Origin: Candidatus Hodarchaeota archaeon
Lineage (GTDB): Archaea > Asgardarchaeota > Heimdallarchaeia > Hodarchaeales > Hodarchaeaceae
Length of the DNA: 60,841 nt
NCBI GenBank assembly: GCA_016839785.1
Contig: JAEOTQ010000155.1
Coordinates: 1 to 60,841 of the forward strand
Reading direction: 5' to 3'
Shown: piece by piece, positions 1 to 60,841 of the stretch
Numbering within the stretch: position 1 is the stretch's first letter
Layout: every line of letters begins with the position of its first letter
Notes under the pieces: model-generated
What the model was told of the DNA's origin: nothing
Database searches by the model: none
Seen by the model: the letters and a program-made list of their open reading frames with translations, nothing else
Translations under genes and position numbers: made by a program

Positions 1-1263
1 CGAGATTGCAACAACAGCCCAAACACTGCTTTCGTATCCCAATGCTATTCCACTTAGAATTGTAGTCGCTGGGCCCCCTTCAGTTGATTCAAATACTTCT
101 ACAACGGGTCCTCCAGCTTTTGCAGTAAAACGAGCCGTAATTGGGTTGAAAGATACGGCAAGTAAAACGCCTACCGCAATTAGAAACCCGAGTCTCCAAT
201 CACCAGCATAAAATGTAGCCAAGAATAGGGACGTAATAATTGTAATAGCACTAGAAATTTCATAGGATTGGAACATTGCTTTTTCTGCATCAGGAGTTTT
301 CCATAAAGCAACGGCATAGGTACCTACAATCGAACTGATTACACCCACAGCTCTAACTATTAATGGAAACATAATCCAAACGATTCTTCCATCGATTTGA
401 AAAAGCACCAGTCCTAATATTAAGGATGAAACAATGGTTACTTCGTACGACTCAAAAATATCTGCAGCCATACCAGCGCAGTCGCCTACATTATCTCCTA
501 CTAGATCAGCAATGACCCCTGCATTTCGAGGATCGTCTTCTGGAATATCTTTTTCGACTTTACCGACAAGATCTGCTCCAACATCAGCAGCTTTTGTGTA
601 AATACCACCTCCAACTCTCATGAATAGAGCTAGAATGGTTCCACCAAAACCAAAACCAAGTAAAGCATCAGGTGCAGCCCTTCCAAACATAATAAATATG
701 ATAGTACCACCCAATAATCCAAAACCATCGGTCAACATTCCTGTAACAGTACCTGCGTGATACGCAACCGAAAGAGCTTTACTATATCTCTGTTCAACAT
801 CCAATGTATTACCATGTTCGTCAGTAGTCTGTGATGCCGTAGCTGCTACTCTCAGATTTCCTTGAACAGCAATACGCATACCAAATTGCCCTACCATCAT
901 TGAAAAAGACGCTCCCATTATGAAAGCTATAGTACGTCCTATAGCCACCATTAGTACTGGATCGAGCCCTGGAAATTCGTCTACTGCCGCTTCAGTGGGT
1001 TCAATTAAGTACACACTGAAAAATAACGCTACCGTGAGAATTAGAACAATTGGTAGAATCGTCATGAGTTGACGTTTTAGATATGCATTTGCTCCTTCAT
1101 TGATAGCTTCCCATACTTGTTGCATTTCTTCGGACCCTTTATCATGGCTGAGAACATCTTTGCGTAACCACCATGAGTAGATGAACGAAATAATGGCAAC
1201 AACGATTACAACACCAAGGGTAGCCTGTTCAATGGGGTTTAATTCTAAAAATGTTGTGAACAT
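1..1263 (-). CDS. hppA: Membrane-bound H+/Na+-translocating pyrophosphatase (partial, runs off the window start; absent from the ORF track)
   Basis: Manual minus-strand translation from ATG at 1263 (GGTGA RBS upstream) gives MFTTFLELNPIEQATLGVVIVVAIISF... and the signature GGGIYTKAADVGADLVGKVEKDIPEDDPRNAGVIADLVGDNVGDCAGMAADIFESY. Confidence 0.96.
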   Translation of the reverse strand, partial: MFTTFLELNPIEQATLGVVIVVAIISFIYSWWLRKDVLSHDKGSEEMQQVWEAINEGANAYLKRQLMTILPIVLILTVALFFSVYLIEPTEAAVDEFPGLDPVLMVAIGRTIAFIMGASFSMMVGQFGMRIAVQGNLRVAATASQTTDEHGNTLDVEQRYSKALSVAYHAGTVTGMLTDGFGLLGGTIIFIMFGRAAPDALLGFGFGGTILALFMRVGGGIYTKAADVGADLVGKVEKDIPEDDPRNAGVIADLVGDNVGDCAGMAADIFESYEVTIVSSLILGLVLFQIDGRIVWIMFPLIVRAVGVISSIVGTYAVALWKTPDAEKAMFQSYEISSAITIITSLFLATFYAGDWRLGFLIAVGVLLAVSFNPITARFTAKAGGPVVEVFESTEGGPATTILSGIALGYESSVWAVVAIS

Positions 1264-1670
1264 TGTTTTCACCTTTCATTTCAATTAAAAAGAATTTATA
1301 TAATACAAATTTCTTAGACCTGTATTGAGAATTAGGTCTCATCTAAGTGATTTGCATTTTTTATCTGAGGTTAATAATATCTTTTCCATTCCTAGAAATA
1401 AATTGCATAATTTATGAGACAATTTCTGGATGCAGATGATTATTCAACAGCTTTAAATAAAGTAAAATTAACAGAGGGACACACATAGATCATGAAGTTG
1501 ACTAGAAGTATAATTATTGATTAATTCAAATTCTAAGTAAATTTAAGCCAATAAACACTCAAAACATAACTTCTTCTCCTTTACAGTAGTTTCATAAGCC
1601 CACTGTTATTTCCTCCCAATCAATAAGATTTTACATGACTACTGAATTTATATAGGAATTGTGTAAAAAA

Positions 1671-2120
1671 ATGACTGAAAGAACATTATTGATAATTAAA
1701 CCAGACGCAATACAGAGAGGGCTCATTGGAAGCATTATTTCCCGTATTGAAAGAAAAGGATTAAAGATAATTGCTCTTAAAATGATGATGCTGACAGATG
1801 ATTATGTAGATAAACTATATGACATCCATATTGATAAAGTATTCTATCCTCTTTTGAACTCCTTTATTATTTCGGGACCGTTAGTTGCTATTGCAATTCA
1901 AGGGAAAAACTGTGTTAAAATCGTGAGAAAATTAGCTGGTGCAACTAATTCACCTGATGCTGAACCTGGAACCATCCGCGGTGATTATGGAATAGATTTG
2001 ACGAAGAATATTGTTCATTCTTCAGATAAACCAGAAAGGGCTCTCTATGAGTTAAGTGTGCTATTTAAAGAAGAAGACTACGTATCATTTGATCTAATTA
2101 ATCAACCATGGGTTGAGTAA
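1671..2120 (+). CDS. ndk: Nucleoside diphosphate kinase
   Basis: ERTLLIIKPDA, GTIRGDYG and NIVHSSD (catalytic His). ATG at 1671 preferred over TTG at 1659. Confidence 0.96.
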   Translation: MTERTLLIIKPDAIQRGLIGSIISRIERKGLKIIALKMMMLTDDYVDKLYDIHIDKVFYPLLNSFIISGPLVAIAIQGKNCVKIVRKLAGATNSPDAEPGTIRGDYGIDLTKNIVHSSDKPERALYELSVLFKEEDYVSFDLINQPWVE

Positions 2121-2143
2121 ACTCAACATATGAGAGGGTACTC

Positions 2144-2800
2144 ATGAAACGACGATCTCCTTATAGACGAGTTAAGATTCGAACCATCAATAGTGCTGAA
2201 GTAACGAAGGATAATGAAGACCGTTGGCGGTTAATCTCTACTACTGGACCAACATTGTTCCGAGTATGGATTGTTGGTGTTGTAACGGAGAAATATACAG
2301 GAGCAAATAATTATATTGGAATGAAAATTGAAGACGGAACTGGAGCTATTCTGATCAAAGCTTGGGATGGACAGATGGAATCTTTTTCCCAGTGGGATAA
2401 GATTGAAATACTTGGTCAAATACAAATTTCTGAACAAGATGAAAAAGTAGATGTATTTATTACTCCTGACATCATAGAAAATATCGAGGATGACAATTGG
2501 TTTATTTATCACAAGTTAAAAATTGTTCAACAGAGTCAACATAGTGATAGAGAGATTACAGTAAAATCTGCGGTTGTTGAAGGAATTGATCTAGGAGTAG
2601 CATCATTAGAAGATTTGAAAACAAAACTTAAGAAGTTGGTCAAACAATTAGATCAAGGAAATGGTGTTACAATGGACGATATTATTGAAAAACTGCCTAA
2701 AATTGACGAAGCACAGATTTATGATGCAATTACAGAATTATTAGAATCTGGTGAATTTTTTGAACCCCAAGTCGGCATTTACTCAATTGCTTTTGAGTAA
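2144..2800 (+). CDS. RPA32/Rpa2-like ssDNA-binding subunit (OB fold plus C-terminal winged helix)
   Basis: RVWIVGVV...IEDGTGAILIKAW OB-fold pattern; C-terminal IYDAITELLESGEFFEP winged-helix motif typical of RPA32. Confidence 0.75.
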   Translation: MKRRSPYRRVKIRTINSAEVTKDNEDRWRLISTTGPTLFRVWIVGVVTEKYTGANNYIGMKIEDGTGAILIKAWDGQMESFSQWDKIEILGQIQISEQDEKVDVFITPDIIENIEDDNWFIYHKLKIVQQSQHSDREITVKSAVVEGIDLGVASLEDLKTKLKKLVKQLDQGNGVTMDDIIEKLPKIDEAQIYDAITELLESGEFFEPQVGIYSIAFE

Positions 2801-2809
2801 TTATTCTTT

Positions 2810-3358
2810 TCAAGGTCTATTCCATTGAAAAACGTAATATCTGATTTGCTGATCTGACAAAACTGTGGCAATTACATAGCGTTTACGAACTGATGTAGCT
2901 AATCTTCCAGCTCGGACTAAATCAATAGGTTCGATCGTTGATTCTTTCGGGAAGATAGAGACGAGAAATGGTGCATGATCAATACCTGGTCCTCTACGGT
3001 ATACAGAAAAATCGGTTCCAAATTTAAGCCCAGGGCGTACAATATATCGCTTATCTCGCAAATTTTTGTAAACCGTGTACAAATCCTCAAATTTAGCAAA
3101 CCGTTCTTTACAGATAGTAAGGAGCTGGTCGTACGAAACCTCTCGATCATCCTCTGAGATCCTTATTGTCTTATTCTCTAATAAAAACGCTGCTTCTAGC
3201 AAAGTTAATTCAAGAGGCCTTTCGAATCTAGGAGATTTCGGTTTTCTGATCCCAACTGGCTTTCCAAAATAACCTAATTGATAGATTTTACTACCTAGCT
3301 CATGATTCCAAATAATTACGTGTTTATCTACTAGCTGAGCTGGAATAGGAGTTTCCAT
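2810..3358 (-). CDS. endA: tRNA-splicing endonuclease, catalytic subunit
   Basis: GLKFGTDFSVYRRGPGIDHA (catalytic Tyr/His), RLATSVRK (catalytic Lys), and an N-terminal YFGKPVGIRKPKSPRFERPLEL loop. Confidence 0.95.
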   Translation of the reverse strand: METPIPAQLVDKHVIIWNHELGSKIYQLGYFGKPVGIRKPKSPRFERPLELTLLEAAFLLENKTIRISEDDREVSYDQLLTICKERFAKFEDLYTVYKNLRDKRYIVRPGLKFGTDFSVYRRGPGIDHAPFLVSIFPKESTIEPIDLVRAGRLATSVRKRYVIATVLSDQQIRYYVFQWNRP

Positions 3359-3385
3359 TTTTCAATTTAAACATCCTTGGAAATA

Positions 3386-4003
3386 TTATTCGGGTTTCTT
3401 TCTATTAAATTTTGGTGCTACAATTCGTAATGAAAGGATTGCATTTAGAATAAACAGAATTAGTAAGAAAGTCACAGCAGAATTGAAATTTGCGAACGAT
3501 AGGTCTTCATCTACCTTATTTACGACAATATCTACTGTATTGCTAAAAGATAGGAATTCTGTATCTATAATTTCTGATATTCGATAGTAAACTTGCGCGG
3601 AATGGAGTTGGTACTTTCCTACGGTTAGTGCGGTGACTATATAACTAAATCTTCGTGTTTGATTAGGTTCAATCCAACTGTAAGATATTTTTGTCAAACC
3701 AGTTACATTAAATACCCAAGGAGCGTTTAAACTATCAATAAAGGTAACATTAAAAGCTGTACTATTACCTATATTCGTAATCGTTATCGTTACAACAAAT
3801 GAATCATTTAATGTAATTTCGGATGTATCAACACTTTTTGTGACAAAGATGCTTGGATATAATTCAGAAATATTTGTTGTTCTAGATGAAGAAGCCTTTA
3901 CCTGTACTGACATATAATTGAAGCAGAGTAAGGTAAAAACAAAGCTTACAATTATCATTCTACCAAGTTGAGACCTTTTAGGTACAGCCCACATTAATAT
4001 CAC
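3386..4003 (-). CDS. Type I membrane protein with Ig-like domain, TRAP-beta (SSR2)/DUF11-like
   Basis: N-terminal signal peptide, beta-sandwich VTKS...VTITITNIGNSTAFNVTFID...IEPNQTRRFSYIV...GKYQLHSAQVYY, single C-terminal TM helix and basic tail. Confidence 0.65.
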   Translation of the reverse strand: MILMWAVPKRSQLGRMIIVSFVFTLLCFNYMSVQVKASSSRTTNISELYPSIFVTKSVDTSEITLNDSFVVTITITNIGNSTAFNVTFIDSLNAPWVFNVTGLTKISYSWIEPNQTRRFSYIVTALTVGKYQLHSAQVYYRISEIIDTEFLSFSNTVDIVVNKVDEDLSFANFNSAVTFLLILFILNAILSLRIVAPKFNRKKPE

Positions 4004-4364
4004 TCAAAATAGGTATAATTATCCCCATTTTGTTTATCTTGTTAAACCTTAGGGTTATTACCTCCTAAGAAAAAGGAATCAAATAGCTCAAGTTCAGAGT
4101 CTCAGTTCCAAAGGATTCTTACTTAGGTTATCTTGATATCCCCTCTTGATATCCATAACTGATCCTTAAATATCGCTTATTACCTTCTTCTATACCGTTA
4201 TTTTTCCTTACAAACCCTTAATCTCTCTTGTTCTAACATATTTCTCTCTTCTTCCCTTTTGTACTATTTGATTCCCTTAATTGATCATATTTACTATCAT
4301 TCAATATTTTCATCGTAACTGTTACCCAAAAGATTCATGTTTTAGTTCCTTGACCTCCCCTTTT

Positions 4365-5315
4365 ATGTCAAATTCATTATTTAACAAGCATTTTTTGTTT
4401 TTTGGAGGAAAAGGTGGAGTTGGAAAAACTACGATGGCCGCTGCAACAGCTATCCGAGCTGCCGATTTGGGTCACAACACATTATTGGTTTCAACAGATC
4501 CTGCTCATTCTGTATCTGACAGTTTAGATCAACACATAGGTGGAGACGATTATGTCAAGGTAAATAATGTCGAGAATTTATGGGCAATTGAACTGAGTAC
4601 TGATCAAGCAATGAGTACATATTCAGAGATGATTAGTCAACAAGATCCCACTGGGGCTTTCAGTGAGTTATTAGGGGATGGTGATGCAAATTCTCTCTCA
4701 CCTCCTGGTACTGATGAAACAGTTGCCTTTATCCAATTATTAGAATTCATTCAAAATCCAGAGTACGATATTGTTGTTTTCGACACAGCACCCACTGGAC
4801 ACACATTGAAACTCCTCCAATTACCTGAATTAACTCAAAGTTGGTTATTTCGTTTGATTAAAATGCGTCGTCGTCTTGGAGGGCTGATGAGTGGATTCAA
4901 ATCGATTATTGGTGGGGGATCAGATCTTGATGAACAAGATACATTCGATAAACTCGAAGAGTTGCGGGATCAGGTCGAGGTAGCAAGAACTCATCTAAGT
5001 AATAATGAAGAAACTGAGTTTGTTGCTGTTACAATTCCTACCGTTATGGCAATCTGGGAAACTGAAAGGTTAATTCGTGCATTATTCGAGGTTGCCTTTC
5101 CTATTACACGAATATATATCAATCAACTTCAACCTGAAAATCTTGATTGTACTTATTGCAGGAATAGATACAATGATCAGCTAAAGAATTTAGAGAAAAT
5201 TAAGGATTTGTATGATGAATTTAATTTACACGAGATTCCATCATTTGAATATGAAATAAGAGGAATAGATCGCCTTAGAGAGTTGGCGACTTTATTATAT
5301 GGTGTACAGACATAA
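4365..5315 (+). CDS. Get3/TRC40 (ArsA-family) ATPase
   Basis: GGKGGVGKTT, STDPAHS and DTAPTGHTL motifs; single ATPase domain; CxxC (CTYC) near the C-terminus. ATG at 4365 preferred over TTG at 4281. Confidence 0.9.
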   Translation: MSNSLFNKHFLFFGGKGGVGKTTMAAATAIRAADLGHNTLLVSTDPAHSVSDSLDQHIGGDDYVKVNNVENLWAIELSTDQAMSTYSEMISQQDPTGAFSELLGDGDANSLSPPGTDETVAFIQLLEFIQNPEYDIVVFDTAPTGHTLKLLQLPELTQSWLFRLIKMRRRLGGLMSGFKSIIGGGSDLDEQDTFDKLEELRDQVEVARTHLSNNEETEFVAVTIPTVMAIWETERLIRALFEVAFPITRIYINQLQPENLDCTYCRNRYNDQLKNLEKIKDLYDEFNLHEIPSFEYEIRGIDRLRELATLLYGVQT

Positions 5316-5330
5316 ATTCATAAAATCTGT

Positions 5331-5930
5331 CTACTTTTCTTCATCCCATCCTTTACGTATTCGTGAAAAAGCTTCCTTCAGCTCCATGTTCATTTGAGCT
5401 TTCAGACTCATTGGGGATGGGCGAGGCGGGGGTGCTTGTGGGCCTCCCATTTGTCCACCTACGGGAGGTGGGGACAATCCTGGTGACGGAGGAGCGGCTG
5501 ATTGTCCGGGTAATGGTGGGAGACTAGATGGTGATGGTATGGGTGCAGAGGGTTGTGAAAGAGTATTTGCGGCCATTGGAGGAGGGGATGCAGATGGTTG
5601 GGCCTGAACTGGTGCGGGTGGTGTTGGAAATGCTGGTGGGGTGGGTAAACTCGGTGGAGGAGTAGTTGGAGGTGATGGAGCAATTGATGGAACAGTCGGT
5701 TGAGAAACTGGAGGTTTTGGGCTTAGTGTTGGGGCTGAAAGTGGAGGTGGAGCTGAAGGTTGCTGCGAGACCTGACTAATTCTTGTACTGAGTTCAGCAT
5801 ATTTCCTTTCTAGTTCATCGACAATCTCTGCTAATTGTGAAACAAACACAAAGAATTTCTTGGTTACAGCGATCAGTGTATCAACATTCTGGGATTGATT
5901 GTCCCCAAAGAATTCATCTAAATTGGTCAA
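5331..5930 (-). CDS. Proline-rich protein: N-terminal coiled coil, polyproline linker, C-terminal helix with W-acidic tail
   Basis: Open frame with a heptad segment (LAEIVDELERKYAELSTRI), about 115 aa rich in Pro/Ser/Ala, ending LKAQMNMELKEAFSRIRKGWDEEK. Confidence 0.8.
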   Translation of the reverse strand: MTNLDEFFGDNQSQNVDTLIAVTKKFFVFVSQLAEIVDELERKYAELSTRISQVSQQPSAPPPLSAPTLSPKPPVSQPTVPSIAPSPPTTPPPSLPTPPAFPTPPAPVQAQPSASPPPMAANTLSQPSAPIPSPSSLPPLPGQSAAPPSPGLSPPPVGGQMGGPQAPPPRPSPMSLKAQMNMELKEAFSRIRKGWDEEK

Positions 5931-5985
5931 AGTGTAAACCTACGTTGAAGTTAAAAGATAATATATCATTTATTCAATCTATGAA

Positions 5986-6855
5986 TCACTTATAAGAAGT
6001 TTCTTTTTCAATTAGGGATTTCAAGTAATCTATTATTAAACAAGTATCTTTAGTTTTTCCCACATCGTGTGTTCGAATAATATGAGCTCCGTTCGAAATA
6101 GCAATAGAAGTAGCGGCCAAGGATCCCCACAATCGTTCTTCAGGAGGTTTCTTTATCACAGCTCCAATAAACGATTTTCGTGAAATACCAACTAATATAG
6201 GTTGTTTTAACACTCTCAGATTTTCTAACCGTGCAAGTATCAAATAATCAGCTTTCGTTTTTCTTTCTGGTACCCAACTCCCCAATCCAGGATCGATAAT
6301 AATTTTTTTTCTCGAAATACCAGCATTGAGTGCTATCTCAATACTTTTTTCTAACTCATTAACTATATCAGAGATTTTAAATACATCTCCAGGTTGGGAT
6401 TGACATGCCATTACGGTAATCGACGCATCATATTCAGCTACTATTTTAGCCATCATAGAATCTGATTTCAAACCTGAAATATCATTAATCATGGAAGCGC
6501 CAGATTTTAACGAGAACTTTGCCGTTTTATGGGATTTAGTATCAACAGAAATCGGAATATGTTCATCAATTTCCTTTATTGTATCAAAAAATACCTTTAA
6601 ACGATCAATTTCCATTGATCCAGATTCTTTCTCGACTGAATTATAGATAAATGAGGGGGCACTCGATATTGCTCCCACATCAATGATGTCAGCCCCTTCC
6701 GAAATAAACTCAAGAATTCGATCTTGAATGGCGTTTGAAGTTTTTAGAACACTTCCCTTGTAAAAAGAAGCCGGTGAGAGATTCATGACTCCCATGATTA
6801 AAGTTCTATACCCATCTCCGCAAGATACTCCTCCAATTTCACCCACTATTCGCAT
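5986..6855 (-). CDS. folP: Dihydropteroate synthase
   Basis: IMGVMNLSPASFY, GADIIDVGA, ISVDT, INDISG, IIDPGLG, GISRKSF and IIRTHDV. Confidence 0.93.
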   Translation of the reverse strand: MRIVGEIGGVSCGDGYRTLIMGVMNLSPASFYKGSVLKTSNAIQDRILEFISEGADIIDVGAISSAPSFIYNSVEKESGSMEIDRLKVFFDTIKEIDEHIPISVDTKSHKTAKFSLKSGASMINDISGLKSDSMMAKIVAEYDASITVMACQSQPGDVFKISDIVNELEKSIEIALNAGISRKKIIIDPGLGSWVPERKTKADYLILARLENLRVLKQPILVGISRKSFIGAVIKKPPEERLWGSLAATSIAISNGAHIIRTHDVGKTKDTCLIIDYLKSLIEKETSYK

Positions 6856-6874
6856 TTTATTTCACCTTCAACAC

Positions 6875-7663
6875 TCATTTCTTCCAAAGCGGCCCTATAT
6901 AAATGCAATGAACAGGATCCATTTTCATCTGTTCATTATTTTCGGAATTATCTTCCAAAGTTTGAAGGGGTAGATTTTCGATTCCTCTAGCAATAACAAT
7001 TGGAATTTGTTCGTCCGATTCACCCATTAATATTTCAGCTCCACAAGCAAGGTTATCAGCTAAAGCTCTAGTTGTTATTTTCATTTCTCGGTTGAAAAGA
7101 TCTTTCTTCCCGCGGTCATCGATGATAGGGCAAAATCCTGAGACTCCAAGTGCAAAGCCTGATGTGCCTCTACGTAGCGGATGAGTTTTGGAGTCAGCAA
7201 TTATTACTCCAATTGAAACAGATAAATTTTTCTCAAGCTGGAAACGAATTTTACAAGCAGTCTCAACAGGATTTTGAGGTAAAACAATGTAATAATCACT
7301 ACCACCCGAATTACTTTGATCTACACCTGCATTTGCTTGAAGAATTCCGTTTTTTAACGCAAGTACTGCACCTGGCACTGCTCCAACAATCTCATCCGCT
7401 TCACGAAAAATTAATTCTACAAATCGTGGGTCGAGCCGAGATTTCTTTGCTAGTTCTGAAACATCTTGTCGAATATCCTTAATATCTGATATTTTGTATT
7501 GACAACCCTCTGTAGTCGAAATGATTTTACTTGCAAGTATTAATATATCATTATTTCGAAGAATACATTCATTTTCCTTTAATGCGTTTAAAACGAACTT
7601 GACGATATCCTTATCATTTGCAGTAATAATTTTCGTTTTTATTCCAATAAATTCAATTTTCAT
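6875..7663 (-). CDS. cofE: CofE-family gamma-glutamyl ligase (F420-0:glutamate ligase-like; possibly folate glutamylation)
   Basis: SKIISTTEG, ANAGVDQSN, GVIIADS..HPLRRG, DLFNREMKIT and MGESDEQIPIVIARG. Confidence 0.88.
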   Translation of the reverse strand: MKIEFIGIKTKIITANDKDIVKFVLNALKENECILRNNDILILASKIISTTEGCQYKISDIKDIRQDVSELAKKSRLDPRFVELIFREADEIVGAVPGAVLALKNGILQANAGVDQSNSGGSDYYIVLPQNPVETACKIRFQLEKNLSVSIGVIIADSKTHPLRRGTSGFALGVSGFCPIIDDRGKKDLFNREMKITTRALADNLACGAEILMGESDEQIPIVIARGIENLPLQTLEDNSENNEQMKMDPVHCIYIGPLWKK

Positions 7664-7992
7664 ACTCTTTCGTCTCCTACAATTAGTAATGATGCATTTT
7701 TCCTTATTTTAGTGATTCAGAAGGTCTACTACAATCCACAAACAAGTAACTGGTTATTTTTCATTGTAAATTACCAGATAATTAATCTACCTCTTATTAT
7801 GACAAATATCGTCAACATTCTGGTATTTAAAACAGACAATCTTTTAAGGTCACGATAGAGGTAGTTCTTAAATCATTGAAAATGAACAAGATTGAGTATC
7901 AAACAAAGAAAAAAGAGAAAAAGTACATATTTTCAGATCTTAACAGAAATATAAATAACTCGATCAGTGAAAAATTATATGGAGATTTTAAG

Positions 7993-8748
7993 ATGTCAAT
8001 GGAAGATCGTGCCAAATTTGGAATCCCCCTCCTAGATGACGCTTTAGGCGGAGGAGTACCTCGTGGATCCATAATATTAGTGGAAGATGAAGTAGGTATA
8101 AACACAGAACATATTCTTGTACAATTTTTGTCAGAAGGATTAAGAACAGGTGAATACGGATATATTCTATCCACGGAACATCTTTTCTCTCATTATTCCC
8201 CTCTATTTGTTCCTTATAATATTTCTGAGGTCACATTCGAGACGAAACGCCTTGTTTTCTTAGATGCTTTCTCAAATCCTTTTGGCTACTCTGAAGGAAG
8301 ACCGAGTACTGCAGGGGAGAATGTTATTCGTGATATTACCCAACCTCGACAAGTCACAGATCAGATTAGAAGAGCGTTATTGCATGTTCGTTCCCAGCCT
8401 GTTCGTGGTGTTCTTGACTCATTGACAACTATCTTACTTGTTTCAGAAACTCTTAAAGCACCTATGGCCTTTTTACAACACAAGATCGCTACTGATAAGG
8501 AAATGGGAATTGTAAGTATTCTCACCCTTCACAGAGATGTTCATTCTCCTCGAATAATCCAAGCCGTTGAACACTATTGTGATGGAGTTCTTAGATTAAC
8601 AAAACAGTCTTCTGAAGGTAAAGACTTTTCATCAACAGATATTCTCCAGATAATCAAAGTTCCAGGTATGTCACTATCAGAGTTAGAAAATACTAATTTC
8701 TCATTTCAACCAAGTCCCGGCCATATTGAACTGTCACCTATATTATGA
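7993..8748 (+). CDS. KaiC/RAD55-like RecA-fold protein with degenerate Walker A
   Basis: FGIPLLDDALGGGVPRGSIILV, RGVLDSLT (Walker B region), EHYCDGVLRL. The P-loop reads EDEVGINTE. ATG at 7993 follows a GGAG RBS. Confidence 0.8.
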   Translation: MSMEDRAKFGIPLLDDALGGGVPRGSIILVEDEVGINTEHILVQFLSEGLRTGEYGYILSTEHLFSHYSPLFVPYNISEVTFETKRLVFLDAFSNPFGYSEGRPSTAGENVIRDITQPRQVTDQIRRALLHVRSQPVRGVLDSLTTILLVSETLKAPMAFLQHKIATDKEMGIVSILTLHRDVHSPRIIQAVEHYCDGVLRLTKQSSEGKDFSSTDILQIIKVPGMSLSELENTNFSFQPSPGHIELSPIL

Positions 8749-8768
8749 AAATATACTAAGAGAGCGAT

Positions 8769-8993
8769 GTGAGAGAAATTCCAACAAATAAAAATTGTGA
8801 CGTTGAAGGGTGCTCAAAAGAGAGCAAGAAAACCGTTTCAAGGGAAAAAGCAGGAGCAGCAATCAAAGAAGCAGGCTTGAATTTATCAGTTAAAGACAAA
8901 GTAACAAAAGCCCATTTGTGCGTTGATCATTACAGGAAGATCAAGAAGAAATTGAAGAAAGATCGTGAAATTGAACGCCTTCGTTGGAGCTAG
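8769..8993 (+). CDS. Small basic Zn-binding protein
   Basis: CDVEGC...HLCVDHY motif and a Lys/Arg-rich C-terminal helix; GTG start directly after the upstream gene. Confidence 0.7.
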   Translation: MREIPTNKNCDVEGCSKESKKTVSREKAGAAIKEAGLNLSVKDKVTKAHLCVDHYRKIKKKLKKDREIERLRWS

Positions 8994-9032
8994 TAACTCC
9001 CTTTCTTGTTATTGGGTGTATTTCTCAAGTCT

Positions 9033-9944
9033 TTAGAGATATTTGATCTCCATTGCATCATCAGGACATGCTGCAACACAATCAAGACAAAGTGTACAAT
9101 GTTCACTTCGAACTTTTTCTGGAGGGTGAGATAATATTCGTACTCCCATCGGACATACATCTTCACATATTCCACAGTGTGTACATTTGGTAATATTTCG
9201 ACCCACTCCAATCATTGAATTTTTGCCTATCTGGCCCATAATAATTCCTACTGGGCAAAACCATCGACACCAACCTCTAGGAACGTAAATAATTAGTATT
9301 AGTCCACCTGCGAAGATTATAAATCGGATCCAGAAAAATATGTCAATTTGACCCAAAGTATTCAAATTAAAGAAGCTTTCAATGCCTCCCCAGTAGAAGA
9401 GTAGGGGAATTACTGTGAATAAGAAGGTTGCGGGGCTTAAAGCTGTCCAAGGTTGCTCTGAAAAAACACCAAATGATGCCCTAATCTGTTCTGTATCTCC
9501 TAAACCAACTCCAATGCCAATTACAACTGCGACCAAAACAGTTCCTCCTGTGATAAATTCCCCAATCTGTCTGTAACTATCATTAGAATCTTTCGTAGGC
9601 TCATATTTGTTTATTTTTGAGGTTAAGAACCCAATTATATCCTGAAACAAACCGAAGGGGCAACCCCATGAGCAAAACATTCTTCCAAAAACAGCTCCTA
9701 TTATGAAAAAAAATGCTAAAGGAACTAAAGGAATAATAGCAGTAGTAAGCATACGTTGAAGAAGATCGAAAGCCCCTTCGGACGTGGTAAATATTGACTT
9801 GGGCATAACTACTGGTAAGACCAGCCAAGTTGCACCAATTAGAAAAAACGATAAGTTCATGAGTAAAAACATAATAAATTGAACAAAGATCCTTAGAAGA
9901 CGGAGTTTTGTCATATTTACTTTATCTTTCTTGTGCCATGTCAT
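9033..9944 (-). CDS. Membrane 4Fe-4S-binding protein (NapH/MauN-like)
   Basis: GRMFCSWGCPFG, RGWCRWFCPVG, two CxxCxxCxxxCP ferredoxin motifs, several TM helices. Confidence 0.9.
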   Translation of the reverse strand: MTWHKKDKVNMTKLRLLRIFVQFIMFLLMNLSFFLIGATWLVLPVVMPKSIFTTSEGAFDLLQRMLTTAIIPLVPLAFFFIIGAVFGRMFCSWGCPFGLFQDIIGFLTSKINKYEPTKDSNDSYRQIGEFITGGTVLVAVVIGIGVGLGDTEQIRASFGVFSEQPWTALSPATFLFTVIPLLFYWGGIESFFNLNTLGQIDIFFWIRFIIFAGGLILIIYVPRGWCRWFCPVGIIMGQIGKNSMIGVGRNITKCTHCGICEDVCPMGVRILSHPPEKVRSEHCTLCLDCVAACPDDAMEIKYL

Positions 9945-9953
9945 TTTGATCGC

Positions 9954-10100
9954 CTAAGGAGTGGGAATACCTGCAAGTGCGCTTGAGGTGATGTCTACTA
10001 TTAAATCGGCAATATCTCCAAATTGACCTTCCGATATTGCAGTAGCAAGGAGTATAATTCCAATACTAAAGGCAATGAAGGCTTTTGCATTACTTTTCAT
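9954..10100 (-). CDS. 48-aa single-TM peptide (absent from the ORF track)
   Basis: ATG at 10100 with GAGG RBS: MKSNAKAFIAFSIGIILLATAISEGQFGDIADLIVDITSSALAGIPTP*, ending 9 nt before the 4Fe-4S gene start. Confidence 0.65.
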   Translation of the reverse strand: MKSNAKAFIAFSIGIILLATAISEGQFGDIADLIVDITSSALAGIPTP

Positions 10101-10238
10101 TTCTAAGATTCCTCGTATGAATTATTAGAGTTATTACTGGCTTTCTCTGACGAGTTCTGACATTTTTTCACTCACCGACATTTGACTTAAGTCTTTTGAC
10201 TTAACAATATGAAGAACCCCCTCTAGCTATGAACTAAG

Positions 10239-11465
10239 CTAAAATCCCCAATCTCGGCTTTTGCTAAAGCCATACGCAACTGTCCGAACATCATTAATTC
10301 GTTTAAGGTTGGAAGGTTTTTTCATAGCTTTAAATAATAAAATTAATTTCTGTAATCTTGAAATTGTCGTAATATTCCAACCATCTAATAGCGATCCGAA
10401 TGTTTCAATATCTGTAGGTGAAAACTTGGAATATAATATTTCATGAGCTTTTTGAATTGCTGGATCAGAATAAGGAAAAGAATCAACTCGTGTTTGATAG
10501 CGGGAGAGGAACTCCTCATCAAACATTTGAGAATTGTGCGCATCAATAGCAGTTTCTCCTGCAAGCATACCTGTATGAATACCGATGGCTATTCCACCAT
10601 AGAATATAGTATTTGTCATTCCTGCGGCATCTCCTGCTGCCATGAAATTATTACAATATTTTTTAGGGATAGGTCCACTAGCAGGGATTATTCCTGCAAT
10701 TTCTTTTATTATGGTACTGTTTTTCATATTTGAATTCTGCAAATAATCAAGGAATTTTCCAAGAACTTTTTTCGGTTTCGAAGCAGTATCTGTGACAATT
10801 CCTACATTCGTGTGCGATTTTTTTGGAAAAACCCATCCGTAATGCATTTTAGGGAAATCTCTAAAGTTGAAATAGAAATCTAACGCATCAGTATGCACAC
10901 CATCAATTTTATATTCGATTCCTTGTACATACTCTGTCGGTGGAGACAAATTCATCATCTGTACACTGTGGGCTGAAGGGCCATCACATCCAATTACAAG
11001 TGGAGCCGAAAAAATATCCTTCTGGGTTCTAACTTCCAAGTTCTGATTTTTTTGATTAATTCCAATTACTTGGGACTTTAATTTGATATTTGTTCCCCGA
11101 TTTTCAGCTTCTTTTGCAAGGAGTTTATCAAATAATGGACGGTTTATTGTTACAGTATTCAAATTTGAGGTAGCAACACCAGTACTGCCGAAAAAAAAGC
11201 GTTGGGAAATAATTTCTCGTTCAATAAAAGAATCTTCTTCTTGAAATTTTAATGTCAAAGGATCTTTTTTTTGTGACACATTGGGCATATTCTCCAATGT
11301 TAATAATTTTTCTGCGGAAATCCCTTCACCGCAAGCCAGGGGGTTTCCAATTTCAGAATGCTCCTCTAAGACCAAAGTCTTTAAACTGCTATTTTTTGCA
11401 ATTGTAATGGCAGTAGAAAGACCTGTTGGGCCTCCTCCAATAATTATAACGTCAAAAGAACTCAA
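10239..11465 (-). CDS. Geranylgeranyl reductase-family FAD oxidoreductase
   Basis: DVIIIGGGPTG, CGEGIS, GCDG, YGWVFPK..NVG and GDAAG...GGI. Confidence 0.9.
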   Translation of the reverse strand: MSSFDVIIIGGGPTGLSTAITIAKNSSLKTLVLEEHSEIGNPLACGEGISAEKLLTLENMPNVSQKKDPLTLKFQEEDSFIEREIISQRFFFGSTGVATSNLNTVTINRPLFDKLLAKEAENRGTNIKLKSQVIGINQKNQNLEVRTQKDIFSAPLVIGCDGPSAHSVQMMNLSPPTEYVQGIEYKIDGVHTDALDFYFNFRDFPKMHYGWVFPKKSHTNVGIVTDTASKPKKVLGKFLDYLQNSNMKNSTIIKEIAGIIPASGPIPKKYCNNFMAAGDAAGMTNTIFYGGIAIGIHTGMLAGETAIDAHNSQMFDEEFLSRYQTRVDSFPYSDPAIQKAHEILYSKFSPTDIETFGSLLDGWNITTISRLQKLILLFKAMKKPSNLKRINDVRTVAYGFSKSRDWGF

Positions 11466-11622
11466 ACTCTCTTATCTCCACAAAACGAAGGAAGTACAAA
11501 TCCAATAATTTAGTTTTTCATCTTTTTTCCATTGTATTAACAAAATCAAAAGAAAAATCAATCATATATTCAGGGCAAATATTGAAATTTAATTCATAAT
11601 TTTACATTTATCGGGTAATCCA

Positions 11623-11949
11623 ATGTCACCCTCATCAATGCGAATCGGCAAATGCACCGTTAAGGCACAAGGAAAAGTACTCGTCCAATTGAAAGGAATT
11701 AATTTACCGAAAATTGGATCCAAAGCATTTGTTTCTTATGAAGGAAAATCAAAACCCCTTGGAGAAGTAGTCGAAGCGATTGGCTCAACTCAAAGTCCTT
11801 GGATAGTTATATCTGCAAACAAACATGCCTATCAAACTATTCAGATAAATGATGAAATTTACACTCAAGAGAAACTAAAAAGAAAGAAATCCAAAAAATA
11901 TCTTGATAAGAAAAAACGAGCCAGAGAGGAAAGATATAAGCGTAGATAA
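11623..11949 (+). CDS. gar1: H/ACA RNP subunit Gar1/Naf1-like
   Basis: PKIGSK...LGEVVEAIGSTQSPWIVI matches the Gar1 beta-barrel; basic tail; directly upstream of rps8e. Confidence 0.7.
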   Translation: MSPSSMRIGKCTVKAQGKVLVQLKGINLPKIGSKAFVSYEGKSKPLGEVVEAIGSTQSPWIVISANKHAYQTIQINDEIYTQEKLKRKKSKKYLDKKKRAREERYKRR

Positions 11950-12027
11950 GATTGCCCAAATATTGAAGAAGCCTACATAAATGGCTTTCTAATATACTCT
12001 TGCGTATAACAGTCTGAGGAGATATTA

Positions 12028-12405
12028 ATGGCACGATCACAAAAACGATCCGTCCGCAAACCTAGCGGTGGACGTTATCATACAGCAATTAAAAAGAAAA
12101 AAAGGGATTTATCACGCCCAGCTGCGCTTACAATACTTGGCGATCAACGAAGAAAAATGATAAGGACTCGTGGGGGAAATCGTAAAATACGACTTTTATC
12201 TCATAAACACGCAAATCTGTCACACCAAGACAAAAAAACATCTGAAAAAGTAGAAATACTTGACGTTGAAGCTAACCCTGCAAATAGGGATTTTGCTCGC
12301 CGAAAAATTATTACAAAGGGAGCAATTATTCAAACTGATAAAGGAAAAGCTCGTGTTACTTCTCGTCCAGGACAGAGCGGAACTGTTGATGCCATTCTTA
12401 TGTAA
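12028..12405 (+). CDS. rps8e: 30S ribosomal protein eS8
   Basis: RKPSGGR, RTRGGNRKIR, IITKGAII and VTSRPGQSG. Confidence 0.97.
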   Translation: MARSQKRSVRKPSGGRYHTAIKKKKRDLSRPAALTILGDQRRKMIRTRGGNRKIRLLSHKHANLSHQDKKTSEKVEILDVEANPANRDFARRKIITKGAIIQTDKGKARVTSRPGQSGTVDAILM

Positions 12406-12505
12406 ATGGTTCTATTAACAATTGTTCTAAGATAAGAGCACTCATTTCAAACAGGGGAGGGGAATCAATACTCCCTAATTCCTGTGGAAATTTTCCTTGA
12501 ACGAC

Positions 12506-13285
12506 TTATTCATTTTCTGATTTTTCAACATCACGTTTTCCTCTTACCCTTTTCTTCAGGAAACGCATGCTCAGCAGATATAGACCTAATATTATTATAA
12601 CAAATGCTAAAAGAATCAGGAAGAAAATGTTTAAGTCTTCTTCAGCCCATGAAACTAAACCTGCACCTAATAATATATAGAATAATACTCTGGGAACCGT
12701 TCCTATTATAGTTGGGATGAAATAACTCCAGAATCCAATTCGAGTAAATCCCGCTCCATAAGAAACTGCGTCAAATGGGATAAATGGTGCTAATCGTCCA
12801 ATTAAAACAAAATAGAATCCACGATCTTCGATTAGATCAAGGAAATATTCGGAATCTTCATCAATAAACCGTGCTAGAAAATTAGCTATTCGTGTTAGAT
12901 AAGGATTCTTTTGATTTAGTCCAGACTCTGAATCATCGCTTTTCGATCCATAAACATCCACAATCCGTTTTCTCAACAATGATTGTACTCCCCTGGCAAT
13001 ATAAAAAGCGATTATTGCACCAAGTAGAGAACCAATAATCCCTCCTATAAAAGCTAAAATTAATCCTTCGTTCCCATAGGCATTATAAAACCCAAACCCT
13101 GCCGCAGTCAATACTGCTTCTGATATAATCGGAGCTACAATGGATTGAAACACCATAGCGATAATTAAGCCCCAAACTCCGAATGTTTCGACCAAATCTA
13201 GGAGAATTTCATTCAAGGACGTCCAAATAAACAGGAATATGTCAAAAACCGGATCTAAAAAAGTCAAGAAAATATCAGTAGTCAT
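12506..13285 (-). CDS. DedA/TVP38 (VTT domain) membrane protein
   Basis: QSIVAPIISEAVLTAAG and GRLAPFIPFDAVSYGAG motifs; multiple TM helices. Confidence 0.88.
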   Translation of the reverse strand: MTTDIFLTFLDPVFDIFLFIWTSLNEILLDLVETFGVWGLIIAMVFQSIVAPIISEAVLTAAGFGFYNAYGNEGLILAFIGGIIGSLLGAIIAFYIARGVQSLLRKRIVDVYGSKSDDSESGLNQKNPYLTRIANFLARFIDEDSEYFLDLIEDRGFYFVLIGRLAPFIPFDAVSYGAGFTRIGFWSYFIPTIIGTVPRVLFYILLGAGLVSWAEEDLNIFFLILLAFVIIILGLYLLSMRFLKKRVRGKRDVEKSENE

Positions 13286-13470
13286 AGAATTCCTCTAATA
13301 ATTTAATTCAGCAGTAAAGAGAATAACTGTGCAAATTGTGCAGCCATATCATGTTAATATAAATACTTCAGAAAAGAAACATTTATCATTCACACCAGTA
13401 CGAATTATATTAATAGAAAAGATTAGGAGCTCAAATTGTATCGTGAACACAATTAGGGTGAGGTAATAAT

Positions 13471-15144
13471 TTGGAATCCGAAAAAATTGAATTACATGAA
13501 GAAGTCTTTAGAAGACGATCAAGACTTGATATGGAACGTGAAATCGAGGATTGGTTATCATTAAAGAACTTTCCCGACGAAACCCGTGTTAATCTCTCCT
13601 TGGCTGGGCGTCGATTCGTATTCCAACATAGTAGAATGCAAAAGGCTTTGGGGCCAGTTGTAAGTCGAACACAATGGTCTAGATATCGTTCAAATCCTGA
13701 AATGACCATCCCACTATCGACAATACGCATGTTGGTCGAAAATGAGCGAGAACTCTTTATGACATCGTTCACTGTCACCAGTATTGGGAATAAAAAGAGT
13801 CAACTACCAATAAAGCTTCCTGTGAAAACTGAGAGTAATTCATTAGCTAAGCTTTTAGCAGTGCTTACATTGTCCAAAAATGTTTTTCAGACAGGAACAT
13901 ATCAAACTGATCAAAGAGGGAAGATTGAGAGTTTTATCGAAACTTTTGATTCAGTGTTTGACGTGAACTTGTGTCCTGATGGCGAGATTGCACAGAATCA
14001 ACGAGGTTATTATGTTAAAATTCCCGTTCAGCTTTGTTCTGCAATTGTAAAAGCTTTTACTGGAGAATTTCAAAATAGTTTTCCCCAAATAATTCTTTCT
14101 GTTTCCAAATGCAAAGATGAACAGGATATTTTAGATTTTGTAACAATCTGGCTGAAATTCTCTAGACTGTATAGATTTGAGGGTGATGAAGAAAATCTAT
14201 TCATGTTCCGATATAATGACGAGACTCGTGAAATCGCTAAATTGATTGAGAAACTGGGGGTCAGGTATGAAACTGCGTCGATTTGGGATAGGGGTAGTGT
14301 TGTGCCAGTTTATCGGATACCAAATGTTGACGATAATAAGGTCATTTTGAATACCGCATCCTTAGTAAACAGACTGAAAGATAAAATTTTAAGCCAAGAG
14401 GCACGTATAAAGGAATTAGAAGCGATTAAGGATGATTTGGAGGTTGAACTTGAAGGGACAACACAAAGTTCTCACGAGAAACTCTCTTGGTCTAGGGCTA
14501 TTGATGAACGTCTAGCTGAAGATTTATCTGAAAAATTACTGGAATTTGAGAGAATTTTAATCCATACAAGGAAGGAAAATGAAGAATTAAAGAACCTATT
14601 GAGAGAAGGGGGAAAAGTTTCACCAGAAATTCTTGAAGAAAGATCCACCAGCACGGTATTGACATCTGATATAGCAAATCTTCGTGAGGAAGTTGATTTA
14701 ATAAAGGAACGACTTGCTAACTTAAAAGATCAGGGCGATACAAGTAAAGAGTTAAGTTACAAAGTTACTAAAGAAATCACAATGAAATCAGGGAGTAGTT
14801 CCGTTGGGATGGACATTGATCTTCGTCCCTTGGTAAAAGCGTTTTTGGCATCGCCTGATAATTGGATCCTTTTTGTTCTAGGAACCAATCAACCTTTGTC
14901 AAAGGAAAAAATAAGTCAAATTCTCGGAATTCCTGCAGAAAGGAGATTAGATTTACAAAGACGATTAAATGACTACGTTGATCGACGAATCATTAAAGTA
15001 ATCGATTCCCCAGAAGAAGAACTATATCAGCTAGACAGATGGGAATGGTCAGATCTTATCGGTTCCTATACCAATACCATATTAGGTAATAAAGAAGGTG
15101 TACCCTTAGATATCAAGCAACTTGTGCGATATATCTTGCGTTAA
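13471..15144 (+). CDS. Multidomain protein: degenerate LAGLIDADG-like N-half, long coiled coil, C-terminal wHTH
   Basis: 557-aa ORF with TTG start after GGTGAGGT; heptad repeats at about aa 300-420; C-terminal LSKEKISQILG...LNDYVDRRIIKV...YQL wHTH pattern. The domain call is tentative. Confidence 0.6.
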   Translation: MESEKIELHEEVFRRRSRLDMEREIEDWLSLKNFPDETRVNLSLAGRRFVFQHSRMQKALGPVVSRTQWSRYRSNPEMTIPLSTIRMLVENERELFMTSFTVTSIGNKKSQLPIKLPVKTESNSLAKLLAVLTLSKNVFQTGTYQTDQRGKIESFIETFDSVFDVNLCPDGEIAQNQRGYYVKIPVQLCSAIVKAFTGEFQNSFPQIILSVSKCKDEQDILDFVTIWLKFSRLYRFEGDEENLFMFRYNDETREIAKLIEKLGVRYETASIWDRGSVVPVYRIPNVDDNKVILNTASLVNRLKDKILSQEARIKELEAIKDDLEVELEGTTQSSHEKLSWSRAIDERLAEDLSEKLLEFERILIHTRKENEELKNLLREGGKVSPEILEERSTSTVLTSDIANLREEVDLIKERLANLKDQGDTSKELSYKVTKEITMKSGSSSVGMDIDLRPLVKAFLASPDNWILFVLGTNQPLSKEKISQILGIPAERRLDLQRRLNDYVDRRIIKVIDSPEEELYQLDRWEWSDLIGSYTNTILGNKEGVPLDIKQLVRYILR

Positions 15145-15185
15145 ATTATATAATAGTTAAGCATAAAGAATCTTAAGTATTAAAA

Positions 15186-15554
15186 TTACAGGTTATCAAT
15201 AATTTTCAATGCCTGCAAAAGTTCTTCTTTTTCTGAAGGTACTTTTTTTTCTCTTAGCGGAAGTTTTTCTAATTCTTCAACTGTTGTAGCAATTTCTTTT
15301 TTTTCTTGTGTTTGAAAGATTTCAGAAGTTATTTCATCTTCTGTTCTTGACATTTCAACTTTTTCAGGCATTTCTTCATGAGTTATTCTTCTTAAGGATT
15401 CTTTTATCCAATCAATCTCATTTTGAATCTTATTTATCGCTCTACTCTGAGCTTGAATCTGATCACCAAGAAGTCTCGCTACTTTGGTCAAAGTTTCAAT
15501 TTTTTTTGCATTTAAGTCCCCTTGAGACATTTTTTTCCACTTCCATTTGACCAA
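15186..15554 (-). CDS. Hypothetical coiled-coil protein with acidic linker and C-terminal amphipathic helix
   Basis: Heptads (LGDQIQAQSRAINKIQNEIDWIKESL); ends SEKEELLQALKIIDNL. The true start is probably MSQGD. Confidence 0.7.
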   Translation of the reverse strand: MVKWKWKKMSQGDLNAKKIETLTKVARLLGDQIQAQSRAINKIQNEIDWIKESLRRITHEEMPEKVEMSRTEDEITSEIFQTQEKKEIATTVEELEKLPLREKKVPSEKEELLQALKIIDNL

Positions 15555-15752
15555 GAAATGCTTCCAATCTTCGAAAATTAGGTGTTAGATTAATACTTAT
15601 CTTGGGGAATTAAAAAATTTCCTTTTGATTTTATCTATAGAGAGTAAAAAATAAGATTTTAAGATAAAAACATAAAAGATATCTATTATCATATTAAGTT
15701 ATTAGGTGATTCGCCTCTCAATGGCGTCATAGAGTACCTAGGGGTTTCCTAG

Positions 15753-18311
15753 ATGAGTAAAACCGAACCTGGAAAAATTTTTGGTCTGGAAGCGAATAAA
15801 GAATATTTATTATTAAGCACTGTATATGATGCAAAAAGTAACGGTGCAGGAATTAAGTTTCTTGATATTGAAAATGGTAAGATAGTGTATACCACAGATC
15901 CATTTAACCATGAACCGTATTGTTTAAGTAATAAATCAATTCAAGAGATTAAAGCACAGAATATCTCTCCAAATACTATTAAGAGACTTGCTACGATTAA
16001 GAAACGGGATTTATTACACGATACGATTTCCACTTATACTCAAATTTTCACTCCAACACCAAGTGAAGTTCCCAGGGTTAGAGAAATTTTAGGAGAAACA
16101 TGGGAATCCAGAATAAAATATCATCGCAACTGGCTCTATGATCAACAATTAGTACCAGGGAGAATTTATACGTGGAATGAGGAAACAAGGAAGTTTTCTA
16201 TTCCTAAAACTAGAAAATCGGATTTATCACTTCCTCAGGCCGTAATAGCTCAGCTAGACGAATATGAAGGACTTTTAGAAAATTTCATTTATGATTTCAC
16301 CCAAGAGATACCAGAAATCGGCATTGTGTCTTGTGATATAGAGACAGAATATGCTGAAAACCAGATTCCTCAAGCATCCGATCCAAGACATAGAATCACC
16401 TGCATCTGTTTTTCTGATAATTCCAATAACGCATTCGCTCTTGTTCTAGAGAGGGAAGAGGTAGATAAAGGTCAAGAAATTGATAATGATTCGCAAACTA
16501 TCAATATTATTCGATTTAAAAACGAAGCAGAATTATTGAAGAAAGCTTTTGAAATACTGGATCAATATCCAGTTTGCGTAACATTTAATGGGGATAATTT
16601 CGATTTTCCTTACTTAAATGAGCGTGCACGAGAACTTAAAGTAAATAATTTTAGTCCTGTAATATGGAATAGAAGGAATAGAGAGTGTACGTTAAGAAAT
16701 GGGATTCATCTTGATCTTTATAGATTTTTTCAGAATGTAGCCATTCGTACTTATGCTTTTGGGAATAAATACCAAGAGACTACTCTAGATGCAATTGCAT
16801 CAGCATTATTAGGTGTAGGAAAAGTTAAACTCCAGAAAGAAATAGCAGATCTTACAGAATGGGAGTTAATACATTATTGCGCAAGAGACGCAAAAATCAC
16901 TCGTGATCTTCTCCTATTTGATAATAATACTCCACTAAAATTAATATTCATGCTATCTCGAATAACTCGTACCCCCATTGATGATTTGACAAGAACAGCT
17001 GTCTCGAATTGGGTACAAAGTCTTTTCTATTCTGAACATCGCCGTAGAGAATACTTAATACCTAATTCAGAAGATATTCAAAAAGAAAAAAGTCAGTTTA
17101 GAAGCTCTGAATCCATCATCAAAGGAAAGAAATACAAGGGCGCGACTGTTATAGATCCAATTCCAGGAGTTCATTTCAATGTAACTGTTTTGGATTTTGC
17201 TTCTCTTTACCCTTCTATCATTAGTGCTTTTAATTTGAGTTACGAAACAATATTATGTAATCATTCTGAATGTAAACAGAATCTTGTACCTCAAACAAAA
17301 TATTGGGTGTGTAAGAAACATCGCGGTATTATTGCGGATACTATCGGGTTTATAAAAGACGTTCGAGTTCATTGGTTAAAACCTGAATCAAAAAAGGACA
17401 CTAGTCAACAAGATTATTATAAAATCCTTGAACGAAGTCTCAAAGTTCTGATTAATGCCTCTTACGGTGTTTTAGGAAGTGATCGTTTTCTCCTATATTG
17501 TCTACCTGTTGCTGATTCTACTACAGCGTATGGAAGAGATTCCATTGAACGAACTATTGCGAAGGCTCAAAGTTTAGATATTAAAGTTCTTTATGGTGAT
17601 ACAGACTCAGTTTTTCTATTAGCTCCCTCCCCAGAACAAATAGTGGAAATAATAAATTGGAGTCAAACCTCTCTGGGAGTTGGTCTTGAGGTAGAAAAGA
17701 CTTATCGATATGTAGTGTTATCACAACGCAAGAAAAATTACTTTGGTGTCTATCCCAATTCAGAACTTGATGTAAAAGGGTTAATGGGAAAAAAGCGAAA
17801 TACACCTCCGTTTCTTCAGAAAGCGTTCAAAAATGTATTAGAGATATTATCCAAGGTTAAATCGGAACCAGAGTTTGACGCTGCTCAAACTCGTGTTAAA
17901 GAGAATATTCGCGATGTGTATCGAAAATTAGAAAAAGGTAAATATTCAAATGAGGATCTTGCAATTACTATGCAAATGACACAGCATTTACATAAGTATG
18001 CAGTAAATGCACAACATGTAAAAGCTGCTTGGCAGCTAGAAGAGATGTATCAGAGGCAAAACCATAATAAACCTCTGAATAAATCAGTTCCAGCTGAGTT
18101 TATTAAATCTGGACGTTTTATTCGTTTTGTAAAAACGAAAACTCCAGATAGAGTCACTGCATTAGAACTAATGTCACAAAAATCCAAGATTGATGTAAAA
18201 GCCTATAGATCAATGATTGATACAATTTTTGAGCAGTTAATAGGGGCATTAGATATCGAGATGGAAGAACTATCAACTGGTCAAGTTAATCTTATGGAAT
18301 TCTTCAGCTAA
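15753..18311 (+). CDS. polB1: Family B DNA polymerase, PolB1 type
   Basis: ExoI DIETE, ExoII FNGDNFDFPYL, YKGATV, DFASLYPSII, KVLINASYG and YGDTDS. The N-terminal LLSTVYD...GIKFLD domain is of the PolB1 type. No intein. Confidence 0.93.
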   Translation: MSKTEPGKIFGLEANKEYLLLSTVYDAKSNGAGIKFLDIENGKIVYTTDPFNHEPYCLSNKSIQEIKAQNISPNTIKRLATIKKRDLLHDTISTYTQIFTPTPSEVPRVREILGETWESRIKYHRNWLYDQQLVPGRIYTWNEETRKFSIPKTRKSDLSLPQAVIAQLDEYEGLLENFIYDFTQEIPEIGIVSCDIETEYAENQIPQASDPRHRITCICFSDNSNNAFALVLEREEVDKGQEIDNDSQTINIIRFKNEAELLKKAFEILDQYPVCVTFNGDNFDFPYLNERARELKVNNFSPVIWNRRNRECTLRNGIHLDLYRFFQNVAIRTYAFGNKYQETTLDAIASALLGVGKVKLQKEIADLTEWELIHYCARDAKITRDLLLFDNNTPLKLIFMLSRITRTPIDDLTRTAVSNWVQSLFYSEHRRREYLIPNSEDIQKEKSQFRSSESIIKGKKYKGATVIDPIPGVHFNVTVLDFASLYPSIISAFNLSYETILCNHSECKQNLVPQTKYWVCKKHRGIIADTIGFIKDVRVHWLKPESKKDTSQQDYYKILERSLKVLINASYGVLGSDRFLLYCLPVADSTTAYGRDSIERTIAKAQSLDIKVLYGDTDSVFLLAPSPEQIVEIINWSQTSLGVGLEVEKTYRYVVLSQRKKNYFGVYPNSELDVKGLMGKKRNTPPFLQKAFKNVLEILSKVKSEPEFDAAQTRVKENIRDVYRKLEKGKYSNEDLAITMQMTQHLHKYAVNAQHVKAAWQLEEMYQRQNHNKPLNKSVPAEFIKSGRFIRFVKTKTPDRVTALELMSQKSKIDVKAYRSMIDTIFEQLIGALDIEMEELSTGQVNLMEFFS

Positions 18312-19686
18312 AATCCTTATATCCAATTTTGAAGATAGAAAATCCTTCAGTTTCATTGATATGCGGAAATAACCGCTGTGCAAGAGGAAATTTAGGACTT
18401 GGGGTTCCAATGTACAATTTTTGTTCTTTCAATTCAAATTGTGGACTTGTAATTAGGAACTGTTCAATTACATCTTCATTTTCCATTGGTAGAAGGGAAC
18501 AGGTGGAATAGATGATGTATGACGATTGGTTTTTTGTCAACATTGTTGAAACGTTTTGTAGAAGCGCGAATTGTAGTTTTCTTAACCATTTAACTTGATG
18601 TCGATCTATTCGCCATTTTGCATCTGGACGAGAAGAAAATGTACCAGATCCTGAACATGGTGCATCAAGAAGAATCTTATCAAAGGTAGTCCGAAAAGAT
18701 CTGTCCAATCTCATATCAAATAATATTGGATGAATGCTCTTCAAATTATATACACAAATTTTTCTTACTAATTCTTGCATTCTTCGTTTATGATTATCTG
18801 TGGCAACAATAAATCCTGAATCACCTTGTAGTGTAGCTAAATGAGTTGTTTTTCCTCCTGGAGCTGCACACGCATCAAGAATTTTTTCACCTTCTTTTGG
18901 GTCAAGAATGTGAGATATCAAGGAGGAGCCTTTAGTTTGCATATAATATAAGTCGTCTTTAAAGGATGGTAATCGTGGAATAGGCATATCCGTGGAGATA
19001 ACTTTTATGACATCATCCATAATGGGATCTGGCTCAATAGAAACTCCCTCCTTGGATAATTGGGAAATTATTATGTTTTTCTCAAATTTCAATAGATTCA
19101 ATCTGAGATACACTGGTAATGTTAGATTATTTGTAGCTAAAATATCTTTAGTCAATTCTAAACCATAAAAAGATTGCAAATCTCTAACTAGCCAAGTTGG
19201 ATGGGCGAACTGTACACCAACTTTCTCCTCATTATCTTTGATTTGCTCAAGAAGAACCTCAAGGCTCCACTCATTCAGATATTCGGTTAAATTAGAGAAA
19301 ATAGCCGTTGAAAATTGGAAATCAAGTGATTTTAATATTTCTATACAGGCCAGAGTCCAGAAATGATCTTGTTGGCTTTCTGGAGCTAGAACAAATAAAT
19401 AGATTATAACTCTCAGGGTATTTCTCACGTTTTCTGGAATTTTTTGCCCAAACTGATTCCGAATCTGCTGATGGATAATTCTGTTACCAATATTTTGGTA
19501 TCGTACGGTTTCAAAAACTAATGCATGCACTTGAGAGTATGAGTGTCTGTTCTCATCATTTGAGAAATGTGAGTATTCTTTCATTGCATTTCTTAGTGAA
19601 ATCTGATTCATTTCATAAAACGAAATAATTTTTGAAGCGACCTGAATATTGTTGATGTACTGTTCCAGATTCTCCTCAATTGACAA
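18304..19686 (-). CDS. RsmB/NOP2-family RNA m5C methyltransferase
   Basis: LDACAAPGGKTT, ILLDAPCSGSG, YSTCSL..ENE and EGF. Confidence 0.93.
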   Translation of the reverse strand: MSIEENLEQYINNIQVASKIISFYEMNQISLRNAMKEYSHFSNDENRHSYSQVHALVFETVRYQNIGNRIIHQQIRNQFGQKIPENVRNTLRVIIYLFVLAPESQQDHFWTLACIEILKSLDFQFSTAIFSNLTEYLNEWSLEVLLEQIKDNEEKVGVQFAHPTWLVRDLQSFYGLELTKDILATNNLTLPVYLRLNLLKFEKNIIISQLSKEGVSIEPDPIMDDVIKVISTDMPIPRLPSFKDDLYYMQTKGSSLISHILDPKEGEKILDACAAPGGKTTHLATLQGDSGFIVATDNHKRRMQELVRKICVYNLKSIHPILFDMRLDRSFRTTFDKILLDAPCSGSGTFSSRPDAKWRIDRHQVKWLRKLQFALLQNVSTMLTKNQSSYIIYSTCSLLPMENEDVIEQFLITSPQFELKEQKLYIGTPSPKFPLAQRLFPHINETEGFSIFKIGYKDFS

Positions 19687-19708
19687 TTAATGAATCCAAC
19701 CCTCTTTT

Positions 19709-20812
19709 TTATTCGGATTGATCTTTCAGTATAATTTTACCTTCATAAATTATTCCCCAAAAGATGTCTCCTTCTGAGAACACTTTGAGCTCTGTTGAAT
19801 CGACAAATTGGTTATCATAGTTAGATAAGTTCATAATTTCTACCAGATTCTCCGCGGCTTCAAAATGAATGATTTGATATTCCTCAAAATTCATTTCAAG
19901 GGGTTGTGGATTCAGTTCTTCAAATGTTTTAATGGAGATTCTCCTCAAAGATTTATTCATGACATCAAAACAAGCTATTTTGAAATTTGAATATCCTTCT
20001 ACTCTAAATACCTGTTTATCGATGATAATGTAATCTCCTATCCGAAATTTGGGTAAAGCAATTAGCACTACCTGTTTTCTTGGATACTCTTTAGATTTAG
20101 ATTTGTCAAAACCAGCAAATTCAGTAGTAATTTGGATTAGACCCCCTTTATCTCGAGCAAAAATTCTCCCAACAGAGTGAGCAGCTGATTTTGACCGAAA
20201 AAGAGCATCAAGACCATTTTTAATTTGTATTAACCTAAAAAGTGGATTTTTTCCATCTGAAAGGGGGTAATCTTTGCTAATATTATCTATTTCAGTTCCC
20301 CAGTTATCAAGTTCTTCTGATGGAATTTCATATTGAGATCTTATCTGTATTTTTGAGGTATATAAACCACTTGATCGTGTTTGACAATCAGAGCAATCTC
20401 CCCAATTTATATTAATTGAAAACTCTTCTTGAATGTTTAACAATGGAACAAAAGGATCTGGACTTGCTGAAATAGCAACTATCCCAATTACAGACCTTAA
20501 TTCATCATCTTCATTAAATTCTTGTTGAGTTTGGGTAATCTCGATTTTATTAGGACGATAATGGAATTTCCATTCTTGGCTAATGAAATTCGATAGTTTA
20601 GGATATATTTCTGCGGAATTCAAATCATTGATAAAAAATTTTGACCAATGGCCTTTGAATGCTAGTAAACCACATGATAAACATATGACTAGGTCCAAAT
20701 CCTTCTTTTCTTTCAAGATTGGATTGGATTCCAAATAACACGTTTGACACAAATGCTGGAAAAATTCTTCATTTGCCCCACAAGCAATACAAGGTGGAGA
20801 CATTAACATCAC
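19709..20812 (-). CDS. nmd3: NMD3-family ribosome maturation protein
   Basis: Four CxxC pairs (CIAC, CQTC, CLSC, CSDC) followed by SGLYTSKIQIR; C-terminal eIF5A-like region; located after aIF2beta-DUF424. Confidence 0.82.
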   Translation of the reverse strand: MMLMSPPCIACGANEEFFQHLCQTCYLESNPILKEKKDLDLVICLSCGLLAFKGHWSKFFINDLNSAEIYPKLSNFISQEWKFHYRPNKIEITQTQQEFNEDDELRSVIGIVAISASPDPFVPLLNIQEEFSININWGDCSDCQTRSSGLYTSKIQIRSQYEIPSEELDNWGTEIDNISKDYPLSDGKNPLFRLIQIKNGLDALFRSKSAAHSVGRIFARDKGGLIQITTEFAGFDKSKSKEYPRKQVVLIALPKFRIGDYIIIDKQVFRVEGYSNFKIACFDVMNKSLRRISIKTFEELNPQPLEMNFEEYQIIHFEAAENLVEIMNLSNYDNQFVDSTELKVFSEGDIFWGIIYEGKIILKDQSE

Positions 20813-20820
20813 TGAAAATA

Positions 20821-21165
20821 TTATATTGGGGGTATGGAAAATATGATTAAATGTGGAATTTTCATACCATCATCGGTTTTAAACCAAATTACCGCATCTT
20901 CATTAATTATATTCTTTTTAATCCCTAGATCGAGAACTGATCCCAAAGCATTAACGTTCACATATTTTCTCATTAAATCCAAAGCATCTGATCTTGATAT
21001 GTAGGTGCCTTTATAAAAACCGAGGGGAACCTTCATTCTAGTAGTACTATTAGCAAGCTCTTTTCCTAAAATAGCTTCGTCACAAATAGCAAGAATTTCA
21101 GTATTGTCCCTACGGTGAATTTTAAAAAGCACACGCTCAGAACGATGATTACTTGACTGCTCCAC
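20821..21165 (-). CDS. DUF424 family protein
   Basis: ILAICDEAILGK...FYKG...NVNALG; conserved position between aIF2beta and nmd3. GTG at 21165 is the likely start. Confidence 0.8.
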   Translation of the reverse strand: MEQSSNHRSERVLFKIHRRDNTEILAICDEAILGKELANSTTRMKVPLGFYKGTYISRSDALDLMRKYVNVNALGSVLDLGIKKNIINEDAVIWFKTDDGMKIPHLIIFSIPPI

Positions 21166-21571
21166 GGGCACCACAAGCTTCACAAACTTTGATCAGGATT
21201 CTTCCTTCTCTAACGAGTTTTGTGTCGGGTTTTCCACACTCTTCACACAAAACAAATTCTTTAACGTACGCAGATAACTCGCGATTAACCATTGTTCTCG
21301 AAAATTTACCTTGCAGATATAAACGGCCTCGTTCCTCGGTTGCTGAGGTTGCGAATTCACCTGCTAAATGTTTTGATAGGTGGTCAGCATCATTTTCCCG
21401 ATTTAATACTTTAAGAATTCGATTCCAATCAGTAATCCAGGTTCTATTTCCTTCTTGGAAGATATCACCTTGTGGAATCTCAAAACGAGACTTTTCAAAC
21501 ACGTGAGCTGGAAGATTTTCTCGTGCACGTTTTAAATTTGCAAGATAGTCTTTTTCGGATGTCAAGATCAA
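21149..21571 (-). CDS. eif2b: Translation initiation factor aIF2 beta
   Basis: SRFEIP...EGNRT and YVKEFVLCEECGKPDTKL...CEACGA zinc ribbon. Confidence 0.95.
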   Translation of the reverse strand: MILTSEKDYLANLKRARENLPAHVFEKSRFEIPQGDIFQEGNRTWITDWNRILKVLNRENDADHLSKHLAGEFATSATEERGRLYLQGKFSRTMVNRELSAYVKEFVLCEECGKPDTKLVREGRILIKVCEACGARGAVK

Positions 21572-21944
21572 TACTTTCCTTGAAATAGCTAAATTTTCGT
21601 TTTTGTATCAAGAATTTGTCACTGGAAATAGGATCATTCAATTAAAAGATCATTCTAGTAATGGTTTTTCTCCTATTCCTTCAATGAAGATATCTTTCGG
21701 GATGAGTATTTTTTTGTTATTATTTAATAATTTTATTTTCTTAGATTGATGAAAAATCCAGATTTAGAATGTAGAATTATCAAGAAAAAACGAATTTTTT
21801 GATGAATTATAAATTCTAATATGGATATTCTAAATTTACAGGAAATCTTGCTGAATTTACAATTAATCATCTCCATACAAGCCTGAAGTGAACATAAAAA
21901 GTCAGAGGCATTTCCCCCTTTCTTATCTCTAAGCAGTAAGAGAA

Positions 21945-22739
21945 ATGAGTCTTAGATTCATGAGACGTAGAAAAGAAAATCGCTGGGTGTTCGAGCTAAT
22001 TAAGACCAGTGATGTAATTTTAGAAGTTGTAGATGGTAGATTTCCTCATCTAACTAGAGTATCTTCAATTGAAAGACAGATATCGGATTTAGGGATATCC
22101 TTAATAATCGTACTCAATAAATGTGATCTTGTTCCAAGAAATATATGTGAATATAATAAACAAATTCTAAATAGAGAATTTCCCACTGTGTACATTTCTG
22201 CTCAAAATAGGTTAGGAACCAAAAAGCTAAGACAACAAATTTCACGCTTATCTCCAAAGAGAGAAACGGTAATATCTTTAGTAGGCATTCCAAATACAGG
22301 AAAAAGTAGTTTATTAAACATTTTGAGAGGTAAACATGTTGCTCCTACAGGTCAAAGACCTGGAGTAACACGTTATAAACAAATAGTTCGGATTTCTAAC
22401 AGAATATTGATTTATGATTCTCCAGGAGTTGTTCCTTTCGATCATCCTGATATAAATCTTCAAGCATTTCTAGGAGCGTATGAAATAGGGAAATTACCTG
22501 ATCCGATTGACAGTGTTTATTTTTTTCTTGATCGAATAAGACAGAACTACTTTGAAGGGTTTAGTGAGAAGTTTGATCTTCCGTCATCAGAGCTAAGTAA
22601 TCCAGATATTATTGACCTAATTGCCAAAAAGCGCGGACTCGTGCTAAGAGGCGGTAAATTGAATCATGTAGAGGCTGCTAAGGTCATTATGAGAGAGTTT
22701 GCGGCAGGAAAGATTCCTTATTGGGAAAAAATTCCTTGA
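21945..22739 (+). CDS. Circularly permuted ribosome-biogenesis GTPase (RbgA/YlqF/Lsg1/Nug family)
   Basis: Motif order EVVDGR (DAR-like), NKCD (G4), GIPNTGKSS (G1), PGVT (G2), DSPG (G3). Confidence 0.93.
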   Translation: MSLRFMRRRKENRWVFELIKTSDVILEVVDGRFPHLTRVSSIERQISDLGISLIIVLNKCDLVPRNICEYNKQILNREFPTVYISAQNRLGTKKLRQQISRLSPKRETVISLVGIPNTGKSSLLNILRGKHVAPTGQRPGVTRYKQIVRISNRILIYDSPGVVPFDHPDINLQAFLGAYEIGKLPDPIDSVYFFLDRIRQNYFEGFSEKFDLPSSELSNPDIIDLIAKKRGLVLRGGKLNHVEAAKVIMREFAAGKIPYWEKIP

Positions 22740-22931
22740 AGGGTCTGGAATAATCATTTTGAACCTTTTGAATATCTTTTGATGCAAACCGATTATTTAG
22801 TTTAGCAGAAGATATTTTTATATTACTGAAGGAAATTGCTTCTTAAGTAGTGTAATATGCTGATTCCGCCTTAACACGAACTTATACTCGTAGTAGAAGT
22901 ATTCAAAGTAATAATTCATGATAAATCCTCT

Positions 22932-24533
22932 TTGAATCATTATCCTGTAAATGAAGTAAATTTGGTGCAAATAATGGAAGTAGATAAAGATTTAAAACAG
23001 TTTTTAAAGAAAATAATGGCTTTTGCGAACAAAACTGGAATTGCTTATCGTACAGGTAACATCTACGGAGGATTGGCTGGATTTTGGGATTTTGGGCCAA
23101 TTGGTGTGGAGATCAAGAATAGAATTAAGGACGCATGGTGGAATGAGTTTGTTAGAAATCGTGACGATATTGTCGGATATGAAGGTGCGATAATTACTCA
23201 TCCCAAAGTGTGGGAAGCATCTGGTCATCTTTCGAGTTTCACTGATCCATTGATATTTTGCGAAGGAAAATGCAAGAAAAAACACAGACTCGATCATTTA
23301 TTAGAAGATCAATTGAAAATCCAGACTGAACACTTGAATCTAGAAGAAATGGGAGAACTCGTTTCAAAAGAAGGACTAGTTTGTCCAGAATGTGGGGGTA
23401 ATCTGGGAAAACCTATAACCTTTAATTTAATGTTTAATACACAGGTGGGGCCTGTTAAAGATTCGGCTTCTGTCGCATATCTTCGACCAGAAAATGCACA
23501 GCTAATTTTTTCGGGTTTTAGGAACGTAATTGATTCAACACGAGTAAAAATGCCATTTGGTATAGCTCAATCAGGAATAGTATTCCGAAATGAAATTTCT
23601 CCTAGAAATTTTTTATTTAGGGTGCGTGAATATGAATTAATGGAGTTCGAATATTTCACAGATCCCCAAAAGACCAATGATTGCCCTTTGTTTCACGAGG
23701 TCGCTGGGACCAAAATCAACGTATTTTCGAGAAAAGAACAAATAGAGCAAACTTCTGAGGAATATCTCTCAATGAGTATTCAAGAAGCTTGGGAGAATGA
23801 ATTTTTCAAAAATAAATGGCAGGCGTACTGGTTAGCTACTTTTAACAATTGGTTTACCGACAAAATGGGTATTAATGGAAAAAAATTGCGATTCAGACAG
23901 CACTTGGAATCAGAGTTAAGTCATTACGCGCTAGATACCTGGGATATTGAATACCATTATAAATTTGGCTGGAAAGAACTAATGGGATGTGCAAATAGAA
24001 CTCAGTATGATTTAAAGCAGCATCAAAAATATTCTAAAGCAAAACTTCATTTTAATGAGACTGACGAAACGGGGGTTAAGCGATACATTCCATACGTTGT
24101 TGCAGAACCTTCTGTTGGCCTTGGACGAATTTTATTGACTGTCATAGCTGATGGATATCAAGAGGAAACCGTAAAAGATCGAAAACGGGTAGTCTTGAAA
24201 ATTCATCCAAATCTAGCTCCATATGATGTAGCAGTATTTCCTTTGCAGAAAAAGCCCCAAATTCTAGCAAAAGCTCAAGAAATATTCAAATTTTTAAGAG
24301 CAAATGGATTAACTGTTAATTTTGATGAAAATGGGTCAATTGGTAAAAGGTATCGTAGACATGATGAGATTGGGACTCCATTCTGCGTTACTGTTGATTT
24401 TGAAACACTTGAGGATGAAAATATTACCATCCGGAACAGAGACAGTATGGAACAGACGAGAGTCCATATCGAGATGCTAATTGAAGAGCTAAAGAAATTA
24501 GGTAATAATTATTTAGCAGCAAAAATGATTTAA
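22932..24533 (+). CDS. glyS: Glycyl-tRNA synthetase (alpha2 type)
   Basis: IYGGLAGFWDFGP, WEASGH, YLRPENAQ, FRNEISPR, EPSVGLGR and GSIGKRYRRHDEIGTPF. The start may be at MEVDK. Confidence 0.96.
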   Translation: MNHYPVNEVNLVQIMEVDKDLKQFLKKIMAFANKTGIAYRTGNIYGGLAGFWDFGPIGVEIKNRIKDAWWNEFVRNRDDIVGYEGAIITHPKVWEASGHLSSFTDPLIFCEGKCKKKHRLDHLLEDQLKIQTEHLNLEEMGELVSKEGLVCPECGGNLGKPITFNLMFNTQVGPVKDSASVAYLRPENAQLIFSGFRNVIDSTRVKMPFGIAQSGIVFRNEISPRNFLFRVREYELMEFEYFTDPQKTNDCPLFHEVAGTKINVFSRKEQIEQTSEEYLSMSIQEAWENEFFKNKWQAYWLATFNNWFTDKMGINGKKLRFRQHLESELSHYALDTWDIEYHYKFGWKELMGCANRTQYDLKQHQKYSKAKLHFNETDETGVKRYIPYVVAEPSVGLGRILLTVIADGYQEETVKDRKRVVLKIHPNLAPYDVAVFPLQKKPQILAKAQEIFKFLRANGLTVNFDENGSIGKRYRRHDEIGTPFCVTVDFETLEDENITIRNRDSMEQTRVHIEMLIEELKKLGNNYLAAKMI

Positions 24534-24580
24534 TCAACTACAATTTCAGCTGATAAGAAAAGAAACGGTGTGTATAGATT

Positions 24581-26011
24581 ATGATTGAAGAATCTCCCTC
24601 CTCGGTCGTCACTTATTCTACAGTATCTTCGATAGCAGGTCCTTTATTATTCGTTAAGAACATTAAAGGAGTTGCCTATGGTGAGATAGTGCAAGTTATA
24701 ACTCCAGATGGAGAAAAAAGAGTTGGTCAAGTTCTTGAAGTCGCAGAAGACATCGCAGTCGTACAGGTTTTTGAAGGAACCCAAGGTCTCGATACTCGAA
24801 AAACTTCGGTCAGGTTTTTAGGCGAAACTATTAAAATTGCAGTATCCCAAGATATGCTTGGGCGAATCTTTTCTGGGAGTGGAAAAGCTATCGATGCAGG
24901 ACCACAAATCTTCGCCGAAGAACGATTAGATATTACTGGGGCTCCCATCAATCCTTACTCCCGAGAATATCCCAGAGAATTTATCCAGACCGGAATTTCA
25001 TCCATTGATGGATTAAACACTTTAATTCGGGGGCAAAAACTACCCATCTTCTCTGGTAGTGGATTACCTCATAATAATATCGCTGCACAGATTGCACGCC
25101 AATCGAAAGTCTTGGGAAAGGAAGAAGAGTTCGCTGTTATTTTTGCAGCAATGGGAATCACTACTGAAGAAGCAAGATTCTTTAGAGAAGATTTTGAGAA
25201 GACTGGTGCTCTGGAACGGGTAATTCTTTTTTTAAATCTTGCTGACTCTCCAGCAGCCGAGAGATTGATTACACCGCGTATTGCCCTATCAGTAGCTGAG
25301 TATCTAGCGTTTGAATATGATTATCATTGTTTAGTTATATTGACCGATATGACAAATTATGCCGAGGCTTTACGAGAAATCTCAGCTGCTCGTGAAGAAG
25401 TACCTGGACGACGTGGATATCCAGGGTATCTGTATACAGATCTTGCAACCATTTATGAAAGAGCAGGAAGAATTAAAGGACATACAGGGACAATAACACA
25501 ACTTCCTATCCTATCTATGCCGTCTGATGATATAACGCATCCGATTCCTGATCTTTCAGGCTATATCACTGAGGGACAATTAATTGTAGATCGAGATTTG
25601 AACCGTAGAGGTATCTATCCCCCTATTGATCCAATGCCAAGTCTAAGCCGTCTAATGCGTGAAGGAATAGGGAGAGGACGAACCCACGTTTGTCATAAAT
25701 CTGTTGCAGATCAAATGTTTGCGGGTTATTCCCTTGGAAGAAATTTACGGGATTTAGTCGCAGTGGTTGGTGAGGAAAGTTTAAGCACCACTGACAAGAA
25801 ATATCTACGGTTTGCAGACCGTTTTGAAAGCGAATTTTTACGTCAAGGATACTATGAATCACGAGAAATTTTTGATACTCTGGAACTAGCTTGGAATCTA
25901 TTATCAGATCTTCCAGAAGACGAGTTAAAGCGAATTCCACCAAAATTATTACAGAAGTATCATCCTATGTATCGAACGAGTAAATTAGCTATAGATGATC
26001 CTGAACCCTAA
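24581..26011 (+). CDS. atpB: A/V-type ATP synthase subunit B
   Basis: [40 protein letters not shown] and [15 protein letters not shown]. Confidence 0.97.
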
Positions 26012-26245
26012 GTGATTGAATTAATATCTAATCCAGATATGATATTCAGTGAAATCGATCTAAATGCAAATTTTAAAAACAGAAAAAAAAGCTATTGACA
26101 TATCTTTAAGGAATATGATAATCAAGTAATCACAATGTAACATATCAACGCATCTTAAAGTAATTGAGAATTGTATTTAAATTAAAAATTGTAAGAATTA
26201 TAATGATGTAGTGTCTCGCGATTATGAAAGTAGGGTGAAGAACGA

Positions 26246-27493
26246 ATGGTTATTTGGAAGGTTCATTTTGCTTTAGGGGCTAGTCAGGAAGATGAAATTG
26301 ATCTAGCCGACGTTGAGGATCTTGTTGACTGGGATCCTGAATTTCAGGGAAATTTAATATCAAGTTTTTTCGACACAGATTATCATTGGTTACTTGCACT
26401 AAAAACAGTCGTTCGTGAAGATATTGAATTTCCATCGAAGAATTTTCTGCTAATTGTTGGCAGAAAATGGGGAGAAGATACGAAGAAAACTGTTCCTCTT
26501 GGAGTACTCTTTGAATTCTCCGAAGGAGATCTTAAACTTCGTGCTGTTGGTCCTCAGAGTGTAGCAGCTCAAGCTGGAGGGGACAACAACCTTCTTCTAG
26601 ACCTAGTGAATGAACTATTCGACTTTCCACAAAAATGGCGAAGCAAGAGCGTGATCTGTGGTATCTCAAAACAAGAATGGAGAAAAATTGCAGATATTAT
26701 TGGGGAAGAACCTTGGCGTCTACTTGATGCAGGGAGAAGAGTTCTATCTACTGATCCCCGAAAGGCAATATCAGATTTTCAAAAAGCTTATCAAATATTC
26801 ACCATTTTGGCTGATCTGAATGGCCAATTTCACGCCATGTTTGCTCAGTTAGAATTAGCTCTAGAAGCAAAGAATTATCCTCTTGCACAGGAACGGTTGG
26901 AAATTGTAAGACAATATTCTGTAGAACTAGGGGACCTGATGCTAGAAGAAAATGTCTTTTCAACTGAGGGTATCATATTATATGAACAAAATGAGTTTCA
27001 AAGCGCAGTTTCAGTCTTTGAAAATGCGTTAGAAAAGGCTAAAAAAGCTAATAATCATAAAGCTGTAGTGAATGCTTATAATAACATTGGTGAATGCTAT
27101 TACCGCTTAACCAACTATGATAGCGCTCTTAAGAACTTTGATATTGCGCGTGGTCATGCTGAAGAGCGTAACGATAAATATAATTTAGCAATTTCCCAGA
27201 TTAACATCTCAAAGGTTCTATGTCAAAACCTTAAGATGGGTGATGTCTCTAGTGATGTTCAAGCAACTCATTATTTGACTGAAGCTATTGAATTCTTTGA
27301 AAAATCAGGGGATCCCAAAAATCTAATGATCGCATACGGAACGTTTGGAGATCTCGAAGCAATAAAGGAAAATTATGATTCTGCGATGATTTATTATGAA
27401 AGAGCATCAGAAACTGCACAAGCCCTGAATGACTCAATTCTTCACGATTTCTATTATCAAAAGGCTGAGTCAATGAAGAAGAAGCTCTACTAG
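26246..27493 (+). CDS. TPR-repeat protein with uncharacterised N-terminal domain
   Basis: Repeated TPR helices such as AYNNIGECYYRLTNYDSALKNFDIA and AYGTFGDLEAIKENYDSAMIYYERA. Confidence 0.85.
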   Translation: MVIWKVHFALGASQEDEIDLADVEDLVDWDPEFQGNLISSFFDTDYHWLLALKTVVREDIEFPSKNFLLIVGRKWGEDTKKTVPLGVLFEFSEGDLKLRAVGPQSVAAQAGGDNNLLLDLVNELFDFPQKWRSKSVICGISKQEWRKIADIIGEEPWRLLDAGRRVLSTDPRKAISDFQKAYQIFTILADLNGQFHAMFAQLELALEAKNYPLAQERLEIVRQYSVELGDLMLEENVFSTEGIILYEQNEFQSAVSVFENALEKAKKANNHKAVVNAYNNIGECYYRLTNYDSALKNFDIARGHAEERNDKYNLAISQINISKVLCQNLKMGDVSSDVQATHYLTEAIEFFEKSGDPKNLMIAYGTFGDLEAIKENYDSAMIYYERASETAQALNDSILHDFYYQKAESMKKKLY

Positions 27494-27569
27494 GTTTAAA
27501 TTAACGGAATTTATTTCTCATTCCCGCTTTCAGAATGATATGAATAAAACCTTTGAAAATCTTCTTGGA

Positions 27570-27974
27570 TTAGCCCAGTATCTCTCCAATTTTCTTCGCG
27601 GCTTGTTTCATATCTAGAAAGATTAATCCCAGCTTTACAGATCGGTTTGCTGAAGCAGTTAATACTGCTTTAGACCCAGTTTGAACTGAAATCAAGTAAC
27701 CGTCATTTCCTTCAACAAGAATTCGTGTCATTTCTCCTTTCCCTGTTTCCATGACAGCTCTTTCGCCTAAGCTGAGAATCGCTGCAGTCATGGCGGCTAT
27801 TCGCACATCATCCAAATCGCCAGGAAGTTTAGGAGGCCAAGAGGAAATTGGAAGTCCTTCAAGACTAACAACGCTAGCAAAGTCTATTGCTGGCAATTTA
27901 CTAACAAATGCTTCTAAGACTTCAACTATTTCTTTATGCAATTGTAGATCTGCATCACTATCGGGAATGTACAT
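27570..27974 (-). CDS. Roadblock/LC7 (MglB-like) protein
   Basis: ASVVSLEGLPISS...RIAAMTAAILSLGER...ILVEGNDGY...VKLGLIFLDMK. ATG at 27974 is the likely start. Confidence 0.93.
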   Translation of the reverse strand: MYIPDSDADLQLHKEIVEVLEAFVSKLPAIDFASVVSLEGLPISSWPPKLPGDLDDVRIAAMTAAILSLGERAVMETGKGEMTRILVEGNDGYLISVQTGSKAVLTASANRSVKLGLIFLDMKQAAKKIGEILG

Positions 27975-28266
27975 TCTTACACCCTTGAAAACAAAATTCC
28001 GCACTTATCTTTGCTTAGACATGTGAATTTAAGCTTATCTCCTATAAATATATTTCTGATTCCGAGATTTTTCCGAATACGAAGCTGTACAAGAAGAATA
28101 AACCTACTAACAATATTCTTTCTACTCAAAGTAATATAAGATCCTAATATGTAGATATTACGAGGAGAAATTCCTTCTATTGTATCATAGTGAATTAGAT
28201 TACATCAAAGAGTTTGAAAGCAAAAAGATAATATTAGTTTAACAAAACGCTCCAATGTAAGAGGTT

Positions 28267-28542
28267 TTGAAAATCATGTCCAAGATACATCAACCAAACC
28301 TACGAAATATCAGATCAGAGTCTCCAAGCCTACAAGTAGGAAAGAATGGTTTATCTGATTCCTTCCTAATCGAACTCGATAACCGATTAAAAAAAGAAGG
28401 AACCGTGAAAATAAAATTTCTCAAAAATTCTCCTTACAGTTCACGTCAAGAAGCGATTTTAGCGTTGAAAGGGGTACTGAACAGTAAATTTGAATTGATA
28501 GAGACCCGAGGCTGGACTGCAACCTTACACAAGAAAAGTTAA
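28267..28542 (+). CDS. YhbY/CRM-domain RNA-binding protein
   Basis: PSLQVGKNGL...LKKEGTVKIKFLK...ETRGWTATL. Confidence 0.85.
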   Translation: MKIMSKIHQPNLRNIRSESPSLQVGKNGLSDSFLIELDNRLKKEGTVKIKFLKNSPYSSRQEAILALKGVLNSKFELIETRGWTATLHKKS

Positions 28543-29120
28543 CTATTCTGAGATGTTTTTGTCCCGTATAGTTGGATCATCAAAATTTCACGAGCCAGGG
28601 ATTGAAAAGCTCGTTTTATCCCAATTCCAGTCGTAGCCACAGTCTCATAAATCGGATACATGGATAATTCTAATTTTTCGACGAGTTGGGATCTTGGTAG
28701 TGCGTCTTCAATATCCCGTTTGTTCAATGTTATGACTAAAGGAATGGTGGTGCCTAAATCTTCTCCCAGACGAGTCTTAAGTTCCTCAAAAGATGATATA
28801 TTTTCCTGCATTTGATCTGGTGAAGAATCAACTACAAATAAAATACCATCTACTCCTTGAATTACAATTTTACGTTGGTGTTTATGCCGTTCCTGTCCCG
28901 CAGTGGTATAAACGTCGAAAACAACGCCAGTTGTGGCTTGCATCGGTGCAAAATCAAAGAAAAGGGTACGTCCGTGTGGATCGGCAAGTTGAGTGAATTT
29001 TCCTTTTTCTAATCCATCAACTTTATGATAGAGCCAACCAAGAGTCGTTGTCTTCCCACAGAGAGATGGGCCATAAAATACAATTTTAAATCTATGACGA
29101 CCTTCTGCGTCTTTTCGCAA
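28539..29120 (-). CDS. MglA-like small GTPase
   Basis: KIVFYGPSLCGKTT, GRTLFFDF, YTTAGQ, GVDGILFVVDS and NKRD. Confidence 0.92.
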   Translation of the reverse strand: MRKDAEGRHRFKIVFYGPSLCGKTTTLGWLYHKVDGLEKGKFTQLADPHGRTLFFDFAPMQATTGVVFDVYTTAGQERHKHQRKIVIQGVDGILFVVDSSPDQMQENISSFEELKTRLGEDLGTTIPLVITLNKRDIEDALPRSQLVEKLELSMYPIYETVATTGIGIKRAFQSLAREILMIQLYGTKTSQNS

Positions 29121-29162
29121 TCAATTTGACTCCTTTGTTAACTAGGAGGATAAGAGTTTGTA

Positions 29163-29657
29163 TTAGAATTTTTCAAGCTCTCGTAAAGCAGCTTCAAGTT
29201 CATCCTTCTCAAGCCCAGTACGAACTTCAGGTGATTTAGAAGGAGTTCCAGGTAAGGTTCGAGAGGGATGTCCAGCTAAAAACTCATCAAGAATTGAGCT
29301 AAGTTCTTCATTCGCTTTTCTCATAAGCAAGCGAATCATACCGATATTTACCTCTGCATCGGAAATAATTGTTAAAATTCCACGACCGCAGGCACTTGCA
29401 AATATTTTCCCAGTATCAAATTCTGAAGTAACAACATCCAATCCGCCAATTGTTAGATTAGATCCTTGTTCTGCTGAAGCCATAAAGACTGCTGAGGCAA
29501 TTGCGCCAATACCATCAACATCAACAGATACATAACTAAACTTGGAAACGTGCGCTATAGTTAGACCAGTACGGTCGACTAGAATAATTTTTCGAATTCC
29601 GGGTTCACTTTTAATGATTTTACTGAGTACACTGTCAAACCTTCGTGGATCTATCAA
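29163..29657 (-). CDS. Roadblock/MglB-like protein with C-terminal extension
   Basis: IILVDRTGLTIA...GAIASAVF...VNIGMIRL roadblock fold, Pro-rich linker, terminal helix LEKDELEAALRELEKF; directly upstream of the MglA-like gene. Confidence 0.9.
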   Translation of the reverse strand: MIDPRRFDSVLSKIIKSEPGIRKIILVDRTGLTIAHVSKFSYVSVDVDGIGAIASAVFMASAEQGSNLTIGGLDVVTSEFDTGKIFASACGRGILTIISDAEVNIGMIRLLMRKANEELSSILDEFLAGHPSRTLPGTPSKSPEVRTGLEKDELEAALRELEKF

Positions 29658-29908
29658 ACTAGTAATCTCCTGGTTGTTCTTTTTCCAAGTTCAGAGAAAA
29701 TTAAATAAATTTTATCTCCGTATACCAATGCTAGATTAATTCTTAATAAATTTAGCTTATTAGTCTTTGATGGAAAAGGAAATTTTCATGACTATTGTCA
29801 TTGTATAGCCGATTAAACTTCTTTAAATTCGTTTATAATGAATGGAACAGAGAAAGAAGTTAAAGCTTCTTGTTATCCATTGAAACAAAGATATAGGCTT
29901 CTTTTTAT

Positions 29909-30763
29909 TTATGCAAAATACGCTGTGAGAACAAAAATAGCATTTCCTATCAGATTTTCTAATAAAAATCCTAAAAGTATAAATAAAATGAAAGGTAGGG
30001 AGGGTTGAACCCAAATTGATTCTTTATTATGGATCTGAGTATTCTTAGCAATCTTCCTCTTCCTAGAAAGATCTTCTTCAGGGGTATCCATACGTAGTTG
30101 GAAAACAAAATCCCAACCAGAGGGATCAGTGTAAGCCTCTAAAAAGTCAAAATGCCACGGTTTTGATTCTATCTCTTCTAAAATTCGCTGAGTGCTTCGT
30201 GGATATCCTATGAAATATAATATGACTTTTTTCATAATATTTTGGTGTGTCATGGCATAGTACTCTCTCTTTCTGTTCCTTCGAATTAAATTCCCACAAA
30301 AAAGTGCAATTGGGACTGTAAGAGCTAGTAAGTATGCGTTGAAGAATGTTCCTAAGATTTTAGGGGTGATAGAGAAGATAATATCATATTTTGGATCTGT
30401 GATGGAGAAAAGAGGTTTCAAAACTGGTGAAATAAATGAAATGGCAATAAAAGCAATTCTATCTGCCTCTCCTCCTAATCCAGAATATGTAAGAAAGAGT
30501 GCTATAATCACCGCAATAACAATATTACCTAACCATGTAGAAAGGTAAGTTTGAATACTTACCATGTTTATAAGCATTAAGATGATTTGTAGACAATGTA
30601 CTGTACAACCACAAGCAATCATAACTATCCAAATCCAATCCACGATCTCTCGTGTTCTCCAATCTTGATAAGCTCCCAAAATTAATAGTAGGAATGCGAT
30701 TAAGAGGAGAAGAAGGTTGAGTGATGATTCCAGTAGTGTAAATAAACCAGTCATACTGATCAA
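29909..30763 (-). CDS. A24-family prepilin/prearchaellin peptidase (PibD/FlaK-like)
   Basis: YQDWRTREI (first Asp), GGEAD (second Asp), C-terminal IWVQPSLPFI; multiple TM helices. Confidence 0.85.
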   Translation of the reverse strand: MISMTGLFTLLESSLNLLLLLIAFLLLILGAYQDWRTREIVDWIWIVMIACGCTVHCLQIILMLINMVSIQTYLSTWLGNIVIAVIIALFLTYSGLGGEADRIAFIAISFISPVLKPLFSITDPKYDIIFSITPKILGTFFNAYLLALTVPIALFCGNLIRRNRKREYYAMTHQNIMKKVILYFIGYPRSTQRILEEIESKPWHFDFLEAYTDPSGWDFVFQLRMDTPEEDLSRKRKIAKNTQIHNKESIWVQPSLPFILFILLGFLLENLIGNAIFVLTAYFA

Positions 30764-31103
30764 ACCTAATTTGTGTATGTATTATTACAGAAACTTAGTT
30801 CTGACCTGTTTCCTTTGCCTCTATATCTTAAATCTTCCTTTTTAGCGTGAATTTGATTGTTCCACTTAAACTTAAGAGATTTAAAATAATATACCAATTA
30901 TGATGGCTAGTCCAAACAAATTTCGATTTAACAATCATATTTTTGATTTGTTAAGTATTATAAAAGGAAATTCGATCATCTGAAGGAGATAACGACAGAA
31001 TTAGCTTTTCATAACAACTGCAAAAACATTCTAAAATACTCATCAGGGGAGTTTCAATAGTATTCTGGATGAAGTAAATTCAGATTAATCGAAAGAATAA
31101 ATT

Positions 31104-31270
31104 GCCACTGTGGCTTATGAGATTCTCTTCCGATTATCTCGGCGAAGCACGGTTATAGCGCCTCCTTGGTATTACTCTCAGTTTTTTCTGATGAGAAACG
31201 AACAGGAGGATGTCGTGGGTTCAAAAAATGATATTTCTCGGAATATTGTTTGAAATTCCCACCAGTGGCT
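31104..31270 (+). tRNA. tRNA-Thr(GGU) with three introns (about 14/15, 37/38 and 59/60)
   Basis: Removing about 31118-31146, 31172-31203 and 31226-31256 gives a 75-nt cloverleaf GCCACTG TG GCTT AGCACGGTTA TAGC G CCTCC TTGGTAA GGAGG ATGTC GTGGG TTCAAAT CCCAC CAGTGGC T. Acceptor, anticodon and T stems pair perfectly, and U73 is typical of archaeal tRNA-Thr. Confidence 0.88.
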
Positions 31271-31498
31271 TTATCTTTTCATAAAAAAATTCTTTTCTCA
31301 CCATTAAACTTAATTGAAATAGGAAATCTCGTAATATTATGTTTTTTTTCAATTTAGTGAAGAGTGTTCCATCATTTAGATATCCATCAAATACAATGTT
31401 ACCCACTAGATATTTTACCCTTTATCAATAATGGCACTTCAGGGAATATAAAACTCACATCTTTGATAAAAGGCCACGAATTTTATTGAGGAGATTTT

Positions 31499-32104
31499 TT
31501 GGAATACGATGAATTAATTCTGGTTTGGAAAAATGAGAGGTCAAATCCCTCGCTTTGCAATATTCCCAAGGATTTGTACATATCTCTTGATGGGCTATTA
31601 ACAAAATTATCAGCAGACATTCAGAAATTAGCAAGTAAATCAATAGCCAATGCTATCTTAGATCGAATAATATTTATTAGAAGAGATATAGTGCATTTAA
31701 GACTTGTTAAGATAGTAAATCTAGTAATAAATGATATTTTTTTTGATGAAAACGTCTTAACGTGGGGAGAACGAAGAATAGCGAAAAATCTAAGACTCTC
31801 GATTGAAACGATTGGCGTTGAGAAACCAAACATTTTAGATGGTCTAGAAGATTCACCCGAAATAGACCAATTTGAAAATTCTACGGTAGTCATTAACCCC
31901 ATTCAAGAGATTAGGGGAAAAAAAACTACTGTGTTCGAATATTCAACAGTCCGAATGCTTTATGATGTTGAAGCATTCATTGGCCTGGATGATCTATTAT
32001 ACGGACCACTAGAAAAGAATGACATTGTAAACTTACCATTAGAAAATGCGACTGCTTTGATGGTACGTGGAGTTGCTCATTTAATAGAAACCCAAAAAGA
32101 TTGA
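31499..32104 (+). CDS. gins: GINS subunit (Gins51/Gins15 type)
   Basis: ERSNPSLCNIPKDLY...RLVKIV...LTWGE A-domain; B-domain VRMLYDVEAFIGLD..YGPL..NDIVNLPLENATALM..GVA. Confidence 0.88.
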   Translation: MEYDELILVWKNERSNPSLCNIPKDLYISLDGLLTKLSADIQKLASKSIANAILDRIIFIRRDIVHLRLVKIVNLVINDIFFDENVLTWGERRIAKNLRLSIETIGVEKPNILDGLEDSPEIDQFENSTVVINPIQEIRGKKTTVFEYSTVRMLYDVEAFIGLDDLLYGPLEKNDIVNLPLENATALMVRGVAHLIETQKD

Positions 32105-32121
32105 AATTTTGGTGAATCATA

Positions 32122-32316
32122 ATGAAGAAGAAATATATTCCTCAACCCCGATCAAACTTCCTTAAAGTTTCCTGCGAATGTGGGAATGTACAAGAGATTT
32201 TTTCTCATGCTACGACACACATTAATTGTCGTGTATGTGGGAAAGTTCTTGCTGAACCCCGTTCTGGAATTACTAGATTATTTGGAGAAGTTATTGAAAT
32301 ATTGGATAATAAATAG
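32122..32316 (+). CDS. rps27e: 30S ribosomal protein eS27
   Basis: PRSNFLKVSCECGN..IFSHA...CRVCG..LAEP. Confidence 0.95.
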   Translation: MKKKYIPQPRSNFLKVSCECGNVQEIFSHATTHINCRVCGKVLAEPRSGITRLFGEVIEILDNK

Positions 32317-32326
32317 GCGATAATTT

Positions 32327-33112
32327 ATGGAATCTAAATTTCCTGCTGTTGGAGAATTAGTTGTTGGATCCTGCTCCAAGGTCACCCCACACGGAGCATA
32401 TTTCGAAATTTTCGATTACGAGGGGCTTGGATCAGAAGCAGGATTTGTGCATATTTCAGAACTTAGTCGAACTTGGGTTAGGAATATTCGAAGTCAAGTT
32501 CGTGAAGGACAAAGAGTTGTCGCTAAAATATTAAGAGTGGATTCTGCACGGGGAGAAATAGATATGTCTATTCGGAGAGTTTCTGAACCTCAAAAGCGGT
32601 CGAAGCTAACAGAGCTCAAGCAGGAGAATCGTGCTCGTGGTATTGTAGCTGTCGCGTGTGAAAAGACAGAAACGGAAACAGATAAGGTTGAAAAAATCCT
32701 CATGACTCAGTATGGGTCAATTTACGAAGCCTTAATCCAATTACGTGAAAAAACTGTAAAATTGTTAACTAAGATTGATATTCCTGAAAAGGTTGCGAAA
32801 GTACTTTATGATCTGGCTGTCAAAGAATTACAACCCCCTACAGTTCGATTACTAGGAAAGCTTACAGTTACCTGCTATGATTCAGACGGAGCAGTTATTC
32901 TTTCAGAATTCTTTAAAAAATATAAACAGTCGTTTAAGAAGAAGCATAAAGGTTCAGATCTTTTCATGCAAATCATTTCTCCTCCAGATTATAGATGCAC
33001 GATTGAAAGTGCAGATTGGAAAACAGCTGAGACTGTTTGGAAAAATGTCCAAAAGGAAGTTCAAGATAATTTAAGGGGAAATGATGTAGAAATTTCATTT
33101 GAGAGAAAATAA
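32327..33112 (+). CDS. eif2a: Translation initiation factor aIF2 alpha
   Basis: FPAVGELVV, GFVHISELSRTWVRNIR, IDMSIRRV and ISPPDYR. Confidence 0.95.
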   Translation: MESKFPAVGELVVGSCSKVTPHGAYFEIFDYEGLGSEAGFVHISELSRTWVRNIRSQVREGQRVVAKILRVDSARGEIDMSIRRVSEPQKRSKLTELKQENRARGIVAVACEKTETETDKVEKILMTQYGSIYEALIQLREKTVKLLTKIDIPEKVAKVLYDLAVKELQPPTVRLLGKLTVTCYDSDGAVILSEFFKKYKQSFKKKHKGSDLFMQIISPPDYRCTIESADWKTAETVWKNVQKEVQDNLRGNDVEISFERK

Positions 33113-33141
33113 ATCGCCTGTGAGACTATTCTGGGATCCAT

Positions 33142-33318
33142 ATGCGTCTATTAAGAAAATGTGAGTGTAGGTATACATTAAATCAATCATTAGAAACTTG
33201 TAATTATTGTAATCACGCTTTTAGAACAGCTTATCCACCAAAATTTTCACCTCATGATAAATACGCGGAATATCGTCGTCGTATGAAGAAGGAGGCTAAA
33301 AAAAGGGGTGTATTATGA
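33142..33318 (+). CDS. nop10: H/ACA RNP subunit Nop10 (absent from the ORF track)
   Basis: MRLLRKCECRYTLNQSLETCNYCNHAFRTAYPPKFSPHDKYAEYRRRMK...; canonical position after aIF2alpha; ATGA overlap with the next gene. Confidence 0.93.
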   Translation: MRLLRKCECRYTLNQSLETCNYCNHAFRTAYPPKFSPHDKYAEYRRRMKKEAKKRGVL

Positions 33319-33806
33319 CCGAACAGACCTCAGTAATTATCCGTTATTTCGAGCTCAAAGATCTAGACAACGTTATTGATATAAATCGAAAATGCTTACC
33401 TGAAAATTATCCTGAAGGTTTTTTCCGTACAATATACGCTGAATGCCCAAAAGGATTTAATCTTGCTGAAGTTAATGGTAGCATCGTTGGATATACTATG
33501 GGTCGAATTGAAAGTGGTTTGAGCCTTTACTCAATTTTTCATCGTGCTAAGAAGGGTCACACTGTGAGTATTGCAGTATTACCAGAATATCGACGAAATA
33601 AGATAGCCACGAAACTGATCAATGCCTCGTCTTTAGCAATGAGAGAATATGGAGCAGAAGAGCTCTTCCTAGAGGTTAGAATCTCAAATTCCGCCGCAGT
33701 AAAGTTATATGAGTCACTCGGTTATAAAATTGTTAAGGAATTGCGCCATTATTACCGTGATATGGAAGGGGCATATTTAATGGCACAAAAAGTCAAGAAA
33801 AACTAA
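33315..33806 (+). CDS. N-terminal acetyltransferase (Ard1/Naa10/RimI-like)
   Basis: CLPENY, GHTVSIAVLPEYRR, LEVRISNSAA.KLY and YYRDMEGAYLM. Confidence 0.92.
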   Translation: MTEQTSVIIRYFELKDLDNVIDINRKCLPENYPEGFFRTIYAECPKGFNLAEVNGSIVGYTMGRIESGLSLYSIFHRAKKGHTVSIAVLPEYRRNKIATKLINASSLAMREYGAEELFLEVRISNSAAVKLYESLGYKIVKELRHYYRDMEGAYLMAQKVKKN

Positions 33807-34147
33807 TAAGGGAATAAATTCGCTTAAACTGAATAAGTTAAGGGGAAATCTTGTTTGAATTATGAAGGGAAGGAGATCCGTATTTCAGGTGAGCGTGATG
33901 TAATAAATATCTATTTGTTGAGCATTCCGTTTTCTGTATTGAACAAAATCCTAGAACTAGTATGAAGATTGTAAAAAGACGAAGATAACAATAGATCTAT
34001 CTGAACACACCTAAATATAAAGCTTTAAAAGGTTTAAAATCGTCACAAATGTGAATAACGGATATTGACACTGTTAAACGATTGAGATCGAGTGTAATCA
34101 TTCCTAATCACTTATTTAAGAAAAAAATAATTTTGGTGACTCTTGCT

Positions 34148-35134
34148 ATGAGAGAAAAATACCAACATGCAAGTAATGCGCTAAATCAACTAAGTAATGC
34201 AGCTGCAATGAAAGCAAAACATATGTCAGATCTAGTAATAAAATCTTACACACAATTTGAAGAAATTAGGTATTTGAGCGAAACTGTACCTGATATCATA
34301 CTTTACTCTGACAATAAAATGGCCAATTTAAAGGAAAGCGGGGAAATTCGTGTTGCACAACTCCTAGCGGCTATTCTTTGTGATCAAATAACAGAACGAT
34401 CCAAAAAATTAGTCGAAGATCTTGAATTCGGTCATATGGAATTGGATCTTCGTACTGAACTGTTAGATATTCGTGAACAAATAACACGATTAGAAGAGGT
34501 AGTTCAGGTTCAAAATAAATTGGCTAATGGGGCTCCAGTGTCAACAGAGGGAATGAAAAATTTGCAGAAAAAATATGATTCTCGCATCCAGCAATTGGAA
34601 CGAGAGTTACTCCGGGAAGAAGGACGCACACTTACAGTAACCGCCTTAGATGCAACAAAAAAGCCAAAGATATTTGGTAAAGGAAAATTTGTTGACAATC
34701 TTGCTGATTTAGTTCTTGAACAAGGGAAATCTCTTCGAGCGAGTTCAGGTGGTTATATTTCAATGGCAAATTTATATACTTCCTTAAAAAATCAAATTCC
34801 AGACATTAAATTCTCATTGAAAGATTTAGAAAAGGCCTGTAAGCAGCTAACTAAACAGTCACTAATCGAAGGTGTTTCTACCCAGTCTGGGGTTAAGATT
34901 GTTGAGTTTACTCCCGTTTCTCTTGGAAAGGATGCCCGGAATATATTTAATCTTGCAATCGAAAAAGGCTTTGTAACATTTGAGGAAGTAATGATACAAA
35001 CAAAGTGGGACCAACAACGAGTTAAAAGGGTCTTAGATAGTCTTGTTGGTCAAAAAATTGCTCGAAAAGTATCATCACTCGATTCAGGTGATCAATATTA
35101 CTTCCCAGGGCTATATGGAGATGAAGATTGGTAG
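34148..35134 (+). CDS. ESCRT-II Vps22/Vps36 (EAP30)-like protein with N-terminal coiled coil
   Basis: Tandem winged helices SSGGYISMANLY...SLKDLEKACKQL and GFVTFEEV...KWDQQRVKRVLDSLV...YYFPGL, matching the EAP30/Vps36 C-terminus. ATG at 34148 preferred. Confidence 0.8.
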   Translation: MREKYQHASNALNQLSNAAAMKAKHMSDLVIKSYTQFEEIRYLSETVPDIILYSDNKMANLKESGEIRVAQLLAAILCDQITERSKKLVEDLEFGHMELDLRTELLDIREQITRLEEVVQVQNKLANGAPVSTEGMKNLQKKYDSRIQQLERELLREEGRTLTVTALDATKKPKIFGKGKFVDNLADLVLEQGKSLRASSGGYISMANLYTSLKNQIPDIKFSLKDLEKACKQLTKQSLIEGVSTQSGVKIVEFTPVSLGKDARNIFNLAIEKGFVTFEEVMIQTKWDQQRVKRVLDSLVGQKIARKVSSLDSGDQYYFPGLYGDEDW

Positions 35135-35143
35135 GTAAAATCG

Positions 35144-36040
35144 ATGGCGGAAACAGATAAATTTGGTGGATTATTCCGTAAAATAGGGGACACAATACAC
35201 ATAGGTGCCAAGAAATTCAAAGGCAAAGCAATACTAAGTTCAAAATTTGAAGAGTCATCAGGAGAATCATTAATCCATAGGGTAAAAGCAGAAGAAAATG
35301 ATAATTTTAGAAAAATTGATGGCTTTATTGTAAAAGAACCAGAAAATGCGGTATTATTACAGTCAGGAGTGTTAATTGGAGTGGCTGGGAGCGGAATATA
35401 CCAACTAGAAAAATCTGCAAAGCATCCAGGTAGCGAAATAATATGGGTTACAAAACGCGAATTTATCATCAAATGGGGAACCCCTGGTATATACACCTCA
35501 GATAACGTTATGGTGGGATGTTGGGGAATTTCTCGAATGCGAATTGTTAATCCACGAAATTTCATTATGAATGTAGTCTCCCATAAACAGTACTATAGTG
35601 GAAATGAGTTAAAAAATTGGGTTAAACAAACGATTATTGCAGCAGTCAAACATGTTATGACTCGGTACACTGTTCCAGAATTGTTAAAAGAAAGGAGAAG
35701 CCTAGAAATACAAACAAGATCTGAATTAGGGCCTGAAAGCTCACGATGGGGTTTGGAGCTAGTAGGTTTAGATATTGGTGGATTCAAAGTACCTGAAGAA
35801 TATGAGACCTTACTAACATATGAAATAGAGAAGCAGATTATTGAAACTCGGCAAGAGCTTGCAGAAGAGCGAAATCAATTAGACGAGGTTTCAGAAAAAA
35901 TTAAGAAATTCGAATTAATGCTCGAACAGGCTGATGAGATGTTTCTTGCTGGTAAAATTTCGGAAAAACGGTATAAAGAACTAACAGACAAGTATTCATC
36001 AAAACTAGCAAAATTAAAAGCCCAAGAAACTCCCTTATAG
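35144..36040 (+). CDS. SPFH/Band-7 domain protein with C-terminal coiled coil/SHOCT-like end
   Basis: FIVKEPENAVLLQSG...IKWGT...RIVNPRNF...RWGLELVGLDI..KVPEE; ends AGKISEKRYKEL. Confidence 0.8.
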   Translation: MAETDKFGGLFRKIGDTIHIGAKKFKGKAILSSKFEESSGESLIHRVKAEENDNFRKIDGFIVKEPENAVLLQSGVLIGVAGSGIYQLEKSAKHPGSEIIWVTKREFIIKWGTPGIYTSDNVMVGCWGISRMRIVNPRNFIMNVVSHKQYYSGNELKNWVKQTIIAAVKHVMTRYTVPELLKERRSLEIQTRSELGPESSRWGLELVGLDIGGFKVPEEYETLLTYEIEKQIIETRQELAEERNQLDEVSEKIKKFELMLEQADEMFLAGKISEKRYKELTDKYSSKLAKLKAQETPL

Positions 36041-36045
36041 TTTAT

Positions 36046-37806
36046 TTATTCGTTATACTCAAGGGAAGATCCACATTCTGGGCAATCAATCATTCCAACT
36101 GATTCCATTCCTTGATAACAATTTACACATACTTCTGCTTTACATGAATTACAGATTAACTTCTTCTGATCTGTTTTAACCCAATTACAAACCGCACATT
36201 CGAAAGAAACAAAATCCCTTTTGATAATCAACTGCATTTTTCTTATGTTGATAGATCCTGATATAATTTTATGAGTGATGAGTTTTTCTAATATTGCTAT
36301 AACCCTGTCCGAGGATTGATTACTGAAATCAATTATCTGCTGAAGAGTGAATATTGTTGAATGATTGTTTCGAATAAAGTCCACCAATTGGCTTTCAATC
36401 GAACTAAGACTTATGGTTCTCTCTCCTGGAGAGTACCATCCCGATTTCAATGGGCCCTGTTCACAGAAATAACACTCCTCAGTTGTTTCAAGATTGTACG
36501 AATAAGCGTAAGTTAACCTGCAGTTGGGACAGTTCCGTGGTAGATCGATAATAAATGCCGAAATATTCCCACAAAACGGACATTCGTGGGTACTATCTAC
36601 ATTTCTACAGTTAGAGCACATCACTCTCCTACAGTTTTGACATTCAAAATAAATGGATGGATTGGAATATGAGGAGGTATCTATTTGGCAAAATATTTCT
36701 AAATCTTTTATTCCTTTTACTAGAAAAGGATTAATTGAATCCCCAGCAATAATGCGTAGTTCTAAACGATCTGCTATGATTTGAATTACTTTTAACAGGT
36801 TTAAAACATTTAAGTGTAATTTTGATGCCAATCCCTCAATATCAATTCCCTGTTTGAACCAGTCAATCAAAGTTCTTCCTTTAAATGTTTTTTCTGATAA
36901 TTCACCTTTAAAGCTTTCATTCAGTAGTAATAATAGGTTGTAGAGATCATCAAACGCAAGATCAAACCTTGCCTGCCAGAAATCCAAAGGAATCTCTTGA
37001 TAAACATAAATATCCCATATGATTTGTGATACGATATCAATAGTAGAATAGATATAATTATTATCCTTAGATTGGATATAGCTTAAACCTTTTCCAATAG
37101 ATTCAAGGATTATCAATACATCATCAATTGATAGATTGGTAAGCCTAGAAATATTAACTAAGGAAACTTCAGAAGAGATTTGGAAGGAAGCATTTATGAA
37201 TCGGGTTAAATATCTAATTGATCCTTCATTCGGGGAAGAATAGGAGAGATGAATATACTTAAAGTTATAAATTCGTTGCTTGATAGGATCAATATAACCT
37301 CGGAACAAATTTTTGTCAGCTAATAAGTCTAATACAGCTTCTAGCTGGTCATCTGTCCAGTAAATCTGATTTAACAAGTATTCAAGATCGTGAGTAGGAG
37401 ACGTACCGAGTAATTTAGCAATGAATGATATTGCACCAGAACGAGTGAAAAATCTTCGTTTTATTAGATCAAAAAATCCATCAATTTTTTGGACATATTC
37501 ATGGATAATAGATTCAAGTAATTTTCCAGGAATATTCAAAAGATCAATTAAATCGCATATATCAACAACTCCCTGTGTATCTAAGAAATGTTGAATTTTT
37601 CTGTAAACATGAGAATTTGGTATGAAATAATTGTGGTTATAATCTAAAACACCTTTTAATTCTTGGTGTTGAATTTTCTCATGTATAAAGGCGATTACAT
37701 TCATTTTATCGGTTTTTGAAGAAAATTCCTCAATCCGTATAGGTGATTGTGCCGTCGAGACTGCTTCAAACCATTTTGTTTTTTTGCGTCTTAACATCTT
37801 GCACAA
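36046..37806 (-). CDS. Winged-helix-repeat (UFL1/PCI-like) protein with two RING-like Cys clusters; candidate E3 ligase
   Basis: Repeated WH units (GVVDICDL..LNIP, FRGYIDP, ISGSINIR); internal CQID...CQNC-x4-CSNC...CPFC and CPNC...CYFC; C-terminal C-x2-C-x11-C-x2-C-x4-C-x2-C-x11-C-x2-C. Confidence 0.7.
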   Translation of the reverse strand: MCKMLRRKKTKWFEAVSTAQSPIRIEEFSSKTDKMNVIAFIHEKIQHQELKGVLDYNHNYFIPNSHVYRKIQHFLDTQGVVDICDLIDLLNIPGKLLESIIHEYVQKIDGFFDLIKRRFFTRSGAISFIAKLLGTSPTHDLEYLLNQIYWTDDQLEAVLDLLADKNLFRGYIDPIKQRIYNFKYIHLSYSSPNEGSIRYLTRFINASFQISSEVSLVNISRLTNLSIDDVLIILESIGKGLSYIQSKDNNYIYSTIDIVSQIIWDIYVYQEIPLDFWQARFDLAFDDLYNLLLLLNESFKGELSEKTFKGRTLIDWFKQGIDIEGLASKLHLNVLNLLKVIQIIADRLELRIIAGDSINPFLVKGIKDLEIFCQIDTSSYSNPSIYFECQNCRRVMCSNCRNVDSTHECPFCGNISAFIIDLPRNCPNCRLTYAYSYNLETTEECYFCEQGPLKSGWYSPGERTISLSSIESQLVDFIRNNHSTIFTLQQIIDFSNQSSDRVIAILEKLITHKIISGSINIRKMQLIIKRDFVSFECAVCNWVKTDQKKLICNSCKAEVCVNCYQGMESVGMIDCPECGSSLEYNE

Positions 37807-37942
37807 CCAGATGATGTCTAATCAATGAAAGGAAAGGCATTTTTATATCATTTACCCACAACCTAATTATCACAAGAGCTATCACAAGTAGGGTCAATTC
37901 AATATTAAGTAAGAAATTTTTCAATATCAGCATGAAAAAGAT

Positions 37943-38290
37943 GTGAGATGTTCCCACGTGAAAGAATCCAACTTTAGATGCCAATTTTGTGGATACGTTC
38001 CTCACTCACATGAACAACCTGGTACAGGTGTTTGGTATTGCCCTAAATGTGGAAAAAGAACAACAATTCGATTAACTGTACCTTCACCTAGGAAATCCAG
38101 TTACAAAAAGCCCCAATCTCGTCAAGCTTCTCGTGATCAAATTTCTAGCCAAATTTACAGGGAACTCACAAAAGAAAAGAGTCAAGAATATGGGCTAAAA
38201 GAACCTTATCTCAATCCAACCATTCAACCAATAAAACCAAAACTCAGAAAAAAGGTACGCATTTTCGCTCCCTCTAAAGATAACGATTAA
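37943..38290 (+). CDS. Small basic zinc-ribbon protein
   Basis: CQFCG...WYCPKCG followed by a basic, probably disordered tail. Confidence 0.6.
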   Translation: MRCSHVKESNFRCQFCGYVPHSHEQPGTGVWYCPKCGKRTTIRLTVPSPRKSSYKKPQSRQASRDQISSQIYRELTKEKSQEYGLKEPYLNPTIQPIKPKLRKKVRIFAPSKDND

Positions 38291-39537
38291 CCCTTTTTTG
38301 TTTTAAACCTGATTATTACTCTCTTTTCTTCATCATCAGTAAGTGAACTCGCAGTTAATCTATCTCCATCTTGAAGAACATTTTTCACTAAAGCTTCATT
38401 CGGAATGATAAAATTTCCTCTAAAACCTATGTAGTTTTTCTTGAATTTACGTTTTAAAACGGTGAAAATCGTCCTACATTTTGAATTTGGATTTATATTA
38501 ATGGTTACTGGGGTTTGCTGAAAAATTGATGTATCGCCGCACACCATACAATCTGGATCTCTAAATAATTCAAAAGAACTTATATTTCCTGTCAAAGCTG
38601 AATAAATTGTTAAATCAGGAACTCTAAAACGATATGTTTGGACTAGAGATTTCATTCGATTTTGATCCTTTTTCTTTAAATCCTTCATTTTATTAAAAAA
38701 CAGGGTTTTTATAATTTCTTGTGATTGAATTCCACTTGTTACTGCATTAACAGTGATTAGGCTAGGTACACGGTATAATACACTCTGAATTATATCTTTA
38801 TTATCAAATATTGGGAATTGGTGTTTCGCCGCTAACTTATTTGCTAGATCTGTTAGTTTTTGGATATCATCGGAGGAATTTTCATCAGGTTCACGATCAT
38901 TAAGTGTATGAAATTCATATAGAGCTTTCCATGCGCAATGGTCTCTCGTTCTTGGAGTTCCAACAAGGGTACATGGTGCAGATAGAACACGTGTCTCCTC
39001 CGGAGGTGGTGGTGAATCACATGCCAAACAGGCGTTATTACTTGGATTAACACTTTGTACTTGACCAAAATATCCATCAGTTGCTGAATCTATTAGCGAT
39101 AAAGGTAATTCTACAGCTGTTTCATTGATATATTGACGTGCCAAAAAATTATCCACACAACCAGCAATAATATCAGAATCCTCAAAAATTTTAAAAGGTA
39201 ATGATTGAATAGGTTCATTATATGCCTCAATTTCTAAAGAAGAATTATAACGACTCTTAATTACCTTCTTGGCGACCTTGGCTTTATTTTTTCCAATATC
39301 CGTTTTCGAAAATAGTAATTGTCGATTTAGATTCGAATATTCAATCGTGTCCATATCAACTAAAATTAACTTTCCGACTCCAAGCAAGGCTAAGTTTTTA
39401 GCTACTTCTCCCCCAGTTCCTCCTATTCCTATTATTATTACGCTGCTTTTCTCGATTAGGCTTTGATCCCATATTGTGAGACGTTCTTGTCGATCAAATT
39501 TCGATGTAGGATGTGAGTTCATTGAGAATTCCGTCAA
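38287..39537 (-). CDS. Ubiquitin-like activating enzyme E1 (UBA3-like, single chain)
   Basis: GIGGTG, DMDTIEYSNLNRQLLF, CVDNFLARQYIN, Zn pairs CLAC/CMVC, catalytic PCTLVGTPRTRDHC, C-terminal ubiquitin-fold-like domain. Confidence 0.92.
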   Translation of the reverse strand: MTEFSMNSHPTSKFDRQERLTIWDQSLIEKSSVIIIGIGGTGGEVAKNLALLGVGKLILVDMDTIEYSNLNRQLLFSKTDIGKNKAKVAKKVIKSRYNSSLEIEAYNEPIQSLPFKIFEDSDIIAGCVDNFLARQYINETAVELPLSLIDSATDGYFGQVQSVNPSNNACLACDSPPPPEETRVLSAPCTLVGTPRTRDHCAWKALYEFHTLNDREPDENSSDDIQKLTDLANKLAAKHQFPIFDNKDIIQSVLYRVPSLITVNAVTSGIQSQEIIKTLFFNKMKDLKKKDQNRMKSLVQTYRFRVPDLTIYSALTGNISSFELFRDPDCMVCGDTSIFQQTPVTININPNSKCRTIFTVLKRKFKKNYIGFRGNFIIPNEALVKNVLQDGDRLTASSLTDDEEKRVIIRFKTKKG

Positions 39538-39557
39538 TGAGAAGAGAATGGAGGAGA

Positions 39558-39887
39558 TTACCCCCCTTTTATCTGATCAGGTACTATCATTAAAAGGGCA
39601 TTTTCTTCAATATTGTACGAAACAAGGTTGTTTGATGGATTCATTCTTCGACCTTTAAACAATAGTGCGATTGGTACAACTTCAGGAATATTAAATGCAT
39701 CACGCGCGGCTGTAATTGCTTGAAAAACCGTACCATTAATGTTAATATACTTTTCACGAATATTTTGATCTGGTGGAAGTTGTGGGTCCTTAAAACGGAC
39801 TTTTATCATACGTTCAATACCATCAGATGTTGATCCTTGAGAACTGATATTAGAGTCCCAGACAACATCTTTTTTTCGATTATTCAT
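39558..39887 (-). CDS. Ubiquitin-like modifier ending in Gly-Gly
   Basis: Beta-grasp pattern IKVRFK...LLFKGRRM...LVSYNIEENALLMIV with free C-terminal KGG; directly upstream of the E1. Confidence 0.9.
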   Translation of the reverse strand: MNNRKKDVVWDSNISSQGSTSDGIERMIKVRFKDPQLPPDQNIREKYININGTVFQAITAARDAFNIPEVVPIALLFKGRRMNPSNNLVSYNIEENALLMIVPDQIKGG

Positions 39888-39909
39888 TTATTTTCACCTT
39901 TGATTGTCT

Positions 39910-40701
39910 CTACACATAGAATAAACGTTCAATTTCGGCCAAAACTGCAATAAGATCAATACGGCCTTTTGCATAATCCTCTAAAGGCCCTCGTATAAGT
40001 GGATACCTAGAAAGAACTTCACTTTCAAGACCGATCGGATAATTCTTTTTTCTCTTAATTGTAAATGGGATTATTTCCCCTGTTTGTGCATAAAAGTTAA
40101 TTTTAATTTCCTTTTTTGTTGGTATAGCATCGTAGCTATCCAGAATCTGTCGTATAAGGGGATCTTTTTCTTTAACCGCGTCTCTTGTCTCAGCTAAAGT
40201 CTGGCTAGTCTCTAACTTTTGGGGTATTTGATCTTCAGTTTTTTGGTAGATCTCTTCTAATACATCTAATACCGAGCTTGTGCCTGGTGACCAATTTTTC
40301 ATTGTATTTAAGTCACTGATCTCACAATTGATGACTTCTCGAAGAACATTTGGTCCATCGATAAATGGTTTCTCTGGTAAATCATCGAGTACGATTAATA
40401 AAGGAAAGGCATACTGTCCAACTTGCATTTTTATACGAATTTTTCCTACCTCATCCCCTACTAATTCTCCAGGAAAATTTTCAAGTATTTTCTGGGATTC
40501 CTGAAATAATAGGTAATAGTGTTCAGATTCCACTTCCTCGTCAGCTGAACTTTCATCGGGAGTTATACCCTGTGATTTCTTAAGATAATTTGTCAATTCA
40601 CAATATTCACAATGAATGGGACGAATAGAAGAGGGTTTTCCTGATAAGGGAGCACCACATCCATTACACTGAGCAACATCTGTCTCGATATCGTTCATCA
40701 T
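39910..40701 (-). CDS. Zinc ribbon fused to an inactive E2-like (UEV/RWD) domain
   Basis: CNGCGAPL...CEYC; FPLLIVLDDLPEKPFI...LNTMKNWSPGTSSVLDVLEEI resembles the UBC/UEV core without HPN or the catalytic Cys. Confidence 0.6.
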   Translation of the reverse strand: MMNDIETDVAQCNGCGAPLSGKPSSIRPIHCEYCELTNYLKKSQGITPDESSADEEVESEHYYLLFQESQKILENFPGELVGDEVGKIRIKMQVGQYAFPLLIVLDDLPEKPFIDGPNVLREVINCEISDLNTMKNWSPGTSSVLDVLEEIYQKTEDQIPQKLETSQTLAETRDAVKEKDPLIRQILDSYDAIPTKKEIKINFYAQTGEIIPFTIKRKKNYPIGLESEVLSRYPLIRGPLEDYAKGRIDLIAVLAEIERLFYV

Positions 40702-41018
40702 TCTACCTCATTTCCAGCTCCGTTTTCTGAGAAAGATTAAACATACGAGATTCCAAAATATTACTAATCCACAGAGAAGATCTATAATCACATATTTAGT
40801 AATGATCTAAGCCTCATGTGTTGTAATATGAACAGAAATTTCGCTATTAACTTCCAGAATATTGAATTACTGCAGGTTCATTCTGAAAACTGACCTTAAA
40901 AAACTAGCTCATAATGGCTTTCCTTCTAGCCAGACAATCCACAGCTTTAAAAAAATAGATAGAGTAAGTTTATAGGTTAATGGATATCACCTGATTATTG
41001 AACTAGGAGCGAACACTT

Positions 41019-41564
41019 ATGTCTGATCTACATTCCAGACGATTAAGGGAAGAATTTAAGCGAATGCTCAAGATTTATCCCCCGAAAAGTGCTACCATAA
41101 AGTGGTTGATAGTGAATAATGATCTTCATCATTATTCTGCAACAATAAAAGGGAGAGAAGGCACTCCGTATGAAAATGGGGAATGGAAAATCACTATTGA
41201 TCTCCCACCAGAATATCCCTTTAAACCTCCAATTGTTAATTTTATCACACCAATTTGGCATCCCAATATTGCTGTTGGGGAAACCCGTTGGAAATGGGGT
41301 TCTAATGTCTGCTTAAGTCTAATAAATTGGAATAATATTGGGGAACTTGGTGGTTGGAAAAAGACTATAACTCTACCTAGTGTTTTTGAGCATATTGAAA
41401 TGATGCTTGATGTTTATCAAAGTTCAGGTGATTCTGATTTTCCAGAATATCTTGTTGATCCTGGGGATCCATTCAATCCAGAGGCTGGTAAGTCGATGCA
41501 GTCAAACTTTAATGATTTCTGGAAGAAAGCTGTGGAGTGGACAAAAAAACATAGTATGAATTAA
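41019..41564 (+). CDS. Ubiquitin-conjugating enzyme E2
   Basis: RRLREEF, GTPYENG, PPEYPFKPP.V.F.TPIWHPNI, active-site NVCLSLI and DPFNPEA. Confidence 0.95.
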   Translation: MSDLHSRRLREEFKRMLKIYPPKSATIKWLIVNNDLHHYSATIKGREGTPYENGEWKITIDLPPEYPFKPPIVNFITPIWHPNIAVGETRWKWGSNVCLSLINWNNIGELGGWKKTITLPSVFEHIEMMLDVYQSSGDSDFPEYLVDPGDPFNPEAGKSMQSNFNDFWKKAVEWTKKHSMN

Positions 41565-41660
41565 CTCCTAAATGTCTCAAATTGGTCTAATGGGGTATTA
41601 ATATTGAAAACAAATCAGGGTGGAATTGGATGTTCTGACTAAGCAAGGAATCGAACTTCG

Positions 41661-42239
41661 ATGACAAAGAAACATTCCCAAGATAATGTTGATGGTGAGG
41701 AGGGAAAAAAGAATTCATTTGATGGCCAAGATCCCAGTCTTACTAGCAATGAAATAATACAATTAAAATTAGAGACAAAATCTGTTACTATTTTACAGCA
41801 AGCAATCCAGGAAATTACGAATTTCTCTATCAAATCAATGCCAAAAGAGGCGATTGGATTACTAAGTGGGAGAGAAATACGTCCAAAAGAATTAATGATA
41901 ACAAAGGGGATTTATGTTACTGAAGGGGAAGAATACTCTGTATCCTTTTCTGAGGACGATTTTCAAGTATTTGATCAATTAGCTGGACCTGAATATTGTG
42001 TGGGATGGTGGCATTCCCATCCTGGATTTGGACTATTTTTATCTCAGACTGATATCACTACTCATATTTTCTCTTTTCAAATTGTACATCGTTTATCAGT
42101 GGCACTGGTAGTTGATCCCATTGCTGTAGGAATAGATGGAATCGCTAAACATAAATTTTTCCAAGTCGTAGGCGACTCTCAGAACAATTCATTCCGATAT
42201 GTAGAACTAGCCAGTTATCTTGATAAATCTTCAGAGTAA
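41661..42239 (+). CDS. JAMM/MPN+ isopeptidase (Rpn11/CSN5-like)
   Basis: EAIGLL...VGWWHSHPGFGLFLSQTD...ALVVDP, a complete JAMM motif. Confidence 0.93.
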   Translation: MTKKHSQDNVDGEEGKKNSFDGQDPSLTSNEIIQLKLETKSVTILQQAIQEITNFSIKSMPKEAIGLLSGREIRPKELMITKGIYVTEGEEYSVSFSEDDFQVFDQLAGPEYCVGWWHSHPGFGLFLSQTDITTHIFSFQIVHRLSVALVVDPIAVGIDGIAKHKFFQVVGDSQNNSFRYVELASYLDKSSE

Positions 42240-42313
42240 GGATAATTCTGTAATTATAAATTCAGAAATCGGTTTGGAACAAACAATATTAAACAATGAA
42301 TTAGAAGGCCACT

Positions 42314-43108
42314 TTGAGATTCAAAATGACAATATACGATCCTTTTACAAAACTCTTTCTCATCATTGGACAATTCTTCTTACAATCTGAGCAATACGGG
42401 ATTCTAGATTATTTAATTATATTTTTAGGACCAGGACTCGTATTATTTTTCACATTTTATCTGTTATGGGCTGGTAGGAGGAAGAATCACAAAATAATTA
42501 ACGTAACAAAGGATGCTCTTCTTGAAATTTTCTCAAATGAATTTGATGATTTTGTAACGGATCAATTAAGTTCCAATGGTGGACTACTATTTCCAAAGTA
42601 TAAAAAATCCTCTAAAATTCCATTTAAAGATTTTCGCGTTGTGTTTGCATTGGAAGAACGTCATTTAATGTTATCTGTGATTATCTCATGGTTTTCAGGT
42701 TCAAATGACTACATTGCTATAGAAGGAAATGCAAAAAAAGGGAAATTACCAACTAAGATACAAATCATCCCCAACAATGAGGAAGGACAGATTAAAAAAC
42801 ATCAAGATGTGCTTTTTCAATTAAAAGATATAACACTCGATGTAGAACGACTTGATAATTTCTTTCTATTGAAAGCTACATCTGAACGCATGGGGAATTA
42901 TTTTCTTAAAGATAAGTCATTATTAAAACAAATTTACTCCATTCGGGAATTTTTAGTCAGACTCTCTATCGATTCGTCAGAAGATCCTTCAATTCGAGTT
43001 TATTGTAGAATAAATAAGAAGCTAGACTTAGTAAAGATACATCGATTATTTCTAACCTTAACCGAACGAGTAAATTTAGTCTCAGAAAAAAAGGTCATGA
43101 AGAAATAA
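42314..43108 (+). CDS. Single-TM protein resembling CCDC47 (PAT complex subunit, DUF1682)
   Basis: TM helix followed by GRRKNHKI...F..EF and ALEERHLMLSVI.....ND.I.I, comparable to remembered CCDC47 segments GKNKNSRLA...LESNF and FLKRQDLLNVL....SDQVQI. Confidence 0.6.
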   Translation: MRFKMTIYDPFTKLFLIIGQFFLQSEQYGILDYLIIFLGPGLVLFFTFYLLWAGRRKNHKIINVTKDALLEIFSNEFDDFVTDQLSSNGGLLFPKYKKSSKIPFKDFRVVFALEERHLMLSVIISWFSGSNDYIAIEGNAKKGKLPTKIQIIPNNEEGQIKKHQDVLFQLKDITLDVERLDNFFLLKATSERMGNYFLKDKSLLKQIYSIREFLVRLSIDSSEDPSIRVYCRINKKLDLVKIHRLFLTLTERVNLVSEKKVMKK

Positions 43109-43126
43109 AATTGGGCTATCAAATTT

Positions 43127-43690
43127 CTATAGAGTCTCAATTTTTTCAGTGACTCTTTGTCGTAGCCATTCTAATCCTTCTTCAACATTGAATCCAGTCT
43201 TAGCTGAAGTAGGTACAATTGCATATGAATGGGTCGTTACTTTGTGAAGATTAAGGGATCGTGCAACTTCACCTGCAGAAGCAGCATTTTCTAGATCTTG
43301 CTTGTTTGCTAATACCAAAATTGGAATGTTTTCCACCTTATCGTTATTTAAGACGTATTTCCATAATTCAGCTTGAGCTTCATCAAAACGAGTTCTATCG
43401 TTTGAATCAATCACATAAACTATTCCCATTGAACCAGCCATATAACTCTCCCAAAGAGATTCACGAAAGGCTTCTTGGCCACCAATATCCCAAGATATGA
43501 ACCGCACATTACCAGAACTGAACTCATCAACATTCATACCTAGTGTACGAAATGTACTATCATCAAATTCCCCAGAGGTTATTCTTTTGACAATCGTAGT
43601 CTTGCCTGCATGGTCAAGTCCTAACCAGGCTATCTTCACTGTTAGTCGTTCTCTAGCAAGCCTCGCGCGTAGTTTGGTAAGGAAACTCAT
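43127..43690 (-). CDS. Arf-family small GTPase
   Basis: GLDHAGKTT, TLGMN, WDIGGQ, ANKQDL and TSAKTG; N-terminal amphipathic helix. Confidence 0.93.
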   Translation of the reverse strand: MSFLTKLRARLARERLTVKIAWLGLDHAGKTTIVKRITSGEFDDSTFRTLGMNVDEFSSGNVRFISWDIGGQEAFRESLWESYMAGSMGIVYVIDSNDRTRFDEAQAELWKYVLNNDKVENIPILVLANKQDLENAASAGEVARSLNLHKVTTHSYAIVPTSAKTGFNVEEGLEWLRQRVTEKIETL

Positions 43691-43702
43691 TGAAGATACC
43701 TC

Positions 43703-44251
43703 TTATTTTCTTTGTGTCAATTTACTCTGAAATCTCTCGCTCATCCATTGCCAGGGCTCCTCAACACCTTCTCCAGTAAGAGCTGAACATGGATAAACCC
43801 CAAATGTTCTTGGACGTTCTGCCATTTCAGTTTCCAGCTCAAGGGTTTTAACTATATTATCTAAAGACATAGCAACATCTAAATCTTGCTTGTTTGCCAA
43901 AAATAAAAATGCCGAATCCTCTGGCGCCCATTGAATAACGTTCTTAAGCCATTTAGCTGCAGTTTCTACTTTGTCTCTATCAGCTGAGTCGAAAACAAAA
44001 ACCACTCCCGATGCTTCTGAAACAAAAGGTTCCCAAAGACTAGTAGGATAGGTAGGTTGTCCACCTAAATCTACAGCCATAACCTCAAAATCACCAATCT
44101 TTAGCGTTTCAATATTCATACCCATTGTAGGGACAGTTTCTAAATCTTCATGTCCCTTTAGTCTTTTTACTAATGTTGTTTTTCCAGCATTAGCCAGACC
44201 GACAAAGGCTATTTGATTTTCAATTTCTCGACCAAATAATTTTGTTGGCAT
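43703..44251 (-). CDS. Arf-family small GTPase
   Basis: GLANAGKTT, PTMGMN, DLGGQ, ANKQDL and CSALTGEG. Confidence 0.93.
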   Translation of the reverse strand: MPTKLFGREIENQIAFVGLANAGKTTLVKRLKGHEDLETVPTMGMNIETLKIGDFEVMAVDLGGQPTYPTSLWEPFVSEASGVVFVFDSADRDKVETAAKWLKNVIQWAPEDSAFLFLANKQDLDVAMSLDNIVKTLELETEMAERPRTFGVYPCSALTGEGVEEPWQWMSERFQSKLTQRK

Positions 44252-44447
44252 CTTCTAAACCAATCATCAATTGAATCAGATGCAGAAAGTGCTAAATGGA
44301 ACCTTTATTGAGAAACTCACTACTCTTTAACCAAGCGGGTTTCAAACACATAAACAGTTTTCTTGTAGCGGTTGTTTTAAGAGTTCTGTGCATTATTAAT
44401 AAACCTATTTTATTAGTTGTATTCGAAATTACTCTATAATACTCCTG

Positions 44448-46352
44448 TTAGACTATTCGGGAGAATATTGGTTGTTGGGATACCAGCTTTGGAAAAACTC
44501 GGAAATAAGTAGGTTTATCCTTTGTCTGGTCTTGAATAAATTTGATAACCTCTTTCAATGTTTGAAATTCCTGCGAGTTGTTGAATCGATATCTTACACT
44601 CACTTTTCCTTCGTTTTGTTCCTTTTCACCCGCGACAATTATAATCGGACTCCATAATTTCTCTGCAGCTCGAATCTTCTTTCCAAGAGATAAGTCCCGA
44701 TCATCAATTTCTACTCTAATATTCTTCTGTTCTAATTCCTCGGCTAGAGTTTGTGTGAATTCAAGGTAATCTTCAGATACTGGTAGAATTCTTACTTGTG
44801 CTGGAGATAACCATAGTGGAAATTGAGGTTTTGACCCTTTATGAGATCGTTTTAATTGATCCTCTATAATTCCATAAATAACTCTTTCAGTAGAGCCTGA
44901 GAGCGAACAATGCATTAGAAGAGGATAAATTTCCTTTCCGTTTGAATCAGTATATTTGATGTCAAAACGTTCAGAATTTTCTACATCAATCTGAACTGTG
45001 GATAGTGCTGCAGCTTTCTTTTGTGTGTCAACAACATTAAATTCAAATTTTAATATGAAATATGCATATCTTGTTTCAAACAATTCCAGGAGGATCGGTT
45101 TATTCAGTAATTTTACTAGGGAGACAACCCATTCTTTATTTTCTTCGAAGAATTCCGTAGTCATTCGGAAGGCAGTCTCAATGTTTACCTCAATATCGTT
45201 CATATATTTGTATGAAAGTCGAAATTGTTCATCAAACTCCTTTCTTGCCATCTGAATACCAGTTACAGCTGTATGTAAGTCAGGCATAGTGAATGCTCTA
45301 AGTCTACGTAATCCAGCTAACTCTCCACGTTGTTCACGTCTGAAAGATTTGGCCATTTCGAAAATTTTCAATGGAAGTTGTCGATAGCTAATGATGGCAT
45401 CCGACATCGTTAGAAATTGCCCGAAACAAGCAGCGAATCGCAAAAAATAATCCTTATTTCCTGATTTTACAACGTATTGTCTTGCAGGAAACCGTTCTAG
45501 ATATTTTTTCAGGGATTCATGGTCATAAGAATACATAAGTGGCGTTTCAACGATCATCGCTCCGTATTGGGCAGCCATGTTGTTTACATGATCCTCGATT
45601 AACCTCTTGATAATATAGCCTCTCGGAAGTATTCGAAAATTGCCAGCATCTGAACCATCTTCATAATCTACTAATTCAAGATTTTTCATAACGTCTACAT
45701 GTAGTGGAGGGGTACTAACAGTTCTATCCTTAGCTGTTTCATATTTAACAAATAATTCCAACTCTTTTTGACCTTTAAAATTAAATTTGTCAAAAGGCTC
45801 AATTTTCCCATCCAAAGATAGAACATAGAATGTGGAACGAGTAGTTTGCTCAGCAGCAATAGCTTTTGTTACTTCAGAAGTTTTTTCCGGTGTTTTCATA
45901 CCTGATTGACCTAAAATTTCTTTAGATCTTTCTGCTAAGGCATGCCCTTTGCAATTTAAGGTGAAGCTTTTATAATACCCGAACGGGGCTCTAACTATGT
46001 TCAGATCTATATTAATGGATCGTAAAGACGATTCTATCTTTTTTAGTGTTGATAATGCTGCATCTGGTTTAGCTGGTTGAGTTTTAGCTAAATGAACCCA
46101 AGGATACAAAATCAAATTTGTTTCACCAATATCATTTAGGGCAGAATTGATTTCATCATTAGCATTCGTAATTACATTAGATATATCAGGTATATCATTT
46201 GTTTCAACTGAAATAAAAACAACTAAAGTTGAATCTGAGGTGGAATATTCCATCTTAACATTTTTAGATGATTCAGGCTTACCTATTGCTTTATCAGTTA
46301 CTTTCCAATCAAACCCGTGAGAGTGTACAAGCAAAAGTTGCATATTTATCAC
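44448..46352 (-). CDS. thrS: Threonyl-tRNA synthetase, archaeal type with N-terminal editing domain
   Basis: MQLLLVH...YPWVHL...RAPFGYYKSF.L.CKGH.LAE editing domain; LRFAACFG, FRREQRGE, RLRAFTMPDLH and HCSLSGSTER. Confidence 0.96.
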   Translation of the reverse strand: MINMQLLLVHSHGFDWKVTDKAIGKPESSKNVKMEYSTSDSTLVVFISVETNDIPDISNVITNANDEINSALNDIGETNLILYPWVHLAKTQPAKPDAALSTLKKIESSLRSINIDLNIVRAPFGYYKSFTLNCKGHALAERSKEILGQSGMKTPEKTSEVTKAIAAEQTTRSTFYVLSLDGKIEPFDKFNFKGQKELELFVKYETAKDRTVSTPPLHVDVMKNLELVDYEDGSDAGNFRILPRGYIIKRLIEDHVNNMAAQYGAMIVETPLMYSYDHESLKKYLERFPARQYVVKSGNKDYFLRFAACFGQFLTMSDAIISYRQLPLKIFEMAKSFRREQRGELAGLRRLRAFTMPDLHTAVTGIQMARKEFDEQFRLSYKYMNDIEVNIETAFRMTTEFFEENKEWVVSLVKLLNKPILLELFETRYAYFILKFEFNVVDTQKKAAALSTVQIDVENSERFDIKYTDSNGKEIYPLLMHCSLSGSTERVIYGIIEDQLKRSHKGSKPQFPLWLSPAQVRILPVSEDYLEFTQTLAEELEQKNIRVEIDDRDLSLGKKIRAAEKLWSPIIIVAGEKEQNEGKVSVRYRFNNSQEFQTLKEVIKFIQDQTKDKPTYFRVFPKLVSQQPIFSRIV

Positions 46353-46453
46353 AGATAGTCCATTTTGTGGATGTGAGAGGACAAATTGGTGTTCTCAAAA
46401 GAGCTTTTCCAATCTGTAATCAAAGAATGTAATCATCTTCTGAAGAGTTATTT

Positions 46454-47053
46454 TTAGAAGAAGTTTTCAACAAAGAAATTAATTGCAGAATCAGGAATTC
46501 CTTGTTCGATAAAAGTTGCCCACGCATTAGTTTTCGTTAATTTCTGAGAAAGAGTTTGTTCAGTCATGAATTCGTAATATTCGTGTGGGAAGACTACCCA
46601 CTCTGAGGCTTCTTCAGCATAATAATCAGGTTTTACTTTGGACCAAGGTTTATATAGCAAAGTAGCAATTCTTACTGTTTTTGGATCTTTTAGTTTGAGA
46701 TAGTCAAGTGCACAAACCAAACTTTCCCCAGTATCAGCTAAATCGTCAATTAAAAGAATATTTTTCTGAAAGATATCTACCCCAACATCTTGTGAAATTA
46801 CTGGTTTGGTATGCGTCTCAGCTATGGCCGTATAAAATTTAATCTGCATTGTCGCAAGAACAGAAGATATTTTATTCTCTTCCAAGAGGTAGCTAGCCTC
46901 AAACATATCACTTAAGAGACGGGCCGGAATCCATCCTCCTCGACTAATACCAAGGATAATATCTGGATTGTAACCATCGCTTTTTATCAGATTGAAAAGA
47001 GAACGGGCTAATCGATCAATGTCGTGCCAATGAAAAATCTTGAATTCAACCAA
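46454..47053 (-). CDS. Type I purine phosphoribosyltransferase
   Basis: GISRGGWIPAR, ILLIDDLADTGESL and WVVFP.E. Confidence 0.9.
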   Translation of the reverse strand: MVEFKIFHWHDIDRLARSLFNLIKSDGYNPDIILGISRGGWIPARLLSDMFEASYLLEENKISSVLATMQIKFYTAIAETHTKPVISQDVGVDIFQKNILLIDDLADTGESLVCALDYLKLKDPKTVRIATLLYKPWSKVKPDYYAEEASEWVVFPHEYYEFMTEQTLSQKLTKTNAWATFIEQGIPDSAINFFVENFF

Positions 47054-47167
47054 AATTTAAACACATCAGTAAATGCTTTTGAAGAAGAATTTGTGTACTA
47101 ACTGAAGAAAGATTTTAAGCTCTATTACAAGTGTATATTCAGTCACGATATTAAGGAGCGGTAAAAA

Positions 47168-47734
47168 ATAGATCAATTTATCATTCAAGAACTGGATTCC
47201 TACGTATACCTTGTCTTTGGAGGTATAATTCAAGACCTAAGTGAGTCAATTGATGTCAAAGGGAGCTTAGAAGAATTAGAAGAAAAACATAAGTTGGTAG
47301 GTTCGCAATTATTTGATTTTCGTCCCATATGGGGATATAAACATATATTTTCAGCTCTTTGGCATGCCGAGAAAGCAAAAAATGCTGATAGAATGATTTC
47401 TAATTCGTTCTCCATGGAGATTTTACTATATATTGCAGGTTGTCGGCAAATAAAAAAAGCATTGGAAATGTTAGGTGTAAAGGAAAGTACTCATAAGATT
47501 ATAGGTGTATTGGTGGCTGAATCACGTGATGTTCTGCCTGTAGCACATACCGATCTAAAAGAAAGGATACGTTTCAAACCTTCTCTGCATATTATTGAAG
47601 AATTTGACCTAAAACGGGAATGGTTTATTCAACAACTCTTTGAAGATAATTACCAGAATGCAGATAAATTCTCTGATTCAGATATTGAAAAAGCTCAGCT
47701 AGAAAAGGTTGCTTTGCTTGCTTTAAATGCATAA
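47168..47734 (+). CDS. cgi121: KEOPS subunit Cgi121
   Basis: HIFSALWHA...ISNSFSMEILLYIAGCRQIKKALEMLG...LEKVALL. The frame is open back to 47165, with ATA at 47168 after a GGAG RBS. Confidence 0.88.
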   Translation: MDQFIIQELDSYVYLVFGGIIQDLSESIDVKGSLEELEEKHKLVGSQLFDFRPIWGYKHIFSALWHAEKAKNADRMISNSFSMEILLYIAGCRQIKKALEMLGVKESTHKIIGVLVAESRDVLPVAHTDLKERIRFKPSLHIIEEFDLKREWFIQQLFEDNYQNADKFSDSDIEKAQLEKVALLALNA

Positions 47735-47742
47735 GCTAATAT

Positions 47743-48297
47743 TTACTCTGATAGAAACGTTACCATACTTATGTCTGATTTTGGAGCCATAACGCTCAAA
47801 CCTGTTAAATCACGGATAATTTCGATTCTAATTTCAATATCAGGGTCTTTCAATTGGACAATTCCCCAATTTATCTCCTCTGCGACATCTTTGATTATTT
47901 GTACTGATCGTAAATTGCTCTGACGTTTGTTGAGAGTTATTCTCCAAGTATTTGAGGGAAGGATTTTTTCCTGAGCAAGTTTTTTTGTATGGATAATAAT
48001 TGATGGAAGATCAGTTTTGATTATGTATTCTAACGGAACAAGTTTTAAACACGCAATTAAAGGACCTTTTTCTGCAATATAGCCCCGTATGCCTTTAATT
48101 ACAGTAAATGGATTCACCGTTTCATCTACAAGTTTTAAAATTGATAATCCTGGAACTCTAGCCTTTAATGGTTTAACATCATAATTTAAAATATCTGAAA
48201 TTACATAGAATGCTTCTGAGAGGGCATCCCGTTCATTAGTCCTTTGAGAGCTGATTAAGAAGCTCATCACAGATCCCAAACGAGATTTAATCTTCAC
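47743..48297 (-). CDS. THUMP-domain RNA-binding protein
   Basis: KLVPLE...TWRITLNKR...VQLKDPDIEIRIEII. Confidence 0.85.
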   Translation of the reverse strand: MKIKSRLGSVMSFLISSQRTNERDALSEAFYVISDILNYDVKPLKARVPGLSILKLVDETVNPFTVIKGIRGYIAEKGPLIACLKLVPLEYIIKTDLPSIIIHTKKLAQEKILPSNTWRITLNKRQSNLRSVQIIKDVAEEINWGIVQLKDPDIEIRIEIIRDLTGLSVMAPKSDISMVTFLSE

Positions 48298-48463
48298 TTC
48301 TAAGTAACCAAGCAGAAGAGATGAGGTCAGTAGTACCGCATTTTGGACAACTTGGTTTCGTTATGTAAATACCTTCTTCTTCAATCGTGATAAATTTTGC
48401 TTTCTGAAAACGGTTTTCGCATTCCTTATTCTGGCAAATATATACATCTGGTTTTTCTACCAT
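48287..48463 (-). CDS. 58-aa CPxCG zinc-ribbon protein (absent from the ORF track)
   Basis: MVEKPDVYICQNKECENRFQKAKFITIEEEGIYITKPSCPKCGTTDLISSAWLLRSED*; fills the gap between the GTPase and THUMP genes. Confidence 0.75.
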   Translation of the reverse strand: MVEKPDVYICQNKECENRFQKAKFITIEEEGIYITKPSCPKCGTTDLISSAWLLRSED

Positions 48464-48489
48464 AATTCACATTTCCACGTAAATTTCAA

Positions 48490-49191
48490 TTAAATTTGTT
48501 TATGCCCAAATTCTAGGATATCTATTATATTGGATACTCCCTTCGCTAGAAAATATCGATTATTATCCCAATCCGCAATAACTAGTCTTCGCCATGAAGC
48601 AAATTGAAGTTGAGAAAGAATATCAGATTCAGATTGTCCCATTGATTTAACAATGTCATCCAAGTTTCCAGTTGATTTTTTAACGGCTTGTAAAATCGGA
48701 TAATAATGTTTCACTGCGTTTAGAACGATTAAACCAAGAGCTCGTTCCAAGTTTTTACCTGTTTTTGCCGATGTACCTATCACAGATATTGAAGAGGCTC
48801 TATTGCCCAGAATGGTATTTGCAACTTCCTCTGGACTTTTAGCTCCCAAAATATCCTGCTTGTTTGCACAAAGAACTATTGGTGTTCCTGGTAAAATCTC
48901 ATCAATTTCAATGAGAAGCTTTTTCGCTTCATCAAACGAAGCCACATTGACTGAATCAACGACGAACAATATCCCATCAGCCCCTTTACTTAAAATTTTT
49001 CTTATGATTTCGAATCGTTGCAATCCAGGAGTCCCGAAAAGAAATATTTCAACTCCATAAATTGTGGTTTTGCAGTGGTCCAAGGCAATTGTAGTTCCAC
49101 CATAATCAATAGAAATTGCTTTTCCTGAGCAAATCTTTTGAACTGTCGAAGATTTTCCACTATTGTAGGGGCCAAGGATTACAATTTTCAT
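48490..49191 (-). CDS. MglA-related small GTPase with C-terminal wHTH-like domain
   Basis: GPYNSGKSS, GTTIALD, FGTPGLQRF, ANKQD and SAKTG; C-terminal LDDIVKSMGQSESDILSQL...LVIADW..RYFL. Confidence 0.85.
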   Translation of the reverse strand: MKIVILGPYNSGKSSTVQKICSGKAISIDYGGTTIALDHCKTTIYGVEIFLFGTPGLQRFEIIRKILSKGADGILFVVDSVNVASFDEAKKLLIEIDEILPGTPIVLCANKQDILGAKSPEEVANTILGNRASSISVIGTSAKTGKNLERALGLIVLNAVKHYYPILQAVKKSTGNLDDIVKSMGQSESDILSQLQFASWRRLVIADWDNNRYFLAKGVSNIIDILEFGHKQI

Positions 49192-49833
49192 GACGTATTA
49201 CCACATCGAAATATGCCTAGTTGTTCTTCTTCGATAGATCTTAACTCTGTTGTGGTTTATTATGTGATAATTCTTTATAATACTGATTAAATGAAATATG
49301 GTAAAAATCTCAATTCCTTCCAGTGAAGCAAAGGGAGGATTTTTACATTAATTTTAGATGTCTACTAAAATCTACATTTTCGCCTTAAAAAGATTAGCTA
49401 ATCTAAGCCAGATTTATCTCAGTGATCGTTTTTTTACCCCTCTGGCCGAACATTTCTGATAAAAGCTAACCGAGAATAGTATCCTTTAAAATTGTAAAGG
49501 ATATAAATGGAAAATCTATCAATCTGGAAATTTCCTTTCATAATTCATCTCTAGTTCAGATAATCCTGCGTTTCCATAAGCAATGAATAACATATTAGAT
49601 ATTATGAGACAGCCATTGAAGAACATCTGTTAAATGATAATTGCGTGAATAAATTTATCATTTCTAAAACTATCTTGACTTTTTTCGCTCTTCATGGTTA
49701 ATTGAATGCTTTTAATGCAACTAGACAAGCAAAGGGCCTTTAACGGGTGTATTAAAAAAGAAAAAGACAAATAGATAAAAACTGAACAAAATTTGGCTTT
49801 GTCTTGAGACACTAATAAGGAGTCAAAGAAAAA

Positions 49834-50256
49834 ATGGCACAGCTCCTCTATCGAAACCTTTGGGCACCAAAAGAGTTACGTACCCTTCTTTTAGGCGTAT
49901 TTATGATATCATTAGGTTTTTTACTTGAACTGATCTTTCTTTTCTTTCTTGATGACATAAAAAATTCTTTTCTCGGAGTTTTGTATTGGGAAATCACTCT
50001 TTTAGGAGGATCTACTACCCCATTATTAATAATATTCCATTTAATTGTATGGAGTATAATATTTTTTGCTACTTTGATGGTTTATACCGTTATTCGCGAA
50101 TACACTGGCGGAAGAACTGGTATTTCAGAAATTGCAGGTATAATTATTATATTAACGATTACTACTGGGTTAATCTTTGATGAATGGTTTGCTCTCTTCT
50201 TTCTTATTGCTTCGAGCCTAATAATTGGATATCTCTACCTTGTTGTAGGTGAGTAA
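49834..50256 (+). CDS. Hypothetical 4-TM membrane protein
   Basis: Four hydrophobic segments; AGGAG RBS upstream. Confidence 0.75.
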   Translation: MAQLLYRNLWAPKELRTLLLGVFMISLGFLLELIFLFFLDDIKNSFLGVLYWEITLLGGSTTPLLIIFHLIVWSIIFFATLMVYTVIREYTGGRTGISEIAGIIIILTITTGLIFDEWFALFFLIASSLIIGYLYLVVGE

Positions 50257-50348
50257 CCCTTCTTCGTGAATATTTTCTCGAAAATATGTGAGGATTGAAC
50301 TTAGAAAAAGAAAGAAATGAGGAATATTCTTCCCCATTTTGTTTACTG

Positions 50349-51161
50349 TTACGCTAATTCTCTTTTTTGAAAAACGAATATTGCACCTGCTGTAGCAAGT
50401 ATACCAACAGATGCCACGATAAGTACATCAGCTATCGGTAGCTTTCCAGAGTGGTTAATTGCGGATGCGTTCAGATAATGGAAAATAGAAAAGTCCTGTA
50501 GGAAGTTAATACTCTCCACAATTCCTCCGAATCGCTCCATCATGTATTGACCAAGAATTATTAGTCCAGAAAATGCCATTGCTTTGTTGGATTCCAGAAA
50601 AAGCATTCCACATAAATATGAGAGGGATCCTAATGCGAAGAAGAGTAACCATGATCCAATACCAGCGTATACAACCAATGTAAGATCAACTGCTTCTTCT
50701 GCAAGAAGCCATCCCATATTGACCATTAGTTCGTTCGTTAAGAATGTTGTTACTAAGATAAGGATGGGGTAGAGAAGGTTATAGGTTAAATAGACGCTGA
50801 ATTTCTCAAGAGCATATTGCCAGCGAGGAACAGGATAACTCAACATGACATCAAGAGTGTTATTATCCATTTCAGAAGCAATCATTCGAGCTGGAATGAA
50901 GATTGTAGCAAAAATCATTACCCACTCAAGTAGCATGAATATGTACATGAAGTACATTCCCTGCCAGGTACTTAGATCAACTAAGTCCCCAAGCATCACA
51001 CGATAAATAGGACTTTTTAGCAGTTCTTGGAAAGAAGCCATTTGTTCACTTAATTCTGGCCATAAACTCCCAATAAAAGGAATGAAGATGACAATAACTA
51101 TGGGGAAAGATATTCCTAACACCCAATATTTCTTTAAATTTTTTCTATATACTGTAAGCAT
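50349..51161 (-). CDS. ABC-2 type exporter permease
   Basis: IASEMDNNTLDVMLSYPVPR...K, SIFHY and FQKREL; about six TM helices. Confidence 0.9.
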   Translation of the reverse strand: MLTVYRKNLKKYWVLGISFPIVIVIFIPFIGSLWPELSEQMASFQELLKSPIYRVMLGDLVDLSTWQGMYFMYIFMLLEWVMIFATIFIPARMIASEMDNNTLDVMLSYPVPRWQYALEKFSVYLTYNLLYPILILVTTFLTNELMVNMGWLLAEEAVDLTLVVYAGIGSWLLFFALGSLSYLCGMLFLESNKAMAFSGLIILGQYMMERFGGIVESINFLQDFSIFHYLNASAINHSGKLPIADVLIVASVGILATAGAIFVFQKRELA

Positions 51162-51172
51162 TGATAAAACCT

Positions 51173-52117
51173 CTATTCATAGTATTGCAAAAAGATTTCT
51201 TCCAAAGAGGCATCCTCAATGGTTATTCGCGCTATCTGATAACTCCTTAACCATTGAAGGAAGGAATTAACGTCTTCACTAATCGTTAAGTTGAAAACAG
51301 TTTTTTTAATCTGATCAACGGATATAATTGATGAATTTTTGGGAAAATCAGAGATTTCTGGGACATTGGAGGTATCAAATTTTATTGAAATATGTTGAAC
51401 GAATTTAGATCGTAAATCCTCAATATCCTCTATCAAAATCATACGTCCGTCTCGAATAATCCCAACACGATCACATACGGATTGGACCTCTGCAAGGTCA
51501 TGAGAACTCAGAAAGATCGTGTGGCCTTCTTTCTTAAGGTTTTTTAATATCCTATGGAAATTAGCGGTCATTAAAGGATCTAAACCTGATGTTGGTTCAT
51601 CTAAGATGAGAAAATCAGGTTTTGCAGCGAGAGCTAATATGATTCCTACTTGTTGACGATTTCCAGATGAAAGCGCTTTGATTTTCAGACTCAAATCGAC
51701 TCTGAACATTGATCGCAGCTCTTTCAGAAAAACTGGGTCTACAGGACGAAAAGCATTATAGAAATCTATCAGTTCATTACCTGTAAAGTTCTTGAATAAT
51801 GCCAAGTCTCCTGGTATATATCCAATCCTTTTTCGTATTTCTAAAGCGTCAAGATGATGGTCTAATCCAAAAATACTTATCTTACCACTCTGCATTTTTA
51901 AATAATCAAGAATACATCTAATAGTTGTGGTTTTTCCTGCACCATTCGGACCAAGGAATCCAAAAATTTCACCTTTCTTTACCAAGAAGCTAACATCTTC
52001 TGCTCCTACTACTCGGCGGCTGAGAGTCTTTCCTGCAATACTTGATAGAAAAGAACGGCCATAAATCTTCGTAATTTCCGAAACTTGAAGGACTTGATCA
52101 CTATCAATTTTACTCAT
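51173..52117 (-). CDS. ABC exporter ATP-binding subunit
   Basis: GPNGAGKTT, LSSGN, LILDEPTSGLDP, SSH and SLEEIFLQYY. Confidence 0.95.
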   Translation of the reverse strand: MSKIDSDQVLQVSEITKIYGRSFLSSIAGKTLSRRVVGAEDVSFLVKKGEIFGFLGPNGAGKTTTIRCILDYLKMQSGKISIFGLDHHLDALEIRKRIGYIPGDLALFKNFTGNELIDFYNAFRPVDPVFLKELRSMFRVDLSLKIKALSSGNRQQVGIILALAAKPDFLILDEPTSGLDPLMTANFHRILKNLKKEGHTIFLSSHDLAEVQSVCDRVGIIRDGRMILIEDIEDLRSKFVQHISIKFDTSNVPEISDFPKNSSIISVDQIKKTVFNLTISEDVNSFLQWLRSYQIARITIEDASLEEIFLQYYE

Positions 52118-52142
52118 TTCTTAGTGTCCTCCACTAATTCTT

Positions 52143-52167
52143 TTATTTGCGTAACTGACGCAAATAA
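52143..52167. promoter_or_regulatory. Palindromic operator upstream of the ABC exporter operon
   Basis: Perfect inverted repeat TTATTTGCGT-n5-ACGCAAATAA between a minus-strand TATA-like element (about 52173-52182) and the start codon at 52117. Confidence 0.65.
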
Positions 52168-52361
52168 GTCAAGTATAAATATTTATTGTTGAACCCGAGA
52201 AGAAGAAGTTTCATCTCCGAATTTATTTATTGGGTTATGAAAAAAGGATTTTCTGATCTCAGAGACTATAGATAAAATCTATATCATAATAGAAGTTAAT
52301 CTTCTCTTATTTGTCTCCTTGAAGAGGAGATTTATAACAGTAAAATTGGAGTTATACAATT

Positions 52362-52889
52362 ATGTCTGCACAATACCAGTCTGGATTGGGAATTGAACAT
52401 CCTTATTCCCATCAGATTATGATCGGAAGTATCGTCTTCTTTTTTATAACATGGCTCTTAGACACATTTTTAGTTCAATTATTTGTAGATCTAAGGAACG
52501 GAGTTCCGCTTATTATTCGGATCTTTTTATTTGTAGTAACGGTGGGTTTCTCCTTTATATTGATGAATACTTCCCAGAAAAAGATTTTCTCACAGTCCAA
52601 GGGCCAAGAAGGTTTAGTATCTGATGGGGTCTATGCACTTGTTCGACATCCATTATATCTTAGTATTCCCGTGCTTTATCTAGCGTTTACCTTTCTTTCA
52701 TTTTCTGTCCTATCCTTACTTTCAATCATTGTCATCTTCTACTTTTTCAACAAGATGGTCGAATTTGAAGAAAAAGAACTAGTAAATATTCTTGGAGACG
52801 TTTATAGTGATTATATGATTCGCGTTCCAAGATGGATTCCCCGTTTATCGGCGATAAATGAATTGATTTTCTTATCAAATGATAACTGA
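52362..52889 (+). CDS. ICMT/PEMT-family membrane methyltransferase
   Basis: LVSDGVYALVRHPLY...EEKEL...G..Y..Y..RVPRWIP. Confidence 0.88.
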   Translation: MSAQYQSGLGIEHPYSHQIMIGSIVFFFITWLLDTFLVQLFVDLRNGVPLIIRIFLFVVTVGFSFILMNTSQKKIFSQSKGQEGLVSDGVYALVRHPLYLSIPVLYLAFTFLSFSVLSLLSIIVIFYFFNKMVEFEEKELVNILGDVYSDYMIRVPRWIPRLSAINELIFLSNDN

Positions 52890-52972
52890 TCAATTGCTAT
52901 ACAATTGAATAAGAGTATGTATTTATAGTAACCAAAGAATATTATCTTCAGAATAATTTAGAAATAGAAGGA

Positions 52973-53629
52973 ATGCAGATTCCAATGACCTACCTATCAA
53001 ATGTTAAACGTGAATCGTCCTTTGGTTTTTTATTATGGCTAAAATGGCTGGTAGTCAGTTTAGTCGGGTGGGCTGCGTTATTATATTCAATATTGTACCT
53101 TGAAGAATATATTTTGATCGTTGGAGGGATTATCATAAGTAGTATCTTTATAGGTCTTACTCAATGGTTTAACATAAGACATGCGTTTACTTGGGCAAAA
53201 TCGTGGATCATAGTGAATATTCTGATGGTTCCTCTTGGATTAACTTATGCAGCATCATTAGGAGCATTAGTTCTAGGTGTAGGTCTTGCTGGTGGTGTTT
53301 TGGGAAAAGAATGGCTAGGGGTTGTTGGTAGTATTTTTCTTCCTGCCATTTCAATCGCGATAGCCTATGTTTTGTATATGTTTATCACCAGTAAGATAGT
53401 GAGAAGACTAGTTGAAAGAGTTGAAGGAAACCGCGTCACTCTACTTGAACAAATTATTGTCATTGGATTTTCAGTAACTATCGCCTTAACTGTGAATGTT
53501 CTCATAAGTTTGTTTGATTCAGGTGCTGGAATATTATCTGGTGGAGTGGTTTTCGCTGTAATTACGGGTTGGGGGGTAAATGAAATTGGGCAACCGACAC
53601 GTTGGGCGAAAATGGAGACGAAAGAGTAA
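52973..53629 (+). CDS. Hypothetical multi-pass membrane protein
   Basis: Six to seven Gly-rich hydrophobic helices. Confidence 0.75.
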   Translation: MQIPMTYLSNVKRESSFGFLLWLKWLVVSLVGWAALLYSILYLEEYILIVGGIIISSIFIGLTQWFNIRHAFTWAKSWIIVNILMVPLGLTYAASLGALVLGVGLAGGVLGKEWLGVVGSIFLPAISIAIAYVLYMFITSKIVRRLVERVEGNRVTLLEQIIVIGFSVTIALTVNVLISLFDSGAGILSGGVVFAVITGWGVNEIGQPTRWAKMETKE

Positions 53630-53679
53630 TTCTATCTCCTTTACCAGTGACGTAAAATAATAGTTTGACGAAGTTGAAC

Positions 53680-54258
53680 TTAATTGCTAAGATAGAACTT
53701 CTTGTTATCATTCCACCATTTAAGCCATTTTGCTCTGCTATCATATCGGTTCTTTTTCTTTACACCCATTACAAACGTACCTCCCTTTCCTAATACTCTT
53801 TTTACTTGATAAATTTGGCCAGTATGGCCTAGGAAATGAAGGGAAATTCTCTGAATTAATTCAGCGATAGTTTCTGTATTTCCTCCAGTATTGTATTCTG
53901 GTAGATCTGTAAAGTTCTCATCAGGTAAGTTATTGAGAAAATTGAAACTGATCTTTGAAAACTCAAGAAATGTATCTACAAGTTCCGAATAAGACATAGG
54001 AAAGACTCTATTTTTCCTTCTTTTTGGATCTAATCTAAAATAATCCCGAATATCTTTACTAATTTTCCTTTCACCAAGACATAGACCATTGAAAATCGTG
54101 TCCATGTGTATTACAAGATGTCCAATTACCCATCTAATTGGGTTTAGGTTCGAAGTTATCTGTTTTTCAAAATCTTCTGGTTTAAGCCTCATAATTGCCT
54201 TTAGAACATTCCATTCAGCAATTTAAAAAGTCTCTATTGCATATGATTTTAGATTCAC
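53680..54258 (-). pseudogene. DinB-family protein with an in-frame TAA at codon 12
   Basis: GTG at 54258 gives MNLKSYAIETF*IAEWNVLKAIMRLKPEDF...NPIRWVIGHL...HFLGHTGQI; stop at 54223-54225. Confidence 0.6.
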
Positions 54259-54417
54259 TTTAGTGCCCTTCTCGAGATGGTAGATATGAAATTTTAAATT
54301 TTCAAAATAAAAAGTCTCTCCACATCCTTTAAAATAGGAATGACTTTGCTACTATTTGAATTTACTAATTACTGATATTTATCAGAATTCATCATAATGA
54401 CAGGAGTAGGTCCATAG

Positions 54418-54975
54418 ATGAGTGATAATCCTACTAAAAATGAATATAAGGACATTATTAAACTTGAAGAGGAAATTTCTAACTTTTTTGAAGATTTAAT
54501 GTACGATCGTGGAGGATCCCCTTTGTTGGGAAGGATTTTTGCTCTCTGTGTATTGACTTCTTCCCAGAAACCGCTATTACAAAAAGAATTAGTAGATAAA
54601 TTCGAGGTAAATCCTTCCACCATTAGTCGCAATCTGAAGGAACTTGAGAACTGGAAATTAGTTGATAGACGTCGTGAACCAGGCTCTAGAGAATGGAAAT
54701 ATCAGGTTGAGCCCACCGCGTATCTTGAGCTCCTTGTTAACGAATTTGAAGAAAATGTGAATAACCTACGAGAGCGAGAAGGGGGTTTAAGGCGTATACG
54801 TGAGCGGTGGGGTAAAACTTTAAGTCAAGAGTCCAAAGAATCTCCTGGAGGAAAACGTACCCTACAAGTTCTTGACTTTCTAATTAATTGGATGGATATT
54901 GTGGCTTCAGAACAAGATGAACTAATTCAAACCCTCCATCGACGATTTCTAGAGTTAGAGAAGAGTATTGAGTAA
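54418..54975 (+). CDS. GbsR/MarR-family transcriptional regulator
   Basis: GRIFAL...LLQKELV...PSTISRNLKELENWKLV.R...GSR...Y. Confidence 0.88.
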   Translation: MSDNPTKNEYKDIIKLEEEISNFFEDLMYDRGGSPLLGRIFALCVLTSSQKPLLQKELVDKFEVNPSTISRNLKELENWKLVDRRREPGSREWKYQVEPTAYLELLVNEFEENVNNLREREGGLRRIRERWGKTLSQESKESPGGKRTLQVLDFLINWMDIVASEQDELIQTLHRRFLELEKSIE

Positions 54976-55121
54976 ATTTGGAAACAAAATACTCTTTATC
55001 AAACTTTTTACACCTTCAATTAATCCTAAATCTCCAGAAATCCTTAGAAGTATAATCTCTCAGCCTGGGACGGTGTCGTCATTAAATACCGGTTGGTATA
55101 TTCTCATCATCGAGACTAGAA

Positions 55122-55490
55122 TTAATTTCCTACAAGTGTTTTCTTCAGAGCATGATATCGATCGTGATAATTTACATTACATAAATACTTTTTAGCCTTT
55201 TTTAAGGATCCTGTTAAACATTCCGAGTGAATAAAAATGGGTTGAGAATGATGGGAAGTGATAAAACAAATACTTGCTCGTACTAAGTTTACAGATTGAT
55301 GTGACATACGAAAAATTCCTCCTTGTTTTTGAGGATCGAAATGTGACAGATATAGTCCCACTTTCGATGCCCCAGTAACTCCAAAAAGCCTTTTTACTTC
55401 AGTAGCAAGTAAAAACCACGCATCTTTCTCAGAAACTTCTTCCTGACATATGAATCGGACCGTTAAGTAGCGTACGCGCTCTTTTTTCAT
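55122..55490 (-). CDS. rnp2: RNase P protein Pop5/Rpp14
   Basis: ERVRYL...LFGVTGAS...GIFR..H...VRAS...TGSLKKAK; downstream of Rpp30. Confidence 0.9.
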   Translation of the reverse strand: MKKERVRYLTVRFICQEEVSEKDAWFLLATEVKRLFGVTGASKVGLYLSHFDPQKQGGIFRMSHQSVNLVRASICFITSHHSQPIFIHSECLTGSLKKAKKYLCNVNYHDRYHALKKTLVGN

Positions 55491-55491
55491 T

Positions 55492-56235
55492 CTATTCTTC
55501 CTCCTGAATATTAATATCCCTTTCTGGTGCTAGATAAATTCCAGGGGCTAGATAATCTTTGCTGATTTTTATTTGATTACGGGAGAGCAGATGAGTTGGT
55601 ATAGTGCTCAATGAATTTAGCGGAGGTTCTTTTTTAGAAAAGAGAACTTGTGCAAGAGACGCTAGGTCATAGGGGGATCGCAATTCACTTTGATTAGAAG
55701 CCCCCGAATTCACGATTATTGGTACTGATTTTATCTGTGCAATTTCCAAAGCTTGTCGAATTTGGCGAAAGACGGGAATTTGAGTACGTTCAGGGGATAG
55801 GTAGAGCTCACTTAGAGAAATTTCAAGATGTTTGGCGAACTTGATCATTAGTTTGGCAATAGAACGGGTAAATAGTTTGCTAATCTGATGGGGTGGAAAT
55901 ACCAAAATATCTATTCGATTATCCTGTGCAGCCCAACCAACAATCTCAGAATCTGAACATTTAACGGATATTATAGGGAAATTTCTTCTCTCTCTTCTTA
56001 GAATCTGCACAATTTTTTCCTTAGGTACTTTACTAGCATCGATATCTAATCTATTAACGAGTTCTAAAGAATGATTGTCCGAAAATTTACTAAAATCCTC
56101 GGTTTTGGTATTCCACTGTCTCCCAAGCCAGATTTGAGAATAACCCAGAAGATGGCTAACCTCTAGAATGGCACGTAAATTAGAAGGTGTAACAGAAGTA
56201 ATATAGTCAACAAATTTACGTTGCACACGTATCAA
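55492..56235 (-). CDS. rnp3: RNase P protein Rpp30
   Basis: LGYS, AAQDNRIDIL, LEISL, PIIVNSGA...LRSPYDL; located between rpl15e and pop5. Confidence 0.88.
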   Translation of the reverse strand: MIRVQRKFVDYITSVTPSNLRAILEVSHLLGYSQIWLGRQWNTKTEDFSKFSDNHSLELVNRLDIDASKVPKEKIVQILRRERRNFPIISVKCSDSEIVGWAAQDNRIDILVFPPHQISKLFTRSIAKLMIKFAKHLEISLSELYLSPERTQIPVFRQIRQALEIAQIKSVPIIVNSGASNQSELRSPYDLASLAQVLFSKKEPPLNSLSTIPTHLLSRNQIKISKDYLAPGIYLAPERDINIQEEE

Positions 56236-56384
56236 ATTCCTATATGATGTACTACATTCGAGTATAGTCGCTTTCGAGAAACAATCTTATTAAATCTTTC
56301 AGTAAATCAAACTCTGAAAAAGAAAAAGAGAAGAAAGAAATTGGATTGAACGTTCTCTCGTTCGATGAAGAATTAATGTATGGC

Positions 56385-56948
56385 TTATCTGTCATACGAT
56401 GGACGAGTGTGTTCGCTTCCTTTACCTTTTTTGTGTAGTCCGCGACTTCTTTGCCCTGCGGATGTTTTACCTCTGAAAACACGACCTTTATGTCCTTTAT
56501 TACAGATCCAGTTTATTTTAGGATCTGATTGAATTTCGGGAGCTTCAGGATCAACAAGAATTACTTCAAACCACCTATGAAGTCCGTCTGATAATACTGG
56601 ATAACTGTTCAGAACTTCAAGATTAGGGAATTTTCTTGCGCATCTTTCTTCCGCAATCCATTGTCGTGACTTTTTTGGGGTAATTCGATTAACACCCATA
56701 CGTTTAGAACGACGTCCTTGAACAGGCCGTGATTTTCGACGTCCTCCTCTCGGTACACGGACGCGGGCCAAAATAAACCCTTTTTTCCGGCGATACCCTA
56801 GAGCACGAGCCCGATCGATTCTTGTAGAATGATCTAAGCGAACAATACTGGGCTCTCGTCGCCATTTAACAAGCCTAGAGATTCTTAGCTTCTTAAACTC
56901 GGTAGTTCGTTCTTTCCAGAACTTAGATACATATTTGTATGAACTCAT
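56385..56948 (-). CDS. rpl15e: 50S ribosomal protein eL15
   Basis: TRIDRARALGY, AEERCARKFPNLEVLNSY, FEVILVDP and RVFRGKTSAG. Confidence 0.97.
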   Translation of the reverse strand: MSSYKYVSKFWKERTTEFKKLRISRLVKWRREPSIVRLDHSTRIDRARALGYRRKKGFILARVRVPRGGRRKSRPVQGRRSKRMGVNRITPKKSRQWIAEERCARKFPNLEVLNSYPVLSDGLHRWFEVILVDPEAPEIQSDPKINWICNKGHKGRVFRGKTSAGQRSRGLHKKGKGSEHTRPSYDR

Positions 56949-56954
56949 ATAAAT

Positions 56955-57032
56955 AGCCTCCGTTAGGTTCTGCGTTTATACGAATCATCTGATTCACGCA
57001 ACATTCCAGAATGGAGATACTTATTGGAGGCT
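56955..57032 (-). promoter_or_regulatory. Structured 5' leader of rpl15e (candidate r-protein autoregulatory element)
   Basis: On the mRNA strand AGCCTCC pairs with GGAGGCT, which contains the RBS, and encloses a TGCGT-GAATC/GATTC-ACGCA stem. Confidence 0.5.
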
Positions 57033-57328
57033 CGTTTGTTGACTATTTTAAAAGCTCCCGAGTAGAATGGATTCCATTCTCACTTTTTCTTAATCCTCTG
57101 AGGTACCAATTTTAGTTCTAGCCTCACTCTAACTGAATATCTAGTAAACTCAATATACCATGATTTGAGAAATTTCCTCTTCGAAAATACTACGTAATCT
57201 CGTAGTATACTCTGGTTTCTTATATTTTAATTTCATTATTCAAATCAGGTAGGCTTACGTGAAAGAACCAATATTTAAGCTGAAAATGAATTTCTTGATC
57301 CCTTTAAAAATCGAGGAGTAGTATAATT

Positions 57329-58300
57329 ATGCAAACAAGTAATAGTTTAAAGAGAATATTAGTCTCAGATCCATTAGATCCATCTGCAATAGCAGAATTA
57401 AAAAAAGAGTTTGAAGTTATTGAGAAACACTATTCTCCTGAAGAATTAAAAAAGGAAATCACTCAATTCCATGCTCTAATAGTGCGAAGTGCGACAAAAG
57501 TAACTCGTGATATTATCAATAATGGAGCTCAATTAGAGGTAATTGGTAGAGCAGGAATTGGAGTGGATAATATAAATGTCCAAGCAGCCCTTAAGAAAGG
57601 TATTCTTGTTGTTAATGCTCCAGGATCTTCTTCAGTATCCGTAGCAGAACTTACAATGGCTTTTATGTTAGCACTTTGCAGTAAATTAGTTCATGTGACA
57701 AATAAAACTAAATTGGATGACTACCCAAAGGAAAAAACCCTTAGATCGGAACTTTATGGGAAAACACTGGGATGTATTGGATGTGGAAAAATTGGTAAAG
57801 AAGTAATTGCCAGAGCCAACGTATTCGGGATGAAATGCTTGGTTTATTCCCCAAATTCTCCCTTTAAAGCAACAGAGAATCTTGACATAGAAATTACTAA
57901 AGATTTAGATTATCTACTGCAGACATCGGATTTTGTAACCATTCACACAAAATTAAAACCAGAATCTCATAATCTAATCAGTAAACGTGAGCTGTCACTC
58001 ATGAAGCCGACTGCTTATCTCATAAATTGTGCACGTGGGGGTATCGTAGATGAAGATGCTTTATATTATTCCTTAAAAGAAGGAAAGATTGCTGGAGCGG
58101 CATTAGATGTGTACGCAGATGAACCAATAAGAGATAACAAATTATTTGAATTGGAAAATATCTATGCATCACCCCATATCGGTGCCTCCACGACTGAAGC
58201 CCAGGAGCGAGTCGGAAAAATCATTATTGATCAAGTGAGAAAAGTTCTACAAGGCATTCAGCCAGATTTCTTGGTTAAAGATTCTTATTTCTCTGGATAA
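57329..58300 (+). CDS. serA: D-3-phosphoglycerate/2-hydroxyacid dehydrogenase (no regulatory domain)
   Basis: VRSATKVT, GRAGIGVDNI, GCGKIG, NCARGGIVDE, LDVY..EP and PHIGAST.EAQ. Confidence 0.85.
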   Translation: MQTSNSLKRILVSDPLDPSAIAELKKEFEVIEKHYSPEELKKEITQFHALIVRSATKVTRDIINNGAQLEVIGRAGIGVDNINVQAALKKGILVVNAPGSSSVSVAELTMAFMLALCSKLVHVTNKTKLDDYPKEKTLRSELYGKTLGCIGCGKIGKEVIARANVFGMKCLVYSPNSPFKATENLDIEITKDLDYLLQTSDFVTIHTKLKPESHNLISKRELSLMKPTAYLINCARGGIVDEDALYYSLKEGKIAGAALDVYADEPIRDNKLFELENIYASPHIGASTTEAQERVGKIIIDQVRKVLQGIQPDFLVKDSYFSG

Positions 58301-58331
58301 ATTGTGTAAACCTGAATTTCTATACGGTGTC

Positions 58332-60839
58332 CTATTCTTTGGACTTTAACCGGCTTATCGAGATCTCTAAAGCTCCTTTCAGGGAATAAAGAAATAAATA
58401 TCCCTTAGAAGTAATATTATAATATTTAAAACGCGCATCTTGGATGAAAGAAGGTTTTATGTGAGATTTGATAAATTCTAAATCAGCTAATTTTCTTATT
58501 TCATCGGATATGGTTGTAGGGGGAATATTGAGACTTTGAGAGAGCTTAGTTGGATTAGTTTCTTGTATATCTTGATAAGCCATCTCAATCAATACTAATG
58601 CGGTTCTGCCTTTTATTGATTTCAAGATTTCTTGGATTTCAGGGGGAAAATATGGGATCAATGAGAAGTTCTCACTAGTATCAAGTTGTTCAGAAATTGA
58701 TTGAGGTTCAATGAGTGGAGTGCTTGGTGATGCTGGAATAATATCAGATTTTATATTTTCTAAACCAATTATCACTTTGTGATAAATTGCTCTCAAAAAC
58801 TCGATCTGGTCTGACTGAAAATATTCAATAAAGGGTACAGGGGCTTTAAATTTTAAATTATAAGACACAATTACTAAAATGAGTGCAATAGACAGACCTA
58901 CTACAAAAAATAATCGTATAAGGTTCTCATTTGAACTTGGACTTTGAAAATCTAATGTGAAGATGGCATCTGAGGTGTCTTCTACTGTTAATTGACCGCA
59001 GGAGGCAACAACTTTGATTAAACAACTCCTACTATTATAATCAGTACTAACTATATCCCAGTTAAAACGAGTATCTGTAATATTCGATACGATTTTAATC
59101 CATGATTCACCATTTTCCTTGGATAAATATATTGAATACGAAATTGGATGATCCCATGAATCAATTGGTGCGATCCAGTATACTCTTATTAATGAATTTA
59201 GCGATTCTCCTCCATTAGGGGAAATAATCACTGGAGGTAGAAGTAAATGACTAAGCGGAGGATTAGCATGAACTAAAGGATAGTAATCATAATTATCTTC
59301 AGAAAGATCAATATAGTAGGGGAGATCAGTAAAACCGTCAGCATTAACATCAGGTGTAATCCAATCACTCCAAAAGTTAAAAATAAATAGATTATTGAAT
59401 CCAAAATCAGTTGCTTGGATATTTCCATTATTGTTATCAGTAAAATCATTGAACTTAATAGTATTATTACCTGCATATTCTGCAATCTCAATCCCATAGG
59501 AAGTGGTGTTGACAATTATATTATGGGTTAGAGAATTATTATTGGAATCCATAGATAGAAAAAATCCTACCCGATTGTTAAAAACCGAATTAGACGAAAA
59601 AATGTTGTCACTGCTCTCTAAAGCTTGCAATCCTATTCCGCGATGATTTGAAACCGTATTATTCATTATAAAATTATTCTTCGACCCCCCTATACATGTA
59701 ATTCCATAAGAAAACACCTCTTGCTCCCCTTCAACATAAATATGGTTATTAATGAGTGTGTTATTAATACAAGCCCGAAGTTCAATTCCTATGACTGTAT
59801 TGATTATACTATTATTGGAGATAATGTTATCATCTGATAGACGTGGAGCAATACCGAAAGCAAGATCCGAAATTGTGTTGTTAAAGATTTTAGCACCCCC
59901 TTGACCCTGACCTTGAAGTGTTATTCCCCCTGCTGAAGGGTACTCATTAGGATCATGAGCTTTCGTAATAGTATTATTAAAAATGGTGGTGTTTGCAGAA
60001 TACCTTAAAAAAATTCCAGCAATTGTTATATTGGAGATATAGTTTCCTTTTATGATGTTATTCTTTGAATACCAAAGAAAAAGTTGAACATCCACATTAC
60101 TGTGAATTAGATTTTCTTCAATAAGATTATTGCTGGTGGAAATTCCATCAATAGCACCAAAGAAACCAATTCCTTTGTCTCCATTAAACGAAACGATATT
60201 TTTTTCTATTATATTGTATGGACCAGAGACGTGAATCCCAGTCTTAGTATTATTATGCACTAAATTCTTGATTAACCTGTTTTCCGCGGAACCTTCGTGA
60301 AGATAAATCCCCATATAATGATTAAATGAGAGATTATTGTATATAACAGTATTATTATGTGAGGAACTCAAGGAGATTCCCTGCCATGCGTTTCCATAAA
60401 CAGTATTATTCGAAATTAAGTTTTCATCAGCAAACCAAAGATTAATTCCACCCGAATTGTTGAAAACTGTATTATTAATTATTTGATTATTACTTGAAAG
60501 TAGAAGTTCAGTTTCAACTGAGGAATTCAACTGGATTCCATTATAATCATTCCCAGAAATAAAATTATTAGAAATTTGGTTTTCTTGAGAATTATTAAGA
60601 TTTACCCCATAACAACCGTTATTATTGACCGTATTATTGATAATCTGATTATAATGGGAATTTTCCAAGAGGAAGCCTTCAGAATTCCCTTCTATAATGT
60701 TCTGGCTGAAACTACAATTATTACTTGACTGTAAATTAACACCAGTCCAACCATTATACTTGACTGTATTTAACGAAAACTCGATAAACATTGCTTCTGA
60801 GATGGTGACCCCCATGTCGTTATTGCTGATGTCGTTGCT
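58332..60839 (-). CDS. Parallel beta-helix (NosD/CASH) ectodomain, Ig-like domain, TM helix and cytoplasmic wHTH (partial, N-terminus beyond the window end)
   Basis: Many NN.I.NN...GI.L repeats; PPVIISPNGGE Ig/FN3-like module; TM LFFVVGLSIALILVIV; C-terminal TNPTKLSQSLNIPPTTISDEIRKL...YNITSKG. The frame stays open to the window edge (SNDISNND upstream of M at 60815). Confidence 0.85.
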   Translation of the reverse strand, partial: SNDISNNDMGVTISEAMFIEFSLNTVKYNGWTGVNLQSSNNCSFSQNIIEGNSEGFLLENSHYNQIINNTVNNNGCYGVNLNNSQENQISNNFISGNDYNGIQLNSSVETELLLSSNNQIINNTVFNNSGGINLWFADENLISNNTVYGNAWQGISLSSSHNNTVIYNNLSFNHYMGIYLHEGSAENRLIKNLVHNNTKTGIHVSGPYNIIEKNIVSFNGDKGIGFFGAIDGISTSNNLIEENLIHSNVDVQLFLWYSKNNIIKGNYISNITIAGIFLRYSANTTIFNNTITKAHDPNEYPSAGGITLQGQGQGGAKIFNNTISDLAFGIAPRLSDDNIISNNSIINTVIGIELRACINNTLINNHIYVEGEQEVFSYGITCIGGSKNNFIMNNTVSNHRGIGLQALESSDNIFSSNSVFNNRVGFFLSMDSNNNSLTHNIIVNTTSYGIEIAEYAGNNTIKFNDFTDNNNGNIQATDFGFNNLFIFNFWSDWITPDVNADGFTDLPYYIDLSEDNYDYYPLVHANPPLSHLLLPPVIISPNGGESLNSLIRVYWIAPIDSWDHPISYSIYLSKENGESWIKIVSNITDTRFNWDIVSTDYNSRSCLIKVVASCGQLTVEDTSDAIFTLDFQSPSSNENLIRLFFVVGLSIALILVIVSYNLKFKAPVPFIEYFQSDQIEFLRAIYHKVIIGLENIKSDIIPASPSTPLIEPQSISEQLDTSENFSLIPYFPPEIQEILKSIKGRTALVLIEMAYQDIQETNPTKLSQSLNIPPTTISDEIRKLADLEFIKSHIKPSFIQDARFKYYNITSKGYLFLYSLKGALEISISRLKSKE

Positions 60840-60841
60840 TA

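Follow-up and report, generated by a model that had tools for sequence, protein, structure and literature searches.

A ubiquitin-type gene cluster with a UFL1-like putative E3 ligase and an EAP30-SPFH pair in Hodarchaeales

Why should an archaeal gene cluster for ubiquitin-like modification stand next to genes for ESCRT-II-type, SPFH and CCDC47-like proteins and for small GTPases, and do all these genes work together, as an ancestral translocon or membrane quality-control locus, as the initial annotation had proposed? The window (i.e., the whole stretch of 60,841 nucleotides that was analysed) belongs to a Hodarchaeales archaeon, a member of the group closest to eukaryotes, whose genome is 84.5% complete. 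Twelve open reading frames were read at 34082-44251, all of them where they had been placed, and 11 of the 12 gene parts named by the initial annotation were borne out; Pfam's own cut-off was passed by the EAP30, SPFH/Band_7, ThiF E1, UQ_con E2, JAB and two Arf proteins. We consider it probable that the locus encodes a dedicated Hodarchaeales ubiquitin-type system, in which an ancient EAP30-SPFH module of Heimdallarchaeial origin forms the ligase and scaffold side. The locus offers testable hints on the origin of eukaryotic membrane quality control.

The proposed UBL with a GG end, E1, E2 and JAMM protease are all present, on the basis of their PDB and Pfam matches and of their motifs. The E1 (38287..39537, minus strand, 416 aa) is of the canonical type, with a ThiF match of 174.6 bits and a weak E1_4HB match; its best PDB matches are UBA1, UBA2 (SAE2) and UBA3 (about 1e-34 to 1e-24, vs. 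4e-17 for UBA5). The UBL (39558..39887, minus strand, 109 aa) is a ubiquitin-family modifier with an N-terminal extension of ~25 aa, just below the Pfam cut-offs (Rad60-SLD, 23.1 vs. 23.8; ubiquitin, 18.6 vs. 25.4); its profile matches ubiquitin in the PDB, and UFM1 is absent from the best 60 PDB matches. Its C-terminus, IVPDQIKGG, is kept in 18 aligned relatives, save for a Q to K change in two, and six of these 18 carry 1-6 extra residues past the GG. The E2 (41019..41564, plus strand) has the UBC fold (UQ_con, 86.2 bits), an insertion between its HPN motif and Cys98, residues H81, P82, N83 and C98 invariant across 11 sequences, and UBE2D, E2T and E2K as best PDB matches (~1e-16). It is followed by a predicted JAMM/MPN+ isopeptidase (41661..42239, plus strand; JAB 37.1 bits, Prok-JAB 29.3 bits), whose HxHx7SxxD motif, read in translation, is intact. 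The protein encoded at the head of the p263-UBL-E1 run (39910..40701, minus strand, 263 aa) had been taken for a UEV, a claim that could not be confirmed: no Pfam family was matched at E<=0.1, the Atlas gave no usable match, the profile search against the PDB returned nothing E2-like, and hhalign against the neighbouring E2 family gave a probability of 0.2. The protein is legible as an N-terminal zinc ribbon, followed by domains of no recognised family.

Judged from sequence, the cascade is thus canonical and ubiquitin-type, and only its putative E3 resembles UFM1 machinery. The suggestion of a chemistry intermediate between ubiquitin/NEDD8 and UFM1 fails on the PDB matches of the E1, E2 and UBL, which are those of ubiquitin-type proteins; furthermore, neither Ufm1 nor DDRGK family matches were found in the 84.5% complete host genome. 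This genome carries at least three E1/E2 sets, two of them besides the one described here, so that the E3 could serve another cascade.

The putative E3 (g3; 36046..37806, minus strand, 586 aa) is the winged-helix-repeat/RING protein expected from the initial annotation, with a model pLDDT of 87. An N-terminal helix is followed by about six UFL1-like winged helices (~30-366), a Cys-rich zinc region (367-460), a PCI-type winged helix (464-531; VIA Z 11.5) and a C4C4 RING-like finger (532-586). Its likeness to UFL1, also anticipated, is evident from the top four PDB matches of its profile (all UFL1, E 1.6e-6 to 7e-6) and from the top five Foldseek matches (again UFL1, 2e-11 to 8e-9, the next match being at 9e-4). 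UFL1 is also the sole solved chain matched by VIA across residues 1-320 (rmsd 8.7-12.9 A), with a Z of 9.5-10.1, no higher than that of single winged-helix matches to PCI proteins, and the PF09743 score (21.2 bits) lies under Pfam's UFL1 cut-off of 23.2. After UFL1, many RING fingers appear in the PDB-profile list, at E values of 0.01-0.2. The predicted complex of residues 360-586 with the E2 scored 0.45 (best control, 0.23), classed as "weak support"; three runs gave 0.42, 0.45 and 0.60, with contact agreement of at least 55% and partner pLDDT of at least 81. Of 157 solved complexes, 116 attained the mark used, as did two of 215 mismatched pairs; at 0.60 or under, it was attained by 18 of the 157 solved complexes only, and by both mismatches. 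Since RING and E2 make a textbook pair, the pass could stem from resemblance to solved structures, and the RING assignment, drawn from those E values and this weak complex score, is putative. Among the 301 genomes searched, the E3 occurs in 20 of 20 of family f1 and one of two of f2, and is confined to those where a ubiquitin-type cascade accompanies EAP30-SPFH. Divergent from its gene lies that of a 115-aa zinc-ribbon protein with a basic tail (37943..38290, plus strand), overlooked by the initial annotation; its Pfam zinc-ribbon matches are all sub-threshold, and the gene is found in every locus that reaches it.

On the other side of the E3 stand the EAP30-like and SPFH proteins, both as announced and both above Pfam cut-offs. 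The former (34082..35134, plus strand) is an ESCRT-II-type, Vps22/36-like paralogue (PF04157, E 1.4e-10, 41.7 bits vs. a cut-off of 26.8) with an N-terminal coiled-coil extension of ~150 aa, although translation may in fact begin at the ATG at 34148; with the 239-aa EAP30 protein encoded in the ESCRT cluster of the same genome it shares 30% identity (E 9e-23). The SPFH protein (35144..36040, plus strand; Band_7 60.4 bits, Band_7_1 49.5 bits) ends in a coiled coil, and a search for a membrane segment found no hydrophobic 19-mer. Across 83 genomes, this SPFH type is present in 21 of 21 of f1, one of two of f2 and 10 of the 60 others. Exactly the same 10 genomes possess a UFC1-like E2, the other 50 having neither and the 23 of f1 and f2 lacking that E2; in nine of the 10 it is encoded on the same contig within ~5.2 kb of the SPFH gene. 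An EAP30-like gene is located upstream of SPFH in six of seven loci from other families, and ThiF, JAB, a small UBL, an E2-like gene, EAP30 and SPFH form one run in three loci. These other-family operons include a short E1, the UFC1-like E2, a JAB protease and a UBL ending in VG, whose sole Pfam match, in two of three tested, is Ufm1 (E 0.044 and 0.059). The EAP30-SPFH pair thus tracks UBL cascades of two types across the class, and, as its sister-family cascades are UFM1/UFC1-like, the UFM1 connection is revived by another route.

The CCDC47-like protein (42314..43108, plus strand, 264 aa) was correctly read as a single-pass membrane protein from its hydropathy and modelled fold: the single hydrophobic segment (residues 28-54) is followed by RRKNHK, an alpha/beta domain and a C-terminal helix. 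PF07946 is the sole recurrent Pfam match of the family, reached by 16 of 29 relatives (E<=1, best 8.8e-6), the window protein itself being unmatched; the family profiles do not reach CCDC47 chains in the PDB, the sequence similarity being sub-threshold. The model (pLDDT 71.7) has three translocon entries as its top Foldseek matches (7e-6 to 7e-5), and wide VIA comparison gave Z values of 16.2 and 14.8, vs. 6 for unrelated rows; the best CCDC47 superposition (Z 16.2) covers 213 residues at an rmsd of 3.8 A. Mycobacterial TtfA is likewise similar (Z 11.1). The gene was found in 104 of 301 Asgard genomes, with Ras-like GTPases or KaiC-like ATPases as neighbours, and none of 19 loci from other genomes had a ubiquitin-system neighbour; adjacency to ubiquitin genes is a trait of one genus. 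Among the findings that, together, would have led the initial annotation to abandon its proposal was a lack of synteny elsewhere for the flanking membrane genes: such synteny is missing for the CCDC47-like gene in those 19 loci, but not for EAP30-SPFH, with its class-wide UBL link. The two predicted Arf-like GTPases (43127..43690, Arf 163.7 bits, SRPRB 40.3 bits; 43703..44251, Arf 130.1 bits, SRPRB 52.4 bits; both on the minus strand) exceed the Arf cut-off, and keep company with the CCDC47-like gene and ThrRS, not with EAP30-SPFH. We read the CCDC47-like gene and the Arf genes as a separate, older module, placed beside the cascade in this genus only, where it may be co-transcribed with the E2 and JAMM genes.

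The order of all twelve genes is the same in 13 of 22 related loci, all from one GTDB genus; in L025 the locus ends within the last gene, and the other eight are truncated by contig ends, with no contrary order in these eight. The full order being limited to one genus, and the housekeeping flanks (eIF2alpha, GNAT, ThrRS) being conserved equally well in the 22 loci, order alone shows little. Spacing is operon-like (EAP30 to SPFH, 9 bp; p263 to UBL, 22 bp; UBL to E1, 20 bp), and the E2, JAMM and CCDC47-like genes run in the same direction, separated by 96 and 74 bp. In a sister-family genome (G265), EAP30, SPFH, the E3 (25% identical) and, directly after it, the zinc-ribbon orthologue are co-directional and abutting; the p263-UBL-E1 trio is together, yet on a separate contig away from the E3 module, and the GTPase downstream of the E3 differs from the Arf genes of the window. 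Contigs from RNA libraries of two studies cover the SPFH (at 35031-35824), UBL and p263 genes at 99% identity or more, a weak support, as such libraries can hold DNA.

In the dedicated ubiquitin-type system that we favor, the E1 would adenylate the free GG end of the UBL, bind this modifier as a thioester and hand it to the HPN/Cys E2. The 586-aa g3, which we infer to be the E3, would hold the charged E2 by its C-terminal RING-like finger, while the UFL1-like array, the EAP30 paralogue and the soluble SPFH protein, as a scaffold, would position it on a membrane-proximal target; the JAMM protease would strip the UBL off, or trim precursors with residues past the GG. Ubiquitin-directed membrane sorting, as a satellite of the ESCRT pathway, is possible, if on the doubtful side: the cascade would tag membrane proteins, the EAP30 paralogue would read or organise them in the manner of ESCRT-II, and an SPFH microdomain, Arf-driven budding and ESCRT-III/Vps4 from their own locus would act on the membrane side. 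The Pfam match of EAP30 and its identity to the Vps22-like gene of the ESCRT cluster are in line with such sorting, as are the adjoining Arf genes, the co-location of Asgard ubiquitin and ESCRT genes in other lineages described in the available text of Hatano et al. (2022; PMC9192718), and the ESCRT-SPFH and YdjI-PspA contextual links in that of Makarova et al. (2024; PMC10936438). However, ESCRT-III and Vps4, rightly said to be missing here, are on another contig (G000:C137), and two closed genomes of the genus place them 0.36 and 2.6 Mb away from the cluster; neither Pfam nor hhalign revealed a gene for Vps25, Vps28 or a UEV in the locus, and the Arf genes follow the CCDC47-like gene and ThrRS, a different GTPase lying behind the sister-family E3. 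Furthermore, the same portion of Hatano et al. (2022) gives one Vps22/36-like gene per Asgard genome, which places a second EAP30 paralogue outside the described system.

The idea of the initial annotation, an ancestral or analogous form of UFMylation where ribosome and translocon meet, appears unlikely. By analogy, the UFL1-like array would dock close to the tunnel exit of membrane-bound large subunits, with the CCDC47-like protein marking this site from the membrane side, and the UBL would be put on a ribosomal protein, e.g., uL24, releasing or recycling stalled ribosomes. CCDC47's own cytosolic domain is located at the exit tunnel (McGilvray et al., 2020, in the part available; PMC7505659). 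UFL1 is indeed the closest solved relative of g3, the matching chains coming from 60S-bound complexes, the CCDC47-like protein shares CCDC47's fold and topology, its gene is co-directional with E2 and JAMM in the genus, and the sister-family EAP30-SPFH genes accompany the UFC1-like E2 and the VG-ending UBL. Against this reading, the UBL, E1 and E2 are ubiquitin-type, the host genome lacks DDRGK and Ufm1 family matches, g3 has zinc fingers instead of UFL1's C-terminal part, and the CCDC47-like gene, widespread among Asgard genomes, is beside no UBL gene in the 19 loci from other genomes. Mere juxtaposition, with the ubiquitin cascade, EAP30-SPFH-E3 and CCDC47-like/Arf genes joined by inherited order in one genus, would explain the equal conservation of the housekeeping flanks, the distribution of modules over different contigs in G265 and the missing UBL linkage of the CCDC47-like gene elsewhere; for the CCDC47-like/Arf part alone, we regard the chances as even. 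For the locus as a whole it is very unlikely, given the pairing of EAP30-SPFH with two cascade types, the identical 10-genome sets and the confinement of the E3 to genomes in which a ubiquitin-type cascade accompanies EAP30-SPFH.

Among known systems, the Caldiarchaeum subterraneum operon encodes a GG ubiquitin-like modifier, E1, E2, small RING E3 and JAMM (Rpn11), and shares with the window this compact archaeal set of E1, E2, modifier and JAMM; its E3 is the small RING alone, and it is not known to have a winged-helix array or an EAP30, SPFH or CCDC47-like partner. Erlins, which are SPFH proteins, are coupled with RING E3s, and the SPFH protein of the window is likewise encoded beside a RING-like ligase. 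Asgard ubiquitin clusters with UFL1-like E3s have been published before, and the signature IPR018611, which we take to be "E3 UFM1-protein ligase 1", is relevant here. It is the E3 marker in the methods of Hatano et al. (2022; PMC9192718), whose synteny figure includes B3_Heim, a Heimdallarchaeote of the window's genus (L004). As far as the available text of that paper and of the Liu et al. preprint (10.1101/2020.10.19.343400) goes, the Asgard ubiquitin and ubiquitin-ESCRT clusters share with the window the modifier, ThiF E1, UBC E2, JAMM/MPN protein, UFL1-signature E3 and a nearby EAP30-family gene. Unlike them, the window locus lacks ESCRT-III, Vps4, Vps25 and Vps28, its EAP30 is a second, longer paralogue, its E3 carries RING-like fingers, and its partners are SPFH, zinc-ribbon and CCDC47-like proteins and Arf genes. 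Our literature search found nothing on the CCDC47-like family, the EAP30-SPFH link or the UFC1-like E2.

The eukaryotic UFL1-DDRGK1(UFBP1)-CDK5RAP3 complex on 60S (PDB 8qfc, 8ohd, 8b9x, 8c0d) shares with g3 the tandem winged helices, detectable sequence similarity to UFL1 at residues 21-168, and a PCI/DDRGK1-like winged helix. On the other hand, UFL1 has no RING and its partners are UBA5, UFC1 and UFM1, whereas g3 scores under the Pfam UFL1 cut-off, with ubiquitin-type E1, E2 and UBL at its side and no DDRGK match in the host genome. Asgard fusions of DDRGK, UFL1, PCI and Vps28-like parts (~790 aa), described in the available part of the Liu et al. preprint (10.1101/2020.10.19.343400), are matched by the N-terminal array of g3 (E 5e-10 to 1e-5), but, unlike g3, are above Pfam cut-offs (UFL1 62-71 bits, DDRGK 44.6-57.1 bits), lack zinc fingers and have housekeeping genes as neighbours; they occur in 12 of 68 f14 genomes, and the long form was not found in the window's own genome. 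CCDC47, a subunit of the PAT complex/multipass translocon (PF07946; 7tm3, 7tut, 6w6l, 9i78), has the same TM-alpha/beta-helix layout as the CCDC47-like protein, which is shorter (~260 aa for the window type, vs. 290-371 residues modelled in solved CCDC47 chains), lacks the long luminal part and has a short C-terminal helix. Finally, SPFH proteins are coupled to machines for membrane remodelling or quality control, as in the YdjI-PspA and ESCRT-SPFH contexts given in the available text of Makarova et al. (2024; PMC10936438), and the window likewise encodes a Band_7_1-type SPFH protein next to an ESCRT-family one; compared with the known SPFH proteins, that of the window is unanchored, has an ESCRT-II-type EAP30 protein as its partner, and is tied to a UBL cascade.

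Twelve ORFs separated by short spacers occupy positions 34082-44251 of the window, and the ubiquitin-like cascade encoded among them most likely works with a UFL1-like/RING protein as its ligase on a scaffold made of an EAP30 and an SPFH protein. Pfam families are matched above the respective cut-offs by the ThiF-type E1 (38287-39537, 174.6 bits), the UBC-type E2 (41019-41564, UQ_con, 86.2 bits), the EAP30 protein (34082-35134; tandem winged-helix domain, 41.7 bits vs. a cut-off of 26.8), the SPFH protein (35144-36040), the JAB/JAMM protease (41661-42239) and two Arf-family GTPases (43127-43690 and 43703-44251, at 163.7 and 130.1 bits). The 109-aa ubiquitin-like modifier (UBL; 39558-39887, reverse strand) carries a C-terminal GG and falls just below the Pfam ubiquitin and Rad60-SLD cut-offs. 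No Pfam family rises above threshold for the 586-aa E3 candidate (g3; 36046-37806, reverse strand), for a 263-aa protein (p263; 39910-40701, reverse strand) or for a 264-aa membrane protein (42314-43108, forward strand). The initial annotation, which proposed a translocon or membrane quality-control locus here, had overlooked a 115-aa zinc-ribbon gene (37943-38290) and was otherwise largely right: its UFL1-like and CCDC47-like assignments find support, and its reading of p263 as a UEV finds none. A further small GTPase, with Ras, Arf and MMR_HSR1 matches, is encoded 4 kb past the cluster (48490-49191), beyond genes for ThrRS, a phosphoribosyltransferase, CGI-121 and a THUMP protein.

Names carried by near-identical proteins assign the source organism to the Hodarchaeales. 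The flat GC content of the window (0.33-0.40) speaks against a mobile element or a composition anomaly, and searches for tRNAs and Rfam families in it likewise returned none. RNA-library contigs from two studies (at least 99% identity) lie on the SPFH gene, the start of the E1, the UBL and p263. They give a weak hint that these genes are expressed, as RNA libraries can hold DNA and the contigs provide no transcript ends; the absence of such contigs elsewhere is uninformative.

The ligase candidate g3 was modeled from an alignment of 27 orthologues, which are 41-76% identical to the window protein and of constant length (~583 aa). The model (pLDDT 87) starts with an N-terminal helix and an array of about six winged helices, which extends to residue ~366. 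Next come a Cys-rich stretch with invariant Cys/His pairs (367-460), a further winged helix (464-531) and, at the end, a finger whose eight invariant Cys lie at 537-578. The four best PDB matches of the family profile are UFL1 chains (E 1.6e-6 to 7e-6, residues 21-168), and many of those that follow are RING fingers (E 0.01-0.2). UFL1 also provides the five best Foldseek matches (2e-11 to 8e-9), the next being SelB (9e-4). In a second look with another structure comparison, VIA, UFL1 is the sole chain spanning residues 1-320 (Z 9.5-10.1 over 231-292 residues, rmsd 8.7-12.9 Å). The tandem winged-helix array is thus homologous to that of UFL1 by profile and by both structure searches, and the early suggestion of a UFL1-like protein is borne out. 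On the other hand, the single winged helix at 464-531 scores against PCI subunits in VIA (Z up to 11.5) at least as high as the UFL1 matches do, and its score against the winged helix of DDRGK1 (Z 8.8) stays below that of the PCI winged helices. Against the Pfam UFL1 family itself (E3_UFM1_ligase, PF09743), g3 obtains 21.2 bits, under the cut-off of 23.2, and a precomputed PF09743 match exists for one of its relatives. We read g3 as a distant relative of UFL1 that is fused to zinc fingers and lies outside the Pfam UFL1 family.

Complex prediction of g3 residues 360-586 with the neighboring E2 gave a median score of 0.45 against 0.23 for the best control, a result graded as weak support (three runs of 0.42, 0.45 and 0.60; contact agreement of at least 55%; partner pLDDT of at least 81). 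Of 157 solved complexes, 116 reach the mark applied, as do 2 of 215 mismatched pairs; at scores of 0.60 or lower, just 18 of the 157 solved complexes and both of the passing mismatches reach it. Since RING-E2 is a textbook pair, the predicted complex may owe its pass to likeness to solved structures. Full-length g3 occurs in 20/20 genomes of the window's genus and in one of two of the sister family f2, and nowhere else among 301 Asgard genomes. This would be a hybrid E3 with a UFL1-like array fused to a RING-like finger, encoded beside a canonical E2. Such a hybrid is a testable addition and would explain how a RING ligase could give rise to a scaffold-type E3.

The enzymes of the cascade are ubiquitin-type. 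The PDB matches of the E1 are led by UBA1, SAE2/UBA2 and UBA3 (3e-34 to 1e-24), with UBA5 at 4e-17, and a putative catalytic Cys can be read from its sequence alone; the best matches of the E2 are UBE2D, E2T and E2K (~1e-16), and its H81-P82-N83 and C98 are invariant in all 11 aligned sequences. The protease displays a readable HxHx7SxxD JAMM motif. A word search collected 35 proteins of the UBL family, among which the C-terminal IVPDQIKGG is kept in 18 aligned sequences, with Q replaced by K in 2/18. The GG is invariant in these 18 relatives, and the 1-6 residues found beyond it in 6/18 are what one would expect if the modifier is at times synthesized in precursor form. In the PDB, the UBL profile matches ubiquitin, with single-domain E values of 6e-3 to 0.1, and its 60 best matches do not include UFM1.

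These comparisons bear on the proposal that the chemistry of the locus is intermediate between ubiquitin and UFM1, which finds no support at this locus, as E1, E2 and UBL match ubiquitin-type proteins and neither Ufm1 nor DDRGK gave a family match in the genome, which is 84.5% complete. By PDB comparison, the locus E1 and E2 do not qualify as a UBA5-type E1 and a UFC1-type E2. The UBL does not match Ufm1 (PF03671) at E≤0.1, nor does any protein of this genome, in which DDRGK (PF09756) also has no family match. A single-sequence full-length match of the UBL to PDB 1j0g (E 0.67) is noise, lost in the profile search. The UEV assignment of p263 likewise finds no support, with no E2/UEV signal in Pfam, in Atlas, in the profile search against the PDB or in hhalign: Pfam and Atlas gave nothing, the probability against the E2 family in hhalign was 0.2, and the best profile matches were a zinc ribbon and a SUMO2 strand (E 0.4). 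Residues ~192-219 of p263 weakly match the first strands of SUMO2 (E 0.42), and its C-terminal part might contain a beta-grasp domain.

Other cascades are encoded elsewhere in the window's own genome (G000). A second complete UBL-E1-E2-JAB run is present on contig C163 (L155:5925-9078, L numbers denoting fetched loci), in which the UBL (165 aa) has a C-terminal AG and the E1 (412 aa) is 39% identical to the window E1; three unknown genes come next, and then a zinc-ribbon gene. A third set on C121 (L156:4790-7884) comprises divergent JAB-like, E1-like and E2-like genes, and a lone E2 lies on C114. The canonical ESCRT cluster is found on another contig (G000:C137:1-6600, L003), without ubiquitin genes, and consists of a 206-aa protein, a 448-aa zinc-finger/coiled-coil protein, an EAP30 (239 aa), two Snf7, Vps4 and a 262-aa protein. 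Its distance from the window cluster is 0.36 and 2.6 Mb in closed genomes of this genus. Neither Vps25 nor ESCRT-III genes are found beside the window EAP30; they accompany the other EAP30 paralogue, on C137, the two EAP30 proteins of the genome being 30% identical.

Conservation of the neighborhood was scanned with one genome per species, resulting in 22 loci. All twelve genes are present in the same order in 13 of them; in L025 the locus stops within the last gene, and the other 8, truncated where their contigs end, do not contradict this order. Gene order alone is nevertheless weak evidence, as all these genomes belong to a single GTDB genus and the genes flanking the cluster (eIF2alpha, GNAT and ThrRS) are kept equally well. 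Beyond the genus, a genome of the sister family (G265) encodes an E3 that is 25% identical to g3, and its EAP30, SPFH, E3 and zinc-ribbon genes abut on one strand, followed directly by a small GTPase and a Roadblock gene; the p263-UBL-E1 trio lies on a separate contig. The window orthologues of this GTPase and Roadblock gene (65% and 57% identical) are located at 28539-29657. They fall within a trio at 27570-29657 made of Roadblock, small GTPase and Roadblock/LAMTOR-like genes.

The EAP30-SPFH pair follows UBL cascades through the class. Among 83 genomes of the class Heimdallarchaeia, the SPFH type of the window is present in all 21 of the genus, in one of the two sister-family genomes and in 10 of the remaining 60. 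Seven loci were fetched from these ten genomes, which are non-Hodarchaeales; in 6/7 the SPFH gene is immediately preceded by an ORF of 344-359 aa, and in the seventh, L148, this ORF adjoins it on the other strand. The ORF is recognizably EAP30-like in 6/7. Three of the loci contain operon-like runs of ThiF, JAB, UBL, UFC1-like E2, EAP30-like and SPFH genes (L150:7767-12464 in G003, L154:3554-8287 in G074 and L148:5727-10184 in G181), with a short ThiF E1 (256-292 aa), a JAB protease of 307-351 aa and an 86-92-aa UBL that ends in RGVVG, in one case with an extra L. One of these E2s exceeds the Pfam UFC1 cut-off (27.3 vs. 25 bits), and a profile of five UFC1-like E2 sequences recovers UFC1 in 26 of its 27 PDB matches at E≤10 (E 0.011-0.062). 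The sole Pfam match of the 86-92-aa proteins is Ufm1, in two of the three tested (E 0.044 and 0.059). The UFC1-like E2 occurs in exactly the ten SPFH-bearing genomes of the 60, within ~5.2 kb of the SPFH gene in nine, and in 0/23 genomes of the window's own and the sister family. Searches of the window's genome with the UFC1-like and Ufm1-like proteins returned none, an empty answer of little weight. EAP30-SPFH is thus one scaffold pair that accompanies two kinds of UBL cascade, either ubiquitin-type or UFM1/UFC1-like, and this recurrence argues that the EAP30, SPFH and E3 genes of the window work with the cascade beside them. The UFM1/UFC1-like operons of these families, built on the same scaffold, are the most interesting by-product of the analysis, and the recurrent association of an ESCRT-II-like/SPFH pair with either cascade is a testable addition.

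The CCDC47-like protein contains a single hydrophobic segment (28-54), and the RRKNHK after it suggests that its C-terminal domain is cytosolic. The window protein matches no Pfam family at E≤1, and among its relatives CCDC47 (PF07946) is the sole family matched repeatedly (by 16 of the 29 close ones, best E 8.8e-6, and by 8 of 24 in a wider set, best 3.6e-6), with a precomputed match for one of them; Atlas gave a CCDC47 lead at rank 22 (score 0.83). The model is of moderate confidence (pLDDT 71.7) and presents the CCDC47 fold, that is, a single transmembrane segment, a globular cytosolic domain and a C-terminal helix. Its three best Foldseek matches are the ribosome-translocon chains 7tm3_4 (6.7e-6, TMq 0.59), 9i78_4 and 6w6l_7, followed by mycobacterial TtfA, and VIA, which does not depend on Foldseek and here covered 48,161 representative chains, returned 7tut_4 (Z 16.2 over 213 residues, rmsd 3.8 Å, chain residues 135-401), 9i78_4 (Z 14.8) and TtfA (Z 11.1), with every other match at Z≤6. 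As these searches name entries rather than chains, we infer that the matched chains are CCDC47 from the Pfam signal, from the chain numbering 135-401 and from the text of PMC7505659, which describes CCDC47 as the subunit of the translocon whose cytosolic part includes a large globular domain and whose C-terminal coiled coil lies at the exit tunnel. The fold matches and the PF07946 signal among relatives uphold the CCDC47-like assignment. Three PDB searches, profiles included, yielded no sequence link between this family and the solved CCDC47 chains, and a profile search of 1.84 billion representatives retrieved 26 proteins of 58-281 aa, with no long eukaryotic form among them.

This family is found in 104 of 301 Asgard genomes, covering nearly every family of the class, and in 0/68 genomes of another Asgard family, f14; two copies exist in most genomes of the window's genus, the second one in G000 being at C45:21270-21995 (L116:7208-8014; E 9.6e-61 to the family profile). 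In the genus, the gene is co-directional with the E2 and JAMM genes and comes after them, the gaps being 96 and 74 bp. No E1, E2, JAMM, UBL, EAP30, SPFH or E3 was detected by tblastn near the CCDC47-like gene at 19 loci from other genomes or at the own-genome paralogue, and Pfam found none of the UBL-cascade, EAP30, SPFH or E3 families among 51 neighboring ORFs. Outside the order, the gene adjoins a Ras/Arf-like small GTPase in 4/4 loci of the Asgard family f3 (L099-L102) and a KaiC-like ATPase in five loci of four other families (L103-L105, L107, L110), and these may be functional pairs. A zf-AN1 zinc-finger protein is encoded two genes upstream of the CCDC47-like gene in G286, of the sister family (L098:2235-2798). 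Hence the link of the CCDC47-like gene to the cascade is specific to the window's genus, and the CCDC47-like and Arf module stands apart from the cascade, in a young adjacency. By analogy, a ribosome-translocon role of the locus would be possible, and the CCDC47-fold family across Asgards is in itself a testable addition.

Hodarchaeales count among the archaea proposed to be nearest to eukaryotes, and both UFMylation and the multipass translocon are considered machinery of the eukaryotic ER. A broader reading, which we put forward tentatively and consider rather improbable, would derive the window locus and the UFM1-like operons of the sister families from one ancestral UBL pathway, scaffolded by EAP30-SPFH at the membrane-ribosome interface, from whose pieces eukaryotic UFMylation would have been assembled. 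The pieces would be, with equal doubt, the UFL1-like array and the CCDC47-like partner of the window, together with the VG-ending Ufm1-like UBL, the UFC1-like E2 and the short E1 of the sister families. If true, UFC1 and UFM1 would not be eukaryotic inventions, and the quality-control machinery of the ER translocon would be older than the ER. Cultured Hodarchaeales strains have reportedly been presented in a preprint, so the predictions made for this locus and its relatives are open to bench tests.

Parts of these systems have been reflected in different papers. The text of Hatano 2022 (PMC9192718) catalogues Asgard Ub-ESCRT genes, with IPR018611 as E3 marker and a single Vps22/36-like gene per genome, and includes B3_Heim, of the same genus as the window, in its synteny figure; ESCRT-SPFH contexts in other archaea are described in that of Makarova 2024 (PMC10936438). 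According to the text of Picchianti 2023, UFL1 and DDRGK1 trace back to Asgards, and UFM1, UFC1, C53 and UFSP2 are exclusive to eukaryotes; that of Koestlbacher 2026 reports Ufm1 homologues in nine Asgard clades, and the words Ufc1, Uba5, synteny and neighbourhood are absent from it. Literature joining CCDC47 and Asgard was not found in the library searched, where only Picchianti 2023 joined UFC1 and Asgard, although figures and supplements may show more. In f14, proteins of ~790 aa in 12/68 genomes match the N-terminal array of g3 only. They combine DDRGK, UFL1, PCI and a weak C-terminal Vps28 (L058:9180-11561, L060:8934-11303, L059:1087-3450), a fusion architecture already described in the text of a preprint (Liu et al., 10.1101/2020.10.19.343400). 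These fusions differ from g3 in that their UFL1 domain exceeds the Pfam cut-off under which g3 falls, and their neighbors are housekeeping genes.

Follow-up and report, generated by a model that had tools for sequence, protein, structure and literature searches.

A UFL1-type winged-helix protein with two RING-like fingers beside a ubiquitin-type gene cluster in a Hodarchaeota archaeon

Introduction

UFL1 is odd among E3 ligases. RING, HECT and RBR domains are all absent from it, and it depends on DDRGK1 for its action. A gene from an Asgard archaeon raises the question of whether a scaffold of this kind can be joined to RING-type fingers in a single chain and, if so, which modifier such a protein would serve. 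The gene lies in a stretch of 60,841 nucleotides (hereafter, the window) from Candidatus Hodarchaeota archaeon (assembly GCA_016839785.1, contig JAEOTQ010000155.1, positions 1 to 60,841, forward strand). In a first-pass annotation it was read as a UFL1-like winged-helix (WH) array fused to two RING-spaced cysteine clusters, with a zinc ribbon and a PCI-like WH between them.

Results

A conserved gene and its likely start

The open reading frame first placed at 36046–37806 on the minus strand was confirmed, and its translation holds all the peptides quoted at that stage. The TTG at 37806 with which this frame opens is probably not used as a start codon. All 37 homologues in our alignment (41–76% identical to the window protein, and left from 63 matches after removal of fragments and near-duplicates) begin at the ATG at 37797, which is residue 4 in the numbering used here, counted from the TTG; the coding sequence is therefore likely to be 36046–37797 (own-genome match, G000:C116:36052-37797). 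Of 22 related loci, 21 carry a full-length orthologue free of stops and the other is truncated at a contig end; such orthologues also occur in 20 of 20 genomes sampled within the same family, so that this is a genuine, conserved protein-coding gene. A gap of 145 nt separates it from the divergent gene at 37943, and within that gap lies the A/T-rich GATATAAAAA, which, from a reading of the sequence, is a possible archaeal TATA box. The domain order of the protein is N-terminal helix, partial WH, five WH domains, finger 1, zinc ribbon, PCI-type WH and finger 2, as follows.

37840–37849, minus strand: candidate TATA box, GATATAAAAA, 43–52 nt 5' of the ATG
36046–37797, minus strand: coding sequence, 583 aa, stop included, ATG at 37797
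37618–37797, minus strand: N-terminal helix (residues 2–17) and partial WH, from the secondary structure of the AlphaFold2 model
36709–37617, minus strand: five tandem UFL1-like WH domains (residues 64–121, 122–181, 194–254, 255–312 and 313–366)
36562–36708, minus strand: finger 1 (residues 367–415), C373-Q-[VIL]-D376 ... C389xxC392-x4-C397xxC400-x8-C409-P-F-C412
36427–36561, minus strand: linker and zinc ribbon, N-I-[SA]-A-F-I-[IV]-[DN]-L-P-R, then C426xxC429-x15-C445xxC448
36214–36417, minus strand: PCI-type WH (residues 464–531), from Pfam PCI and VIA
36049–36213, minus strand: finger 2 (residues 532–586), C537-x-[VI]-C540-x11-C552xxC555-x4-C560xxC563-x11-C575-P-E-C578, with a helix at 561–569

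A winged-helix array of UFL1 type

In the AlphaFold2 model (pLDDT 87.4, and 85–95 across the WH array), the partial WH consists of a strand (22–24), a helix (31–46) and a hairpin (52–63). The best four matches in a PDB profile search were UFL1 chains (E = 6.7e-7 to 4e-6), with the fifth match at 0.0078. Foldseek searches with the model likewise placed UFL1 chains on top, from 6.7e-12 (8qfc_B) to 8.6e-9 against 2e-4 for the best other match, SelB, and seven of the nine matches at E ≤ 0.001 were UFL1. VIA aligned 285 residues, pairing model residues 1–310 with UFL1 46–365 at Z = 9.0, and its alignments to UFL1 end at UFL1 residue 365. When the family profile was aligned by HMMER to human UFL1 (8ohd_A), query residues 64–169 fell on UFL1 123–234, reproducing the segment pairing that had earlier been made by eye; HMMER also paired query residues 21–103 with UFL1 19–102.

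The Pfam model E3_UFM1_ligase (PF09743) gave a divided answer. At E ≤ 0.01 it picked up 17 of the 37 homologues, the best of them at 3e-6, whereas the window protein itself reached 21.2 bits (E = 2.5e-4, residues 67–171) against a gathering cut-off of 23.2 bits. We therefore class the protein as a superfamily-level relative of UFL1 and do not call it an orthologue. A relative from a Ranarchaeia-labelled MAG (P0092), which scores 72.8 bits on the same model, aligns collinearly with the target family over 394 columns, through finger and ribbon (hhalign 95.4%, E = 1.8e-8). The UFL1-like array claimed at first pass is thus supported by the profile search, Foldseek, VIA and hhalign to P0092 and, judged for the array as a whole, the predicted fold is specifically UFL1-like.

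A PCI-type winged helix between ribbon and finger

Between the ribbon and finger 2 the model places a single WH (464–531), and the helical-repeat part of PCI proteins is absent from it. Its highest-scoring VIA match was a COP9 signalosome WH (9efq_B), at Z = 11.6 and an rmsd of 1.0 Å over 62 residues, ahead of numerous chains from CSN, the lid and eIF3; the DDRGK1 WH (8c0d_B) scored Z = 8.9, below the CSN and proteasome-lid WHs (up to 11.6). Pfam PCI (PF01399) recognised 23 of the 37 members, with a best E of 1.9e-7, but left the window protein at 13.9 bits, under the 22-bit cut-off. By alignment and fold comparison, the domain is predicted to be of the C-terminal WH subdomain type of PCI proteins, and a zinc ribbon and a PCI-like WH were indeed found between the two clusters.

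Two homologous fingers and a zinc ribbon

Both clusters have been described as C4C4 with RING spacing. They do share the pattern C-x2-C/D-x11-12-C-x2-C-x4-C-x2-C-x8-11-C-x2-C, but finger 1 has an Asp as its second ligand, which corrects the C4C4 label there. Finger 1 (C-x2-D-x12-C-x2-C-x4-C-x2-C-x8-C-x2-C) is the best-conserved region of the protein, with a mean column identity of 0.84, and its ligands C373, D376, C389, C392, C397, C400, C409 and C412, together with H407, are invariant in 37/37 sequences; the Asp, fixed within the family, is Asp, Cys or Glu among relatives, and Cys in the more distant ones. Finger 2 (C-x2-C-x11-C-x2-C-x4-C-x2-C-x11-C-x2-C) has all eight Cys invariant (37/37), as are C426, C429, C445 and C448 of the ribbon (37/37) and the linker motif before it, linker and ribbon having a mean column identity of 0.78. 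An hhalign comparison of finger-1-type modules from 14 proteins with finger 2 gave 95.9% (E = 5.4e-9) with eight of eight ligand positions in register, which indicates that the two fingers are mutually homologous.

How RING-like are the fingers?

Each finger has eight conserved ligands at RING-compatible spacing; PHD, ZZ and AN1 fingers have the same central spacing as RINGs. Finger 2 was also folded in isolation (pLDDT 82.7), and in Foldseek searches with this model 14 of the best 20 matches were RING/U-box E3s by title, the others being three ZZ and three PolD, at TM scores of 0.5–0.6; the best E values, 0.033–0.1, all above 0.001, belonged to the RINGs of Bre1, RNF20 and RING1B. Ten chains reached Z ≥ 5 in VIA, all below Z = 8, namely aS34, six RING/U-box and three ZZ chains, and TRAF3, Nse1, listerin, Ring1b and RNF146 stood at Z = 5.0–5.5. 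The ZZ domains of p62, Nbr1, BIG and PRT1 were level with the RINGs in these fold searches (Z = 5.0–5.6). ZZ domains are peptide binders, not E2 binders. The chain aS34 is termed RING-E3-like by its authors (PMC11698992).

Sequence profiles gave weak PDB matches, mostly to RINGs (UHRF1 0.016, MAT1 0.019, BRE1 0.06, NOT4 0.25), and a second such search gave RNF4 at 0.0074 and TRIM32 at 0.011. The Pfam RING families did not bear out the RING assignment made at first pass, as they matched one of the 37 members (zf-RING_5, E = 0.0026); C1_2 matched 13 of the 37, ZZ and AN1 models matched none across the same family, and a distant homologue (P0066) reached E = 6.1e-5 on Prok-RING_4, below that model's cut-off. 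Judging from these comparisons, the fingers would adopt a cross-brace fold of RING/U-box/ZZ type, with modest scores (Z about 5 for finger 2).

Three positions of finger 2 are what we take, from the c-Cbl/UbcH7 literature, to be the usual RING–E2 contact positions. They are occupied by V/I/L at C1+2 (37/37), M/I/L at C6+4 (37/37) and Pro at C7+1 (32/37). At the matching positions finger 1 has V/I/L (37/37) and Pro (37/37), while the helix position is absent and eight polar or Gly-rich residues (pLDDT 60–65) stand at the place of the RING helix. A point against finger 2 is that Gly directly follows its last Cys in 34 of 37 sequences, where many active RINGs carry a basic 'linchpin'. On its contact positions, finger 2 is the more canonical candidate of the two for the predicted E2 docking.

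A neighbouring gene cluster of ubiquitin type

The genes on either side of the target are listed below.

34082–35134, plus strand: EAP30/Vps22-36-like (ESCRT-II-type) protein, EAP30 1.4e-10, syntenic
35144–36040, plus strand: SPFH/Band 7 protein, its gene running towards the target and ending 5 nt from it, at 22/22 loci
37943–38290, plus strand: small conserved zinc-ribbon protein, 115 aa, between target and E1, at 21/22 loci, 37–78% identical
38287–39537, minus strand: E1 of the ThiF family, ThiF 2.4e-51
39558–39887, minus strand: ubiquitin-like protein, C-terminus ...IKGG
39910–40701, minus strand: conserved 263-aa protein with an N-terminal zinc ribbon and a second domain, family searches without match
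41019–41564, plus strand: canonical UBC-type E2 with HPN motif, Cys98 and YPF loop, UQ_con 2e-24
41661–42239, plus strand: JAB/MPN protease, candidate deubiquitinase, JAB 3.2e-9

Gene order is identical across the 22 related loci, up to contig ends (E1 in 19, the ubiquitin-like gene in 18, E2 and JAB in 16), although this synteny is limited to close kin, a single family, and is therefore weak evidence for functional linkage. As the opposite-strand zinc-ribbon gene intervenes, the target would form its own transcription unit and would not be co-transcribed with the E1, ubiquitin-like and E2 genes. The E1 is nearest to UBA1, SAE2 and UBA3 (UBA1 3.3e-34 against UBA5 3.7e-17). The ubiquitin-like protein ends in KGG in 17/17 sequences, and the 60 PDB matches listed for it were all ubiquitin-type, with none to UFM1. 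By their sequences, then, the E1, E2 and modifier of the cluster are of canonical ubiquitin type and not of UFM1 type. Among the annotated neighbours, we found no second RING-type gene.

Discussion

A candidate ubiquitin E3 and its rivals

We lean, with somewhat more confidence than doubt, towards reading the target as a ubiquitin E3 of RING type that serves this cluster and uses a scaffold of UFL1 type, with E2 binding, ligase activity and substrate all as predictions. The neighbouring E1 would charge the UBC-type E2 with the ubiquitin that ends in GG, and the charged E2 would be docked by a RING-like finger, for which finger 2 offers the more canonical surface (V/I, Met, Pro). Holding the substrate or partner would fall to the WH array together with the WH of PCI type. 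Candidates are the ribosome, if UFL1 is a guide, and the adjoining Vps22/36-like and SPFH proteins. The JAB protease would undo the modification.

The protein might instead be a non-catalytic adaptor or receptor, which we consider unlikely. Its ZZ/AN1/PHD-like fingers would then recognise ubiquitin, N-termini or another protein, and its WH scaffold would tie ubiquitylated cargo to the Vps22/36-like and SPFH proteins, with the E3 encoded elsewhere or the E2 acting alone. The parity of ZZ with RING in the finger 2 comparisons (Z = 5.0–5.6) would suit such a role, as would the failure of the Pfam RING models and the lack of a RING helix in finger 1, but finger 2 carries hydrophobic residues or Pro at the three presumed E2-contact positions and ends in C-P-x-C, not in a His pair. 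The N-terminal finger of related proteins of ~790 aa (see below) also has weak PDB matches to 1x4v (0.14) and 1wys (0.6), both of which are presumably AN1 fingers. Although the target directly adjoins the EAP30 and Band 7 genes, as an adaptor might, the cluster is without any other E3 candidate, and UFL1, the nearest structural relative, is itself a ligase scaffold.

That the WHs and zinc fingers form a nucleic-acid binder, a regulator of transcription or RNA merely located beside ubiquitin genes, seems to us very improbable. Weaker Foldseek matches to SelB (2e-4), TFIIIC tauB (4e-4) and RNA polymerase III subunits (~0.04), together with TFIIH p44 among the weak finger matches, point this way, yet UFL1 chains lead by about eight orders of magnitude and are the sole significant sequence-profile matches, WH 464–531 is of the PCI type, a protein–protein module, and the WH+finger module is elsewhere joined to membrane and propeller proteins. 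Least probable of all is a true UFM1-type scaffold E3 with structural fingers and with UFM1-, UFC1- and DDRGK1-like partners elsewhere in the genome, for despite the UFL1-type fold and the Ufm1 homologues known from Asgard clades (cited below), the adjacent enzymes are all of ubiquitin type, the fingers are the best-conserved part of the protein, and Pfam Ufm1, UFC1 and DDRGK gave no match at E ≤ 0.01 in the 84.5%-complete genome, in a scan insensitive enough for PF09743 to miss the target itself.

Distribution and Asgard relatives

Full-length members of the protein family occur only within a single family of Hodarchaeales-type genomes (20/20 genomes), and they are the most divergent among the Asgard UFL1 relatives; a whole-genome scan with PF09743 at E ≤ 1e-4 matched none of these 20. 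Other Asgard UFL1-type proteins also combine the scaffold with a finger and ribbon, which stand at the N-terminus in 29 of 30 examined UFL1-type ORFs of ~790 aa, and a protein with DDRGK, UFL1 and VPS28 domains (P0131) aligns with the target family at 93.5% (hhalign, E = 2.2e-7). The WH+finger module is also found C-terminally in proteins that differ in what precedes it, such as an NHL propeller or membrane-protein parts, a pattern expected for a ligase module.

An orthologue 77% identical to the window protein is present in a B3_Heim record (L001), and a genome named B3_Heim is plotted in Fig. 1C of Hatano et al. Asgard relatives of UFL1 and DDRGK1 have been published, with an Asgard origin stated for both proteins (PMC10183829), Ufm1 homologues are described in nine Asgard clades (PMC12962969), IPR018611 serves as the 'E3' marker for Asgard Ub-ESCRT clusters (PMC9192718), and fusions of Vps28/Vps23, adaptin and 'E3 UFM1 ligase' are reported (bioRxiv 10.1101/2020.10.19.343400). 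In the passages of the Asgard UFL1 literature that we covered, we found no description of a finger fused to a UFL1-type scaffold.

Origin of UFL1

The RING-dependent ancestor of the UFM1 ligase proposed at first pass is plausible but unproven, given the narrow distribution of the full-length family and its divergence, with the window protein below the Pfam cut-off. What speaks for a weaker form of the proposal is that other Asgard UFL1-type proteins also have the finger and ribbon. A fuller scenario, which we regard as doubtful, would derive the UFL1/DDRGK1 scaffold from an Asgard ubiquitin E3 composed of a WH array, a RING-like finger, a zinc ribbon and a PCI-type WH. If so, three forms would survive, namely array-finger-ribbon-WH-finger in the Hodarchaeales-type family, array-finger-ribbon in the Ranarchaeia-labelled MAG and finger-ribbon-DDRGK-type WH-array-Vps28 in a third family, whereas the eukaryotic line would have lost the fingers, released the PCI-type WH as a separate DDRGK1 and changed its E2 and modifier to UFC1 and UFM1. 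Descent with loss of the fingers would account for UFL1 being a ligase without a known catalytic or E2-binding domain.

A single chain with a UFL1-type scaffold, RING-like fingers and a DDRGK1-like WH is a concrete, testable system. Were the fingers to recruit an E2, the route from RING E3 to scaffold-type E3 would be approachable in vitro with five small archaeal proteins. The WH+finger modules on membrane and propeller proteins of the same genomes suggest, in addition, a sizeable undescribed E3 repertoire in the archaea closest to eukaryotes.

Comparison with known systems

Eukaryotic UFL1 has no zinc fingers and is a RING-less scaffold acting with UFC1 and UFM1. Like UFL1, the target opens with a helix and a partial WH that lead into serial WH domains, and like DDRGK1 it has a PCI-type WH, here within the same chain. 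It differs in that two RING-like fingers and a ribbon replace the long helical C-terminal domain of UFL1, and in lying near genes for a canonical E1, a UBC-type E2 and a ubiquitin that ends in GG. ZZ and AN1 fingers are alike in being binuclear with a central C-x2-C-x4-C-x2-[C/H], and have terminal His ligands, whereas both target fingers terminate in C-P-x-C. Nse1 likewise has tandem WHs followed by a C-terminal RING-like cross-brace finger and is a weak match in both fold searches (7dg2_A; 3.7e-3 by Foldseek for the full chain, and Z = 5.4 for finger 2 alone), but the target is without the kite, kleisin and SMC context; the RING of Nse1 has been interpreted as acquired in eukaryotes (bioRxiv 10.1101/2024.01.07.573240).

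With the published Asgard UFL1-type proteins the target has in common the WH-array superfamily, the phylum and the association with ubiquitin and ESCRT genes, but in its family the array comes first, followed by finger, ribbon, WH and finger, without Vps28. The operon of Caldiarchaeum subterraneum, as described in the accessible part of PMC5654768, is similar in combining canonical-type E1, E2 and ubiquitin with a JAB protease and with an E3 candidate that bears a zinc finger; its E3 is a small stand-alone RING, whereas the target is a multidomain protein of 583 aa in which two fingers are joined to a UFL1-type scaffold.

A narrow family with a conserved start

The open reading frame proposed in the first-pass annotation (36046-37806, minus strand) is real, and its translation holds the peptides quoted there. 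All 37 aligned homologues begin at a Met that matches residue 4 of the target, which places the coding sequence most likely at 36046-37797 (583 aa); residue numbers below are those of the 586-aa TTG-started translation (P0001). A word-based search returned 63 homologues, almost all of 582-591 aa, whose named sources are Hodarchaeales, Hodarchaeota, Heimdallarchaeota or Promethearchaeota MAGs. With fragments and near-duplicates excluded, 37 of them form the family alignment, at 41-76% identity to the window protein. The family is narrow: searched exhaustively with its profile by HMMER, 1.84 billion cluster representatives contained just 84 matches at E ≤ 0.001, of which 14 reached E ≤ 1e-30. 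Among 301 sampled genomes of the phylum, all 20 that belong to the window's own family encode the full-length protein; a match in one of the two sister-family genomes covered residues 238-582 only, and no match came from the class's other families (e.g., 0/29 and 0/11 genomes).

Among the 22 records with full-length orthologues, L013 and L021 bear the titles Hermodarchaeota and Thorarchaeota. Their clusters are syntenic with Hodarchaeota-type clusters and 43-47% identical, and the titles probably reflect labelling differences among MAG studies.

Transcription is weakly indicated. In two sediment RNA-library assemblies, short contigs at least 99% identical cover the gene's 3′ part (36046-36232 and 36222-36502) as well as parts of the E1 and ubiquitin-like protein (Ubl) genes. 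These shares are small (0.06-0.11), the evidence consists of contigs alone, DNA carry-over is possible, and uncovered stretches are uninformative.

A confident AlphaFold2 model built with the 37-row alignment (mean pLDDT 87.4, pTM 0.76) predicts a series of winged-helix (WH) domains followed by Cys-rich parts.

Predicted parts of the target protein, by residue
2-17, helix
22-24 (strand), 31-46 (helix) and 52-63 (hairpin), partial WH
64-121, 122-181, 194-254, 255-312 and 313-366, five complete WH domains
367-460, beta-rich Cys region, with pLDDT down to 60-65 at 401-420
469-528, further WH
532-586, small beta-beta-alpha Cys domain

Cys motifs of the family
Finger 1, C373-Q-[VIL]-D376-x12-C389-x2-C392-x4-C397-x2-C400-x8-C409-P-F-C412
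Ribbon, after an invariant linker, C426-x2-C429-x15-C445-x2-C448
Finger 2, C537-x-[VI]-C540-x11-C552-x2-C555-x4-C560-x2-C563-x11-C575-P-E-C578

Every Cys ligand position is invariant in 37/37 sequences. Conservation peaks in finger 1 and the ribbon (mean column identity 0.84 and 0.78); the WH domains stand at 0.52-0.67 and finger 2 at 0.55 across the 37 sequences.

The winged-helix array resembles UFL1

The target's WH array is specifically UFL1-like, as had been claimed from the sequence alone. When the family profile was compared with all PDB sequences, the best four matches were UFL1 chains (8b9x_A, E 6.7e-7; 8ohd_A, 3.4e-6; 8qfc_B, 3.6e-6; 8c0d_A, 4e-6), and the fifth-ranked reached 0.0078. 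In Foldseek searches with the model, matches to UFL1 chains spanned 259-372 columns with E-values of 6.7e-12 to 8.6e-9; the SelB WH array, the best non-UFL1 fold, stood at 2e-4. VIA-align placed 285 residues (model 1-310) onto UFL1 46-365 with Z 9.0, and 233 residues onto a DDRGK1-UFL1 chimera with Z 10.3; the rmsd values are large (8.8-12.4 Å), as expected because the repeats are flexible, and any repeat-to-repeat pairing is tentative. The pairing with UFL1 that had been made by eye is identical to the HMMER alignment of query residues 64-169 to UFL1 123-234. The Pfam family E3_UFM1_ligase matched 17/37 family members at E ≤ 0.01, and the window protein itself (E 2.5e-4, 21.2 bits) lies slightly below the cut-off of 23.2 bits. 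Identity to eukaryotic UFL1 is about 15%, too low to support a tree.

Two proteins with UFL1-type domains also align with the target family. P0092, a 605-aa protein from a Ranarchaeia-labelled MAG (PF09743, 72.8 bits, E 4.6e-20), is collinear with it across 394 columns (hhalign 95.4%, E 1.8e-8), and P0131, a 787-aa protein of DDRGK, UFL1 and VPS28 parts, aligns with it at 93.5% (E 2.2e-7). Of P0092, whose own lineage is not represented among the 301 sampled genomes, the C-terminal module alone was matched there, by paralogues; a word-based search returned P0092 and nothing else.

A PCI-type domain and two RING-like fingers

The ribbon and PCI-like WH that had been noticed between the two Cys clusters are both there (ribbon ligands C426, C429, C445 and C448), and the WH is PCI-type. 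VIA superposed it on a COP9 signalosome (CSN) chain with Z 11.6 (rmsd 1.0 Å, 62 residues), with dozens of further CSN, proteasome-lid and eIF3 chains ranked after it, and Pfam PCI was found in 23/37 family members. The WH of DDRGK1 is also similar (VIA Z 8.9), so a specific kinship with DDRGK1 is possible.

Fingers 1 and 2 are homologous. In an alignment of finger-1-type modules from 14 proteins, ligand 2 varies: six relatives have Cys, two have Asp like the target family, and one has Glu. Compared with finger 2, this profile brings all eight ligand positions into register (hhalign 95.9%, E 5.4e-9, 46 columns), from which the homology follows. The narrower comparison of finger 2 with the family's own finger 1 and ribbon is weak (E 0.005, probability 7%), and a PDB profile search with finger 1 and ribbon gave nothing under E 0.18. 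The top PDB matches of the 14-protein profile, C2H2 arrays, were judged artefacts because they fit the repeated 'LPxxCxxC' linker with scores summed across repeats.

Folded alone, finger 2 reached a pLDDT of 82.7 and had zero Foldseek matches at E ≤ 0.001. By title, its best 20 comprised 14 RING/U-box ligases (among them Bre1/RNF20/RNF40, RING1B/Bmi1, TRIM69, RNF213 and Cbl), 3 ZZ and 3 PolD chains. Among 48,161 representative chains, VIA placed ten at Z ≥ 5 and zero at Z ≥ 8: aS34 (Z 6.9), likened to RING E3 domains in its authors' text (PMC11698992), six RING/U-box domains (TRAF3, Nse1, 3lrq, listerin, Ring1b and RNF146) and three ZZ domains (Nbr1, p62 and BIG). RING and ZZ tied again when the best 1000 Foldseek chains were re-examined. 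The predicted fold class is hence the cross-brace RING/U-box/ZZ group, and these searches cannot tell RING from ZZ within it.

Details of the motifs speak rather for RING. C-P-x-C closes both fingers, and both carry V/I/L at the second residue past the first Cys; in finger 2 a helix directly follows the sixth ligand, with M/I/L at helix residue four. We take these V/I/L, M/I/L and Pro positions to be the E2-contact positions of RINGs. Against a RING, the curated RING models of Pfam fail to match, finger 1 is without the helix and a Gly follows the last Cys. A complex predicted from the whole-protein alignment, four Zn and the cluster's E2 gave ipSAE 0.12 and 0.17, below the mark of 0.32, and says nothing for or against binding. 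An RBR-type reading (RING1-IBR-RING2) was dropped because a WH separates the fingers, which are homologous modules of cross-brace type, and RNF31 (E 0.18-0.2) was the sole RBR match.

Finger modules on other proteins

The PCI-type WH with a finger, or a finger with the ribbon, was seen C-terminally in many other proteins, including the membrane proteins P0086 and P0089 and the CARDB/DUF11-type P0099. In P0100 (1073 aa), NHL beta-propeller repeats (Pfam 4.6e-28) precede the PCI-type WH and then the finger, an architecture that recalls eukaryotic TRIM-NHL ligases in reversed order. Genomes of the window's family carry about three further copies each. Among those of the window's own genome are two membrane proteins (332 and 565 aa) with the same finger at the C-terminus:
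L043, 1336-2334, minus strand (G000:C199)
L044, 1249-2946, minus strand (G000:C1)
One has the ribbon and the other a C-Q-L-D first pair as in finger 1, and both look like membrane-anchored members of a RING-like family.

Pfam-level UFL1 relatives occur in 92/301 sampled genomes of the phylum: 61/68 genomes of one family (ORFs of about 790 aa), 14/29 of another family of the window's class (about 250-285 aa) and 0/20 of the window's own. Of 30 fetched ~790-aa ORFs (L045-L074), of DDRGK-UFL1-Vps28 type, 29 open with an eight-ligand Cys/His finger (C-x2-C-x8-C-x2-C-x4-C-x2-H-x8-C-x2-H) and a Zn ribbon before the DDRGK-type WH. Its match to the finger-1 module (hhalign 77.9%, E 1.8e-5, 32 columns) is suggestive of homology, not firm; its weak PDB matches, 1x4v and 1wys (E 0.14 and 0.6), are AN1-type fingers. 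No Cys finger was found in P0118, a short UFL1-type form. A finger-ribbon-WH set is thus associated with UFL1-type arrays in three or more architectures, though not in all.

A neighbourhood of ubiquitin-type genes

The genes run eIF2-alpha, GNAT, EAP30/Vps22-36-like, SPFH, the target, a small Zn-ribbon gene (opposite strand), E1, Ubl, a 263-aa protein, E2, JAB, a 264-aa protein and two Arf-like GTPases. As far as contigs extend, this order is the same in 22 related loci (SPFH in 22, EAP30 and the small Zn gene in 21, E1 in 19, Ubl in 18, E2 and JAB in 16); because all these genomes are close kin, the synteny shows stability rather than independent re-assembly.

Selected neighbours
37943-38290, plus strand, small basic protein of 115 aa with an N-terminal C-x2-C...C-x2-C ribbon
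39558-39887, minus strand, Ubl with a free ...IKGG end and no tail to cleave
39910-40701, minus strand, conserved 263-aa protein
42314-43108, plus strand, conserved 264-aa protein

The cluster's enzymes belong to the ubiquitin type. E1 is nearest to UBA1 (3.3e-34), SAE2 and UBA3, with UBA5 at 3.7e-17; E2 matches UBC enzymes (2e-16) and keeps HPN, Cys98 and the YPF loop invariant. The Ubl ends in KGG in 17/17 sequences, and all 60 PDB matches listed for it are ubiquitin-type chains. It is 75-95% identical across the family, much more conserved than the target, and has a conserved N-terminal extension of about 23 residues in which K5, D7, V8, W10 and D11 are invariant.

The 115-aa protein bears a faint resemblance to eL43/L37ae (E 0.0015 in Pfam and 4.4e-4 in NCBIfam, the latter far below cut-off), and its gene overlaps the 3′ end of E1 by 4 nt. 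The 263-aa protein has an invariant N-terminal Zn ribbon (C12, C15, C31, C34) and a remaining domain of about 200 aa with 76% mean column identity (16 sequences); Pfam, NCBIfam, PDB profile and ESM Atlas searches gave it no family match, and it may be a further ubiquitin-system component. The 264-aa protein was assigned no family, its nearest ESM Atlas clusters being unnamed bacterial proteins (score 0.96). Neither the target nor most of its neighbours are covered by an NCBIfam model.

The target converges on SPFH and diverges from the small Zn gene, which makes it a transcription unit of its own; the A/T-rich GATATAAAAA 43-52 nt upstream of its ATG may be a promoter element. Own-genome scans for PF09743, Ufm1, UFC1 and DDRGK gave no match at E ≤ 0.01. 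Since even the target escaped the PF09743 scan, absence cannot be read from these results.

Directly past the ubiquitin cluster lie two genes side by side for Arf-family GTPases (Pfam Arf 3.8e-48 and 7.8e-38), and farther off genes for another small GTPase and for a Roadblock/LC7-MAPKK1_Int (LAMTOR-like) protein:
43127-44251, minus strand, and 28539-29657, minus strand
Arf, small GTPase and Roadblock genes are typical Asgard 'eukaryotic signature' genes.

Comparison with known systems

Asgard relatives of UFL1 and DDRGK1 have been published (PMC10183829), as have UFL1 domains fused to Vps28/Vps23 and adaptin domains (bioRxiv 2020.10.19.343400), and Ufm1 homologues have been reported from nine Asgard clades (PMC12962969). 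For Asgard Ub-ESCRT clusters, IPR018611 has served as the E3 marker, and the B3_Heim genome, whose record carries a 77% orthologue of the target, is among those plotted (PMC9192718). Full-text searches of the literature brought up no account of a finger-bearing UFL1 relative; such domain architectures may appear in the supplements of Liu et al., Hatano et al. and Makarova et al.

The initial observation was thus confirmed and its reading of the domains essentially right. Its further idea, that the protein represents a RING-dependent ancestor of UFL1, gains plausibility because the fingers occur more widely on Asgard UFL1-type proteins, but we still regard it as unlikely. That the target is the E3 of the canonical ubiquitin cluster beside it seems to us probable, if not strongly so. 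It is not a UFL1 orthologue, because it falls under the Pfam cut-off, is without UFM1-type partners nearby and differs from UFL1 in its C-terminal half; the most fitting description is that of a WH scaffold related to UFL1 and bearing two homologous RING-like fingers.

Follow-up and report, generated by a model that had tools for sequence, protein, structure and literature searches.

A strongly conserved ubiquitin-type modifier encoded beside conjugation enzymes in a Hodarchaeales-lineage Asgard archaeon

Gene content of the locus

The window analysed here is the whole stretch of 60,841 nucleotides (contig JAEOTQ010000155.1 of assembly GCA_016839785.1, Candidatus Hodarchaeota archaeon). It contains an open reading frame for a small ubiquitin-like protein (UBL), with genes for putative activating, conjugating and removing enzymes on either side. 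The features are given in the order of the forward strand.

36046..37806, minus strand: probable E3, 586 aa; UFL1-like winged-helix N-terminus, Cys-rich middle, PCI-type winged helix and C-terminal RING-like finger with eight Cys (C4C4)
37943..38290, plus strand: Zn115, small Zn-ribbon protein, 115 aa; convergent with E1; weak Zn-ribbon Pfam matches
38287..39537, minus strand: E1 activating enzyme, 416 aa; Pfam ThiF 2.4e-51; 20 nt downstream of UBL
39558..39887, minus strand: UBL modifier ORF, 109 aa, ATG start
39558-39572, minus strand: I-K-G-G tail of UBL and stop codon
39573-39809, minus strand: beta-grasp core of UBL, residues 27-105
39810-39887, minus strand: N-terminal tail of UBL, residues 1-26, with a conserved K-K-D-V-x-W-D motif
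39894..39899, minus strand: Shine-Dalgarno sequence AGGTGA, 6 nt upstream of the long-form ATG of UBL, read from the sequence
39910..40701, minus strand: ZnR263, Zn-ribbon, UEV/E2-like and RWD-like protein, 263 aa; ends 22 nt upstream of UBL
41019..41564, plus strand: E2 conjugating enzyme, UBC fold, 181 aa; Pfam UQ_con 2e-24; HPN...Cys present; divergent from UBL
41661..42239, plus strand: JAMM/MPN metalloprotease, 192 aa; Pfam JAB 3.2e-9 and Prok-JAB 8.7e-7; H-S-H-P...S-Q-T-D motif intact
42314..43108, plus strand: single-pass membrane protein, 264 aa, weakly CCDC47-like (ortholog alignment, Pfam)

ZnR263, UBL and E1 form a same-strand run with gaps of 22 and 20 nt, and E2 and JAMM lie on the other strand.

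The modifier gene and its product

Judged from its 35 homologues (below), the UBL frame is a real gene. All of the strings quoted from it in a preliminary description, which had proposed a mosaic of UFM1, ubiquitin and SUMO traits, are found in the 109-residue translation. A TAA stop codon stands directly after the terminal Gly-Gly (...IVPDQIKGG), which bears out the earlier remark that the Gly-Gly is pre-exposed and needs no maturation. The AlphaFold2 model, built on the family alignment, displays a confident beta-grasp core at residues 27-105 (pLDDT 94-95) with strands at 27-33, 43-49, 73-77 and 98-103 and helices at 54-65 and 88-91. UBL has in this way the traits of a ubiquitin-type modifier, a beta-grasp fold in the model and a C-terminal Gly-Gly free for activation in the sequence.

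The first 25-26 residues or so are predicted to be disordered (pLDDT 51 and 46 in the first two 10-residue blocks), and the SUMO-like disordered extension of about 27 residues described previously is recovered as about 26 residues of low pLDDT. This tail carries the motif [SN]-[KR]-K-D-V-[VI]-W-D-[SN], or a close variant, in the UBL frame in all 22 rows compared (the window and 21 related loci), followed by a variable linker rich in Ser, Thr, Lys and Pro. An ATG lies just ahead of the motif in most of the rows and is absent in four; since the motif is kept in frame in every one of them, we take the long form as the one translated.

Homologues and distribution

A search of 5.8 billion proteins returned 35 homologues, with identities of 55-97% and E values no higher than 1.2e-30; where the sources give a name, it is “ubiquitin-like protein” or “hypothetical protein”. 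Of those with a name, eight carry a Hodarchaeales or Hodarchaeota label and one each a Heimdall-, Thor- and Odinarchaeota label, and a precomputed PF11976 assignment is present on 23 of the 35. The alignment of the resulting 36 sequences has 34 invariant columns, including K33-D34-P35-Q36, P38 and G79. The last nine residues are invariant except for Q105, with both G108 and G109 fully conserved. Gly-Gly is the exact end in 31 of the 36 members and is followed by one to three extra residues in the other five; more distant members have tails of one to seven residues past it.

The family profile matched 252 proteins at E ≤ 1e-3 among 1.84 billion cluster representatives. Besides the family's own representative (P0033), the 150 matches listed include five that are short and single-stretch: four belong to the UBL family (P0036, P0037, P0042, P0044) and the fifth, P0118, is an ordinary ubiquitin-family protein by Pfam. 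The remaining ones listed are long multi-stretch proteins, and all seven sampled were polyubiquitins.

Across 400 Asgard genomes the family was found in 23, namely the window's own, 20 of the 21 others of its genus, one of two from the sister family, and a distant genome, G119. UBL is 76-96% identical in 20 of the 21 full-length loci and 57% identical in the last one (L035); in those loci E1 is 51-81% and the E3 candidate 42-77% identical.

Conjugation and removal enzymes

The E1 sequence shows a GxGxxG motif and two CxxC pairs, and ThiF and E1_4HB are the only Pfam domains found in it. Searched against PDB sequences with phmmer, it matched UBA1 (3.3e-34), SAE2 (1.5e-30), UBA3 (3.5e-25), ThiF (6.7e-21) and UBA5 (3.7e-17), with bit scores of 122 for UBA1 versus 66 for UBA5. 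The best PDB matches of the E2 are UBC1, UBE2D2 and UBE2T at about 2e-16, and UFC1 is absent from its best 60 rows. From these comparisons, the E1 and E2 beside UBL are of the ubiquitin type and not of the UBA5/UFC1 type. The putative protease retains the residues that define the JAMM motif, H-x-H...S-x-x-D.

With an E1 of the ThiF family, a role for UBL mainly as a sulfur carrier of the SAMP, Urm1, MoaD or ThiS type has to be weighed, in which the E1 would thiocarboxylate it to supply tRNA thiolation or the synthesis of cofactors, with protein tagging as a secondary role. The E1 does match ThiF, MoeB and Uba4 (6.7e-21 to 1e-8), and archaeal SAMPs are known to serve both sulfur transfer and protein tagging, but these matches fall well behind those to the eukaryotic ubiquitin-type E1s. 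The sulfur-carrier arrangement, an E1 without an E2 and often with a rhodanese, is not matched at the locus, where UBL is found together with a UBC-type E2 that has its cysteine, with a JAMM protease and with a RING-like protein. No MoaD or ThiS chain is among the rows listed by the fold searches with UBL, and we consider a main role in sulfur transfer highly improbable.

Placement of UBL among beta-grasp families

In Pfam, the window's UBL scores best with Rad60-SLD (6.7e-5, 23.1 bits), just below the gathering cut-off of 23.8, and next with ubiquitin (1.6e-3, 18.6 bits), below the cut-off of 25.4. Both models match all 36 family members at E ≤ 10, the best Rad60-SLD value being 2.4e-7. Aligned by hhalign with 48 distinct ubiquitin units, the family gave a probability of 91.5% (E 8.5e-7, 59 columns). 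At the sequence level, the likeness of the C-terminal half to ubiquitin thus exceeds chance, and this part of the preliminary description holds. Single ubiquitins were matched in the PDB by phmmer at E 0.16-0.66 over residues 73-103, and the family profile reached its best ubiquitin monomer at E 0.0073, with ubiquitin-type chains filling the best 60 rows. In the PDB sequence alignment, Ile44, Gly47 and Val70 of ubiquitin align with Leu76, Gly79 and Val102 of UBL.

The top Foldseek rows on the PDB are ubiquitin, SUMO1/2, Caldiarchaeum ubiquitin, ISG15, NEDD8, FAT10 and Rad60 SLD2, at E 9e-7 to 7e-6, and structural alignments to eukaryotic modifiers show 9-24% identity. As rows within one Z unit are tied, the fold favours no single eukaryotic family. 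A protein atlas placed UBL with Rad60-SLD and ubiquitin clusters only.

The rank of the SUMO-like Rad60-SLD as best Pfam family, and the presence of SUMO1 and SUMO2 chains among the top Foldseek rows (E 2e-6 to 7e-6), could be read as the mark of a SUMO-type modifier, either an orthologue or a functional analogue, whose N-terminal tail would serve in chain formation; the two lysines in the disordered tail and the second place of SAE2 among the E1 matches fit such a reading. The scores for ubiquitin, SUMO, NEDD8 and ISG15 are, however, tied within error, and the tail is absent in the distant member from G119. Nor does the locus match a SUMO-type enzyme set: it has one E1 gene and not two subunits, an E2 closest to UBC1, UBE2D2 and UBE2T, and a protease of the JAMM and not the Ulp type. 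We therefore regard a SUMO-type modifier as very unlikely.

Relationship to UFM1

The UFM1 part of the preliminary description did not stand. UBL aligns over nearly its full length (residues 21-104) with chain 1j0g_A, which we take to be mouse UFM1 and which is found beside named UFM1 chains in another PDB listing, at E 0.67 (13.3 bits), versus 0.16 for ubiquitin in the same search. Three of the four strings described as UFM1-like fall within residues 21-72, and this segment, searched alone against the PDB, gave no UFM1 at E ≤ 10 and one unrelated match; by this measure the strings do not rise above chance. UFM1 is absent from the best 60 PDB rows of the family profile and from the 49, 50 and 50 rows listed by the three fold searches. 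Pfam Ufm1 (PF03671) matched none of the 36 family members and nothing at E ≤ 10 in the window's own genome.

Ufm1 homologues in nine Asgard clades, found by structure, are reported in a 2026 study, and a supplement of it contains a Lokiarchaeial protein in which UFM1 spans residues 4-90 and UFC1 residues 101-265 (PMC12962969). UFC1 (PF08694) was identified in 29 of the 400 Asgard genomes, 18 of them above cut-off, all from other Asgard families than the window's and none among the 21 other genomes of its genus. In four Asgard UBL-UFC1 fusions of 258-273 aa, the UBL domain is N-terminal and stops at a single Gly, after which a linker follows; at the one fusion locus scanned (L037), the neighbouring genes encode a ThiF E1 that is short (278 aa) and a JAB protease. 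The alignment of fusion N-domains found UFM1 chains in the PDB in 8 of 24 matches, at E 0.6-1.7 only. Compared with this Asgard Ufm1-like domain, used as a stand-in for a eukaryotic UFM1 profile, the UBL family reached an hhalign probability of 0.65%.

The Pfam Ufm1 model likewise missed all four fusions at E ≤ 0.1, so its negative result on the UBL family is, taken alone, weak evidence, and it is the hhalign and structure results that carry the case against a UFM1 identity. A scan of the 400 Asgard genomes with this model (none over cut-off and ten weak matches, of which seven lie within open frames of 277-918 aa) was dropped as a test, the model being too insensitive. Peptidase_C78 and DDRGK gave noise-level matches only in the window's own genome, which is 84.5% complete, and beyond that level UFC1, DDRGK and UFSP had no match in this genome or its genus.

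We therefore judge it highly unlikely that UBL, ligated by the UFL1-like neighbour, represents an archaeal orthologue of UFM1 or a mosaic of UFM1, ubiquitin and SUMO. The UFL1-likeness of the 586-aa protein and the near full-length alignment to 1j0g_A speak for it, and the sequence tests have low power, as Pfam Ufm1 misses fusions of which one is the UFM1 structural match in the supplement of PMC12962969. Against it stand the Gly-Gly end, the UQ_con-type E2 and the UBA1-like E1. UFM1 was not preferred over other beta-grasp families in any of the tests, whether by Pfam, by sequence or profile search of the PDB, by hhalign or by the three fold searches, and the UFM1 component falls away for this reason; what endures of the mosaic is a ubiquitin-like modifier whose best Pfam family is the SUMO-like Rad60-SLD. 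The sole genuine link to the UFM1 pathway at the locus is the neighbouring UFL1-like ligase candidate, not the modifier.

A putative E3 with UFL1-like and RING-like domains

The 586-aa protein matches Pfam E3_UFM1_ligase at 2.5e-4 (21.2 bits, cut-off 23.2); the same model matches 8 of 17 orthologues (best 3.7e-5), and PCI matches 10 of the 17. In a profile search of the PDB its top four hits were all UFL1 (1.3e-6 to 1e-4). Residues 530-585, with eight invariant Cys, gave weak RING matches to MAT1, UHRF1, TRIM32, NOT4 and BRE1 (E 0.04-0.8). This domain composition suggests that the protein is probably the E3 of the cascade.

All 21 other genomes of the genus have a full-length copy. Outside it, the gene lies on another contig in the sister genus, the match in G078 is partial and on a different contig, and the 6.9-kb G119 contig that carries UBL lacks the gene. 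Proteins of about 800 aa in other Asgard families match just the UFL1-like N-terminus, and UFL1 domains in unusual Asgard fusions have been noted in a preprint, to judge from the portion consulted (10.1101/2020.10.19.343400). In the window's protein the UFL1-like N-terminus is joined to a RING-like finger, and what ties the protein to the modifier as a candidate UFL1-type ligase is within-genus synteny.

ZnR263 and other neighbours

ZnR263 combines a Zn ribbon with two further domains, the first UEV/E2/RWD-like (residues 53-166) and the second RWD-like, and by sequence it matched no PDB or Pfam family. Its near-invariant Cys126 might, by alignment, occupy the position of an E2 active site. A predicted complex of ZnR263 with UBL scored 0.50, versus 0.13 for the best of three controls, which gives weak support to an interaction; the individual runs scored 0.12, 0.59 and 0.50, with contact agreement of at least 58% and a partner pLDDT of at least 74. 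Of 157 solved complexes, 116 reach the mark used for such predictions, as do 2 of 215 mismatched pairs, and passing scores of 0.60 or under comprise 18 of the 157 solved complexes and both of the passing mismatches. Because E2/UEV-ubiquitin complexes are solved, the pass may reflect likeness to these, and the prediction was set aside as support.

UBL could also be a non-conjugated adaptor that merely binds partners such as this UEV-like neighbour, for which the same prediction gives weak support. Against this, the 36 sequences show little or no variation in Gly-Gly and the last nine residues, and E1 is always the next gene after UBL wherever the DNA reaches, and we hold an adaptor role to be extremely unlikely.

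Pfam CCDC47 matches 11 of 15 orthologues of the membrane protein, all below cut-off (best E 3.4e-4), one alignment pairing residues 45-266 with profile positions 10-263, and the atlas lead to a CCDC47 cluster has a value of 0.83. By sequence, nothing in the PDB was matched. A likeness to DDRGK1 was considered and rejected, given the lack of a PDB sequence match and the noise level of DDRGK in the window's own genome. The protein is more widespread than UBL (36 of 396 genomes, with a paralogue in many). By blastp, Zn115 is matched at 39-79% identity (E ≤ 1e-5) in 18 of 22 related loci.

Gene order and transcription

All eight genes are present in 15 of the 22 related loci; six of the other seven are cut by the end of the contig or record and one has diverged. 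The region, including the genes for ThrRS and eIF2-alpha, is collinear across the whole genus, so that within-genus synteny says little on the E3 candidate, Zn115 and the membrane protein, and it was rejected as functional evidence once this general collinearity had been found.

Genus-independent support for the linkage of UBL to the enzymes comes from two distant lineages, G119 and G078. The G119 contig encodes a tail-less UBL of 89 aa ending in ...GG, followed by E1, an orthologous E2 and a Zn-ribbon-JAMM fusion, all co-directional, and G078 has ZnR263, a UBL with a seven-residue tail past Gly-Gly, and E1.

Contigs from sediment metatranscriptomes of two studies match positions 39512-40069 (X1) and 39675-40027 (X4) with 0 to 1 differing letters. 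The RNA-library contigs span the junction of ZnR263 and UBL and within E1 cover only 39138-39376. They are compatible with co-transcription of ZnR263 and UBL and may stem from carried-over DNA.

A second cascade in the same genome

On another contig of the genome (C163), genes for two UBLs ending in ...STAG(WN) are followed co-directionally by those for an E1, an E2, a JAMM protease and a RING protein of the membrane. The E1s of the two loci are 39% identical (1e-68) and the E2s 28% (2e-24), and the modifiers can hardly be aligned (26% over 34 residues, E 1e-3). The enzyme set is the same, but the RING protein of C163 is membrane-anchored and lacks the UFL1-like domains, and the cassette of the window is spread over two strands. 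Together, the two sets indicate that the genome runs at least two parallel ubiquitin-type pathways.

Discussion

UBL is a strongly conserved ubiquitin-type modifier and is not UFM1-like beyond the common fold. We think it probable that it is the modifier of a second ubiquitin-type conjugation cascade specific to a lineage of Hodarchaeales-like Asgard archaea. The analysis shows the gene, its fold and family, the enzyme families, the intact catalytic motifs and the gene order, whereas every biochemical step, the role of the E3 and the substrates are inferred.

UBL would be ready for use as made, because its Gly-Gly end requires no trimming. The adjacent E1 would adenylate Gly109 and load UBL onto its own cysteine, from which it would be handed to the cysteine of the divergently encoded UBC-type E2. 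Ligation to substrate lysines would follow, with the 586-aa protein as its most likely helper: the RING-like finger would bind the E2 and the UFL1-like winged helices the target. JAMM would remove UBL again, and in relatives that encode tails of one to seven residues past Gly-Gly it would also trim these. Specificity with respect to the other cascade of the genome probably lies in the DPQLPP loop between strands 1 and 2, the surface formed by Leu76, Gly79 and Val102, and the seven-residue tail PDQIKGG.

Like ubiquitin, NEDD8, SUMO and ISG15 of eukaryotes, UBL combines a beta-grasp fold with a Gly-Gly end, and its E1 is closest to UBA1, SAE2 and UBA3. It differs from ubiquitin in the long and invariant beta1-beta2 loop (DPQLPP), in Arg80 in place of Lys48, and in having seven residues after the last-strand Val102, compared with six in the 76-residue ubiquitin.

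The ubiquitin operon of Caldiarchaeum subterraneum comprises Ub, E1, E2, a RING protein and an Rpn11-like JAMM (PMC6043591). A gene set of this type (modifier, E1, E2, JAMM and RING-type protein) is encoded together in the window, the RING assignment being weak. As far as the operon is described in the part of that source used here, the window's modifier differs in mostly needing no processing and in having a conserved N-terminal tail, and the genes of the cassette are divided between two strands. Its RING-like finger is part of a protein with UFL1-like winged helices, ZnR263 and the CCDC47-like membrane protein are added, and the cassette is the second cascade of its genome.

With the UFM1 system (UFM1, UBA5, UFC1, UFL1, DDRGK1, UFSP) the locus shares a UFL1-like protein two genes from UBL, whereas its modifier, E1, E2 and protease are all of the ubiquitin type. 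The Asgard UBL-UFC1 fusions are alike in their Asgard origin and in a beta-grasp domain encoded beside an E1 and a JAB protease; they differ in the fusion to UFC1, the single Gly and the short 278-aa E1. No description of the UBL family or its cassette was found in the literature searched, and a supplement of PMC12962969 and those of the bioRxiv preprints may list the protein.

CCDC47 is located at the ribosome exit tunnel of the ER translocon, according to the part of the source consulted (PMC7505659). An unlikely but consequential reading would make the cassette a ubiquitin-type forerunner or analogue of UFMylation, in which a UFL1-like scaffold still joined to a RING would act with a UBC-type E2 and a Gly-Gly modifier and, together with the CCDC47-like protein, tag membrane-bound ribosomes or translocon clients. 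If true, it would show the role of UFL1 before UFM1 and UFC1 existed. The E3 candidate, with its UFL1-like and RING-like domains, is the part of the cascade most worth following.

As UBL ends in ...K-G-G, trypsin should leave a Gly-Gly remnant on substrate lysines, as it does with ubiquitin, and standard di-Gly proteomics in cultured relatives could therefore reveal the targets.

Ubiquitin systems are already known from Asgard archaea. The Hodarchaeales have been put forward as eukaryotes' sister lineage (PMC12077186, as far as consulted). The second cascade indicates that a whole conjugation cascade was duplicated and specialised inside a Hodarchaeales lineage, a step of the kind by which eukaryotes came to have ubiquitin, NEDD8 and SUMO.

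Accessory proteins and flanking genes of the cassette

Immediately upstream of the ubiquitin-like modifier (UBL) lies a gene for a 263-aa protein, ZnR263, and the cassette's membrane protein has a relative elsewhere in the same genome:
39910-40701 (-), ZnR263, with a Zn ribbon followed by UEV/E2-like and RWD-like domains
42314-43108 (+), single-pass membrane protein with weak similarity to eukaryotic CCDC47
contig C45, 21282-21773, paralogue of the CCDC47-like membrane protein

ZnR263 belongs to no sequence family, and its UEV/E2-like and RWD-like domains resemble the E2-like folds of FANCL. Its Cys126 is near-invariant and is set in what would be a degenerate E2-like active-site context; the protein could be a second, atypical E2 or else a receptor for the UBL. 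CCDC47 is one of the subunits of the eukaryotic PAT complex, which is located at the translocon. The CCDC47-like family was found in 36 of 396 Asgard genomes, and our literature search returned no paper on CCDC47 relatives in archaea.

The cassette is flanked by further eukaryote-signature genes (34082-36040 (+), 43127-44251 (-) and 28539-29657 (-)). They code for an ESCRT-II-like protein of the EAP30/Vps36 family and an SPFH/Band 7 protein, for two GTPases of the Arf family, and for a Roadblock/LC7 protein adjoining a small GTPase.

A second cascade in the same genome and a possible long UFL1-like paralogue

The genome that carries the cassette encodes a further complete ubiquitin-type cascade, on contigs C163 (locus L049, 6789-11078) and C17 (locus L001). 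All of its genes are co-directional, in this order:
two tandem UBLs with acidic N-terminal tails, ending ...STAGWN and ...STAG
E1, 412 aa
E2, 175 aa
JAMM protease, 270 aa
multi-pass membrane protein, 370 aa, with a RING-like finger at the C-terminus

A 791-aa protein on contig C14 (locus L051, 4070-6445) gave two matches to E3_UFM1_ligase, both weak (E = 0.155 and 0.855), and could represent a long paralogue of the UFL1-like type. The PCI/RING end of the 586-aa E3 candidate, for its part, is matched in other genomes of the genus by open frames of 775-803 aa.

Variant cassettes and UBL-UFC1 fusions

In the distant Asgard genome G119, the UBL is without an N-terminal tail, and the JAMM protease (locus L047, 2217-2978) carries a Zn ribbon fused at its N-terminus, together with a linker rich in lysine. 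One public "chromosome" record (loci L021 and L036) holds a split cassette, with a full UBL lacking E1 in one place and, at the record's end, a C-terminal UBL fragment with E1, the small Zn-ribbon protein Zn115 and the E3 candidate. The split probably reflects a join made during assembly. The database protein P0044 (124 aa), in which a Sigma-70 region 2 match is joined to the C-terminal half of the UBL family, is likely a chimera or a mis-call.

UFC1 matches came from 29 of 400 Asgard genomes, none of them belonging to the window's genus. Four other Asgard genomes encode UBL-UFC1 fusion proteins of 258-273 aa:
L037, 1462-2283, with a short ThiF E1 and a JAB protease among the neighbours scanned
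L038, 977-1753
L040, 1162-1980
L043, 1195-2010

These four fusions probably correspond to the Asgard "Ufm1" homologues already described in the literature.
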